NCBI GenBank assembly: GCA_002189035.1
Contig: NEEC01000009.1
Location: 3,162,001 to 3,226,000 of the forward strand
Origin: Utricularia gibba
Lineage: Eukaryota > Plantae > Magnoliophyta
Length of the DNA: 64,000 nucleotides
Direction of reading: 5' to 3'
Within the stretch, counting starts at the first letter, position 1; each line of letters opens with the position of its first letter. A program made the translations under genes and the position numbers. Below are positions 1 to 64,000 of the stretch, one piece after another. The notes below the pieces were generated by a model. That model saw nothing but the letters and a program-made list of their open reading frames with translations, searched no databases and was not told the DNA's origin.

Positions 1-1295
1 AGCTGACGCCATTGTATTTGCTGTGTACATTCCACCGCATGCCCCTGCCCCCGGACATGAGTTACGAATTACATTCATCCTATCTCCATCACTTATTGAA
101 CCACTCACATACTCCCCGTAAACCTAAAGTCCCTTTGGATGGATTAACTCTAAGTGGAACAGGTAAAAAAATGTAACGTGTAAAAGGTGTGAGAAATCAT
201 TGTGCAATTACCTGGAAGGCAGAGACTATATCATAAGTTTGCCCATGAAAATGTCCTGGCTGCAACAAGAGAGAGTAAGTAAGAACATTTCACCATGGAA
301 TTTAAGAATTAATTCCAACCACGTTCAACTGAATAAAATTCATAACCAGCAATCTGAGCATTCAGTCTGCTATGACTTAGCCCAGTCATACATGCAACTC
401 ACAACAAAAACCAGCTAATAACAAGTCATGATTATTCCAACATCAGCCTGTCCCACTACCAACTAAAATTGAAGAAAATAACATTTTGATGTACCTCGGA
501 TATGATAAAACAATAACTTGATATGAAAAAAATCTAACCTTAATAGTGCCACCGTAGACCATAATACTGGGACGGTTCAACCTTCCCATGGCCATTATTG
601 TACCAGGCATCTGCAATACTCACGCTTCTTCAGCAAGGATGACATAGAGATGGAAAATATTACAGGTTTCACGCGATAGAAAAAAAATAACGACTGAAAA
701 GAAGCGCTTCACTCGTTTAAGGGGGAGCACACACCAAAAGAATCCAGCAATACGCAAAAAGCCTATCTTGGCATAATGGGGCTTACATTTTTGTCGCAAC
801 CAGGTATGGAAATATTCCCATCATACCATTGAGCAGCCATAACACTTTCAATGCTATCAGCAATCAAATCTCTTGACTGTAAACTATAGCACATCCCCCT
901 AGTACCCATCGAAATGGCATCACTCACACCAATGGTGTTAAACCGAAATCCCACCATTCCAGCTTCAGTAACGCCTTGCTTAACAGCTTCTGAAAGTTTC
1001 AACAAATGCATGTTGCAAGTATTTCCCTCGTACCAAACGGATGAAATCCCACCTGGGGTTTTCCCATGTCATCATCCGAGAGACCTACGCCGTATAGAAC
1101 CGCCTGAGAAGCTCCTTGCGACTTGGGCTCCGTGATTCTCGAACTGTATTTGTTGAGTTTTACAGCGGCAGGCAGTGGCTGCGGCGGCGCAGGGGCTTCT
1201 GTGGAGACGGAGGCGCGGACGAATGAACGTGAAGGCGCATTTGATGACCCAGAGAAAGTAGGTGCCGGAGGCGAAAGAAAAGCGGCGGCCTGCAT
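1..1295 (-). CDS. DHAD: Dihydroxy-acid dehydratase, plastid (5' part; runs off left edge); one apparent -1 frameshift at 1048-1050
   Basis: ATG at 1295 gives [48 protein letters not shown], then (after a one-base shift) [28 protein letters not shown]. Further GT-AG exons [24 protein letters not shown] (610-539), [16 protein letters not shown] and [29 protein letters not shown]. These are hallmark IlvD/DHAD motifs. Confidence 0.96.
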
Positions 1296-1656
1296 CGTGA
1301 TTGCGGAGTTCGTCTCGTAGGTTTCGGGTGGTGTGGTGACACGGAGCCGCACGGCGCAGTGAAACTGGATGAGGGAGAACGATAAATGAGCGGAGATGTG
1401 CTTGCCTACTATCGCGTCCACCGCTACTATGGTGCAACTTATTGTACCCTATTTCACGCTCTTTCGTACCATCATTTTGTAAATGACATCATTGCCCTCT
1501 GCTGGTATTTTCTTTTTCGCGGTGCCTTCCTTTCGGGGAAAAATTTCCATCAGCGGCGAATACCGACTTCCGGCGATATTCTTGCGTGCACAACCGTTGT
1601 CTGAGTTTCCGATTCCTTAATTTCTAGCGGGAGACTTCAGTGGCCGGAGAAAAGAG

Positions 1657-2724
1657 ATGCATTCCTTTGCTTACAGAGCCAACGCTCTGCTCACTTTCTC
1701 CCTCACTGTTCTCGCGCTAATGTGCGCAATGGCATCCCTCTCAGATAACTTCAATTCGCCGTCTCCTACTTCACATGTCCAGGTAAAGTTTTTTATTTCC
1801 GATCTTGATTATTTTCCTCTTTAATAGCCCTAATCTGGCTAATCGTTCGCGGGGTTTAGGTGCTGAATATCAATTGGTTCCAGAAAAAACCGGATGGTGA
1901 TGATGAGGTAACTCATCCTATAAATTTCTTGGTTTTCATGATTGTTGTGAGATTGTTCTTCATTTTTTTCAAGCTGTGAGCCATAGATGCGTACGTAGAT
2001 TCGCTATAGGGGGTGTGGTGACTGTTGATGACTCAAGAAGACTTATGCTCTGCAGGTCAGCTTGACGTTGAATGTATCAGCAAACTTGCAATCCCTTTTT
2101 ACATGGAACACAAAACAGGTTTTTTTTCTTGCTTTTGTGAAAATCATCTCCCCGTTTCGTTCTTGGTATACTTTGTTAGTCGTGAAGTTGAGCTTTTGCA
2201 GAATACCTAATGATCTTGGGGTGAAATTGCTTGCGAAATGCTTTTTCTTGCTTGATTTACACGTGATTCAAACTTCTATTTGTTTTTCAGGTTTTTGTCT
2301 TTTTAGCGGCAGAGTACGAAACTCCTAAGAATGCTCTCAATCAGGTAGGTCAAATCCTTTGTTCAACATGCGAGCTTTGTACTAGTTAGCTGTTGAAATT
2401 TCGTAAACACCGTGTGATGAATTTTACAGGTATCTTTGTGGGATGGCATTATACCTTCCAAAGAGCATGCAATATTTGGGATTCACACTACTAATAAGTA
2501 CCGATTTATCGATCAAGTCAGTGCCTCTATCCTTGACTATTCTTTCAATTGTGTATCCTTTTCATTATTTTTTAGTTCTTTTCTTGAAAATTGTTTAGGG
2601 TAGTAATCTGCGTGGTAAGGACTTCAACTTGACGTTGCATTGGCACATAATGCCCAAGGCTGGCAAGATGTCTGCCGATAAGATAGTTATGACTGGGTTC
2701 CATTTGCCAGATCACTACAGATGA
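1657..2724 (+). CDS. SPCS3: Signal peptidase complex subunit 3 (SPC22/23), 6 exons
   Basis: Spliced by eye: [42 protein letters not shown] / [16 protein letters not shown] / [21 protein letters not shown] / [18 protein letters not shown] / [22 protein letters not shown] / [29 protein letters not shown]. All junctions are GT-AG. Confidence 0.95.
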
Positions 2725-2943
2725 GAACAACCTTCCATTAAAAAAAGTCACTGTGAGGTTAGTTGGTCTTTTTGGAAAACCGTGAACTTGAATTGAACAA
2801 AACTAGCACCTGCATGTTACCGTTTCGAAATTTGTAATGAGCACAAGCGATTTGAGGCATTTTTTATTTTGACTTCCCAAGGGGATGAATTTTACCTTTG
2901 GCTGCTATTGCAAAATGCAGAACTTCTTGAATCAGTCTGCCTT

Positions 2944-4884
2944 TCACTTTGTTGTCTTGTTTAAGTCTATCAAATGTTTAGTTGAGTTGTGCTCTGTTGT
3001 ATGTGGGACTTTTTTCTGAATATGACCATTGGACGGTTTGCCTATCGCGGTTCATCTTTTTATCACTGCCCTTTAGTAGTGTAACAACCTATAAAAGAGA
3101 TGTTGAACCAATCTTATATCTGGATTCGTATTGGAGAGTACACATGTTTTCCAGTAAACTTGCCTGTCTCATCCTTGGCCGTAGAATTGGATTGTCATCA
3201 ATGCACTTTGATGCTGTGGAGATCACCCAGTCCATCTCTAGTCTGTTATACTCTTCTCCCAAAGAAGGATCCACAAGCTCTGTCATCGCATTCTTATCGA
3301 GCAGAGGCTTTACCTGGAAAGATGAAAGTAAATACTGTTTATCTATCGCTAGTGAATGATTCATGCTAGAAAAGACATGATACCAGCAACACAAGGCTTT
3401 TATTTGTATCGATTATGGCCTGTCTTCCCGTCAGAAGCTCCAGAAGCAGCACCCCAAAAGAAAAGACATCTGTTCTCTCATCCACGATTCCATACATGAA
3501 ATACTCGGGAGCCATGTACCTGAAAACAGGATTTGAAACAGAGATGAGCTGTGCTGGCGTGCATCAACAATAAAGGGTCATCACACACCCAAATGTGCCT
3601 TCAAATTTTGAGGTATTGTGATGAGATAGCTGTTGTGGAAGCCACTTCGAAAGCCCGAAGTCACATATCTGTAACGTGGGATTCATTACTGGACTGCTTT
3701 TAAGTGAATTATGGGAACTTAAGATTGTTAATATGAGATGAGATAGCAACAGAGATGGCACCTGTGGCTCATAATCTTCTGATAGCAAGATATTATCGGC
3801 CTTGATGTCTCTGTGGATGATTCTTCTTTGGCAGTCTTCATGCAAGTAAAGTAGGCCTTCTGCTGTCCCTAGTATTATCTTGTACCTCTTTTCCCAGTTC
3901 AGCTTCTCCCTTGAACCTTGAAATTGGTGAAACTGCTCTGTTACTTAACTTTGTTTTCACAAGTTCAGCAAGCAGTTGAGGGAGGATCTTACTTTGGAGA
4001 AGCGAACCCAAACTCCCAAGAGATGATAGCTTGAGAACTATGAAAGCACCTCCTTCAACTCCATAGCCAACCATTTTTGCAGTATTTGGATGGTTCACAT
4101 GCGCAATAACACCTATTTCAGACAGGAAATTCAGCTCTTCTTCACCAGACATTCCACTCTTGAGCTGCTTGATGGCAACAAGCTGCCCATGGGGCAAGCA
4201 ACCCTTGTAAACATCAGCAAAGCCGCCTTGTCCGATCAGATTTTCTGGCATCGCAGATAACCCATTAGCTGTTTGGAGATGACGATACAGTACACCTATG
4301 AAATAGCAACTATCTATGACTGCTACAAACCTACCTTTGCTGAAGTTGTTGGTTGCATTCTGCAGCTGTTCAAAGGTGAAGCTTGTCAATGCACCATTGA
4401 CGAAGCATCTGTCAGAATCAAAGCAATCCCTAGCACTTTTGCTCCTTTGGCTCCATTTCAGAGATGCTAATGAGAGAAACTTCAATGAAGGACTCGTTGC
4501 CCACAACTTAGAGAGCCTTTTCCAACCAGTGAGAGATTTGATGCTTGGCTTTGACTTCAAACTCTTCTTTCCATCATTAACTCCTTCTCTGCTGCAAGAT
4601 TCATCTCCTTTCTTTTTCCTTTCATCCCTTTTGACTCTCATATCTACCCAGAACGAGAAAAAGGATTCATTTGCTCATGTCCCAAACCCCCCTGCTGTAA
4701 ATTTAAATGCTTTACCTTTAGATGAAGATGAGGAATGCAGGAATGGAAACCCCATCAAGAAGATACCAGAGAGACATTCCAGAAGCTTGAGGAAAAACCG
4801 TAAATGTTTGAAAGAAGCCCATTCCATTCGAAAATTGTGTCCAGATGATCTAAAAATAGTTGCCCTTTGGCTACTTTGACTCAT
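2944..4884 (-). CDS. Receptor-like cytoplasmic kinase, RLCK-VI / ROP-binding kinase (RBK2-like); exact start codon uncertain
   Basis: Kinase subdomains [57 protein letters not shown]. The last exon [22 protein letters not shown] is reached through a GC-AG intron (3163-3089). A short first exon ends ..[12 protein letters not shown] at 4716; in-frame ATGs lie between 4884 and about 4755. Confidence 0.88.
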
Positions 4885-6377
4885 TCCCACTCATTTCAAT
4901 GGGTCGGTTGAGTAGTATATATAATACTACTTGCTATTGTTTCTTTTCCTTTTTTTTTTTTTAATACGATGAGGCCAGCAGGCTGTTTACATCGTTTTTT
5001 CAATGATTTAAACAGTTAATGTTGATGGTTATTTCTTTTTTGAAAAAATACAATGATTTGTAGTCAAATCAAATCTAAATTCCATCAATGTTGAATGAAG
5101 TGTTTTAAATAATTATAAAAATTTATGAATTATTTGTGCAACAAATTGTAATTAAATTATTTGTGTTTTTATTTTAAACTATTTTTCTTAATGTAACATA
5201 AACAATATTTTATCTCTAAAAATATTGAATATGAATGACAATAATTTAAATGGGATAGTTATTCTAGAATTGTTGAATCTAGATAACTTATCATTGTAAA
5301 TCTAATAAATTCACTAATATTCACATCTTAAATTTTTTGTGTGTTTTAAATCAAGGTCAATGTAAAAAGTATACTGTAAATCGTGAGCTAATCATAATTA
5401 AATTATGATTGAATCTAAATTCATTTTTCTATTTTAAAAGAGATTCAAACATAAAGTAATTTTTATTATTCACAATTTACGATCCGAAGTGTTGGATTTA
5501 ATCTTGATTTTTGAAATACTTGTCGAATGAATGGATTAAAAAGTCACATCAACACAAGTAATTTATTTTATAGAAACATTAACAATATAAGATAACCTAA
5601 ATAAAAAACTTCGAAACAACATGCTGTAAATAGCGAAAATTATCACGCTATTATTTGATTTATGCCATGAGTAACACGTTGAAACTACATCCCAAGATGG
5701 GATGGGCGCGGATGACCTGAGCCTCGCCTTCCATGTCAGCAGCAGCAGCAGCATAACGCCTTTCCAATCTTCTTAAACACCATCGTGGACACCTTGACAC
5801 GTGGCTGCCCCATTCTTTCTCCTTTCTCTGCTCTTCACAAGAGAATGGCAACCAGTTGGCGTTTGTTTGATGTTCCAAAGGAAGCACGTAGCAGTGACTG
5901 ATTTATACAGAGGGAGTTGGAGAGTGGGCGCTACAAGTTTATTTTTTTTAATGGAATTGACTTCGACCGGCGAGGTGTGTTATGGACTTTTGACTGACTC
6001 TGGGACCTGGAAACTTTGGCCGTTGTGAACGAGTCATACAATGAACTGGTGGCATGGTGAGCCCTCGATGTCGCCCAGTCAAAGTGTGGTCTCTGGTCTC
6101 TCCTTCTTGCTTTGAACTTTGAAGGAGAATGCCATAAATGATGTCTTGATTAACCAGTAAAAGAGCTTAAGGCACTCCTAAAAAAATGTATATTTTTTCC
6201 TTCTGCTAACAGGAACCAGTCAATCAACAAGGAAACCTACAAACTCTGATGGTAATGGCACTGATAACGCCTGCTGCATCCTACACAGAAAACAAAGACA
6301 TGGTCTTTAACTTATTGTACAAACCGACCATCGGGTGTATGAACTGGTCAGAATAGCAGCAGCATAGGGTGTTGAGG

Positions 6378-8794
6378 CTAAGAAAAACCCTTAGAAGAGC
6401 CTTTGGAGCCGAACCGGAAGCATCTGTCTTTCATGGCTTCTGCTTCGTTCGCGTACTCTTTGAATATGAACTCATCCTGCGTGGACGACAAAGAAGAAGG
6501 CACTTTTCCTTCGCAGTAGCATTGGGAGCATAAGCTGAAGTGGGACTTGGTCTCCCTGAAGCGGAGACCGATGATGGGGTACCGACATGTAGCACAAACA
6601 TGTCTGCCATGGCGGACTCTCTCGCACGTTTCGAGTCTCAATAGTGTGGAGAGGATGCTGAATCCCCATTGTTCATCGTCGAACATGGTGACAAACTCAG
6701 GAAATGTGATCAATGTGTCATTTGTCTCTCCCGCACCTCTAGCATTTCGCTGTTCCCAGGTGAATGAACGTAAATTGCCCTCAGAAGTTTGGTGTATCTT
6801 TGGGCGTCGGATTTCCGTATCTGTGAGCTGCCTTCGTTCACAGCTCGCCAGGAAAGCGATTCATACGCAATTTGCTTCCTCTTGTCTACGGTGCCACTGC
6901 AGAGAGGGGAGATAACAGCAAAAAACATACCTAAATCTACCCTGCCCGACTCAGTATCTTCCAACACAGACAAGATTTTCTGGTTCACAGCTCTGATGGC
7001 TCCGACGAAAGTTTCAGGCTTCAAAAAAGAAAGCAGCTTTCGAAGAACTACCTCCAATGAGGCCTTGCGTATCGACTTCTCAGGTATACCATGACCTGAG
7101 TAAGAAACCGGCACACCTGTTTCCCTCATATCCTTCATAATGAGCTCGATATCGCAGCGATTCAGCCTGGTGATCCTCTGGAAAGATCTGATGTCTAGTG
7201 CAATCGCCAATTCTTGTCTCGATGAGGTTTTATCACCCAAAGTTTTAAATCTCATCGTCTCCAGTGTAACAAATGGCGCCACTCCATTGCCACTCCCGTT
7301 CTTGCTGGCCTTTCTCTTCTGCAACTGTTTCAAGTGTGATATCGTGTCATGCATTTCAACCCTATTCGTCATTTTTAAGGCTTCTTTCAAGGCCTTCTTT
7401 GCTTCCTCTGTCTCCCCAGCTCCTAAGGAAGAGACTGCTTTGTTCAGCTGTGCTCTCCAATGGTTTGGCCACACGGCCAAAACTCTTGTATACATCTCCG
7501 ATGCACGCTGATACCGACCCATATCCATGTACAACCCACCCAGATTGTAGAGCGCATCCACATGCCCGGGTTTCAGATCAATGGCCTTCTGGAACTCTTT
7601 AGTCGCATTTTCATCATCTCCCATAGAATGCAAAGCAGAAGCCAAATCGCAGTGTGCATCTGCATAATCATTCTTCATATAAATAGCCTCCTGTAAGGCC
7701 TTAACAGCTGCCTTATACTCACCAACACCAAAAAGAGCACTGCCCAAAAGCTTCAGAGCCCTGAAATGAGTGGGACACAAGATGGCGGCTTCTCTGTAAT
7801 GCTCGCAGGCACTCAGGACCATACCTTCGCCTTCAAGTGCGATTCCCAGATTCACATGAATCTGAGGCAGCAAATATGCCCACTGACTGCCACCATTCTC
7901 TGCAGCGTCTAGAGCCTGTTGAAACTCGGCCTTCGCTTCAGTGTGCCTTCCAAGAACATACAAACAGTTACCGGCTCTGAAATGTGGCCTTACATCCGAT
8001 GGATTCAGCTCACAGGCCCTCTTAAAACTCACCAATGCTTCTTTATATAGGTAATGCTCATATAATGTACGTCCCATGGCCATCTGTCCATCAAGAGCCT
8101 CAGCTCTTGCTGGTGCTCTATCAGCTCTCGCTCTCAAGACACCCAATTCTTTCACAAAACCAGCATAATCAGCTCCCAATTCATCCCAAACAAACCTATT
8201 TTCTAAAATATCAGTGGATGGGCCGAAATCCCTGGACCACCCTGGGTCAGAAAAAGCATCCCAATTATCATTCTTTATCTTCCCATCCTTCATGTGCTTT
8301 GTCCTCAACCTCTTAATCAGAATCTCCAGATCATCAACAAGCTTCCATGTGTCATCAAACACAATGCCATGGTTAGGAGAGGCGGCCCACGCAGCTGTAC
8401 GCTGGTCCGTGTGAGGTTCCATTGCATTTTCATCGACAACTGATGACAAAGATGGCGCCTCTTCTGATGCTCCAGATACACCAATCTTGTCTTCCAGTGG
8501 CTTAAGGTCGAGGCCAAGAGTGTCAAAATCTCGGTCCACATCACCAGCTCCATCGTCATAAGTTCGAAGCAGGCCCTCAAAAGTGAGCCCCTTTTCAGCA
8601 TCGATGAAATCGCCATAGGTCCGAAAAACCTCGTCCAGAATCGCGCTTATTTGCTCGTTGCTGAATTTCACTCTGGGGTTGACAGCCACCACCAGCGCCG
8701 CCATCTCCTCCCGGTTTAGGCCGCCGTCCCTGGTGGAATCAAATTGCTGGAAAATTCTCATCACCTTCTCCGATCTGCTTCCATGAGTTGCCAT
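6378..8794 (-). CDS. EF-hand + TPR repeat + C-terminal ZZ-type zinc finger protein (At1g05150-like), intronless CDS; apparent -1 frameshift at 6730-6732
   Basis: 694-aa ORF with an N-terminal EF-hand (FDSTRDGGLNREEM) and multiple TPRs. It continues one frame over into ITFPEFVTMFDDEQWGF..HVCATCRYPIIGLRFRE..FSLCSQCYCEGK (ZZ). Adding one G joins them as EVRGETNDTLITFPE. Probable 5'UTR intron 9239-8821. Confidence 0.92.
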
Positions 8795-10433
8795 ATTTCT
8801 CTTTGACCCCCAGAATTATTCTAGGGCTTCAAACCAACAATGCAGGCTAAATTCGAAGCCTTCACAGAAAACTAATTAGGGGGACAATGAAATAACGCGC
8901 AAATCAGGGACGAATGATTCGAAAGCCAATCAACCCGAACGCCAATAGCAAACCCCATTTAGAACAACAAAAATTCGCCATTCCCTTTAATTCACAAAAT
9001 TGGGGAGAAGATGCAAAATTGGAATTAGAATCGAAAAAACCCAGAGTAGAGGATCAGCCCCAAAAAGAAGATGAACAAATACCCAGGAAAAAAATGGCAA
9101 CTTTTGAAGCCGTGCGGGCAGATAGATAGACGAGAAAACCAGAAAACCTCCAAGTCGAAGTACGTGATGCCGATCTCCTAGAGGCACTGTTGGGTGCGAG
9201 GCGAAGATATGGGGGACAAAGACACCAAACAAGGCTTACCCTTGTTTATTCCACAATAAAAAAAAAAAGAAAAAAAAAGTGGCACCGGAGTTGACAATTA
9301 AAAAAACCATTTTAATACATGTTAAAATCACTTGACATCAAAAGTAGCTTTTGGTGCGACAAAAATAATATCTTTAATATTAATTTTTTACCTAATTATA
9401 TAAGAAGCAACGTAGTTTTAATATTTTTTTTATCCACGAAAATTGACTATTAAAAAAATTCCCACCCAAATTTTGAAATAAAATCAGAGGCTTTCATTTC
9501 AAACGTTGCTATTGGGCCACGCCATCTTTTGTCAAGTGGAGCCCATTAGTCGAAAGCCGCTTCATCGAGGCGTACCCAAAAATAAAGCCCCAATTTTCTT
9601 TTATTATTGTATGAACTAATTTAATCCTTCAGTTAAATTTAATTTTACGTCATGTTTAAAAATTTACAAAACTGATTAAATTGAATATCTTGTCGATTAA
9701 TGATTTTTACATAAACATTTAAATCAGTGTTTTAAATCGTCAAAAAAACTATCAAACACTTCTACGAATGATACGTGATTTAAAGCATTCAATTATGGTT
9801 CAAATTATGATTCAACGGTTTATTTTTTGAAAATATATATTTTTAAAATATTTCTGTATATAAAAGCATCAAATCATGATTAAATTATAATTGAACTGTA
9901 ATCAAATAGTTCAGGGTTTAGGGTTAAAGTCAATGTTTAAAACACAGATTCAAATAATCATAAAATAATAACATCAATGTAATGTTTATTTATGGTATGT
10001 ATACTAAAATAAAATGAATATATTTATTTTTGTCACAAACATATTTAAATGCGGTTGATAGATGGGCGACCCCATCACGACACCTTCATCACGCACATTT
10101 GAATAAAATAAAATAAAAACATTCAATTCCTCTGCCTTTTACATTCATTCATTGCCGAGCACGTGATTACCAAAAATAAAGTCGAATTAATAATGCAGAA
10201 AGTAATGATATACGAAATTATGTGAGAAAAAAGGGGGATAAAGCAGGCCATTTTATATACAAAATGATAAAAATGGTGAATTAAAAGGGGCTTTGGATAT
10301 TTTAAAAATAAATATTGAATAGAAAATTGATGAATAAATGAATTATGAATGATTATATATACCGAATTTCTGAGTGATCCTCCACTGGCAGGCTCGCTCA
10401 TTCACGGGTGTAGTGGAGGTTGGAAAGATAAAG

Positions 10434-12089
10434 ATGAAGAATCACATGATGTCGTCGCGGCTGCCGGAGGTTTTGCGTTTCTTGGTCCTACTCCGCCTCC
10501 TGTTTCTGCGAAATGGAATTGCGGCGGCTGGGGGTGGCGGCGGCTCGTGGGAACTGCTACTTCCCAGCATTGGCATCTCCGCCATGCACATGCAGCTCCT
10601 CCACACCGACCGAGTCGTCATCTTCGACCGCACAGACTTCGGCCTCTCCAACATTTCATTGCCAGCAGGGAAATGTGAGTCGCTCTCAACCTCCGACTGC
10701 TCCGCTCACTCCGTGGAATACGATATAGGCTCCAACTCTGTACGGCCCCTCACAATCCTCACCGACACCTGGTGCTCCTCCGGTGCTACCTTGGCTGACG
10801 GAACTCTGGTCCAGACCGGAGGGTACAACACCGGCGACCACGCTGTTAGAACTTACAATCCCAATTCCTGCACGCAAGCTTGCGATTGGTCAGAAAGTAA
10901 TCAGGCCCTTGTCCAGAAACGGTGGTACTCCACCAACCACATTCTCCCTGACGGCCGCCGGGTGATAATCGTCGGCGGGCGGCGCCAGTTCAATTACGAG
11001 TTCTATCCCAGGAACTCACCCACCGAGACATCCTACAATTTGCCGTTTCTTTCGCAGACAAATGACCCCGGATCCGAGAACAACCTCTACCCGTTTGTAT
11101 TCCTCAACGTTGACGGGAATCTGTTCATTTTGGCAAACAATCGAGCAATTCTATTCAATTACATGACAAGCACCGTCGTCAAGACGTATCCAGTAATACC
11201 TGGCGGTGAGCCGAGGAATTACCCCAGCTCTGGTTCCGCGGTTCTGCTACCGTTGAGGAACAATACTGGAGCAGAGGTTTTAGTTTGTGGCGGAGCTCCG
11301 AAAGGTGCTTACATCAGCGCTACCAAGGGAACCTTCACGGCGGCGCTCAGTTCCTGTGGGAGGATTAGAATAAACGACCCGGATCCACGATGGGCCATGG
11401 AGTCCATGCCCATGGCCAGAGTCATGGGGGATATGATTTTGCTGCCGACCGGCGAAGTTCTCATCATAAACGGATCCGGGTCAGGTACCGCCGGGTGGGA
11501 ACTCGGTCGTGACCCGGAATTGTCGCCGGTGATCTACAACCCTGATAAGGAATCCGGGGCGAGGTTCCAGATCCAGAATCCGACCACGATTCCAAGAATG
11601 TACCATTCGAGCGTGGTGCTAATCCGCGACGGCCGTGTCTTGGTCGGGGGAAGCAATCCGCACAAGCAATACAACTTCACCGGCGTTTTATTCCCAACGG
11701 AATTGAGCTTAGAAGCGTTTTCTCCGCCCTACCTGAGCCCAGATTTCTCATCCATCCGACCGAAAATCGTCGCCCCCCAGTCGCATACGGGTTTCCGACA
11801 TAACGAGGAGTTCGTGGTTACTTTTTCGGTGGAGGATCTAAGCGATGAAAACTCAGTTACGGTAACGTTGGTAGCGCCGTCGTTTACGACCCACTCGTTC
11901 GCGATGAATCAGAGGCTACTGTTCCTCGCCGCTCGAAATCTGATGGGGGCGCCTGGAGGGTCGATGTATCAGATCGCGGCAGTAGCGCCGAATTCCGGTA
12001 ACGTGGCGCCGCCGGGATATTACATGCTGTTCGTTGTGCACGGAGGAGTTCCCAGCGAAGGCGTCTGGGTTCGAATCGTGGGCGATTGA
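10434..12089 (+). CDS. Glyoxal/galactose oxidase-like copper radical oxidase (aldehyde oxidase GLOX family), secreted, single exon
   Basis: Signal-peptide-like N-terminus. SIGISAMHMQLL motif, active-site WCSSG (Cys), RWYSTN (Tyr), RMYHSS (Tyr/His) and THSF (His), C-terminal PPGYYMLFVV..PSEGVWV. Start at 10434 or 10446; TATA-like TATATATA near 10354. Confidence 0.95.
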   Translation: MKNHMMSSRLPEVLRFLVLLRLLFLRNGIAAAGGGGGSWELLLPSIGISAMHMQLLHTDRVVIFDRTDFGLSNISLPAGKCESLSTSDCSAHSVEYDIGSNSVRPLTILTDTWCSSGATLADGTLVQTGGYNTGDHAVRTYNPNSCTQACDWSESNQALVQKRWYSTNHILPDGRRVIIVGGRRQFNYEFYPRNSPTETSYNLPFLSQTNDPGSENNLYPFVFLNVDGNLFILANNRAILFNYMTSTVVKTYPVIPGGEPRNYPSSGSAVLLPLRNNTGAEVLVCGGAPKGAYISATKGTFTAALSSCGRIRINDPDPRWAMESMPMARVMGDMILLPTGEVLIINGSGSGTAGWELGRDPELSPVIYNPDKESGARFQIQNPTTIPRMYHSSVVLIRDGRVLVGGSNPHKQYNFTGVLFPTELSLEAFSPPYLSPDFSSIRPKIVAPQSHTGFRHNEEFVVTFSVEDLSDENSVTVTLVAPSFTTHSFAMNQRLLFLAARNLMGAPGGSMYQIAAVAPNSGNVAPPGYYMLFVVHGGVPSEGVWVRIVGD

Positions 12090-12244
12090 ATGAGGTCTGA
12101 TTCGCCAGCTAGCTAGCAGCAACCCCCTGTTCCTCATCTTGCAGCGTCCTCACGTGTCCCCGTATCGGGAACTGCGAACTCCATTAATACGAGTTGTACT
12201 TATTTTCGCATACAGTTGATTCACTTTTATTTCTTTTACAACAC

Positions 12245-14148
12245 TCAAGAAAAAGACCGGACAACAGATGAAGTGGTCACCAACCCGGAGAGAAGCCCGA
12301 TAGCGAAAGCACTGTTATACGCCGTGGGTTCGTTTTGCATCGAGTTGTTTCTGGTGTCGATGAACGACCCATTAAAAAATGGACCTCCAGCGACGGCTCC
12401 GGTGGCGATGTTCGGATTTGCTTCTGCCGATGTCAGCCACATGAATCCATCTTTGCACCCTGTGGTGGCGTTCACAGGTATTGACGCTCCCCTGTGATGA
12501 ATGCTTTGTGGGTAATTCTCTCCATACCCAACCAGGTAGCTCATCTTCATGGAATTTTTCCCCAGTAGGTAATCGGCCTGAGCAACCAAGTGTAAGTGCA
12601 AATGGCAAGAACGGGACGACGTTTCTGCACTTGCTAACCTGAGAAATGGCAAAACGCCGAAGATCTTTGGGGGAGAAGTATTTGTAGTAACAGGAGATTT
12701 TCGTCGTTTGAGAAGTAAGCATGTAATCGCTGTAGATGACTGCTAACAAAGCCGATGCCATTGAATACTGTAGCGCGTTCCATTCGCTAACCCAAATCAG
12801 CCCATCTGCGAATCATAATCTGAATCAGTATCGTCCACAGGCTGCCATGTTTCAGAATCAACCATCTTACCCTTCGTTCGGCTGGGGGAAGCTGTTGGGG
12901 ATTCCGGTATAAGACCGCACATCACTGCCTCCGCCGTTTCTCTGTAATATTGGAGGACACTGTTGGTCATTGATGTATCGTTTGAGTCAAAGAAGGTGAA
13001 TCTGGACAGAAGAACCTGCAAAGTACAAGAATCAATGATATGCTTGCTCTGATCGGACGGAAACATTTTTTTATTTACCTGAACACCCGCTAGTTTATTG
13101 TCCCAGCTGAACCACGTTGGGCGCCCCCAGTTCGCGAACACCTCGGCGTTCTTCCCCGTCACGTACTGGAGATAAAGTTCATCTTTTGTTGCGTGAAGGA
13201 GCCAAGAAGCTGCCCACAGAAGCTCATCACCGTAGCCAGTAGAGTTATAATAAGTCTGAACATCAGGAACGCTGCTGCTGTAGCATCCCCTATAACCATC
13301 CGCGAAGGAAAACAACTGCCTGGCGTGCTTCAGAAGTGAAGCGGAGTAAAAAGCATCGGTGGTTCGAAAAACCAAAGAGGCTGATGCCAGAGCGGCCGCA
13401 GTTTCAGCAGCTACATCTGACCCTGGAGCAGAGGTGTTCACTTGTATCAGAGGCCTTGCTTCTGTCATTTTCTCCGATCTTTCCCAACACTCGTGGTCGA
13501 CTTTCGGATCTCCCACCTGCCCAGCCATAAGTAGGAAGCTTTCATTGGATTCTTGAAAGCATCAAAAGCAGGCTGTTGCTATTCTACCTGAATATACAAA
13601 ACATTATCAGAAGGATGAGCGTTCACAAGGAAGTCAGTGATCCACCGCAGTGAGTTTTGGGCAGGGTCTAATTGATCTACAGCCTTCATTTGATCCCCGT
13701 ACTCGAGAATCGACCACGACAACACTGTGGCCGTGAAAGCCAATGGAAACCCAAACTTCATATGATCCCCTGCATCATACATCCCTTGGAAAGATCCAGT
13801 TTTGCTGCACTCCCATCGTCCAAAGCAGAATCACCTCGCCAAGGTATCTGATTGTTTTCCAACTTACCAGCTGCAAATACAAGAGTTACAAGTGCGTACA
13901 GTTAACATAGATAGGACCCAGGACGGCTTACATTTCTGAATGTCGAGGAACTGCATCGCGACGTTGAGCGCATCGGCATACTTTTTTGTAATGTCGCCGG
14001 GAGGCCCCGGAACGTGAGCAGCTGGTGGATTTGAGTGGTGTATCTTTTGCTTCACGAAGGAGAAAATTGCGAGTCCGGTCCCAACCAAAAGAGCTAACGC
14101 CAAAAACCAATCAGTCCACTCTCTTTGCTTCTTCTGCTTCCCCTCCAT
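12245..14148 (-). CDS. GH9 endo-1,4-beta-glucanase, tandem copy A (GH9B5/B7 clade), 6 exons; apparent -1 frameshift at 13783-13785
   Basis: N-terminal TM anchor, QKSGKL, DLSKGMYDAGD, AAETAAALA, GDELLWAASWL, FSWDNKLAG, HHRGASIP and NEPTAYNS motifs. Exon 2 has AAGGGATG where copy C has AAGGGGATG. Confidence 0.93.
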
Positions 14149-14792
14149 TCTTCACGAAGGCCAAGCTCACTGAAACACCTGAGAAAGAAGTGGATGCCAT
14201 AAGAATTGGAAATCTTTCATAGAAGACTAGACTTCCATCAACTAAAAGGCTTACTCCTTGTTAAGGCAATTCTATCTGTTTATCAAATACAGCCTGGGAT
14301 CATCCACAATTTTACTTAGCCCTTGGAGAACACTCCACGACAAGAATCAGCATTTCATTTTCAAATGCGATGAGGGATTAACTAGCAACGTTTTATATTT
14401 CATAGGTCAACTCCGTTAAGGTAATATTCAACAAACCACATCGCTTTCATCTACAAAAAGTCTTTCGCCCAGCATTCGCAATCCTACAGATTTTGTGTGA
14501 TCCAGATTCTCAGACTACGCAACTTGTGCATTCCTGCTAGCGTTTTCCTCTTTTAGTCATTGGCAAATTCTTGCTACCATTCATGCTGACTCTCAAGCCT
14601 TGATCAATCATGTTCATAGGTAATAGCTCCAGAGCAAGGTCAGAAGTACAGAAACTTCAAGAGTCCCTTCACAGCTAGCCCACTTGCAACAGAATGAAGG
14701 TTTTAGGTTTTAGGAAATAAATACAGAGCATCACACAGAAATAACAACTTGCAGACTTGCAACCCATTTAACACAAGACATAAACTTACAAT

Positions 14793-15348
14793 TGTTGAGG
14801 ATCTATGGGTCAGTCGAGTGCACACGTGAAGCCCAATTACACAATAAATGTGAATCACAATAGAAAATATTAGGTCCAACCAATTATTAATGATTTACAA
14901 TTTCTTATATAATTGATTATTCCACTTTCATTTTCCGATATGAGATTATGTATTCTAATACCCGCCCTCAAGTTGAACTGGTGAACTGGTCTGTGATCCG
15001 GTGATGACTTGCTTTTTTTTTTTGTGATTGTAAGTAGTGGTTGTTTCATAGATCGATCTAATTTTTTGTCGCTAAGTCCAATCCATCTCCTTTTTTTTTA
15101 ACCGGACCTGAGACCCATACGAAACCCATTTTGGCCATCCAAGCCGTTCCGCAAGGCAAACGCTCTGATACCATGTTGAAATTCAGGATCCAATGGGTCA
15201 GGCGAACGCACACGTGAAGTCCAAGTACACAAGAAACGTGAATCACAATAGAAAATATTATATCCAATCAATTATTAATGATCTATAATTTCTTATATAC
15301 TTGATTATTATACTTTCATTTTTCGATATGGGATTGTGTATTCTAACA
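14793..15348 (-). mobile_element. TRIM (terminal-repeat retrotransposon in miniature), non-autonomous, 556 bp
   Basis: Direct LTRs 14793-14960 and 15174-15348 with TG..CA-type ends (one decayed to TA). On the minus strand: PBS TGGTATCAGAGC (tRNA-iMet complement) at 15173-15162 and purine tract TTGAGGGCGGG at 14971-14961. 5-bp TSD ACAAT at 14788-14792 and 15349-15353. No coding capacity in the about 210 bp interior. Confidence 0.93.
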
Positions 15349-15467
15349 ACAATGACGACCAACAATGAAGATGTCTCTTATCTGAACAACAATGTTGGGA
15401 GTCTCTTCTTGAGAAAAGTTTTCTTACTCTCTTTCTTTGAGAAAAGTATACATACGTAATGGAAAAA

Positions 15468-16101
15468 TATATTTATTTCTTTTGTAAATAAATACAAATA
15501 TAAATAATATAATATTTTATATTTATATTCATTATTAGATAGCATCAATAAAACAGATAGTATAAAAATATTTTATTAATTAATAAAAATCATAAGCACG
15601 TATTCTTAAAAACTATCTACATACAAGAATCATTTTTAAAAGAACGAATTATTTTCAAAACATGTCAGTGTATTTTAAAAAATATATTTTTAAAATTTTA
15701 ACAATAATTTTTTTAAATAAATCTCCCTCTATATATAGTATATACTACATATTTATATTTATTTATAAATTTTTACCATAAATAATTTTAAAATTAACTA
15801 CGTTAGATCACACCCAACGATACCTTGTAACACTCCGTAAATATATCTTAGCTAGCATAATATCTTATAGCATCAAAATCATAGTTAACAAATACGTGAC
15901 AACTTTTTCGTACATACTATTATAAATCTCATAAATATCCGGGGTCATAAAAAATTAAAAATACGAATATTTAATATTAAAATATATAAGTAATACAGCG
16001 TGTTTTTTACCCATTGTTTATAAATATTATTCAATAATGAATATAAATATAAAATATTATGTTATTTATATTTGTATTTATTTTAAAGAGAAGTAAATAT
16101 A
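15468..16101. repeat. AT-rich foldback/MITE-like remnant with about 69-bp inverted arms
   Basis: 15468-15536 is the reverse complement of 16033-16101 with about 5 mismatches by eye. No TSD identified. Confidence 0.7.
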
Positions 16102-16297
16102 ATTATATATATTTATTAATATAAGATAGTTATTATTCAAAAAAATATTAAAAGTGGTGATTTTTTAAATTTTAATATGGCTATTATACGTCATTATCAC
16201 CGTCACACGATATGCCCGTATGGGGAACTGCCAACTCCATTAATACAAGTTTTTATTTTCCCATACAGTGAAGTCAGTTTTATTTCTTTTACAACAG

Positions 16298-18210
16298 TCA
16301 AGAAAAAGACTGGACGACAGATGAAGTGGTGACCAAGCCGGAGAGAAGCCCAATGGCGAAAGCACTGTTATATGTCGTTGGTTCATTTTGCATGTAGTTG
16401 ATTCTGGAGTCCACAAAAGACCCGTTCAGAAATGGACCCCCAACGACGGCTCCGGTGGCCACATTCGGATTCGGATTCGGCGACCTCAGCCACATATCCT
16501 CCCCGTCTTTGCACCCTGTGGTGGCGTTCACAGGTACCGACGCTCCCCTGTGATGAACGTTTTGTGGGTATTTCTCTCCATACCCAACCAGGTAGCTCAT
16601 CTTCATGGAGTTTTTCCCCAGTAGGTAATCGGCCTGAGCAATCAAGGTGTGAGTGCAAACTGCAAGAACGGGACGACGTTTCTGCACTGTCTAACCTGAG
16701 AAATGGCGAAACGTCGAAGATCTTTGGGGGAGAAGTATTTGTAGTAACAGGAGATCTTTGTCGTTTGAGAGGTAAGCATGTAATCACTGTAGATGACTGC
16801 CAACAGAGCCGATGCCATTGAATACTGCAGTGCGTTCCATTGGCTAACCCAAATCAACCCATCTGCAAATCATCACCTGAATCAGTATCCTCCATTCAGA
16901 ATGGGCATTTCGGAGTCAACCATCTTACCCTTCGTTCGGCTGGGGGAAGCTATTGGGGATTCCGGTATAAGACCGCACATCACTGCCTCCGCCGTTTCTC
17001 TGTAATACTGGAGGACACTGTTGGTCACTAAGGTGTCGTTTGAGTCAAAGAAGGTGAGTCTGGACAGAAGAACCTGCAAAGTACAAGAATCAGCCATATG
17101 CTTGCTCAGATCGGACGGAAACATTTTTTCTTTACCTGAACACCCGCTAGTTTATTGTCCCAGCTGAACCACGTTGGATGCCCCCAGTTCGCGAATTCCT
17201 CGGCGTTCCTCCCCGTCACGTATTGGAGATAAAATTCATCTTTTGTTGCATGAAAGAGCCAGGAAGCTGCCCACAGAAGCTCATCACCGTAGCCAGTAGA
17301 GTTGTAGTAATTCTGGACGTCAGGAATGCTGCTGCTGTAGCATGCCCTATAACCATCCGCGAAGGAAAACAACTGCCTGGCGTGCTTCAGAAGTGAAGCG
17401 GAGTAAACATCATCAGTGGATCGAAAAACCAAAGAGGCTGATGCCAGAGCGGCGGCAGTCTCAGCAGCTACATCTGACCCTGGAGCAGAGGTATTCACTT
17501 GCGCGAGAGGCCTTGCTCCTGTCATTTTCTCGGGTCTGACCCAACAACTGTGATCAGTTTTCGGATCTCCCACCTGCTCAGCGATAAGAACGAAGAAGCT
17601 CTGTGATTGCATTCTTGAAAGCATCAAAAGCAGGCTATTGCGATACTACCTGAACATACAACAGATTATCAGAAGGATGAGTGTTCACAAGGTAGTCAGT
17701 GATCCAACGCAGTGACTTCTGGGCAGCCTCTAATTGATCTACAACCTTCATTTGATCCCCATACTCGAGAATCCCCCACGACAACACTGTCGCCGTGAAG
17801 GCCATTGGAAACCCAAACTTTACATGATCCCCTGCGTCGTACATTCCCTTGGAAAGATCCAAGTTTGCTTGACTCCCATCGTTCAAAGCAGAATCGCCTC
17901 GCCAAGGTATTGGATTTTTTTCCAACTTCCCAGCTGCAATACAAGAGTTACAAGTGCGTACAATTAACACAGAGACGAACCAGGACGGCTTACATTTCTG
18001 ACTGTCGAGGAACTGTATCGCGACGTTGAGCGCATCGGCATACTTTTTTGTAATGGCACCGGGAGGTCCGGGAACGTGAGCAGCTGCTGGATGTGAGTTG
18101 TGTACCTTTTGCTTCACGAAGGAGAAAATTGCGAATCCAGTCCCAGCCAAAAGAACTAATGCCAAAAACCAATCAGTCCACTTTCCTTGCGCCTTCTCCT
18201 TCCCCTCCAT
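16298..18210 (-). CDS. GH9 endo-1,4-beta-glucanase, tandem copy B, 6 exons, frame intact
   Basis: Same exon structure and catalytic motifs (DAGD, NEPTTYNS). All GT-AG junctions give a continuous frame; intron 1 is 60 nt (17993-17934). Confidence 0.95.
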
Positions 18211-18987
18211 TCTTCACGAAAGCCCAGCTCACTGAAACAGCTGAGAAAGAAGTGGATGCCATAAGAATTTAAAAAACAAGATCTTTTGCAGAAGATCAAA
18301 CTTCCATCAACTCAAAGGCTTACTCCTTGTTAAGCCGATGCTACCTGTTTCTCAAATGCAACGTGGGATCGTCCACAAATTTACTTATCTGTCACAAGTC
18401 AAGTTCTTAAAGTAGAGCTCTTAGAGGAAACTCCACGGCAAGAATTAGCAATTCATTTCCAAATGCAATGAGGAATCTCTAGCAACTTTTCTATTTCATA
18501 GGTCAACTCCCTTAGGGTAATATTTAACAAACCACATCGCTTTCAACTACAAAAAGTCTTTGCCAAGATTCTCCTAATTACCCATCCTACAGGTTTTGTG
18601 TGATCCAGATTCTTGGAACAATACGCAACTAGTGCATTCTTGCTACCGTACCGTCCATGGTGTCTGGAAAGGATTGATCAATCATGTTCGTAGGAAATAG
18701 CTCTAGAGCAACGAGGTCAGAAATACAGAATCTTGGAGAATCGCTTTCACAGCTAGCCCACTTGCAACACAATGACGGTTTAGGTTCTGGGAAGTAAATA
18801 CAGAGCAGTAAAGAAGGAATAACTTGGAGAGTTACAAGACATTTAACACAAGACATGAACTTAAAAGGACGACCAACAATGAGGTTGTCTCCTATCTGAA
18901 CAACAATGTGGGGAGATTCTACTTCACAAAAAAGAAAAGCACAATAGATAGAGAAGATAGTTTTCTTACTCTCTTTCTTTGAGAAGG

Positions 18988-21015
18988 TTAAGAAAAAGAG
19001 TGGACCACAGAGGAAGTGGTAACTAAACTGGAAAGAAGGCCAACAGTGAGAGCACTGTTGTATGTCGTTGGTTCGTTTTGCATTGAGTTGTTTCTGGTGT
19101 CGATGAACGACCCATTGAAAAATGGACCTCCAACGACGGCTCCTGTGGCGATGTTCGGATTTTCTTCCGTCGATGTCAGCCACATGAATCCATCTTTGCA
19201 CCCTGTGGTGGCGCTCGCAGGTATTGAAGCTCCCCTGTGATGAATACTTCGTGGGTAGTTATCTCCATATCCAACCAGATAGCTCATTTTCATAGGATTT
19301 TTCCCCAGTAAGTAATCAGCCTGACCAAACAAAGTATAAGTGCCACTTGGAAGTTAACATTCATGACAGTATGGAAGCAAGTATTTCGAGTTTGTCTGAC
19401 CTGAGAGATGGCGAATTTTCGGAGATCTTTTGGGGTGAACTTTCTACCATCACAGGATATCCTTGCCGTTTGAGAAGTAAGCATGTAATCACTGTAGATG
19501 GCAGCTAACAAAGCTGATGCTATTGGATGTTGTAGAGAGTTCCATTGGCTTACCCAAGTTAATCCATCTGCAAGTGACTCTAATTATCATCTACAAACTT
19601 TCATATGTTTCCAAATGACCATTTTGGAATCAATCATCTTACCCTTTGTTCGGCTTCTGGTAGCTGTTGGGGATTCAGGTAAAAGACCACACATCACTGC
19701 CTCTGCTGATCCTCTATACTTTTGAAGGATAGTGTTTGTGCTTGAAATGTCTTTTGAGCCGAAGAAACTAACTCTGGACAGAAGAACCTGTGTAGTGGTA
19801 TAGGATACACATGATACACAATGCAGTAGTAGTCATATACTAGTTCTGTCTTGATAGAAAGATTTTTTTTTTTTTTTACCTGAACTCCGGCTAGTTTATT
19901 ATCCCAGCTAAACCAAGTAGGACTTCCCCAGTTAGCAAATTCTTCACCGTTCTTCCCCATCACGTACTGAAAATATGATTCATCTTTTGTTGCATGAAAG
20001 AGCCAAGAAGCTGCCCACAGAAGCTCATCACCATAGCCAGTAGAGTTGTAATAAGTTTGGACATCAGGAATGCTGTTGCTGTAGTATCCCCTATACCTTT
20101 CCGCGAACGAAAATAACTGTCTAGCATGCCTCAAAAGCAATGCTGAGTAATCAGAATCGGTCGAACGAAAGACTAAAGAAGCTGATGCTAGAGCAGCAGC
20201 TGTTTCAGCAGCTACATCTGAGCCTGGGGCAGAGGTATTCACTTGTATGAGAGGCCTTGCCTCTGTCATTTTTTCAGGTCTTTCCCAGCAACTGTGATCA
20301 GTTTTCGGATCTCCCACCTGGTGAGCAATACCCACAAACCTCCATCATTTGCAAAACAGAGAAACTGGTTTAAAACATCAAAGGAGGTTGTTGCTATTCT
20401 ACCTGAATATACAAAACATTATCAGAAGGATGAGCGTTCACAAGGAAGTCAGTGATCCACCGCAGTGAGTTTTGGGCAGGGTCTAATTGATCTACAGCCT
20501 TCATTTGATCCCCGTACTCGAGAATCGACCACGACAACACTGTGGCCGTGAAAGCCAATGGAAACCCAAACTTCATATGATCCCCTGCATCATACATCCC
20601 CTTGGAAAGATCCAGTTTTGCTGGACTCCCGTCGTCCAAAGCAGAATCCCCTCGCCAAGGTATCTGATTGTTTTCCAACTTCCCAGCTGCAATACAAGAG
20701 TGGAACAACAGATAAGGAATCACCATTCCCCAGCGCACAACCCGAATACTGACGGCATTGCCCAACCCGACAAATACTTCCTGAGAACCAAACATGACTT
20801 ACATTTTTGGATCTCGAGAAACTGCATGGCGGTCTTCAGCGCATCCGAGTACTTCTGGGTAATTGCGCCGGGGGTCCGGGGACAGGTGCAGGTTTTGGCT
20901 CGGAGTTGTGCATCTTCTGCTTCATAACGAAGAAGATTGCTAGTCCGATTACAGCCAAAACAACTAACACCAAAAACCAGCCACACCATCCCCCTCCCTT
21001 ATTCTTCTCCTCCAT
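18988..21015 (-). CDS. GH9 endo-1,4-beta-glucanase, tandem copy C (most ancestral-looking), 6 exons; apparent -1 frameshift at 20870-20874
   Basis: ATG 21015 MEEKNKGGGWCGWFLVLVVLAVIGLAIFFVMKQK..PVPGP. Frame shifts in a C5 run (copy B reads CCCGGACCTCCCGGT), then GAITQKYSDALKTAMQFLEIQK. The remaining exons are intact, including WNSLQHPIASA. Confidence 0.93.
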
Positions 21016-22689
21016 TCTTCAAGAAATCCCACCCTACCGCAACAACAGAAAACAAAATTCGATTCCTTACGAAGTAGCAAACAAGATCTTATCGTTCCTA
21101 ATTCATTTTCTTGAAAATTGGGGCACTCAGACAAAACTTAGCAACCCACATTGCTCGATCCGTTTGCAATTACAGAAAAACAAAACTTCGGGAAGGCAGA
21201 AAAAAATAGAATCTTGAAAGGTCTAACCGGAAATCTGAAGTTTGAGTGCAGCTAATAACCATGAGGCACCGACAAAACGGCCCGTAGCTTAAATGGGACT
21301 TTACTGGCAGTAACCCGGATAGCGCCGACACAATTTCACTGCGTCAAACTTTTATCCATTCGAACCCAAATTTGATGTGTGCATAGAACCAAGATCGGAA
21401 CTTCAGATTTCAACCATTTTCTAAGTTTCCCCTCATGTTTGGTGCACCATCACTGGAACTTCCGGTGACTGATTGATTAGGTGCTAAATCATTGCTTGGA
21501 AAATAAACAGAGCAGCCAAGAAGACAATGAGCTGGGGACAGGGGAGGTCAGACCCAAATCCTTCTCAATTGGAAATTGGGCTTTCTTGTTTAGGGCCTGG
21601 CCGCTTTATGGGCTTTAAAGGCCTGTTACTTTCACGAAGTGGGTCCCACAGCGGGGATTAATTTTCACGACACTGATGTCAAAACCCCCGCCCCTTTCAC
21701 AATTATGGAAATGCAGCTACCGAATTTACCCTCATCGTAATATAAAATTTTACCTTCTTTTCTAAAAAAAAAGCACATGTTGTATGACCGTGACGCATTA
21801 TTCGAATTTACTGTTTTACTTATAAAAGTCTTGTTTTTACAGTATTAAAAAAATATATAACTTTTACCAAATTAAAAACGAGGTCGTTTGGACGGGCTCA
21901 CGGTAAACGCAGTGGTCCTTGCCGCACAAAATTACATCTTTCGAGTTCAAATCAAACGGCTTCTCGAAAAAATTTCCTCTCTCCCTGTCGCCTTGACTCC
22001 TCTCCTCGCAACGGTTATTCCTCGGCGCCGCTTCTTTCGGAACCCCATCGTTCTACAACAGACGCACTCATTCGCAGCGGCGCTTCACCAACGCTCAATT
22101 CACTTTTATCTGCTTTTCCAAGAATCATACCGTTATCTTATCCTTCACATTACAGCCACTTTTCACTTTTGCCACATTGCTCTGGAATCCGAGGTGATTA
22201 CTGTAACAACAAGAAAACATCACTCTTTTCTGTAATTTTATTGTGCTTTTTTTGAAGCCTAGATGTAATGTTGTTGAGTCTAACAAATTCCGAGGATCTT
22301 CGCATTTGTGGTTCTTTTTAGTTCACCTTGGATCTGGCTTGTTTTAGTAGATGGATTGGAGTTTGCTTTTGCTGGAAATTATCATCTTTCTTTGAATACA
22401 TGAGGTCAGAACAAGATCGCTTGCATTTGCAGATGGGAGGCTTGTAATCGTCATTCTGTTATGATGTCCATACATTTTGTCTTCATTGTGTGATATCATG
22501 TTACAGACTGTCACCATTCTGTTTCTGATGGTTTCTGTTTAGTATTAGACATAATGCCTGCTGAAGTATGATTTTTTTTTTTTTTTGATGAGCAGTGGAG
22601 TTTTTCATCTTTGTCCACTCGGTGGCTTGACTGTAAGAAACTATTGGTTTTCATTAGATATTTTAATTTGTTCTGTGGCAGGTTCCAAA

Positions 22690-24037
22690 ATGATTGGGTC
22701 CTTCATAACGCGAGCACTCTTGTATGCCTCACTCTCTCTTGTCGATGTGCTACTTGAGGTTCTGTTTACATTGTTTGATAAGTTCCTGTTTCTATTTTTG
22801 TGAATTTTGTGATGCAGATTGGTTTTTGGTTATGCATTCCCTGCTTACGAATGCTATAAATCTGTTGAACTGAATAAGCCTGATATTCAGCAACTTCGAT
22901 TTTGGTGCCAGTACTGGTATGCTTCATATGCAATCTTTCTGTGTGTCTGAGGCTTTACTTCCATGTGTTAACAGCATCAGTCATTCTTGAATCTCAGGAT
23001 TCTTATGGCCGGAATGTCAATCTGTGAAAGGATAAGTGATGTTTTCATTGGCTGGTGAGGATTAGTGTACTTCTTATTACTGTTTCGTTCCCTTTGGAAC
23101 ACGTTTTCGGAGCTTACGTGGATTTTTCTTTTCTGCATGAAGGATCCCAATGTATGGCGAAGCCAAGTTAGTTTTTGTCATATATTTGTGGTTCCCTCAA
23201 ACAAAGGTACCATATCGGCCAATATCGTTTTGTTCTAGTTGTGCTAGGTTTTGTTCAGTGTATGACCTGTCTGATAATTTAATTCCAGGGAACGACGTAT
23301 GTTTATGACTCCTTCTTTAGGCCATATTTAGCGAAACACGAAATGGAAATTGATCACAGCTTGTTAGAACTTAGGACAAGAGCTGGAGATATGGCCGTTT
23401 TATACTCACAAAAGGCAGCAAACTACCTCCAAACTAGATTTTTTGACATTTTTCTGTACATTGCATCACAATCATCGCCTAAAAGATCTGATCAGGTACA
23501 TTCCTTTTCGAGGTCTTGTCTTAACATCTTCTGTTTAGTTAATTCACATTATACACAGGTTTCAAGTGAAGTTGATGATAGTATTTTTATAGTGCATATG
23601 TGTTTTGTTTTGTAACGATGCAGTCAAACAAGCAGGCTACTGATAACGAGAAACACCCTACTGCACTAACTGTGAAATCAGCTACTGGAGGAGATGAACC
23701 GGAGGAACCACCTTCCTCTCCCTCCGCCAGCATATCTTCAGAGAACCAAGCGGAAGTAAAAGAAAAAACTGAATCTTCGGAAACCCAAAAGGCATCTCAA
23801 GCCCTGGCTTCTGTTCCTTCTTCTCCGCCCCCAAGTGATGCAAATCCTGCACAACAAGCTCCCGCACAGAGCATCAAAGCATTGGATTCTGAAGAAGAGC
23901 AAGTGAAGAAGATCGACTGCGGTTCGGCACCATCTAAAGGAAGCACCGAGATGACTCTGCTCGATGCTATATTAGCAGAATCGGGGAGGGTGACCAGGGC
24001 AAAAACAAGGAAACTTCGTGGTTCGTCTAGCAAGTAA
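22690..24037 (+). CDS. HVA22-like protein (HVA22g/h/i/j, REEP/DP1 family)
   Basis: Spliced MIGSFITRALL / LVFGYAFPAYECYKSVELNKPDIQQLRFWCQYW / ILMAGMSICERISDVFIGW / IPMYGEAKLVFVIYLWFPQTK / GTTYVYDSFFRPYLAKHEMEIDHSLLELRTRAGD.. / low-complexity tail ending RVTRAKTRKLRGSSSK*. A 5'UTR intron ends at 22681. Confidence 0.93.
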
Positions 24038-24286
24038 GGTGCGTGCTTGTCTCCTTCCCTGCAGTCTAGTAACCCCTTAAAAGACCCTGTAACGTGTTAG
24101 GATCGTACATATGCTTCATTCCCGCCACCTGAATGATATATAACTGGATGATTGAAAATGATGATCGAATTTCAAACCCGGCAGCTACTGAAATCCACCG
24201 GTTGGACCGGTTTGTATGTATGTATGTATTGTGCATTAATAATGTTGGTCATGTGCGGTAGGCATGTTGATTATTCACTCTAACAT

Positions 24287-24316
24287 GGGCAGGGCAGGGC
24301 AGGACAGGACAGGACA
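24287..24316 (+). repeat. Pentanucleotide microsatellite (GGGCA)3(GGACA)3
   Basis: Read directly from the sequence. Confidence 0.85.
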
Positions 24317-25368
24317 GACGCATACTGATGCATGCATTTGGTTAAAGCCTTTTTGGCCTTTTGATCTTTTGGTGGGTGTGGCTTGGGAATCTCTACAAGT
24401 CCGCTCACCTCCTCCACTCCCTTGCCCACAACTCTTCTTCATTCATTGCAATGCATACATTTGAAAAATGGACATGAAAAGTGCATGCGCATGTTTTTTG
24501 TATATAAAATTAGCGTGAGTGGGGTGTGAAAGGAGGAGGAGGGAGCGGAGCGGAGCGGCGGGGTAGGAGTCGCGGTCTTGAATGCTGCCCACCCACTCCT
24601 CAACCCACCGTCGCTGTCACATTTCATCACCCCATATGCCTTTGCTCGAGCCTTTAAAACTCAATTGGGCGCTTCATTCCATTCCATTCCATTCCCCTGC
24701 AAACACAAACAAATAAAAAACTAGTCATTTCAATGAATGAGATGGCGGATGGATGGATGGATACAAAGCGAGTAATGGAGTGTTTTTCTTGGCTGTGGCG
24801 ACCTTCACGCCAAAAGTTGGTTTCCTATCTCTGTAGTGGTTAGCTAGTGAACAAGATCAAGGGAATAAATTGCTCAAAAAATCCCTTCTTCTTCTCTCTC
24901 TCTCTCTCCTTCCCCTTTCCCCTCTGTATTAATTTGTTGCTTCTGACATGGAGAAATGCGCACGAACAAAACCCTAAACAAAACCATAATCGAATTGTCG
25001 GCTTCATTGGTGTGTATGGTTGAGGGGAAGGATGGAAATGAGTCTTTCCCATGCCTTTTGAGTCCCCACGTCCCTACGAACATTCACTCCTATCTCCTAT
25101 GTCGTCCCAACCATCTTATTAATTAGCCCTTTGAGTTATTTATGAAACATTAACAACGCCTACAAAATACAGATCTGATGAATAGGGCTTCGAAGACTGT
25201 GTAATGAGAGTGGATTTGGTTAGGAACGATGATGTGTTACAATCAGCGTATAATGACAAGAAGGAAACAAGGAAAATGGGACATGAAGTAGTAGAATGGT
25301 TGAGAGCATGATGATGATGTCGACCAGACACCTTGTAATCACCCCTACTACTACCCCATAACCCAACA

Positions 25369-25400
25369 AAAGAAAGAAAGAAAGAAAGAAAGAAAGAAAA
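25369..25400 (+). repeat. (AAAG)n microsatellite upstream of the C2H2 gene; (CT)n tracts also near 24891-24908 and 25489-25501
   Basis: Read directly from the sequence. Confidence 0.85.
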
Positions 25401-25557
25401 TATTTTGTTTGTTGCTACAGTCGCCCCAACTGGAAAGAGAAGACAAAGCTCAAAAGTTTAAATCCCTCTTTGCTTGCACCCCCACTTTCTCTCTCTCTCT
25501 CACTCTCTGCTGTCTGAACTTCGTCTTCCTCTTGCTCTTGCTCCTGAGCTTGTTTTC

Positions 25558-27083
25558 ATGGCGTTTGTTGCCCCGAAAAAGAATAAGAAGCCGAAGAAGG
25601 GGCCTTCGTCGTCCTCCTCGGCTACCTCTTCTTCTTCTTCATGGGACCAAATCAAGAACATCTTGAGCTGCAAGCAAATGGAGGTCTCAGAAATCCACCA
25701 TCCCAAGAGCATCAGGCTCCACAACCCCATCTACTCTTCCTGCTCCGACATCTGCGCTTTCCACGACGTTGTCCACGGCAACACTCGCGTCGTCCACCGC
25801 GCCGATGAGCCGGACCCCACCACCCCGAGTCAAGAAACGCGGCTCATCGCCAAAGAGAGCGCCCGGACCCGGTCCGTCAGCTCCAGATCCTCCGTCTACT
25901 CCGTCTCCGGATACTCCCACCGGAGCATGCAGCTCCGCAAACTCTCCGGCTGTTACGAGTGCCGCGCCGTCGTCGACGCCAGCAGGTAACTCACAAACAC
26001 TGTTACCAACCAAGCTCCGTATCTGAACCCCCTTTCGAAAATCGATTCCGCAGGTATCCCATCCCCAGAGCAAGCATCTGCGTCTGCTCCCAATGTGGAG
26101 AGGTCTTCCCCAAAATCGAAAGCTTAGAGCATCATCAAGCAGTCAAGCACGCAGGTCTCCATTCCTCTCCTGCTCCCATTTTTCTTAATTTTTAAATTTA
26201 TAATAAAAAAATTAGCTATTAATCACATTAAAATATTTTAATTTGCAAAATTTCATTTGATTTCAAATGAAATATGGGCATTGATCATTTAACAAGAAAT
26301 GAGGGAGAGGGCAAAAGAAAAAAGGGGGAGGCATTGAATTTCCACAGCTGGCTAATTTAATTGAAGGTCAGGCGTGGCGACACGTGGGGAGGGATGATTG
26401 GAGCTTTTGATTATTTTATTTAATATTATACCTCTGCAGTTTCTGAGCTGGGCCCAGAGGATTCGAGCCGTAACATAGTGGAAATAATATTCAAATCGAG
26501 CTGGGTAAAGAGGGACCACCCTATCTGCAAGATCGAACGGATATTGAAGGTTCACAACACGCAGCGGACGATCCAACGGTTCGAGGATTACAGGGACACC
26601 GTCAAGATACGCGCCACCGCGGGAGCCAAGAAGAACGCGCGATGCGCCGCCGACGGGAATGAGCTGCTCCGATTCCACGCCGCCACACTCGCGTGCTCGC
26701 TTGGCGCAAGGGGATCGTCTAGCCTCTGCGGCACCGGCCCCGCCTGCGGCGTCTGTACGGTCATCCGGCATGGGTTTCAGGGGAACAAGATAATTGGGGT
26801 TCGGACCACCGCGAGCAGCGGTCGGGCGCACGACTGCCTCGGCGGGACGCAGACGCGGCGAGCGATGCTGGTCTGTCGAGTGATCGCTGGGAGAGTGAAG
26901 CGCGTGGCGGATGACGCACCTGCTGATGAAGAACCCTCCGGCGCCGGGGGCGCGGTCGGTGGAACGTACGATTCGATCGCGAGCGTCGCCGGTGTTTACT
27001 CTGATCTTGAGGAGCTGTACGTGTTCAGTTCAAGGGCAATCTTGCCCTGCTTTGTCGTGATTTACAAAGTGATTGAATCTTAG
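25558..27083 (+). CDS. Plant C2H2 zinc-finger protein with C-terminal PARP-like domain (At1g75710-like), 3 exons
   Basis: SSWDQIKNILSCK, GNTRVVHR, MQLRKLSGCYEC / RYP..CSQCGEVFPKIESLEHHQAVKHA (C2H2) / VSELGPEDSSRNIVEIIFKSSW..RCAADGNELLRFH..RAMLVCRVIAGRV..RAILPCFVVIY. GT-AG junctions near 25985/26052 and 26155/26440. Confidence 0.92.
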
Positions 27084-27494
27084 TCCCTTTGTTGACTGTC
27101 TTTTTGTAATGAATAACTCTTCGTTCATTTTCACTGCAAAACTTGGTTGACACGGTTCATAATGAATAACTCCCTCCGATCGACCGGAGATTGTTCATCT
27201 CCGGGAGAGGTCAAAGTGAGTTACTGGACTGACAATGCATTTCGGCTCGCTAGTACAACGGCTTTCCATGTGGTCCAAGCAGCCAACCCCTCTTTTGGGT
27301 TATTCCGGAGCCCTGGTTTCTTACTTTTCTGTAGACATACTTGGGCTTCGGTGTTGGGCTTGGCGAGTTTTCTTTATGGTTTCGGGTGCGTTCACAATTT
27401 CTCTTCTTTTCCCCGTGTATCTCACCCAACAACCGCAATTTGGATTGTCGTGGAGCGATTCAGATTTGATTTGGGAATCCTCATCTCGTCGATA

Positions 27495-28408
27495 ATGGTA
27501 AGCCGTCTGCTATGTTCTCCTCGATTTCTTAGCTATCACCTTCGATTCTCACGATGGATTTGCTTCAATTTGGGGTTTCTGATGCCGCAGATCAGATTCA
27601 TACTGTTGCAGAACAGGCAGGGTAAAACTCGCCTCGCTAAATACTACATTCCTCTGGAGGAATCCGAGAAGCATAAAGTCGAGTACGAGGTAAATTTTTA
27701 TTTGTTCGGCTTCCCTGTTCGATCGCGTAGTCTCGGAAAATTTCAAACTGGTCCGGCTGCTTCAGGTTCATCGTTTGGTTGTCAATAGAGATCCCAAATT
27801 CACCAACTTCGTTGAGGTGATCTTGCCATCACATTTTTTGTGCCCCCCCCCCCTAATCAATTCCTCCCGTAAACTGTGTTGTTTCTTTTGGTAAATGCGT
27901 TTAGCAAGATTTTCGTATCCGTCTCACAGTTGCTTCGATCTTACGTTCATTGTTTGCAGTTTCGAACCCACAAAGTTATCTACAGGCGGTATGCGGGTTT
28001 ATTCTTCTCACTGTGTGTAGACATCACTGACAACGAACTGGCCTATTTGGAGAGCATACACTTGTTCGTAGAGATACTCGATCATTTCTTCAGCAACGTG
28101 TGCGAGCTGGATTTGGTCTTCAATTTCCACAAGGTTTGCTTCTGATAAATGCATCTCCGTCATAGAAACTCGCCGTGTGAAGATTTTCATGGCATCTGAT
28201 GATTCTTCTGTATTGGGTTTTTTGTCAAAGGTTTATCTGATATTGGATGAGTTCATTCTTGCTGGTGAGTTGCAAGAGACCAGCAAAAAGGTAATCTGAG
28301 GTTACCCCCCTCCTGTTTCTGCATTTCCGAACTAATGACTGAAATGTGCTGTTGTGGATGCATCAGGCGATCATCGAGAGAATGGGAGAGCTGGAGAAGC
28401 AGGAGTAG
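27495..28408 (+). CDS. AP2S: AP-2 complex subunit sigma (clathrin adaptor small chain), 6 coding exons, first coding exon is only the ATG
   Basis: ATG|gtaagc, then [33 protein letters not shown] / [17 protein letters not shown] / [24 protein letters not shown] / [20 protein letters not shown] / [13 protein letters not shown]. Confidence 0.96.
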
Positions 28409-28625
28409 GAGCATCAGATCACACCATTGTTGTAGTTCATTGACTTTCCTGCATCTTTCTGCAGCTGCGTTGTTAGAGGGTGAACAAGTGTTCAAAAGAC
28501 TACAGGATCATCATCTATGCGCTATGTCTTGATTACTATTGACATCTACAAAGCACCCTTCTTTTCAAAAAGTGATAAAACAAAGGCGTTGCCCTGCAGT
28601 TGATCCGGTGAAAACTGATGGGTGG

Positions 28626-29015
28626 TTAGAAGAACCGGAAACCTGACTGGAACGAGGGCTGGTAGTGAACCATGATCAGCAGCAGCAGTAACACTAGAAA
28701 CGGAGGTACAGCCGTGCTCCAGTTCTCGGCGGGTGTCTCTTGCTGCTCCGGCGGCACTACCGCGTTGTTCTGGACGTAGCTTCGGGCCAGCGCCACCGCG
28801 TTGGATAGCAGAATCACCACCATCGGCAACAGGATGAGACCGATCTTGAATCCGGTCTTCTTGCTCTCCACCCGCTCTTCCAATTCGCCGGAGGATTCTA
28901 AGTACAACAAAGTTATCACCAGCACGCAGAAGACGACCAGCGGCAGCGGCGGCGGCGATATGGTCTCGTCTCTCCAGCTTACCCCGGGCCTTCTTCCTGC
29001 TAAGAACCACACCAT
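28626..29015 (-). CDS. Small plant-specific multi-pass membrane protein, uncharacterised, 129 aa
   Basis: Three hydrophobic segments: PPPLPLVVFCVLVITLL, IGLILLPMVVILL and VPPFLVLLLLLIMVHYQPSFQS. The pattern matches a recurrent plant transmembrane family. Confidence 0.75.
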   Translation of the reverse strand: MVWFLAGRRPGVSWRDETISPPPLPLVVFCVLVITLLYLESSGELEERVESKKTGFKIGLILLPMVVILLSNAVALARSYVQNNAVVPPEQQETPAENWSTAVPPFLVLLLLLIMVHYQPSFQSGFRFF

Positions 29016-29450
29016 TTGTCTTCGTGGAGTTGGAACGCTTCCTGTCTGCTTGGTACGTAGTGAGTGTTAAAGCTTCAGCATGTGCGACGAGGGAACTGCG
29101 AATAACGGCTGCTTAAAGGGAACTTGGCGTGAATGTCTCCGGAAACCTCCAGATTCCGAATGGTGGCTTTCAGGTGAAACGTGTCGGTGCCTTAAAGAGA
29201 CACGTGTGGGGAAAAAGAAAAGTAAATAAAGTCAAATTTTTATAGTGGGCAGGCCCAAATACTTGGAGCGGACTCATAGGCTGAAGCCCAAATGTTGTTA
29301 TTGGCCGTTACTTTACATGGCCATGATTCGGCAAGGGATGGCCCAGGTATGTGTGCCCTTTTGCATTCATATTGCTCGTCTTTCCAAAACTTCTCTTGCT
29401 CCCAGGTTTCGCACTTCTTTTCTTTTTGAATTCGATTCAGCTGCTAAGGG

Positions 29451-30770
29451 ATGTCACGCCTGGGCGCGACAAGGGTGAAGGAGGAGGTTTCCGACCCAGA
29501 CGAGGAAGATGGCAAGAGCATTGCGTCGGTTTTCGATAAGAAGAAACAGAAGCCAGCGAACAAACATGTCGACCCGAAATCGCATTCCGGAGCCAAAATG
29601 CTATCGAACGGAGTGAAAAGGGAGGAAGATGGTGAGGAATCCACCCCAAAGAAGTTCGCAATCAAGACTGTTGTTACTGTAAGGGCTTCAGATTCTTTTT
29701 ATTTTGTTTTTTGCTATGGTGAGGCCACTATTTGATTCGTTGATGAGATTCAGAATAAAAAAGTGGTAAGATCGAAACTAGTGAAGGAAGAAGTGGTGGT
29801 GACCAAACAAGTGAAGAAAGAAGGACATGGTGAGGAGACTAAGGATGTTAAGAAAAGGGAGAGAAAAGTTTATGCGTTGCCTGGCCAGAAAAGGGACCCC
29901 CCTGAGGAGGTTAAATTCTTGGGTTTGCGTACAGCATTTCGGTTTCGTTTCAGATCTTTCTGACTGCATTACCTTCTTTTGTATAAATTCAATTCAGAGA
30001 GATCCACTGAGGATTTTCTATGAGACCCTGCACCAGCAATTACCAAGCAGTGAGATGGCAGCCATATGGTGGGAATTTTCTCATTGCCATATTTCTATTC
30101 ATTACCTACAGAACTAAATCATGGGCTATTGGTTCTTGATCTTCGCATGTTGCCTGTTCCCTCCTTGCGGAAAATGTGATAACCTATCAGTCGTGGCTAA
30201 GGATTTTTGAATCCATCTTTTATGCTGGTGTATGCTTAGAAAATCTGTGATTCAATGTATATGACTTGGAGGAAACTAAACTGAGTTGGCTTTGCGTCGT
30301 GTTGCCCCTGTTATGATATTATTCATGAACCTTATGCCTGTGATACACATATTCGTCTATCATGTCTCTGCAAGTAAAATAATTCTCCCTCCCTCTGTCT
30401 TCTGCGGGTGTTTATAATTCATTTCATGAATCTTCTATTTTGTACTTGTCTGCTGATACCACTGTACTGCAGGATGATGGAGTCGGGATTGCTCCCCTTC
30501 GAAGAGGCTCGGAAAGTTTATGAGCGGAAACAGAATAAGCCCCAAAAGCTTAATTCGCCTTCGGCAACTGTTGAAAAGAGGAAGCAGTGCAGCAGCGTTA
30601 CAAAGAAATCTGTTGAGCCCACGCGCAAAACAATCACTGTGGACTCGAAAACAGAAGCATCCAGCACCCAATCAAGGAAACGAAAGAGCAAAGAGGAGTT
30701 GTCTGAGGAGGAGGACGACGATGACTTCTTTCTGAGTGCAAGGAAACCCAAGAAATCGAGAGCCTCCTGA
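29451..30770 (+). CDS. Uncharacterised Lys/Glu-rich nuclear protein (At1g19990-like), 4 exons
   Basis: Conserved block KKRERKVYALPGQKRDPPEE / RDPLRIFYETLHQQLPSSEMAAIW / MMESGLLPFEEARKVYERK assembled across GT-AG introns. Confidence 0.87.
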
Positions 30771-31729
30771 TCCATTTGCATGCGTTTCTGTCATTCCATC
30801 CCCATATTCTTCTACTTGTTTATGGTTTCCAGTTTGTTCGCAACGCGTAATCTGAAAGTGTTGTATGACGGGATTGGAGCTTGGGATGTCTTTGCGCTGC
30901 GCGATTCCGAGTAAATCAACCGGGTATGTCGTGTGCCACATCGAATTTCAAGTATTTTAATGGCATCTTGCGCTTGTTCCTTCCCGCTCGTCTTATCAGA
31001 TCTGTCACCGGGTTGCCGTACAGCAGACACCTGCCCCTTCACAGCGGTAAGAAAAAAAAAAGTCTATCTTATCTTCTCTTCCCTTCCCTTCCCCCTGCGC
31101 GGTGAAAAGCAAAAGCAGTCACCCTGAAGACGAAACTTCCAGAGCAAAGTGAATCTACGTGCCATAGACAGGTTGCATAAATTCGGGTAAAAGCACCTGA
31201 TTCACCTGCTTTTTATATGGTAAAATGGGTGGATGAATTATCTTTTACTATTATATTATGACCGACTCACGATTTACCAGCACGATGAGAGATCACATCT
31301 TCTCCCAGAGTACTGCTCCCTGATAAAACAACCAGTTGAGAATCGCGTTGTCGTGGAAGCCTGCTGCAGTTGTTCCGCCAGCCACACAGTGGTCATCATG
31401 CAGCGACATGGGCCAGACCAGGACCCGCCCGACCCATCAGACAACCAACCCGTCCCATCATCACTCGGAGCTCCCATAGATGAACGTTTCACTTCTTGTA
31501 CTGCTACTGTTGCTAAATGGGGTATCCCCCATGACAGTTTACCAATGCTTAAAATTGCATACCCGCTTACTTTGTTTCTATTTAGGTCTTTTGCAATGGG
31601 TTCTAGTTCCTGAAGAGTGTGCTGGGGGAGCATTCCGCTTGCACAACACAATTCATTAGATGGTATATTACACGCGAGTTTAAACATAGCGCATCAGCGG
31701 AAGAAAGGAAGTATGACAAAAGAACAAGT

Positions 31730-32403
31730 TCAGAGGGGGGCTGAGGCGGCTCTCTGGAACTGGGGCTGGCTCTTTTTCTTCAGATAAGAAGGGACCTGCT
31801 CCTCATCAGAGACCTACATGTTGAAACCGATGAGAAAAAACTGATGTGTTCGAAACAGCAAGATTTTAGGGTTGCCTGATCCATAACGTGTTGTTACCTG
31901 AGATGTTTCCTTCTTTTCGTCCGCATTCCCAATCTCCAGCTGCTTCTTCAACTGATTGTTCTCTTTCACGAGACGCGCAACTTCTCGCTCCAATTCAGAA
32001 GTGTAAGCTTGCTTCCGAGCCCGGGACCGCACCGCAGACTCCCTGTTCTTCATCAACCGAAGCTTCTTCTTCGAAGTCTCTTCTTCGTGTTGAGAATGAG
32101 GAGGAGCAAGGACTGGCACTGCTGTCAACCCACTGCCACTGCTACTAGTTCCACCATCCATCCCCGCAACCGTCGCTTCCGGCAGCAGAGGATGTGTATC
32201 AGTGGAGCTGGAAGCACAAAGTGGTGGACCCGAAAACGGGTGTCGGTTTCGGGGACACTGGTGCACAGACCCCAGAAGGCGTAGCCCGGATAGGTTCCGC
32301 GGGGCTGAAGCGATGGCCGTGACAGAGGAAGAGGAGGGAGTGTAGGGCAGAGAAGAAAGGCTGAGCTCCGCCCAGTCCTCCTCCGCATCGAAACGGACGA
32401 CAT
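31730..32403 (-). CDS. Group A bZIP transcription factor, FD-like; N-terminus needs a one-base correction or a downstream start
   Basis: Basic region LMKNRESAVRSRARKQAYTSELEREVARLVKENNQLKKQLE. N-terminal EEDWAELSLSSL resembles the FD motif EEVWxDINLSSL. The last exon (31813-31730) ends QFQRAASAPL*. No in-frame ATG precedes the N-terminal motif; the ATGs at 32490, 32403 and 32388 are one frame off. Confidence 0.82.
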
Positions 32404-34371
32404 CGACGCACGTTGCTGCTGCAAAGTGTATGCTCCCCAGCCCCCCTCCCCTTCCCTCCACTTAAATAGATCGCATCCGCAGCAGCCCATCGGAAATTGG
32501 GACACCAATTCAACTCTTTCGTAAACGACGAGAAGACAGACACCCCACCCCACCCCCTTGCCTCGACCCTTTCCCCATGGATCAATTATTCCCAAATATT
32601 GCCTAAAACAAAAACAAAAAAAGGAAATTGATTATTTTTAATGCGCTGTCGCTTTTCTAAATAATGACCCAATGCATTGCCTGGAATTCTTTGGTGCGCG
32701 AGGGTTGGTAGACAAAAGACGACGTCGTAGCGTAGGCCTGTTATGATTACAACACGTCGCAGAGGCTGCCCCTTGAAAAGATGCATCGTGGCGAAAACGA
32801 CACCACTCCTCCAACTACAGCATTTGTTACTTTCCAGATATGGTACACCTTAACAGTCGTCACCTTGGGCAACAAAAAAAAAAAAACATTTTCTTTTTCT
32901 TATATTCAGCAAAAAACAAATTGTGTCCAATCGTGATCCAGATATCTGGATTCGTTTTGGAGTTTTCGGGGCTCCCATCACTTGGTAACTGGTGTTCCTT
33001 TTTAGGTATGTTGATGTGATAAAATTGGGGATGGAGTTGGAATTTCAGTGTTTATTTAAGTAGAAATTATTAATTAATGTAACTTAGTTTGGCCTTGCGT
33101 TTCTGTGCAATAAAGTATGATGTTGAAATATTGTATAAAATAATAAATGCTTTTATTGATGTCACAAAATTGAAGTGTGGGATGGAGCCCACTGTCGCCA
33201 TTTGTCGTGTTAACAGTGTTCTCAATGACCGAGTCGCCCTGTCAAACTTAGTCAAAATCGTTTCTTTATCGTGGACGCAGCTTTTTCTTATCTTCTTCTT
33301 CCCTTTGTTCCAGATGGATCATTGATGCATACATATTTCTAATTTTTTTGAATATCAACAAATTAAATATATTTACTGAGTATACTATCGGCCTTAGTCA
33401 TCAAGAGAAAGGGCTCTCTGGGAGAGCTCTGCCGCGACTGGGATGTGTTGAAGCATTTTGGTATCGTCAGCGTTTGGGATTCTCGAGTGGTTTCTCCCCT
33501 TTGGCAATTCCCATTTCGGGCCTCCAGACTTACCAACAATAGAAAAGAAAAAAACAAAAAAGAAAACGCGCGTTACCAAAATCAACGTATCTTGATTATT
33601 ATATCCATGGAAGTGTTTAAATCAGTGTTCTGGAAATTTTTGAAATATGTTTTAATTTTCAAAATTACTTTTCTAAAATAAAAATAAAAAGTAAAAGTAA
33701 TTAATTCATTACTTTTTTAAAAAATAAACTTTGTATTTATAATTTTAAAAATGTTTTTGATAGAATTACTTTTACAATTAAAAGTGTTCTAGAACAAAAT
33801 TATTTTTAATTCTGAAAAGTATGAATAAATTTTAAAAACTTTACATAATACTCTTTTTAAATTTGCCCACCAAATATGGCCTTAGATTTTCCACGTGGCC
33901 TTTGAGCTAACCTTGTGACGTATCGTACAAAGAAGGGCTGGGCCTCGATTTTTGGGCCTGGTCTTCTGTATAGAAAGCTCAACATTGTGACCCAATTTCT
34001 ATTCGAGGATGCTTGTGTGAACTGTGAAGAGCAGGGCGTCTGTACGAGAGGATCGTTTTTTGATTTGATCGAGGTATGCCCTTTCTTTTTTCCGTTCTCG
34101 TTTTTTTTTCTCTTTTGTGAATAGTTAGTGTAGTATTCATTGCAACGATGATGGATGCGCGATTGCAAGTTTTGGAGGCCTAAATCGGGATGATCGCCCT
34201 TGAAATCTGTTGGTTAGGGCGAAGTAAACCGGTGAGGGTGCGAACCGAATGTCTTTTTTTGTTGTAGTTTTCAGCATGTTGATTTTGCGAATGAGTTTTC
34301 TTGATATTATGTTGATGAAGGGTTTTGTTTATGTTTTGGATTCTGTTCCTTTTTCTGAAACATGGAACCAG

Positions 34372-34819
34372 ATGCAGATTTTCTTGAGGAATGGGAGGAC
34401 AACGACGCTGGAGGTTCAGAGTTGGTTAACCGTTGGCGAGGTGAAGCAGACGGACGATTCATGAGAAGAAAGGACTCCCAAATTGTGCGCCGCGATTGAT
34501 TTACAATGGGAAGTTTTTGAAAGATGCGGTAACGCTTGCTGATTACAATATACAAAAGGAATCAACTCTCCACCTTTCGTACTGGTCTGCGCTACAGCGC
34601 ACTGGAGCTATCAATGCAGTCAACATTGAAGGGCCAATGGAAGATTGCTTTGATGAGGTTTCGTTGTTCAAACCTGAAGCCGCACTCCCCCCACAGCCTC
34701 TAAATGACTTGTTAGTTACCAATGGCTCGTCCTTACGCAGAGACTGCCAACAGGCGTCTGAGATTGCATCCCGAACCAGGAGATTTCAGGTACAGGACTT
34801 ACGAATTACCGGTGCATAA
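34372..34819 (+). pseudogene. Diverged ubiquitin-like domain gene with a 4-bp duplication frameshift and no C-terminal GG
   Basis: [27 protein letters not shown] + GACG duplication (cagacg-gacg-att, about 34447-34456) + [44 protein letters not shown] leader intron (about 34075-34371) ends CAG immediately before the ATG, as in plant polyubiquitin genes. Confidence 0.8.
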
Positions 34820-34919
34820 GACTTATGTTTTCGAAGCACTAACAATGCAATAACGGGACTCCGATTGCAGGAGGAGATCACTCCTTCAATACATAAACTC
34901 ATGCTTACGTGGCACTAAC

Positions 34920-35499
34920 AATGCACGACAGGTGACTCAGGAGGTAGGCATTGCTGGCGGAAACGACGGGTGACTCAAGAAGCAGGCATTGCGGTCACCC
35001 GAAAAAAGAGAACCCGACGGGGCAGGTCAAAGGAACAACGAACACCGAACAGGTGACTCAGGATATAGGCAATGGGTTCACCGCCAAAGCGAGGAGACGG
35101 CGGGTGCAGGATATAGGAGCAACGAGCACACAGCATGGGGGAAGTTACCTCTCAAGGGGCAATGGGTGACAGATATTTCAGGTATCGAGGGGGCAGCCCC
35201 ACTGCGACCGCACACTGTTTGTGACATAGGAGTTGGGTGTGCACGTAACAAGGGTAGAGGAGTGTATGGAGAGAGACGCCACATCACAAGGAACTTCGCA
35301 CAAGGAGTTCAGTCTAGCGGACTGCATGGATGTTCTGGCTACCTTACCTGATGTCATTGAAGGAGATGAGCTTTGGTACTTGGCGCGGCCACATTCTCGG
35401 ATTGTCTTTCTTAAGTGCAGGGCAACAGAGGGGCGTCTGAGATATTTTAAGCTTAAGAGGTGGTTTGCACGTGAACAAGGGTCACAACCACAACTCTGA
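34920..35499 (+). pseudogene. Fragmented ORFs with degenerate peptide repeats ending in a segment like the C-terminus of Myb/SANT-like (Harbinger-derived, LIMYB-type) proteins
   Basis: Repeats ARQVTQEVGIA, KRRVTQEAGIA, TEQVTQDIGNG and RRRVQDIGAT lie in successive frames. The terminal FSLADCMDVLATLPDVIEGDELWYLA..RIVFLKC..RLRYF resembles that family by eye only. Confidence 0.45.
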
Positions 35500-35752
35500 A
35501 TTTCAGTGGATTCGAATGCACAGGCGTCCTCTGAACCATGAGAGGCCTGTGTGATGAATACCGTTTCTGGATGCTCGTTGATGCTTTTTTTGGGAATCAG
35601 TTATTCTGGATCTGGGGCCAATTCCTCCAATTGATTATCTTAAAATTCGTACTTGGGGAGGAAGATCGAATCCACGATTTCCAGTTTGTAAATTCAATAG
35701 ATACAAAAATGCGAACAAGACCAGAATTCAGAGTCGAAGCATTCAGCTTTGT

Positions 35753-36262
35753 CTACTGGACTGTCACCTTTCCAACCATCCCAGCTCCTTGATGAGGAGC
35801 ACAGTAAAAGGAGTAAGTCCCCGGCTCCGTCAACGTCACAGAATAAACCTCATCTGCGGCATTGAGGTAGTCATCGTCCAGCATCGAAATCTTGGAAACA
35901 TCCACTCCGGCAGGGACTTCGTCCTCATCGAACACCACATTGTGTGGGAAGCCAGCGATGTTCTTGAACACAATCTTCTCCCCTGCAGGCACTACGAAGC
36001 TCTGGGGGTCGAACACTAATGCACCATCATCACGGCCAAGCTTCACCTCGAAGGCCAGTGCATTGCTAGCGAGGATCGCGCCGGCGGCGGTGGCAACCAC
36101 AGCCGCACCGACGTCCTTCCATGAGGCCTTCACTGTGAGCTTAGAAGCAGTGGAGCCAGAGACGGAGAACCGGGGAGCGGTGGCCGGTTTGGTGGACGAA
36201 GCTCCAGCCTTGAGGCCTGAGAAAGAAAGAAAAGAAACAGCAGAAGAGGTCACAGCTGCCAT
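35753..36262 (-). CDS. PETE: Plastocyanin precursor, 169 aa, intronless
   Basis: Bipartite transit peptide ending ASNALA. Mature cupredoxin with [19 protein letters not shown] and [19 protein letters not shown] (His, Cys, His, Met Cu ligands). Confidence 0.99.
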
Positions 36263-36384
36263 TGCTGGATCTTGTAATGGGGAAGGTCCCTTGGAATGAA
36301 CGATCAGAGAAGGGGTTCAGATTAAATACATCAACCGAGCTCATCTTTTGCTTCAAGGTTGTGTGGTGCACGGAGCTCACAAGG

Positions 36385-36473
36385 GATAAGGTGCTCCAGA
36401 TGCTATCAGATTGGCGCTACCTTATTGGCTACCACAGCACCTACTGTGTGAGGTGGTAAATCCGACACGTGTC
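36385..36473 (-). promoter_or_regulatory. Light-responsive promoter module of PETE: I-box GATAAG (36385-36390), CCAAT boxes, palindromic G-box GACACGTGTC (36464-36473)
   Basis: Motifs read directly, 120-210 bp upstream of the plastocyanin ATG. The combination is typical of photosynthesis genes. Confidence 0.6.
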
Positions 36474-37443
36474 CCAGTTTCCCGAGGTGGGAATTATCCA
36501 ACATTTTGATGTTATAAAATGCAAGCAAAAATGCTTTTCCGGTTTCATCCTATCCCTTACGACACAGGATTCAGCAAAGAGAAGAGGAATGACGGGAGGA
36601 GGGAGGGAGAGGGAAAATGTTTTCAATGAAACAAGGAACAGCTCTCTCCCCCTCCTTTAAAGGCAGAGAGGAACACCTTCTATTTCATGCACTAGAACTG
36701 CAGTACAGTGTAGTACAGGCTGCACTCTAAGTGTAGTACACAAATCATAATGCATCAACCCAGGCCCTTGATGAACCTTCTGATGGTAGGATCAAAGCCC
36801 AGCTCTACATCATGATAAACAGGATGGGATTGTGAAGGACAACATGGTTTTTTTTTACTTGTTCCAATGAAATTTCCCATCGGCACACTGGGGCCTCCTC
36901 AGTATTTCCATTATGGGTTTTCCATTTGCCGTTTCGAAGTGTTCATTGCGAAATTCAGAAATAATAATAATAAACAAATTCATTCGTGAAATTAGTATTT
37001 TATATTACAAAAATAAATCAACCGTTTATACGCACCTTCGCCGTCTATTCTCCGCGCTTCCTGCTCGGAAAACAAGAAACCTTCACCTTTAGCATCCGCT
37101 GGAGGGAGCCCGGGATCTCACCATCCCGCAGCAGCATCGAAACGCTGATTCTCGGTTCCACTCGAAGGCACCGGAGGCGATAAACCGCGGATCGCCGCGT
37201 CTGAATGAGGAAAATCGTAGTGAATTGCAAATTGAAACCGCCATTTGGGCGGGGGCATTATTTTGATTATTCCGTACAAGACGGCCCACTTAACTGTCGA
37301 AAGAAAAGCCCAGAGAGGTTCACCGCACAATCAAACAGAAAGGGTAATTAAGTCATTTTACTATGACGCCTGGATCTTCTCCCCAGCGTTAACCAGTGAG
37401 GTCGTTTGGATTGAAAATACTCCGATCCGAAAATTGAGGAGAC

Positions 37444-38215
37444 ATGGGAGGACACGGCGATGATATCACCTACAAGGGCATGACTTTGCATCGACCCAAG
37501 CGCTGGCATACAGTCACCGGAAAAGGGCTGTGCGCCGTCATGTGGTAATGAGTTTCATGCACCAGATGATTAATGTACACAGCCAAAAATATGGAACACC
37601 ACACACTGCGGTGCTTAATTGTACGGGATCTTTGATCGTGAGTGTAATTTGTAGTCTGGGTTCCTTGTTTATGTCAACGCAATTTTGAAAAGGGGTCTTC
37701 TTTCTGAATGGAAATTTTATTTTGGGATCAGTCGGTAATTAGGCCCAAATCAGGTTTTCCGGTTAACAGTTGGTGAATAGTATGAACGTGTTTTAACCCC
37801 TGAGTAGATGTCATTCGTTGCCTGGTTTCTTTTTCTGTATATGAATTTTTGCTTTGTGACTTGCAGGTGACTATAGGGCTCTCTTGTAGTTTGAATTAGG
37901 CAATCTTTAATTATATTAGTCTGGTCTGGTTGACGATTCTCTCAGAGATAGTAATGTATTTAGAGATGATTGTGTGGAGTTGGGAATCACAGTTGTAGGA
38001 CATGGTGAAATGGGTTTTTATGCTCTTTTTGTTTCTTAATTATCAGGTTTTGGATTCTCTATAGAGCCAAGCAAGATGGACCTGTGGTGTTGGTAAGTTA
38101 TGATGTATCTCATTAGTTTCTGGAGTGGAACAGTTTTCACGGTCTTTGTAACATCATGGCATTCTTCTTCTAGGGTTGGAGACATCCCTGGGAAGGCCAT
38201 GATGATCACCATTAG
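37444..38215 (+). CDS. NDUFB2: Mitochondrial complex I subunit NDUFB2 (AGGG; At1g76200-like), 3 exons
   Basis: MGGHGDDITYKGMTLHRPKRWHTVTGKGLCAVMW / FWILYRAKQDGPVVL / GWRHPWEGHDDHH*, with GT-AG junctions. Confidence 0.92.
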
Positions 38216-38749
38216 GTAAAGATGTGTTCTTTTTCTTCATTCTCTCGGAATCCGCAGGTTCTTCATCATAAAATTTCTCACTTTTTCTGCAGATCGTGAC
38301 ACCCTTGTTTGTTGTTACCCTCTGCAGACCATGTGCTGCCCAAAATCAGTATATTGGCTGTGCTTCAATGGAGGGAGAAACCCCTTGATGGATGTTTTCT
38401 ATCTGGACTTGTATTCTTCTGTCTGTGTAATAAAAATACTGGAGATAACCTTCTTCCATCCACACTTCCTACTGGTTTCTTGTGTAGCTGCTTTGTCTTC
38501 CACATCGGGGTTGATTACATGTTTGAGTCACGTGGGCATTCTCCGGCATATCTCGTTAAGCATTCCGTAGCATTGAAATCTAAACTTATACAACTGAACC
38601 AAGGTGATAGAGCAGACAAAAAAAAAATCATTGCCTACAGGGGAAAAATTGCTAGCAGCAAATTCTCGATCTTGATGACGAGCATATTCTGTTAAATCCC
38701 AAAATGTTGTCTTCGTGTAAAATTGCAAATCGCTGGAGTCCATCGATCA

Positions 38750-40352
38750 ATGATCTCCGTCTCCAATCATTTTCGTCCATTGCCCCGGCCCCAAATTTTC
38801 CGCGAGATATTCCCAATGAGCCCACATGGAGTTTCTCTTCTCCACCGCACGATTCGAGCAATGGGTGCCGCTGCCGGTTCAAAGACTCGTCTCCGAGGAG
38901 TTGTTTTCGACATGGACGGAACTTTGACGGTCCCCGTGATCGATTTCGCGGCAATGTACAGAGCAGTGCTTGGAGAAGAAGAGTATGTGAGAATAAAGTC
39001 TGAGAATCCAACGGGAATCGACATTTTGCATCACATTGAGAAATGGAGTAGCGATGAGCAGAAACGGGCATATGAAGTGATTGCTGATTTTGAGAAACAG
39101 GGTATGGATCGCCTTCAAATTATGCCAGGTTAGAGCATAAGTTATATTGCACAAGCTGCTTTTTCTTTCTAAAACATGAGTTTATGGATATTCTCGTGTT
39201 CTGTATGCTCTGGTTTCTCTGCGATCCATCGAACCTGAATGAGGAAATCTTGAGCGGACCATGTGAAATAGTCGTTCAGATATACATTTGTGTGATTCTT
39301 TGTGCTATAGAGAGCTTGTGTGAGCTCTTCAAGGGAAGGCTTCTCGTTTGCTGTTTCTCATTGATGTGCACGAATCTTTTTTAAAAGACGTGCACACGAC
39401 AGACCGAAGTACGAGGGGGTGGAACATTAACCGAGCTCCTCCTGTCAACGCATTCATGAGCTCTCAGGGCAAGGATTGTCGTTGGATGTTTCTTACACAC
39501 ATTAGTGGTTCCTTGCCTGTTGGTGTTAGTTTTTTATCATATGGAGAGGCTCTGGTATCTGTGTTTGACCTGCGAAGTTGCTTGGAGCTCGGCTAATGTG
39601 CCACACCTCGAACTAGCTCGCTCATGTTTCAAGTTACTTGATTCAGAGGCTCCTCGTTTCCTTGCAGGAGCTCTAGAACTTTGTGAATTTCTTGACTCGA
39701 GAAGTATTAGGTAATGGCCACAGTCTGTCTTCGATCCATGCTTCCCTTCTTCATGTTTCTCTCTTAGTATGTTTCTGTACCCTGCTGAGGTTTTTTTTTT
39801 TTTTTTTTCAGAAGAGGGCTGATCACTAGAAACGTCACGGAAGCTGTGGATTTATTCCATAGCCGCTTTGGCGTAAGTTCAGTTGATTACCCTCACTAAT
39901 CCATTCACTGAGCCTGTAGTAAAATTCACACTCTTTTTCATGAATCAGGTGATGTTTTCTCCGGCATTGAGCCGGGAGTTTCGACCTTACAAGCCCAACC
40001 CAGCTCCCCTTCTCCATATCTGCTCTATCTGGGGGGTGCGGCCTGAGGAGGTGATGATGGTTGGCGACAGTCTCAAGGATGATGTAAGAACAAGAAACTT
40101 CTCTTGTTTGTTGTGTGGAAGGAACCTCCGTTTGAATTCAAAGCTACAGCCTTCTTGATGCTAATCACGCAGATCCCAATGCAGGTGTGCTGTGGGAGAA
40201 GAGCTGGAGCATTTACCTGCCTGCTTGATGAAACAGGAAGATATGATTCTCCAGAGTTCCAGAATGATGTGGAGCTGAAACCTGATTACAAAGTGGCATC
40301 TCTTCTCGAAATTCATTCTCTTCTGCATATGAATTTTGATCTCTCCCCTTAG
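38750..40352 (+). CDS. HAD-superfamily hydrolase (At2g33255-like), probably organelle-targeted, 5 exons
   Basis: Motif I VVFDMDGTLT, then RGLITRN, RPYKPNPAPLLHIC and MMVGDSLKDD. Exons are joined at canonical sites. Confidence 0.92.
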
Positions 40353-40868
40353 ACCCATAAACGAACCATGGCAGTTCTGTTTTCGATTCTTGTAATCATA
40401 CTGTGCATGTCTACAAAGGGTGTGATGCATAGCCATGGTTGATGTGGCACAGAAATAAGATGATTTTACTGCACAGTTACATGGGGAGGAGATGAACAAA
40501 ATAGCACAGATGTTACATACCCTGATGTTCAATCCAACATCAAGCACAAAGAAGCACCCCTGCTTGCTTACTCGCCAAATCCATAAAAAATGGAGCTGCT
40601 ACAAGACATACCGCTAGCTACAGGATGCTTACCAGTTTCGCAGCCAGGTTTGCTCTTGTAGGAATGAAGGCTAAGCCCTCGAGCAAGAACTGCCTCCGGT
40701 CACGATCGCTACAACCTGAAAGCATAGCATCTGCTTGTTCAGGGCTTAGTCCGTACAAGTAAACAACACCCCGAGTAGTATGATATATGTTGGGATGTAC
40801 ATTGCTGTATAATGTAGATCCAAAAGGCCTTTTTTGATGACTACAAAACTACCAGTCAGGAAAGTGAT

Positions 40869-42791
40869 CTAGTTGCAGATTGCAAGTTTTCCCGTCGCCT
40901 CATCAGGAATCCCATAATCCACACTAAGTTCCCTCATGGGAGGAATATTTTCCATGGCAAACAGCATCAAACGAGGGAAGCATACATTGTTGTGATCGTA
41001 CAAAACAAGCTGCACCATCAGGTTTGGGCTTGTGCTATGGCTTATATAGCAAGCAACGTTCCTCATTCTTGACACATCCAGTGCATAATCCAAGGGAGGA
41101 ACTGATGGATGGGTTGGGGAAACATAGTCGGAGAATATCTTTGATATCTCTCCCCATTCCTTCCATCTCTTCACAAATCGATCAGGATGAATCAGATGAT
41201 CGCCATTCATTGTCATAATCTGAGCTTGCTCAGTGGTAAGAGCAACACCAGAGTATTCACATAGAAAAGAGCCCGCAGGAAGCAAATCCAATGATCTCAC
41301 TCCCCAACCAGTTTCCCTGGATCGAAACACTTCGAGACGGTATCTGACTCCCTTCTGTGTCACACGGTTTCTACAAGTTGGAGGGCAGTGGCAATGAGGT
41401 CCACATTCAAAAATCAATGGTTTCCCTCTCAAGAGAGTTCCATTCATATCATATACAAAACCACCACCATTTTTCATAAGACAAAAGCAGCCATCTCCGC
41501 ATACTCCAGAGCATTCACACCCTGTGCTACTTCCATTGCTATATACAAAGGGAGGGAAAACAGCTGAACTAAGATATTCATGATGGAGTGGATCATGATT
41601 ACCATCAACATCATTGTAGAACAAAATGGGCAAATTCTCCTTGTTCTTGGACAAGTCAAGAGAAACATAACCTGTGGGTCGGCCTTCAAGTGGGTGATCC
41701 CTTAGCCTTTCAGAAAACTTGAGGATAGTACTTCCCATCTCCCCCTGATTTTCAATCCTTACAAGTTTGAACTTGAAAACACCAAAACCAGATTTACCAA
41801 CATCGAACCACGTGTCAACTATCCTATATAAACCATCATAAACATAGACTTTACCCAGACCTCTTTTAAATCCTCGAATCACTCTTACCTCTATGCCATA
41901 GTTCATACTCCTCTCCAATGCCAAATTTCCGGACTCCAACTTCTGATGCACAACTTGTCTGCCATGTTTATCTTGCCCACCATGCCCAGTGTATAGTATC
42001 ACATCTCCTCCATCTTCATCATCTTCGTAACCTCCTGAGACAATAATGCTGGTAGCAATTGGTTCACCAGTCGAGCTCAGGTTAGCTGGGACATAATCAA
42101 TGCCTGCCTGGGGCTGCCCATGTAGCCCAACCACACAGAGCTCCATTCTATAAAAGAAAATATCACCAATGTGAATTCCAGGAATATCTCCCACGATCCT
42201 CTTCTCCCTGTTCAACCATAACCCGCTATGTCTCATCAAAGCTGCAGCCTTCAAGTCGCCCCTCGCTCTGCGATTTTTAAACATGTTGGAATTCTTAAGC
42301 TTTTCCTCCTCCGACGCGGTAAATACTCGCAGAGAGTCATGCAGCAAACGTGTCTTCCGAATTAATTCGCGAAAGTATCGCTGGTCCTCTGGTTTTAGGT
42401 CTGTGACTCTAACAAGCTCAGAAGAGCGCCCTTGAAACTTGACGCTACTCGAAAGCGTAATGCCGGTTTCCTCCAAGCTCGAAAACGGGACTATTGCTCG
42501 TGAATTTGGTTCAGATTCCGAGAAGGTGGCAGCATGTCCGTTTTTCGGAAGACGGTCAGTGAAGGCGGTGTGGAACATCTCTGAAATGCGGTAAAATTCA
42601 GAGCATAAATCGGCGTCCGCGAAGGAATCGCCAAGGGTGGAAGAAGGGTTAATGGGTTCATCAGATATGACGTCAGGCGGCCGCGTGAGCGCCTGAGAAT
42701 GCTCATCCACCGGCTCAAGTTTTGGCTGTTTGAACAACGGCGGCGGCTGAGGTAACCGATGCTCTTGTACTCCGACAAAACTCGAGCCCAT
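40869..42791 (-). CDS. SUVH9: SUVH2/SUVH9-type SRA-SET protein (Pol V recruitment in RdDM), intronless, 640 aa
   Basis: SRA/YDG (IVGDIPG..GLHGQPQAGIDY..SGGYEDDED), pre-SET Cys cluster, SET (TGWGVRS, RNVACYISHS, ELSVDY). No post-SET Cys cluster, ends LAICN. Confidence 0.93.
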   Translation of the reverse strand: MGSSFVGVQEHRLPQPPPLFKQPKLEPVDEHSQALTRPPDVISDEPINPSSTLGDSFADADLCSEFYRISEMFHTAFTDRLPKNGHAATFSESEPNSRAIVPFSSLEETGITLSSSVKFQGRSSELVRVTDLKPEDQRYFRELIRKTRLLHDSLRVFTASEEEKLKNSNMFKNRRARGDLKAAALMRHSGLWLNREKRIVGDIPGIHIGDIFFYRMELCVVGLHGQPQAGIDYVPANLSSTGEPIATSIIVSGGYEDDEDGGDVILYTGHGGQDKHGRQVVHQKLESGNLALERSMNYGIEVRVIRGFKRGLGKVYVYDGLYRIVDTWFDVGKSGFGVFKFKLVRIENQGEMGSTILKFSERLRDHPLEGRPTGYVSLDLSKNKENLPILFYNDVDGNHDPLHHEYLSSAVFPPFVYSNGSSTGCECSGVCGDGCFCLMKNGGGFVYDMNGTLLRGKPLIFECGPHCHCPPTCRNRVTQKGVRYRLEVFRSRETGWGVRSLDLLPAGSFLCEYSGVALTTEQAQIMTMNGDHLIHPDRFVKRWKEWGEISKIFSDYVSPTHPSVPPLDYALDVSRMRNVACYISHSTSPNLMVQLVLYDHNNVCFPRLMLFAMENIPPMRELSVDYGIPDEATGKLAICN

Positions 42792-43009
42792 TTTTCCAAA
42801 TACCTCGCGGCAACCGAAAGCGGAACAACAGCTGCGATTTAAAGCAGAAATTAACTACCCGCCACTAAACCGAACCGAAATTTGAGCGCGAGGAGGCAAG
42901 AGTGGGAGAGAGGGGCAATCCGGAAGTATAATTGCAAACATGCCCCCTAGGAATATTTGCCCCATCACGATGCTTCTGGTTTCTCAGTGCTGAAGTCGCA
43001 CAATGCGCC

Positions 43010-43580
43010 ATGGCCGCGGAGCTTCTCAAGTTATCAATGCGTTATACATTCTTCTGGGCGCTATCTTTTATCCTCTTCACACAAAGTGCAACCGGAACTG
43101 GGGACCTGTCTTCGACACCATCGGCGGCTCCATCCATAACGCACCTTCTATCCGTAACCACTCGCGATTCCGCTCGAATTTTTAGTCGGCTTCTTCACTC
43201 CATCTACCATCCCAAAAATCGATACTTGATCCATTTGGATCATTCTGCTTCCCAGAAACAGAGGGAGTATACTGGCGATCACTGTCCAATCGGTTTCGCT
43301 TGTTCATCTTGCAGAGGGAAGCTACATGTTATTTTCCACTGAAAACAACCACTCCCATATGCTTTTCGGTTGTCCATGGGTCTGCTTCTAATGACATCCC
43401 CTTTTGCCAGTCCAGTTTAGTTAAAGTGACGAACTCCCAGAACCTCCTCTCATAGGTTCACCAATGGGGAACCTGAGTCAGAAGTTCATCCAATATTGTA
43501 TCATGGGCACCGAAAACTTTCCAAGAACCCTACTTATATATCTCTCCGGCACAGATTCCGCATCATCTGTCATTGAAAAT
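43010..43580 (+). pseudogene. GT14 (core-2/I-branching, GlcAT14-like) glycosyltransferase pseudogene fragment
   Basis: Recognisable pieces RLLHSIYHPKNRYLIHLDHSAS, LAITVQSV and (after an intron) GSP..KFIQYCIMGTENFPRTLLIY lie in different frames. A large internal deletion and no C-terminal half. Confidence 0.8.
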
Positions 43581-43841
43581 CCTCATCGAAGTCAGTAAAA
43601 CATGAACCAACTCCCGGATGAGTTTTTGAAAAGAAGACCACAGAGTAAGTTCGGCAATCTCGACTTGCCCTTAGGAGTAGAGATGCTCCTAGTATTCTTA
43701 TTTAAAGGAGCAGGAAATAATATTCACAAGGTCTCCTGCAAGGAGTTCAAGAAAGTAAGCCAAGCAAACAAACCAAGCAGTGAGTTTCACACTCTAAAAA
43801 CATCCACGATGCATCGACAAATTAACAGGGGAACCACAGCT

Positions 43842-45133
43842 TCAGAAAGCCCGCTTCAGAACAATCAGTGACACAACAACGACAGCCAGACCAAATATCT
43901 TCATTGCTTCGTCATAGATAGGTGAACTCCCATGAGCATCCGGATCGCTCGCTTTCCCCCCAAACAAGTTCTTGAAATAGTCGGAAAATGCATTCATCAT
44001 GCCAACCACGGCATTTTTTATCTTTTGAAAGAAGTCTTCATTGCTGGTGTTTGTATGCTCGTCAGCCTCTGGTGGATAATTCTCAGAAGCAGTTTCTGAT
44101 TGATTCGGTAAGGCATCATCAGAAACTGAATCTGCTTCTAGATTCACACCAGGGGTGGAGAGACCTTCAATACAAATGACATTGGTCAATTCGAGATCTT
44201 ACCGTGAGGTAAGACTAAAAGATTCAGTTTTGAATGGGTCCTTACTAGCTCCCTGCGACGCCAGATAACCCTGAAACTCCTGATTTTGTAACACCGCGTT
44301 CCAAACATTTGGGTCACAGGCAACTGAAGCAACAACATTCTACCAAAAGCCGTTGAGAGAGATACCATCATCGCATGAAATGAAGAAAGATTGATATAAC
44401 TAATCAATATTGTGGAGGGTTGTCGGGCAATGCTCCATTGAACAACTAAACGGAACACACCGACACTCTTAAGGTGAGAGAAGCTAGCAACTTTGACGCT
44501 TACAGTGAATAAAATGCTGCATAGTTCAGTGGAAAAAAAAAGATAAGCAGAGGGCAAATACCTTTGCCGCGGGGTTTTCACTTAGAAACCTGAATGCCAT
44601 AACAGCAGGAGCGGGTAACGCAGTCAACGGATCCAGATGCTGCGTGTTGGAAAGGGAGAGACGAGCAAAATCCCTATCAATCACTGATTCACCTTCACAG
44701 ACAAATGAATCATGGGCCCTGAAATATTGATTGAATTTTTATAAATTGTATCTTGACTATACAAAATTTAGAGTCCCTTAATTCGAAAGAAACCATGAGA
44801 TCGGTCACACCTCTCCCACGCAGCAGAAAGTTCAGAAGTGGCCTCCTCTGCTTCTTGGCGAGTCGGGACACCACCGAACACAACTCTGGGAATCAGATCC
44901 CCCGAAGCCTCTTCTTCCCCAGCAAAGACCCAATCTTCAAACTCGGAACCGGACCTAGAACCGATAGCCTCGGAATTCGAAGCCACAAGCTTCACATCCT
45001 CAGTCGCAGAAGCCACGGGACGAAGGGATACCGATCTCCTGACCACAGACGACAGCGGATGGTGATCCGCCGTGAATCCACGGATACTACCGCTCGCCAC
45101 CTTCGCCGCCGACCTCATCACTCCACCGCCCAT
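43842..45133 (-). CDS. Uncharacterised conserved plant protein (UCP012943-type), multi-exon
   Basis: MGGGVMRSAAKVA..FEDWVFAG..PRVVFGGVPTRQEAEEATSEL / ..AVMAFRFLSENPAAK / NVVASVACDPNVWNAVLQN / ..C-terminal TM IFGLAVVVVSLIVLKR. Confidence 0.85.
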
Positions 45134-45537
45134 GATCGGGAAGCCAAGGGCCGTGGATCAAGAAATGGATGTGAATCGTAATGACCAAGGAAATGAATAA
45201 ATATCCATCAGCACGGGGGAATAGGGATGCATAGCAACGGTCAATAAATACATTTTCCAACACTAAAAAAAATTTCGAAAATTAAGAAAATTTTGGAAGG
45301 ACATAATTTCTCAAAATTAATTTATAAAAGGGATTTTAATAAAAGAAAAATTACTAATTAACAATTTTAAATTTTTTTTTTTTTTTTTAAATAAAAAGCC
45401 ATAGGTATCACTCGCTCCCTCCGTCTGCGTGATCATGGTGATGTGTGTGCAGATTCAGACATGCACATGTTTCTGAACAACCATCCACTCTTGCTGATGT
45501 GCTTCTGAAAGAAGTGCTGCAAAGGCTCATATGCACG

Positions 45538-47339
45538 CTACGATCTTCTTCTCTTTAAGCCCCACCATCTCCAGCGCTGCTTCTCGCCTTCCTGTGGTCC
45601 CATTCGGCTTGCCTTTGCTCTGGCTTCGCTCAACCGTAATCCGAAGTCTTTCTTCCAGGCATCGAATTCATGTTTGAGTGTCTCAACTTCCTCCGGAGGC
45701 TTTAGAGCAGAGGGTGAATGATTCTGTTTGGCCTCAACAATGGCTTGAGGTTCATGATCGAGAGCTTGTTTTTGCTTCTCAAAGCCATTGGCAATGGATT
45801 TCGAAGCAGAAGCATTGTTTTCTCCAAACAGAATGTCCATGAATGTGACTGGCGAACGGGCTCTGTTCCTGTGTGTTCGTGGTTCATTTCCAGCATCCGC
45901 AGCATTCTTTTTTGCTGCATCCAAACTCATCTGCAGATGCGAAGGAAATGTCTAAGCTGAGTTACAACAGTTACAGGGGAAGGGAGAGAATTGTTTTACC
46001 TGTAGAAAATACATCTTCTTTTGCCACATCGCCTCCATGGCCTTCATCTTCGATTCAAGTTGATCAACTTGCTCCTTTAGAACTGCAACTTCCTTATCCT
46101 TTTCTTCAAGTGCTGCTTCTGCCATTATCACACGCTTTTGAAGTTCTTCGACAACCTCAGGTTGAGGAGGCACCACATCCTGCGCCTTTTACACACACAA
46201 AAGGAACCTATGATTCGCTGAACATTTCCTTTTGAGCCTTTTTACCTTAGAGACACCAACCTTGTAGGGTGGCGTTGTTAGGCTGTGTAGGCGAGTAAAA
46301 TGCTGCCGCCTTCTTGCCAAACATCCACGAATTACTGTACAGGTTCACTCAATGCAGGATAAGACCTCAGTGCCACAGTATTACTGCTTAATGAACCTTA
46401 CCTGACTGTATGAGAACCGCGGTTGCAACTAGCTGATGGTCCTGCTTATCATTATGTGACTTGTTACAATCGTCTGGCTTTCTCAAGCTTCGCCGGAACT
46501 CTTTCCGTGCCATTTCACCGCGCACATCTGCAGAGAAGCAGGGATTTCTTCAGACAAAGAAAGGGATGGAGACAAAAACTTAGCTTGCGTTCATCCTTAC
46601 AGGATTGCAATGCTGTCACCACTTCCTTCGCGTCATTAGAGTTGCAATGCTCGTCTAGGTTACCTTGAAAAGCAGTTTGTCGCACATCATTCTGTAAAGC
46701 ACCACCATGCTTGGGATCAAAGAACAAAAACTAGATGGGGAAACGGCCATTGCGAAGCAAGAAGTTACGGCAAGTCGTTTGAATACGAACTACACACAAA
46801 AATTGTGCTCCGAAAATAAAACACGCGAACACCGAATGTTGAATGTTCAGCTATCTATTTCCAGAACAAGCACCATCCAGTCTGTAATGTTCCACTATGT
46901 GCAACCCATTCCGTAAATGACGGCCAGGAAGACATGAAGAAGCAAAACGGGATCCGATGAAACAAGATTGACTTACCAAGAACTCGCTAGATCGGTTTTC
47001 AAGCCTGGAAATGCGGCCACCCATATCAGAAGCACTAGTGGATACGGGCTCCGGCGATTCCCCTGTCTCAATTTCCTTCGCCTGAAACCTAAAGATACTT
47101 TTTTCCAACCCATTGTTCAAATGCGAACTCACTTGACGCTCAGCAACGTCTAAATCTCCGGCCACCCGGCGCTTGGTCGAGGACGGAGGACGCGCCCGAG
47201 AATTAGGTCTGGGGCGAGCAGGAAGAGAGGGGGGTTTGCAACTTTCCGGGTTTTCGAACACCCCATCCGTCCGCTGGAGGGATACCAGCATTTCCTCCAA
47301 AGAGCTACGAAGAACAGGATCCGAGGAAATCGCAAGCAT
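45538..47339 (-). CDS. Headless class VIII myosin derivative (leader + 2 IQ + coiled coil + tail; no SH3-like or motor domain), 6 exons, about 421 aa
   Basis: Exons 47339-46977, 46709-46601, 46527-46402, 46334-46246, 46185-46000 and 45930-45538 join with GT-AG and matching phases, with no stop. Myosin VIII signatures: RSSLEEML..PPSLPARPRPNSRARPP, LQSYVRGEMARKEF, IQSVIRGCLARR, ELQKRVIMAEAAL..MKAMEAMWQKKM..LQMSL, FDAWKKDFGLRL..WWG. Confidence 0.85.
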
Positions 47340-48111
47340 AGTCCCCAGATTCACCAGAATAGGAAGCGGAAACCCCACATGAATGGGAGCAAATTAGAGA
47401 AACCAGGGACAGCGAAGTGGGAAGCATGCTCGCCACTTAAAAGCATAATCTTTGTCACGTCAACACAAGGAGGCAGTGGGGAGGGGACAACAACAAAACC
47501 CGAGTTTCAGAGCGAACGTCAGGAAATGAAAAAGAAAATCAGCCATGGCTGGCGCTTCCAGTCGGAACCGTTCCGGATTCTCCAACATAATAATAAATTA
47601 TTCTTCATATTTCTAATTTATGTGGGACCCGTTTAAAATGGCAAAACGCATGGGCGCAGGAGTAATTATCCCATGGTACGCGGCCCACGAACCTCACATG
47701 GTAACCCTAGAAATTCGTATCCTTTCTTCCCCCCACACCTCACAATAAAAATATTTTGCTTATTGAAATGAAATTTACTGTGTTGCGTTTTATGTGTGTA
47801 TATTTAAATAATTAAATACTTGTATGAGAATTTGATGCTTTGCTTAAGCTCGAGAATAAAATTTCTATGGCAAGTGCTGATGGGCCGGGAACATGCCAAA
47901 ATTCGTAATAAATTTGGAGTCAACAAAAGATATTTGCGAGGAGAAGGAAGCAGCAAGGTAAATAATAAGAAATTTTACTTTTACTGCGGGGTAATCATTC
48001 TGCCATGTGGGGGGATTGGGATGCATGTCAGACTTGTCCTGGTTAATGAATGGAACGATTCACGGTCGCCGCCGGCGTACCGGGGTGGGGTTCGCTGCCG
48101 CCGCCGTTCAA

Positions 48112-48321
48112 TCAGAGGCCGTACGATCTGAGAACTCTCCCGCAGATACCGCAAACCACGGCTTTCCATGACTTGTACCAGAAGGGGATGCCGCAGAACC
48201 TGGTAAGAGTCCGCATATCGGCGATCTTCGCCGAACCGCTGCACCGAGAACACGCCGCCGCCGCCGGCTTGCTCCGCCGCTCTACTCTTTTCTGATCCAC
48301 CAGAAAGCAGAAACACACCAT
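48112..48321 (-). CDS. Small plant zinc-ribbon protein, 69 aa
   Basis: MVCFCFLVDQKR..SKPAAAACSRCSGSAKIADMRTLTRFCGIPFWYKSWKAVVCGICGRVLRSY has two CxxC pairs and matches a conserved small plant family. Confidence 0.88.
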   Translation of the reverse strand: MVCFCFLVDQKRVERRSKPAAAACSRCSGSAKIADMRTLTRFCGIPFWYKSWKAVVCGICGRVLRSYGL

Positions 48322-49524
48322 GCTACTTGTGCCGTGGGATTGCCTCTGATTTCTCCGAGCGGGGGGCCGTGTTGGTGTTTTGTACTATATCATTTGTTCC
48401 AAGAAAGCGATTTTCCAAGGCCTCATTTTTTTGACAATAGTTCCAAATGCAAACCCGCTTTCGGACATGACAACTAACTAATTACTGTCAACAAACCAAT
48501 TAATTGGTCCTCGTCCTTTGCGTCTATCGAGAAACATCGATTAATTGCGTCATAAATAACATAAATTACTACTACAATACATTGCATACATACTCCCGAT
48601 TCAAATAAATTTAAAATATTAATTAATAATAATCTAAATTTATAATTTTCATATTTTTTTGAAAAATGTCAAAAAGATGGAAAAAAACCCGTTTATGATT
48701 TAAAAATGATTTGGATTAAAAAAACCCGGTTCGGGTTACGTCTCAAGGTGTGTATTAGATTTTGGAGAAGAAGAAAAGTATTGCAAATCATAGAGCAAGC
48801 AAAGAACATTATTGGTGATGTTTGTGTGCTATGATCTGGACGGGTATCCGTCTGCAACCTGATTAAATCAGGCAACCATATAACTATTATGCACTCCCAC
48901 TGGATGGTAATGCGGTGGGGGCCCACTATCTTTTCAAAATTGCATACCGACCCCTTCTTTTTGAATAATCTCATTCTTCGCCGTTGGTGGGCAACTTTGT
49001 ATAACCGTTTCTCCCGCGTGTGGATGGGGATGCCGAAGCCGGAAAGGTTGAAAAAATAGCATGTGCCATTATATTTAATGTTTTAATTTGGTACAAATGG
49101 TCAATTTGTTCATTTAATGCTTTAATTAATTATATAAAATATTTCAATTTTGTAATCAAAGTTAAATATTTTTTAATTGTTTATTATTAAAAATAAAAAA
49201 TGTCTGATCAAAACAAATTGTAAAAAATGTTTCCAGTTATTTTACGGAAAATGAGGTGGCGGGTCAACTTCATCGTCATGACCAATAGCGGAGGACCATT
49301 GAGGACCGCGAGATCCTCAGATTGATTTTCTGAGTTGATCGTGAAATTACTGGGAATCTTTCTGCGGAATCCTGGTACTGGGTCTGGGTTTTTACCGTCG
49401 TGGTAAAACTGTAAAGAAACGGGGAGGGGGGAGGGTGCGGAAACTAGGCGCAAAGCATTTTGCCTTTTTCTGGATGAGATGAGGGCAGCCACCCGAAATC
49501 CTCATCACCTATCAACTTCCTTTC

Positions 49525-52358
49525 ATGGCGCTTCTTCTTTTCGCGGCTTCCAATTTTTCACCTAACATGCTGTTTTTCAACTCGACGCTCTGGAACTCAA
49601 ATTCGAATGCTTGCTTGGCTACCCCTTTTGGTAATCTAACTTATCGACAATCCACGAGTGTGATTTCTCCTGGGTTGAATCGTAATAGGGCGACCAACAA
49701 TGACGTCTCACAGGTTCGGTCTAATTTCAATGAATATGGTGATGTTGCGATGATGGGGATGCTCTTTTTGGTAGTGGGTGTCTGTAAATGTTTCGACTTT
49801 GTTATTCGAATTTGATAAGTCGGATGGGCTCGATTTGATGCGTTATTTGTGGTTGGTTCTAGCATTGTTTGTAAATACTGGGTGTCCCTTCGTGTAGTAG
49901 CTTGAAATTACCAAATGTGTTTCCAAAATCGTCTTGGTTCTTCTCAAAGGTCGCTCTTTCATACAGGAGTCGGTTGATGAAGACAGTCATGAGTCCCTGT
50001 CTGGATCACGAGTGGAAATTGGAAAACGGTCCATTGGTGGTGCAGTTGCTGCAGTTATCCTATGCATTCAACTCACTTCTCCTGTAGCTTTAACTGGTCA
50101 TGCCTTTTGGCATAATACTGCTGCCGAAGCAGTGTTATATTCCCCGGATGCTAAAATTCCTCGGACTGGAGAACTGGCTTTGAGACGAGCAATCCCTGCA
50201 AACACATATATGAAGGCCATAGAGGTTGAGTGACATTTATATGTAGAAATTGCAGCTTCTTTTGGGAAGAATGAACTGACAATTTTAGTCCGCCTGAAGG
50301 ATTCTCTTGAGGAAATAGCCTACTTGCTCAGAATCCCCCAGAGGAAACCCTATGGCACCATGGAGGGAAATGTCAAAAAAGCTCTAAAGGTATAATGTAT
50401 GTAGATGTTCTCTATTGCTTTTATAAGTTCTGGTTACTGGAGAGCACGAGCTTGCTGGTAGTTCTTGGAAATCCCTTTGTATTTTATTAGCCCTCGATCT
50501 TTATCGCACCTTGTTGCAGTGGTTTTAGTTTTCTCTGTTTCTTCATTTTCAGATCAGCCTGGACAAAAAAGAATCAATATTGTCCAGTGTGCCAGTGGAC
50601 TTGAGGGAAAGGGGTTCACTCATTTATGAATCTCTAACGAATGGGAAGGTACTTAGCATTCCGTACAAAAACGTGCAGTTCCTTTCCTAGTGCCTTAGTG
50701 GGCTTTATAGCAATCACTTTTTTCTGTAGTTACATTTCGGTGTTTCTTTCATTCGGGAATGATATTTTAGCTTGTCAGGATGGATTTAAAGGGCTTCTGG
50801 AAGCTATCAAGGAAAATGATCCCGACAAAGTGTCGGTTAGCCTGGCATCAGCTCTGAATATTGTTGCAGACTTGGAGTTGCTACAGGTATGCATAATCTA
50901 TTTCATAAAGCTTAATCAGAAGTTTGCTAGCATTAAGTTTTCCAGTGTTTCTGTGGTCTTAATCCTTGTGTTTCCATTGATCAATGTTAAGACCTGTTAA
51001 GTTGTTGTCAATAGGCTCCAGGATTGTCATTTCTGCTGCCAGAACAATACTCAAACTACCCCAGGTAGTATCTCTTATTCGGGACACTCGATCATCATCT
51101 CATTCCTCAATATTGCATGTTGGCTCTCGGTCACTCTATGTTATTTGATTCCGTTAACACTTTCCATAGGCTCACAGGGAGAGCAGTTGTTGAGTTTGAG
51201 ATTCAGAGGGGAGACGGATCCACATTTTCCCCTATATTTGGTGGTCAACCAAGAAATACTGCAACTATTCAGGTGTTGGAAATACCTGAACACACAAGAA
51301 TCAAATAGCTGATATTTTACAATGCACCACTGCTACATCAAGCTACAGTAGTAGTTCTTGTCTTCTACTTCTGGCTCACATAGCTCATATGCTGTGTTTT
51401 CAGGTCGTTGTGGATGGGTACTCAGCTCCACTCACTGCAGGGAATTTCACGAAACTGGTAAGGTATACCATTTGTTCATCAGACTCACTAATTTTTTGGT
51501 GTAAAAGACTTGAAAGCACCGCATTATCACATCATTCCATCTGATGTCCATCATTTCTATCGATCTCAAGCTTCTTTAACCAACTTTTGCGATCTCTTAA
51601 TGCATATGCTCTCTGTTGGTATCAATTCAGTTGCACCAGAGATTCTTATCTGGTGGATGCAGGTGGCTGATGGTGTTTACAATGGTGTGAAGCTCTACTC
51701 CACTGACCAAGCTATTCTATCAGATGGTGGGGCTGGAAAGGACCAGGGCATAAGCGTTCCCCTTGAAATAATGCCATCTGGCCAGTTCGAGCCGCTGTAT
51801 AAATCCACACTGAACGTCCAGGTTAGTGAAAGTAGGTGCTGTTTCATTGCATAAACTCGAATTCTGCACTCCTGTTCTTGATGAAAAGCCTTCATTTCTG
51901 AAGGATGGTGAGTTGCCTGTGCTTCCTCTTTCGGTCTATGGCGCATTTGTGATGGCTCACAGCGAGGTCTCCGATGAGTATTCTTCTCCAAACCAGTTCT
52001 TCTTCTATCTCTACGACAAGAGAAATGTGAGCATACATCATGAAACTACTTTACTTTTGACCACCATTGTTTTAATCCGATTCAACGCCATGCCATTTGC
52101 AGTCGGGTCTCGGAGGCCTATCCTTCGACGAGGGCCAGTTCTCAGTTCTCGGGTATGATGTGCTCTTGTTGAGTGCCTGAAAAGTTAAGTTGGATCCTTT
52201 GCCAGCTGAAGATTTGGCTCCATTCCGGGCTCTTGTTCTTTCTCAGGTACACAACCGTCGGGCGAGAGGTTCTGTCACAGATAAAAACCGGTGACGTGAT
52301 TCGGTCCGCAAGGCTGCTCGCCGGCGAAGATCGCCTTGTTCTGCCCAAGGAAAGCTAA
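49525..52358 (+). CDS. CYP37: Thylakoid lumen cyclophilin CYP37, about 12 exons
   Basis: Bipartite transit peptide, then VLYSPDAKIPRTGELALRRAIPAN, RIPQRKPYGTMEGNVKK, DGYSAPLTAGNF, VPLEIMPSGQFEPLY, GELPVLPLSVYG, QFFFYLYDKRN, SGLGGLSFDEGQFSVLG and GEDRLVLPKES*. Confidence 0.95.
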
Positions 52359-52816
52359 GGCCGGCTGGTTGTCCTCATTTTTTGTTCTCCATTCTTTTTC
52401 TCACATCCAGCATTTGCTCACAATATCGGCATTTCAACTCAGAAATGCACAGCCGACTGATTCCAGAGTCATCGTTATAAGACTGTACAAGTTACGACGA
52501 CATAATCCTCTGTCACAACAATAGAGAAGGAATTTCTGGTTGTAATAAAAGAAGACAAAATAGGAAGAAGACGAAGCGTGACGTTTCTGTGAGTGGCGAT
52601 GGAAGCGCCACGTGCATGATTCTCGTCTGGAAAATGAATATTTGAGGTCTTTGAAAATTATTCTTATTAGCTGGTCTTGGAAAAACCAAGAATTATCAGG
52701 AAAAGAAACTTCGACCAACACGACGGCGCCACGTGGAGACTCTGACTTGAATCTTCCTATGTAAAGATGCGCGAAGAGAAGAGAAAGAGAGATACACGAC
52801 GGCCGATTCACCGGCA

Positions 52817-54560
52817 ATGGCTACTGCAGCCTCCGCCGCGCCGCGGTCACTCCTTTCCACCTCCGGGTGCAAGCCCAACAACGCACACCTCCCCGTTTAT
52901 AGGATGGGCGTCTTCTCTAGAAATAATCGGAGGAAGATGCAACTTTTGCGTTTGGTGGGATTTGCAAGGGAGGGGCTGGATGCTGTCGATGTTGCCCCGT
53001 TCACAGCGAAGATGCTCTTGTTCAAAAGAACAGCGTTTTTCTTGTTGCGGAAGATGATGGGGTTGCAGCGGAGAAGGTTCTTGGGGGATTCGGCGTTGAG
53101 GCGACTTCTAGTGTGTTGTCGCTTGAGAGCGCTTCTGGGTTCTCGTCTGCCTCTAGATCAGGATCTGATGAGAAAGGTGAGGAGGATATGGGAAGGGCTA
53201 TTGATAGGGTCATCAACGCTGCTATTGTGTTAGCTGCTGGATCTTTCGCCATTACCAAGTTGCTTACAATTGATCATGATTACTGGCATGTAGGTTCTCT
53301 CTACCACTATGCTTCTTCATCCCCCCCACCCCCTTCGGGATTTCTTAACGCTTAATTTATTGTGATTTTCTGATCATATCTGGTAAAATTTTTGCTTTTC
53401 AATTAAGTTTCATGTTCGGATTTCCACTGCATCTTTACGTGTATCCTAGTACCGAGTTATTTGTGTGAATTAATGTATTACCTTTGTAGAGACACATCTC
53501 AATCTGTTCTGTATTGATTGTAGGGTTGGACCCTGTATGAGATCTTGAGATATGCACCCCAACATAACTGGAGTGCATATGAAGAAGCTCTAAAAACAAA
53601 TCCTATCTTGGCCAAAATGGTTATAAGCGGAGTAGTCTACTCACTGGGTGATTGGATAGCTCAGGTTGGTCTACTATATGCATGTACATGTTTTAATGTT
53701 GGTTGGTGATTTTCTCTGGTTGTGCTATAAGAAGTTTTGCTTTGGATTTGTAGTGTTATGAAGGCAAGCCTCTGTTTGAGTTTGATCGTGTACGAATGTT
53801 TCGCTCCGGTCTGGTTGGCTTTACGCTACATGGCTCCCTTTCACATTATTATTACCACTTCTGTGAGGTCATCGTTCAATCCCCATCACATGCTATGTTT
53901 GTTGCTTTTGAATGGATAATGAACCAGTTTTCATATTTTGATCCCCCAGGCTTTATTTCCTTTTGATGATTGGTGGGTGGTTCCAGTGAAAGTAGCCTTT
54001 GATCAGACAGCATGGTCTGCTCTCTGGAATAGCATCTACTACACCCTTTTAGGAGTTTTACGCTTCGAATCCCCCGTCACTATCTTCGCTGAACTGAGGG
54101 CTACGTTTTTTCCCATGCTAACTGTAACCTCTCCTGCCTCTCTTGCAACTTGTGCATCTTTGATAACATGAGAATGAAGCCCTTGTTGTTTCATCTGGTT
54201 CAGGCGGGGTGGAAGCTCTGGCCGTTTGCACATTTGATCACCTATGGTGTCATCCCTGTGGAGCAAAGACTTCTGTGGGTGGACTGCGTCGAACTCCTTT
54301 GGGTCACTATTCTCTCGACGTAAGCATATAACTAAACCAACCATCCCCAAGGCCTTCATCAAGATTGAGAGTATCTTCATGTTATTCCATTGCAGTTACT
54401 CGAATGAGAAATCTGAGGCGAGAGTCGAAGCAAACACAAGCTTGCCATCGTCTAAAGGCCCGTCTGAGGTATGCTATTCATTTTGTGTGGTTGAATCTTC
54501 ACGTGACAGTTCACATATACGCAGTTGTATAATGAGTCACTTTTGTATACGCAGCTCTGA
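52817..54560 (+). CDS. Mpv17/PMP22 family membrane protein, plastid-type; apparent -1 frameshift at 52995-52998
   Basis: DRVINAAIVLAAGSFAITKLLTIDHDYWH / GWTLYEILRYAPQHNWSAYEEALKTNP / ..FDQTAWSALWNSIYY / AGWKLWPFAHLITYGVIPVEQRLLWVD. The transit peptide frame joins only if the C4 run is C5 (DVAPVHSED). Confidence 0.92.
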
Positions 54561-54831
54561 GAGTATGTGGTCCTCTGGGGGAACAGAATGAATCAGATCA
54601 AGTGGGAACTTGTAAAGCAGTGGATTCCAAGAAGAGTGCAGAAAAATTTGTCAGTAGTTAGATAGAGAACCCCAAGTTTGTCTGGACTGTGAAGTTGATT
54701 CTTGATGGCATTGTAAATGTACGGTTGACACAAAAATCTCAACGCATCATTGTATTCAGGAGTGAATGGAAAATGTATTAGCTGAATCAGAAAGATTATT
54801 TACTAATACTATAGGACTCTGAAAGCAATCA

Positions 54832-54903
54832 GCGTTTGTAGTCCAACGGTTAGGATAATTGCCTTCCAAGCAATAGACCCGGGTTCGACTCCCGGCAAAC
54901 GCA
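54832..54903 (+). tRNA. trnG-TCC: tRNA-Gly (anticodon TCC), 72 nt
   Basis: GCGTTTG/CAAACGC acceptor stem, D arm, anticodon loop CTTCCAA, GTTCGACTCC T-arm B box. Oligo-T Pol III terminator about 15 nt downstream. Confidence 0.97.
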
Positions 54904-55456
54904 TGAAGTTTCTTGAATTTTTTCTCTGGTACTTGTTATCAAATGGAAAGCAATGGGATCAAATGAAATTTTTGGAATTCAGTAATTCATCTAAATTATG
55001 AGGAATATGTTGAGATAGGTAGAATATTGGATTTTCGTGTATTCTATCTCTTAAAAGAAGTTGGATTGATGGGATTTATTAAATACAAATTTTTAAAAGA
55101 AGAATTATTCAATTTCATCTATTGCAATATTTATCCCTGCATATAATTAAAATAAAAAGAGTTGGGCCCCAGAAATTGCATCTCCAAACTTCCATTCGCT
55201 CCTCCTCCAGCACTCAAGCAAGACCTGTTTCATGTGTATCGAGGCCAGGTCCACATGTCTGTCTACCTAACGGGGTAGATGGTTGGGTTAGTGGAGAAAG
55301 TGAGCCCTCGTTTACGGGCTGATGCAAAAGTTTCAGTTACCGGTTGGGTGATGGTCAACCACTTCGCTATCTGCGGTAGGTGATGCTCTGATTGGTGTCA
55401 GGGGATAAGGAGATAGATAAACTGCAGTTCTTGCTGGCGAACGGACCGACTGGGAA

Positions 55457-57805
<2,349 letters not shown>

Positions 57806-58898
57806 GTGATTCAGCGACCTTAGGCCTGGGTGTGAAAAGCAGTTACTATATCTGGATTGTTTGATTTGGACGGTAAAAAAACACGATATATAAATAGAAA
57901 TAAATCAACGAATCAAATATCGAAGGAAATACAAACATATGTATATAGAGTTACATACAATAGAAAAAATATTAATTAAATTGAATAATGTTTCTGAACC
58001 CAGGTGTTGGAAATAAATCCGATTGGGAAAGGTGTTTGCCTTGCCCCTCCGAAAGTCAGCGGCGGCGGCGTCTCCCAATCCTTCTCGGAACCACCGCGTC
58101 ATCTGCCGGCCGAGGGTTTCCTGTACGTTTCTGTGAAATTCATGAATTTTCGATCAGCGATGATCCCTATCGAGTTATATGTCTTTCCGCGATCCTGTGA
58201 TAAATTTTATGCAAATCTTTGTGGTTTCGTTCTTTTTTGTCGGCCGGAGTAATTTTATACGCTATTTCTACTTTGCTCTCCTCCTTAAATGGAATTTCTG
58301 GCTATTGGGATTTTTTTCCTTCTTTGAAATCCTGAATCGAGCCTGTGTTGCTTGACTGGAAGAGAGAGAAAACTGTAACATTTTAGAGCAAGCAATTCTG
58401 AGGCACATAGGAATGAGGATTAAGACCCAAAAGTCGGATTTTTTTTAAAATTTTAAATCGTGTAGAGATCATACAGAAGAGTTAAGGAGCTGAGCAAAGG
58501 ATATGTTGTGAGGCTTCAGGTTGGAATGTGGTTTCTTTTTTTCATACTCAACGTGAATAGTAAAGCCTTTTCTTTTGTTATTTTTCGTTTACGGTTTACA
58601 TGTGCGAAACCGTCTTTTGGGCATTTTGGTATGTTATCAAGGAACTGACATCTTGAATAAAAATTTTACCTTTTGGGCCTCGTGAATTTCTGGTCATTCC
58701 TACCTTGAATCAAATAATCAGGGATAGTGGTTTGTTTTGAGTTTGTGATACATGCACTTTTATGATGTTTTTGTATGGTGGGGTGTTTAGTGTTGTTCAC
58801 AGTGATTGCGTGAACTTGGTCTTGTGTTTCATGGATTTCATTTCAGAGATCCGCTTGATGTTACGCTAAATCCAGTCTGTCTATTTTTCCTCAGTTCT

Positions 58899-59666
58899 AT
58901 GGATTTTGAGATTGATGGTGATGTAAATGGTGAAGTTGTCGGAGGCTCTTCTAGTTATGGAAGAGTAGTTGATGATGATGATGATGCATTTGTCGGAAGT
59001 TCAGCTGGCGGTGTGCTTCAAGAAGAAATAGATGTCAAAGTTGATGATGATTCGTCTGACAGGGAATTGTTTCGACTTGATGAATTGCAAGCTGTTAACT
59101 ACCCAGCTTCAGCTGATGAGCCATATGTTGGCCAAGAGTTTGAGTCTGAAGCAGCAGCACACGCATTTTACAACTCCTATGCAACAAGGGTTGGTTTTAT
59201 CATCCGTGTTAGTAAGCTATCAAGATCAAGGCGTGACGGATCAGCCATTGGCCGTGCACTCGTTTGCAACAAAGAGGGGTTCAGAATGCCCGACAAGCGA
59301 GAGAAAATTGTGCGCCAAAGAGCTGAGACCAGGGTTGGATGCAGAGCCATGATTTTGGTTAGAAAAATAGGCTCTGGTAAATGGATTGTCACAAAGTTTG
59401 TGAAGGAGCACACACATCCCCTAACTCCTGGAAGGGGTAGAAAAGATCTGATCTATGATCAGTATCCCAACGAGCATGACAAGATTAGAGAGCTATCCCA
59501 ACAGTTGGCGATCGAGAAAAAGAGAGCTGCTACATACAAGAGGCACCTGGAGATGATCATTGAGCATATTGAGGAGCACAACCAATCCCTTGGGAAGAAA
59601 ATGCAAGATATTGTGAACAGTGTGAGAGAGATGGAATCACAAGAACGTCTGGGCTCCAGATACTGA
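58899..59666 (+). CDS. FAR1 DNA-binding-domain-only factor (FRF / FRS-related), intronless CDS
   Basis: EPYVGQEFESEAAAHAFYNSYATRVGF..CNKEGF..RVGCRAMI..W..EHTHPL (WRKY-GCM1 zinc finger), then coiled coil KIRELSQQLAIEKKR. A 5'UTR intron acceptor lies just upstream. Confidence 0.92.
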   Translation: MDFEIDGDVNGEVVGGSSSYGRVVDDDDDAFVGSSAGGVLQEEIDVKVDDDSSDRELFRLDELQAVNYPASADEPYVGQEFESEAAAHAFYNSYATRVGFIIRVSKLSRSRRDGSAIGRALVCNKEGFRMPDKREKIVRQRAETRVGCRAMILVRKIGSGKWIVTKFVKEHTHPLTPGRGRKDLIYDQYPNEHDKIRELSQQLAIEKKRAATYKRHLEMIIEHIEEHNQSLGKKMQDIVNSVREMESQERLGSRY

Positions 59667-59989
59667 TTTGTAGTTTCGGGATTCACATGATTTATGTAGA
59701 GAACTGGAAAGAAAGTTCAGAGTACTTGTCTCTCTTGGATTCCAGTGTGGGGATGGAGAAGGTTTCATCCCCTGCTACTCTGTAATTAATGTAGCTTTTT
59801 AGTCAGTGTTTACAAAATCCTTAGCCGGTCCAGTATAAAATAAATAGGAAAAGCCGAGCTGAACCCGGTTTTTAGTTCGGTTTAAAAAATCGCCTTGTAA
59901 TTAAAACCGAATCTAGAGGCTTTCTGGACAACGAAGAAGAAGCGCCCGTTTGCGTAGATACTTCGAAAGGCGATAACGGAGGATCCGAA

Positions 59990-61844
59990 ATGCCGATCGG
60001 CGATGCATTGTGCAAGTCGTCTTCTTCAAGCTCCGGCTCCACCAAGACGTGGATCATCCACGGAGTTGTTGCGGCGGCAGCGGCGGCCGCGGCACTTGGG
60101 GCTCATGTTTACATTTTTTCCCGTCGATCCAGAAATTTTCGGAGTAGGGTCATCGGAATTATCCCTGCTCGCTTCGCCTCCTCTCGTTTCGAGGGAAAGC
60201 CCCTTGTCCCGATTCTCGGCAAGCCAATGATCCAGGTACTGGGGGTGTTTTTCTTTCTATTCTTCGATTTTAGAGCATATTTACCAGTTTGGTATTTCTG
60301 GAAATGGGAAAATGTTTTTGAAAACCACTACACTTGTTTTTAATTTTTTACGAGACGAGGAAACTTGGTTTACTTCTGGAAACCGTTTTAAATATAATTT
60401 ATACTATTTGTTTTAATGTTATTTTAATATTATGATTTCCAGAAATTGATATAAATGTAAAGAAATCTTAATAAAGTAAACCCAATAACTCAATTTCCGG
60501 AAATGCTGATTGATATTGATAAAGATGCTCGTATGGAGGTCGTGCGAAGTTATTTTTTATGAGAGTGCCGCCATTCTCATTTCCGCTAACTATTGCCATT
60601 GGTTGCAGAGAACATGGGAAAGGGCTAAACTGGCCACCTCTCTGGATCAAGTAGGTATGTTTTCAGTAAGAGTGTAGGCTATGTATTTTATTGAGTGTTT
60701 CACGCTTACGCTGATCTCGTGGTGCTTTTTTATTCATTGATGTAGTTGTGGCGACAGACGACCACCGGATTGCTGAATGCTGCAGAGGATTTGGAGCGGA
60801 TGTGGTAATGACATCAGAGTCTTGTAGAAATGGTATGATCAAACTGAATAACAAATATGGATTTTTGTCGGTGCAATTTATCCTAAAAGTTTTCTTTTTT
60901 TTGTGAAATGTCTAGGCACTGAGAGGTGTAATGAAGCCCTTAAAAATCTTGGAAAACAGTACGATGTTGTTGTGAATATTCAAGGCGATGAACCACTTAT
61001 AGAACCTGAAGTCATTGATGGCATTGTCAAGGCCCTTCAGGTTTGCTTAATTTGCACTGATCCTGAGATTTTCAGTGCATTTTGTTATAATCCCGGTGTG
61101 TCCACATAGGCAGCTCCTGATGCAGTATTTAGCACTGCGGTTACTGCTTTGAAAGCTGAGGATGCATTTGACCCCAATAGAGTAAAATGCGTGGTGGATA
61201 ATCGTGGCTATGCAATTTATTTCTCCAGAGGGCTTATACCCTTCAACAAGTTGGTTCTTCACACCCAATTCACTTGTCATTCATAATATGTACGTTCACT
61301 TGAATCTGATATTGCATCATCAGATCAGGGAAAGTCAACCCTGGGTTTCCTTATTTGCTCCATCTAGGGATTCAGGTATGCAATGCATGTTCTATTTTTG
61401 TGAGACGAATCTGCTTCTATCATGGAAATTGTTGTGTATCCTGCAGAGCTTTGATACCAAGTTCCTCCAAATCTACTCTGAGCTGCAGCCAACACCACTT
61501 CAACTTGAAGAAGATCTCGAACAGCTTAAGGTCCTGGAGAATGGATATAAGATGAAGGTCAGCCTGCTGCTCCCTCAACTCAGCCCACTTGTTTGGCTCT
61601 TTCTTCAAAATGTGCTTTCTGCACAGGAGGATATTCCACTATAGAGAATTAGGGAATAGAATAGTTTTGCGCAATTTCACACCCTATAATTGGAGAGACG
61701 AACAAGTTCGGGTGTTGTGCTAATCTTTCTTCCTCCTGCTTTACTTCACAGGTGATCAAAGTCGACCACGATTCCCATGGTGTTGATGTCCCAGAAGACG
61801 TTGACAAAATAGAGAAGTATATCAAGGAAAACAACATGGAGTAG
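59990..61844 (+). CDS. KDSB: CMP-KDO synthetase (3-deoxy-manno-octulosonate cytidylyltransferase), 8 exons
   Basis: [68 protein letters not shown] and GVDVPED, with canonical junctions. Confidence 0.96.
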
Positions 61845-62772
61845 GGAGGCTCTCGACACAGTATGCTCTGTTCCCCCTGTTTCTTTGTAGCATGATTTGT
61901 CTGATAGTGTAAACTCCTGGGGAAAAACTGAAAACTACTTCAAAAACTCTTCTGTTGAGTAGCAAAAGGTTATGTGAAACGGTCAATAAAAACACAAAAA
62001 GTTGTGGATAATATAAAATATTGGCAAAACAAACCAAGTGCCATTTTTTTTTAAGAACTATTTTAATATTATCGGATTCGGGGTTCATTTTTTCCGCGAA
62101 GTTTCTGTCACCCTCCCCATCCCACCTGACAGTAACTGCGATTTTTTTCATTGAAACGCCGTAGCTTGAACATCTTCATTTCGTTAGGCTGAAGCGTCCA
62201 AGTCGCGTAACGGAAAGTAAACAAGATCTGGTGAGAAGCTCAAAAAGCCCTTGATTTTACGCGCACCAGGTCCGCAGTTTGCTTTACTTCGCACTTGTCG
62301 TGCGCGCAGTCAATTATGTTTGTTGCTGTAAAGGAGAGCAAAAGAGAGAACTAAAGATTCATCTCCTCCCTTTTTTTTTCACCCTGTCTCTACTCGGCGA
62401 ACAGTCCCATGCCCTAGATCCACTCATCTTAAACAAAATCCGTGTTTAGCTCACTGACATCTTCCATTGCTTCCTTTGAGTAGAGTAAGACAGGCCCTTT
62501 TCGATATTTGGCTGAGATTCCAGTGGAAAGGTCACTTTAGATGACTTTCTGAAGGTGCCCCACTCTTGAAAAAAAATAGTTTTCTTATCGCGGTATCTTG
62601 GGTACTCTGGTGGACGTTTTTCCAGCACAAATTTGTTTGGAGTTTCTTTTCGATAAATTGGAACCGTTTCTTGGTTGAAATTTTTCTCTTCTTGGAGGAA
62701 AAGATGAGTCGGCGGAAAGAGACGCGGATGAAATTGGACTTTGAGGGACGCTATTGAGACCTATGTAGTAGC

Positions 62773-64000
62773 ATGGGCTGCGTTTGTGGTAAGCTATATC
62801 CCATTGGCAGCAATGGCTCTCCTGCGGAAAGGTTATCTGAGAAAGCACCAACGGAAGTGCAAATTTTGAGGTCAGTATCCTCAACGAGGAAGGAGAGGTA
62901 TCGCGTCAAGGATCGGCTAGATTCTAGCAGCACTAATGAGAGGGTGATACTGATGAATAAGCAAATCAGTGGTGGACATCTGAAAGAAAATGCTGATAGA
63001 AAGAGACAAAAGGCTGAGTATTCCTCAGCTTTGCGCGACTCTGGGTTGGTTGTGGTTCCTAAAGCAGTTGAGGGGGAACAGGTTGCGGCTGGATGGCCTT
63101 CTTGGTTGGCTGCAGTGGCAGGTGATGCCATTTCAGGATGGGTGCCAAGAAAGTCAGACTCTTTTGAGAAACTTGACAAGGTGTGTTACTTCTCATTCTC
63201 TGCTGCATCTTCTCGTTTTCTGTTGTGTGACCATTAAACATTCTGGTTACCCATGTGGGTCCTTTTTTGTAGATTGGTCAGGGGACTTACAGCAATGTAT
63301 ATCGTGCCCGAGATCTTGATCAAGGAAAGATTGTTGCTTTGAAGAAGGTAAGATTTGACAGCAATGAGCCAGAAAGTGTTCGGTTCATGGCTCGTGAAAT
63401 TCATATTTTACGGAGGCTAAACCATCCAAATGTAATTAAGTTGGAGGGCCTGGTCACTTCACGAATATCATGTAGCTTGTACCTCGTTTTTGAGTACATG
63501 GAGCATGATTTGACTGGACTTGCATCTCACCCTGGGCTGAAGCTCACAGAACCCCAGGTATCTATGTCATTTTTTGTTGGTAGACCCACAATGAGATTGT
63601 GTGAGGTTGGTCAGCATTCGATACGGCTTCTGATCAAATTGGGTTTTTTCTGATCCTTCGTTGTTCCTCTTCCAGGTTAAGTGTTACATGAAGCAACTTC
63701 TACAAGGGCTTGATCATTGTCACAGTCGAGGTGTTCTCCATCGTGACATAAAAGGTTCTAATCTTCTCATTGACAACAAAGGCATTCTGAAGATCGCGGA
63801 CTTTGGTCTGGGTAGCTTTTTTAATCCTGATCAAAGTCAGCAGCTGACAAGCCGTGTTGTGACTCTCTGGTACCGCCCCCCTGAGCTTCTTCTTGGCGCA
63901 TCCCACTATGGTGCTGCTGTTGATTTGTGGAGCTCTGGCTGTATTATTGCCGAATTATATGCAGGCAAGCCTATTATGCCTGGAAGGACAGAGGTAGCAA
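62773..64000 (+). CDS. CDK-related Ser/Thr kinase (plant CDKC-like / At1g54610 family), 5' part, runs off the right edge
   Basis: N-terminal MGC acylation motif, WPSWLAAVAGDAISGWVPR, IGQGTYSNVY, VALKKVRF, ESVRFMAREI, HRDIKGSNLL, DFG, TSRVVTLWYRPPELLLG. Confidence 0.93.

Follow-up and report, generated by a model that had tools for sequence, protein, structure and literature searches.

The sites of action of class VIII myosins are the plasma membrane, plasmodesmata and the cell plate, and the usual route for studying them is to over-express their tails as dominant negatives. Engineered tails of this class, ~40 kDa in size, consist of the neck or coiled coil plus the tail with the motor absent (PMC4199776; PMC3203191), and they are presumed to inhibit through cargo sequestration and/or the formation of dead heterodimers (PMC4199776). 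The headless plant myosins named in the searchable literature belong to class XI only, and we found no paper there that describes a headless class VIII myosin. A 2013 review lists two plant types, both of class XI: Myo11E2 of Arabidopsis, also called the 'headless derivative of XI-K' (HDK), and Myo11E4 of the Poales (PMC3850447). In mammals, headless myosin X is reported to be a natural motor-less form that keeps neck and tail and has tail-directed localisation (PMC6345916).

The Utricularia gibba gene reported here is a headless myosin derivative, its motor exons gone from the DNA and its flanking exons and intron positions kept. It shares with Myo11E2/HDK and Myo11E4 the character of a stand-alone transcribed gene, a duplicated myosin minus its motor exons with intron positions retained (PMC3850447; PMC3935558), and with Myo11E4 the retention of some IQ motifs. 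The class XI genes differ in carrying XI tails with a DIL cargo domain, whereas the U. gibba product ends in the coiled coil and WW tail of class VIII, and the Pfam scan of its exons gave no match to a DIL domain. They have also gained or lost 5′ exons, whereas the U. gibba gene keeps the original first exon and promoter side. Compared with the engineered tails, which are artificial and over-expressed, the U. gibba protein additionally includes the MyTH8 leader and is encoded under its own promoter at a modest level, with an effect that is predicted only. Headless myosin X is reported to be an animal isoform made from an alternative promoter of one gene, and its tail domains are unrelated (PMC6345916). 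It is the motor domain that defines the myosin classes (PMC3850447), and by that definition the U. gibba protein, which lacks one, falls outside class VIII; its motifs fit the description of that class (PMC3850447).

Assembled RNA contigs from five runs of three studies (X1-X5) revealed a six-exon spliced transcript on the minus strand, with its ATG at 47339, its stop at 45538 and an intact ORF of 410 aa; translation of the RNA-defined exons gave neither stops nor frameshifts, and a single contig of X5 runs through the complete set of exons. All five introns are GT..AG and are spliced in RNA, at joints 46977/46691, 46601/46527, 46402/46334, 46261/46185 and 46000/45930. These data bear out the initial annotation in its main outline, a six-exon, stop-free minus-strand gene with canonical splice sites, and they supply the transcripts for which it had called. 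Four of its five junctions (46527/46402, 46334/46261, 46185/46000 and 45930) proved exact, the exception being the acceptor of exon 2. It had placed that exon at 46709-46664, beginning HGGALQ after an intron of 267 bp; the RNA instead places it at 46691-46601 in all four of the runs mapped, beginning NDVRQ after an intron of 285 nt. The predicted length of about 421 aa likewise gives way to 410 aa, and the exon coordinates as originally rebuilt amount to 395 aa, a version that is in frame on paper and is supported by none of the RNA contigs.

All features below lie on the minus strand. The 5′ UTR is at least 165 nt long (47340..47504; the contig of X5 extends to 47504, that of X1 to 47480), and the ORF listing places upstream ATGs in this leader at 47446 and about 47430. 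The coding part of exon 1 (46977..47339, 121 aa) encodes the class VIII N-terminal extension, or MyTH8 leader, with the motifs SSLEEML (residues 12-18; 47306-47286) and PPSLPARP (residues 36-43; 47234-47211). Its residues 1-56 are 52% identical to residues 3-56 of the full-length class VIII myosin of Striga asiatica (P0002), in agreement with the original identification of exon 1 as a myosin VIII leader. The Striga extension is likewise encoded by one exon, of 131 aa.

Intron 1 (46692..46976, 285 nt, GT..AG) is removed at the joint 46691/46977 in each of X1, X2, X3, X4 and X5. Exon 2 (46601..46691, 91 nt), placed by RNA joints and translation, is the first post-motor exon; it starts with NDVRQTAFQG (compare EDVRRQVLQG in the full-length protein) and finishes halfway through IQ motif 1, where its end, ..LQS|Y, coincides with position S881 in the Striga gene. 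The RNA joints place exon 3 at 46402..46527 (126 nt), which carries the remaining half of IQ motif 1 and, beyond a linker, the opening half of IQ motif 2, and exon 4 at 46261..46334 (74 nt), which completes IQ motif 2. Motif 1, LQSYVRGEMAR (residues 149-159; 46610-46505), thus straddles the junction of exons 2 and 3 and remains intact, and motif 2 reads IQSVIRGCLAR (residues 191-201; 46411-46312). These are the only two matches to the pattern [FILV]Qxxx[RK]Gxxx[RK], where three to four are expected in class VIII; the position of the full-length protein's first IQ is degenerate, as is the third or fourth IQ of type-B myosins.

Exon 5 (46000..46185, 62 aa), also delimited by RNA joints, encodes a coiled-coil segment that matches only coiled-coil Pfam families, and those weakly (CC2-LZ, E 5.8e-5, under the cut-off). 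The coding part of exon 6 (45538..45930; 130 aa plus the stop at 45540-45538), assigned by RNA joints and tail homology, comprises a variable linker and then the C-terminal block conserved in class VIII, in which WKKDF occupies residues 372-376 (45657-45643) and WRWWG, the WW motif, residues 400-404 (45573-45559). The final 50 aa contain 14 K/R and 4 W. The motif matches therefore agree with the initial annotation that two IQ motifs, a coiled coil and the WKKDF/WW tail were kept. The 3′ UTR occupies 45402..45537 and is followed by an A-rich run, the X2 and X3 contigs ending at 45402. None of the nine ORFs adjoining the gene has a Pfam match.

The domain order is accordingly MyTH8 leader, two canonical IQ motifs, coiled coil and a basic, tryptophan-rich WW tail, with the leader exon joined directly to the post-motor exon in the mRNA. 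A tblastn search with a full-length class VIII myosin found no motor-domain match anywhere in the 64-kb window, the whole stretch of U. gibba DNA that was analysed, and the 410-aa product contains no SH3-like domain, ATPase or actin-binding site. Both the absence of the motor from the DNA and the clean, in-frame, exon-level deletion first proposed on sequence grounds were thus upheld, the latter by the RNA joint 46977/46691. Residues 121-409 align with residues 843-1169 of the Striga myosin VIII, its 327 C-terminal residues, at 37.5% identity, so that the alignment jumps from residue 56 to residue 843 of that protein, in which the leader exon ends at about residue 131. The exon borders match those of the full-length Striga gene.

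Pfam scanning of the exons taken singly gave no match above the cut-off; no IQ match was obtained because the IQ motifs span exon junctions, and the MyTH8 leader and WW tail matched no Pfam model. PF25369 (SH3_VIII-1_N) is present in full-length relatives and absent from the headless proteins. Matches in the protein atlas were confined to unnamed plant clusters and generic coiled-coil families. An exhaustive, profile-free search with the tail returned 99 relatives, in which class VIII myosins were matched at the C-terminus. The U. gibba protein and any close ortholog of it were absent from the protein collections searched, where the best identity to exon 6 was 48%.

The structure shows how the gene arose. 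In a duplicate copy of a type-B class VIII gene, all the exons that separate the MyTH8 leader exon from the first post-motor exon were lost, and because both flanking introns are in phase 0, the reading frame was preserved after the exon loss. Intron 1 is the hybrid intron left after loss of all SH3-like and motor exons. The ancestral acceptor AG (46711-46710) now lies inside this intron, the equivalent Striga exon beginning at Q839 ('QISPLE'), and none of the RNA contigs uses it. An 18-nt in-frame remnant of the old exon start, encoding HGGALQ, also persists there (46709-46692). The acceptor subsequently moved 18 nt downstream.

To judge from annotated sequences, the U. gibba gene is not singular, and the same architecture appears in many angiosperms. 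Motor-less proteins that combine leader and tail are annotated in Salvia, Striga, Solanum, Capsicum, Cornus, Nyssa and Camellia, with further motor-less copies in Actinidia, Apium, Ilex, Typha, Zingiber and others. Their lengths include 403 and 446 aa in Salvia divinorum, 474 aa in Cornus florida, 417 aa in Solanum lycopersicum, 426 aa in Apium graveolens, and 378 and 600 aa in Typha. The motor-less proteins annotated as 'myosin-1/2/3-like' likewise join the leader exon to an exon starting near full-length residue 839, and IQ is their sole Pfam domain; the junction of the 403-aa Salvia protein falls at residue 121, as in U. gibba. These angiosperm proteins differ from the U. gibba protein in sequence, at 27-35% identity. 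Three of these loci were verified as headless at the DNA level, and the assemblies at the Salvia and Cornus loci contain neither gaps nor motor exons. The initial annotation's statement that it knew of no described headless class VIII lineage holds for the literature searched, which names class XI only; the many angiosperm copies in sequence databases are annotated but uncharacterised.

Phylogenetic analysis of the tails placed the U. gibba gene inside the core-Lamiales type-B ('myosin-2') clade (support 100/99), in a tree that lacks type-A full-length tails; neither the exhaustive tail-seeded search nor the headless profile returned any tails of that kind. Within this clade, it is sister to a fragment from Genlisea aurea (support 100/99). 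The neighbouring gene on the Genlisea contig is a Sec23/24 gene, which is absent from the 64-kb window. The lineage is specific to the family of the plant, most likely the Lentibulariaceae, with Genlisea as sister and with a second expressed headless paralog in U. gibba.

The tree also contains an asterid-wide headless clade of Cornus, Nyssa, Ilex, Bertholletia, Actinidia, Solanaceae and Striga hermonthica, which was delimited after inspection of the tree and receives support of 100/100 without the U. gibba protein. Tomato, potato, pepper, kiwifruit and Brazil nut are among the plants it takes in. Placement of the U. gibba protein in this clade was rejected, as forcing it there costs 32.9 log-likelihood units (AU p = 0.0024). 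A common clade with the Salvia headless genes is unsupported in the careful tree, yet the corresponding constraint was not rejected. No SUVH9 gene was found within 10 kb of the Salvia and Cornus headless genes. Overall, the trees force at least six changes between headless and full-length labels, including one for the asterid-wide headless clade.

We consider the U. gibba gene to be an expressed, protein-coding gene in its own right, derived from a type-B (ATM2-like) class VIII myosin and headless, whose product would act as a motor-less competitor or adaptor, a reading to which we assign a probability of roughly 0.6. By analogy with the engineered tails, this role is the most likely one for the protein. 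Its IQ motifs would bind calmodulin or light chains, its coiled coil would pair with itself, with the headless paralog or with a full-length class VIII myosin, and the protein would occupy the partners or membrane sites of the tail and leader. Through such pairing and site occupancy, it would then behave as a motor-less competitor or adaptor, like over-expressed dominant-negative class VIII tails. The dominant-negative or tethering role put forward in the initial annotation is likewise a prediction. The degenerate third or fourth IQ, the shortened coiled coil and the two upstream ATGs weigh against this reading.

The strongest rival, although distinctly less probable, is that the locus is a transcribed relic that is drifting under its old promoter, with an ORF still open only because loss or relaxation is recent, and with the more abundant paralog carrying whatever function is left. 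That paralog is a second headless transcript of 1744-1775 nt, expressed in the same RNA runs with identical exon order. Its contig depth is 2-6 times greater, a difference in the direction that a relic would show, although contig depth is a poor measure of expression. Comparison of the window allele with another accession revealed 12 non-synonymous and 4 synonymous changes among the 17 listed of 23 differences, a ratio of 0.86 that is compatible with neutrality and favours a relic. The terminal branch is very long as well (1.17 versus a median of 0.27, that is, four times), and 13 of 49 deeply conserved tail positions (27%) are replaced. In addition, one low-depth contig (X7) carries an extra T in the A6 run at 45907, possibly an insertion allele of 1 nt, which would shift the frame if real.

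Several observations nevertheless speak against decay. The two paralogs, at dS of about 0.4, both keep the exon order, and the length differences between the paralog and the window mRNA (+15, -15, +54 and +9 nt) are all multiples of three. The frame is open, the five GT..AG introns are intact and spliced, and the leader and WW motifs are conserved. Between the headless paralogs, dN is 0.19 and dS 0.40 (ratio 0.48, 45 codons); against the Genlisea fragment, dN is 0.40-0.44 and dS 1.2-2.1 (ratio 0.21-0.35), although the Genlisea contig ends 69 nt upstream of the match, so that a full-length ancestor could account for part of this low ratio. Ancestral residues are kept at 73% of deeply conserved columns and at 48% of shallow ones, while the deep-versus-rest contrast in replaced positions is not significant (p = 0.11). 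The gene is thus fast-evolving under moderate, not strong, constraint. The initial annotation had favoured a selected gene over a decaying one; the in-frame indels and the ratios of 0.21-0.48 agree with this, whereas the comparison between accessions and the long branch do not, and selection rather than decay is moderately supported.

Somewhat less probable again is a neofunctionalised scaffold whose action neither depends on full-length class VIII myosin nor competes with the motor, such as a calmodulin-regulated membrane or SH3-ligand adaptor operating through the PPxLPxRP leader and the basic WW tail. Across nine headless proteins of widely separated plants, SSLExML and PPxLPxRPxSxxRxP do not vary, which suggests a motor-independent function of the leader. 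Furthermore, the exon 5 coiled coil is 7 aa (one heptad) shorter than in the Genlisea fragment and in full-length myosins, a deletion that could disfavour pairing with full-length partners, and the rapid sequence evolution would also suit a new role. Against this, tail and coiled coil are still recognisably of the full-length type; the present data do not separate such a scaffold from a competitor.

It is improbable that the locus acts at the RNA level or yields a non-productive by-product, a proposal made for maize's short Opaque1 transcript, with the ORF being irrelevant. Translation could be limited by the ATGs that precede the ORF in the 5′ leader, and the headless O1 (Opaque1) protein of maize was not detectable (PMC3935558), whereas every indel relative to the paralog preserves the frame, the copies show a ratio under 1, and many plant orders have kept the protein architecture. 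Least credible of all is an assembly collapse or exon skipping, with motor exons truly lying between 46977 and 46691, since RNA contigs from all five runs cross this interval at a GT..AG joint without motor sequence, the paralog has the same structure, the window contains no motor match, and the Salvia and Cornus headless loci are ungapped and equally without motor exons.

If a natural gene family of this architecture is translated, plants would own a brake or adaptor for the class VIII motor, the results obtained with engineered tails would gain a physiological counterpart, and the poorly understood MyTH8 extension would have a function separable from the motor. Taken alone, the U. gibba gene supports a more modest claim, namely one fast-evolving expressed member with a putative function. 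More tentatively, at a little under even odds, motor-less class VIII myosins may constitute a recurrent and partly ancient family of natural regulators, in which the U. gibba pair represents one Lentibulariaceae origin among several younger independent ones that share the exon-1-to-neck junction. If this is true, the repeated survival of the exact architecture would point to a selected, motor-free function of leader and tail. The recurrent loss of one and the same exon block also offers a clear example of convergent domain loss following duplication of genes or genomes. The family occurs in transformable crops, among them tomato, potato, pepper, tea and kiwifruit.

RNA contigs of the same organism join six exons on the minus strand of the window into an open reading frame, so that the six-exon gene proposed in the initial annotation is real. 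The region was contained in five of eight RNA data sets, and contigs from four runs, aligned to window 45300-47700, revealed exon joints at 46977/46691, 46601/46527, 46402/46334, 46261/46185 and 46000/45930. A single 1,500-nt contig from run X5 carries all six exons in one piece, from 47504 to 45437. Four of the junctions implied by the annotation were seen in these contigs, and the leader exon is indeed spliced to the post-motor exon, but the joint lies at 46977/46691 instead of 46977/46709, and true exon 2 spans 46691-46601 (91 nt) instead of 46709-46664. Whereas the annotated exons, rebuilt with GT..AG splicing, gave a 395-aa frame, the mRNA with RNA-based exons holds a single long frame that starts with ATG 47339 and ends with the stop codon 45540-45538; it is stop-free as claimed, with a length of 410 aa rather than about 421.

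The 5′ leader contains two upstream ATGs (window 47427-47446, minus strand) that could limit translation; the frame opened by one of them overlaps the main ATG. In exon 6, the A6/T6 run at 45907 is one T longer in a single low-depth X7 contig, through either an assembly error or a frameshift in the allele of another accession. Some contigs from runs X1, X4 and X5 resemble the window over just 39 bases (47272-47310, the SSLEEML..LQR motif) and are unlike it on both flanks; they presumably derive from other, full-length class VIII paralogs that share the conserved leader motif.

BLAST comparison with a Striga asiatica "myosin-like protein" (1,169 aa; domains SH3_VIII-1_N, Myosin_head and IQ) supported the suggested division into leader and post-motor parts: residues 1-56 of the 410-aa product match residues 3-56 (52% identity), and residues 121-409 match residues 843-1169 (37.5% identity). 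Motif searches located SSLEEML (residues 12-18), PPSLPARP (36-43), two canonical IQ motifs (149-159 and 191-201), WKKDF (372-376) and WRWWG (400-404) with its basic end, and the coiled-coil segment falls in exon 5; the motifs named in the annotation are kept. A Pfam scan of the separate exons returned no family above threshold, exon 5 giving weak coiled-coil-type matches only. Exon 6, searched exhaustively against 1.84 billion representatives, recovered 99 relatives, including proteins of 1,050-1,380 aa matched at their extreme C-terminus. Outside the motor, class VIII is defined by the MyTH8 extension, neck, coiled coil and "WW motif" (PMC3850447), and, judged by sequence, the motifs of the window's protein are these same elements.

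The ATPase and actin-binding region is absent from the product, and tblastn of the full-length myosin against the 64-kb window matched leader and tail only, with no motor fragment found, as the annotation had held. The Striga gene encodes the leader in one exon (residues 1-131), and a further exon covers Q839 ('QISPLEDVRRQVLQG') to S881 ('..TLQS|Y'). Exon 1 of the window's gene ends at the place homologous to the end of the Striga leader exon, and exon 2 ends at '..LQS|Y', a shared position. A 3′ splice site, AG 46711-46710 (minus strand), persists inside what is now intron (window 46692-46711), and the 18 in-frame bases after it encode HGGALQ, the counterpart of full-length QISPLE; the transcripts are instead spliced at an AG 18 nt downstream. 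Because the exon borders match the Striga gene, the acceptor giving HGGALQ is the ancestral one, now bypassed. A 416-aa isoform through this acceptor would be possible from the sequence; no use of the acceptor and no such isoform were seen among the RNA contigs.

Another transcript in runs X1, X4, X5 and X7 (contigs of 1,744-1,775 nt, 80% likeness alignment) matches the window at sites spread over 45512-47339, with identities of 79% in exon 1, 86% in exon 3, 88% in exon 5 and 83% at the end of exon 6. Its exon matches follow the order of the window's mRNA and leave no space for a motor, which marks it as a second headless class VIII transcript, from a paralog; its contigs are 2-6 times as deep as those of the window's gene. 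In record coordinates the paralog's mRNA differs in length by +15, -15, +54 and +9 nt, with a further difference of 6 nt in one accession, and each of these values is a multiple of three. Over the 45 codons with fully listed differences, dN was 0.19 and dS 0.40 (ratio 0.48), and the PPSLPARPxPNSRARPPSS block is near-identical. This divergence, together with the in-frame lengths, indicates that the headless state is older than a duplication of appreciable age and that the frame was kept in both copies.

The same leader-to-neck fusion, which the annotation had proposed searching for elsewhere, occurs in many asterids and monocots. Many matches of 320-600 aa, several from transcript assemblies, line up with the window's protein from one end to the other, and IQ is the sole domain in their precomputed Pfam annotation. 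Relative to the Striga reference, they consist of the leader plus residues from about 835-844 on; a second headless type resumes at about 961 and lacks the neck too. The asterids comprise Apium graveolens (four RefSeq isoforms, 425-427 aa), Striga hermonthica, Salvia divinorum, S. splendens, S. miltiorrhiza, S. hispanica, Solanum lycopersicum, S. dulcamara, S. stenotomum, Capsicum, Cornus florida, Nyssa, Bertholletia, Actinidia, Camellia and Ilex, and the monocots Typha, Zingiber, Ensete, Iris and Dioscorea. In nine headless relatives, the leader residues S, E, M and L, followed by PPxLPxRPxSxxRxP, are invariant, as are residues of the tail. In two Salvia divinorum genes (L002 10001-11951, 1.95 kb; L004 10001-12716, 2.7 kb) and one Cornus florida gene (L005 10001-18698, 8.7 kb, with a 5.4-kb intron 1), a leader exon is followed by a neck exon, with zero N runs (assembly gaps) and no motor match found within 10 kb on each side. 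One 966-aa protein (P0003) matched the class VIII tail block nine times over, in separate stretches, and appears from its sequence to carry a tandemly repeated tail.

Phylogenetic analysis of the neck-to-tail region (IQ-TREE, LG+C20) covered 68 rows: 30 headless, 34 full-length, three of uncertain status and the window's protein. Type-A full-length tails, returned by neither the exhaustive search nor the headless profile, lie outside this tree. Nine changes of the headless label were needed, at least six of them forced by starred branches. One headless-only clade (100/100) unites Cornus, Nyssa, Ilex, Bertholletia, Actinidia, Solanaceae and Striga hermonthica, with an inner order approximating that of the plant orders. 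The window's protein falls within the core-Lamiales "myosin-2" (type-B) clade (100/99), with no resolved position inside it and a terminal branch of 1.17 (median 0.27). A tree constrained to group it with the Salvia headless genes was not rejected and even outscored the quick tree; with both on long branches, a common origin is possible. An appearance of repeated origins could also result from gene conversion by local full-length paralogs. Membership in the asterid-wide headless clade was rejected (AU p = 0.0024).

The sister of the window's protein (100/99) is a partial Genlisea aurea protein, EPS62979, whose contig is cut just upstream of the match and which shares the unusual ending RMG..RWxWWGLKxRR. 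Against this fragment (183 codons), dN was 0.40-0.44 and dS a saturated 1.2-2.1, a ratio of 0.21-0.35. Where the core-Lamiales full-length tails agree on a residue, the window's protein retains it at 73% of columns conserved to ferns, at 66% of intermediate columns and at 48% of shallow columns, so that retention follows depth of conservation as expected; deep columns versus the rest were not significantly different (p = 0.11). Pointing the other way, the X5 accession departs from the window by 16 listed coding differences, 12 of them non-synonymous (ratio 0.86, from a listing of 17 of 23 differences). The annotation had favored a selected over a decaying gene; our reading is that frame and motifs were maintained long term, but that selection on this copy is relaxed or fast-changing.

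The stop of the headless gene is followed, 2.7 kb further on, by a single-exon SUVH9/SUVH2-like gene (40869-42791, minus strand; 640 aa; Pre-SET, SET and SRA-YDG) with Lamiales best matches of at most 73% identity (Perilla and Genlisea). Introns of 67-75 nt and intergenic gaps of a few hundred bases occur in the window. Together with the Genlisea sister and the Lamiales matches, these features point to Lentibulariaceae, such as Utricularia, as the most likely source. The next ORF (44768-45133, minus strand) begins about 270 bases past the headless gene's 3′ end, a gap that marks the genome as very compact. Nine neighboring ORFs of 93-138 aa in 43.8-54.4 kb gave no Pfam match.

When class VIII tails of about 40 kDa are over-expressed, they inhibit by tying up cargo, by pairing with endogenous myosin into non-functional dimers, or both (PMC4199776). 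The window's protein has the same neck, dimerization and tail parts and adds the MyTH8 leader with its proline-rich PPxLPxRP. By analogy with that work, the natural 410-aa protein would compete for the partners of full-length myosin or serve as an adaptor, and the heptad missing from its coiled coil could change partner choice.

A headless class XI transcript is described in maize (PMC3935558), and we file the window's gene as one of the headless myosin derivatives, a known kind. The literature searched, which omits most subscription journals, yielded no account of a natural class VIII gene without a head; in sequence databases such proteins are labeled "myosin-1/2/3-like" or hypothetical. The proposed broader pattern of recurrent and partly ancient headless class VIII myosins is a more interesting lead than the window's gene itself.
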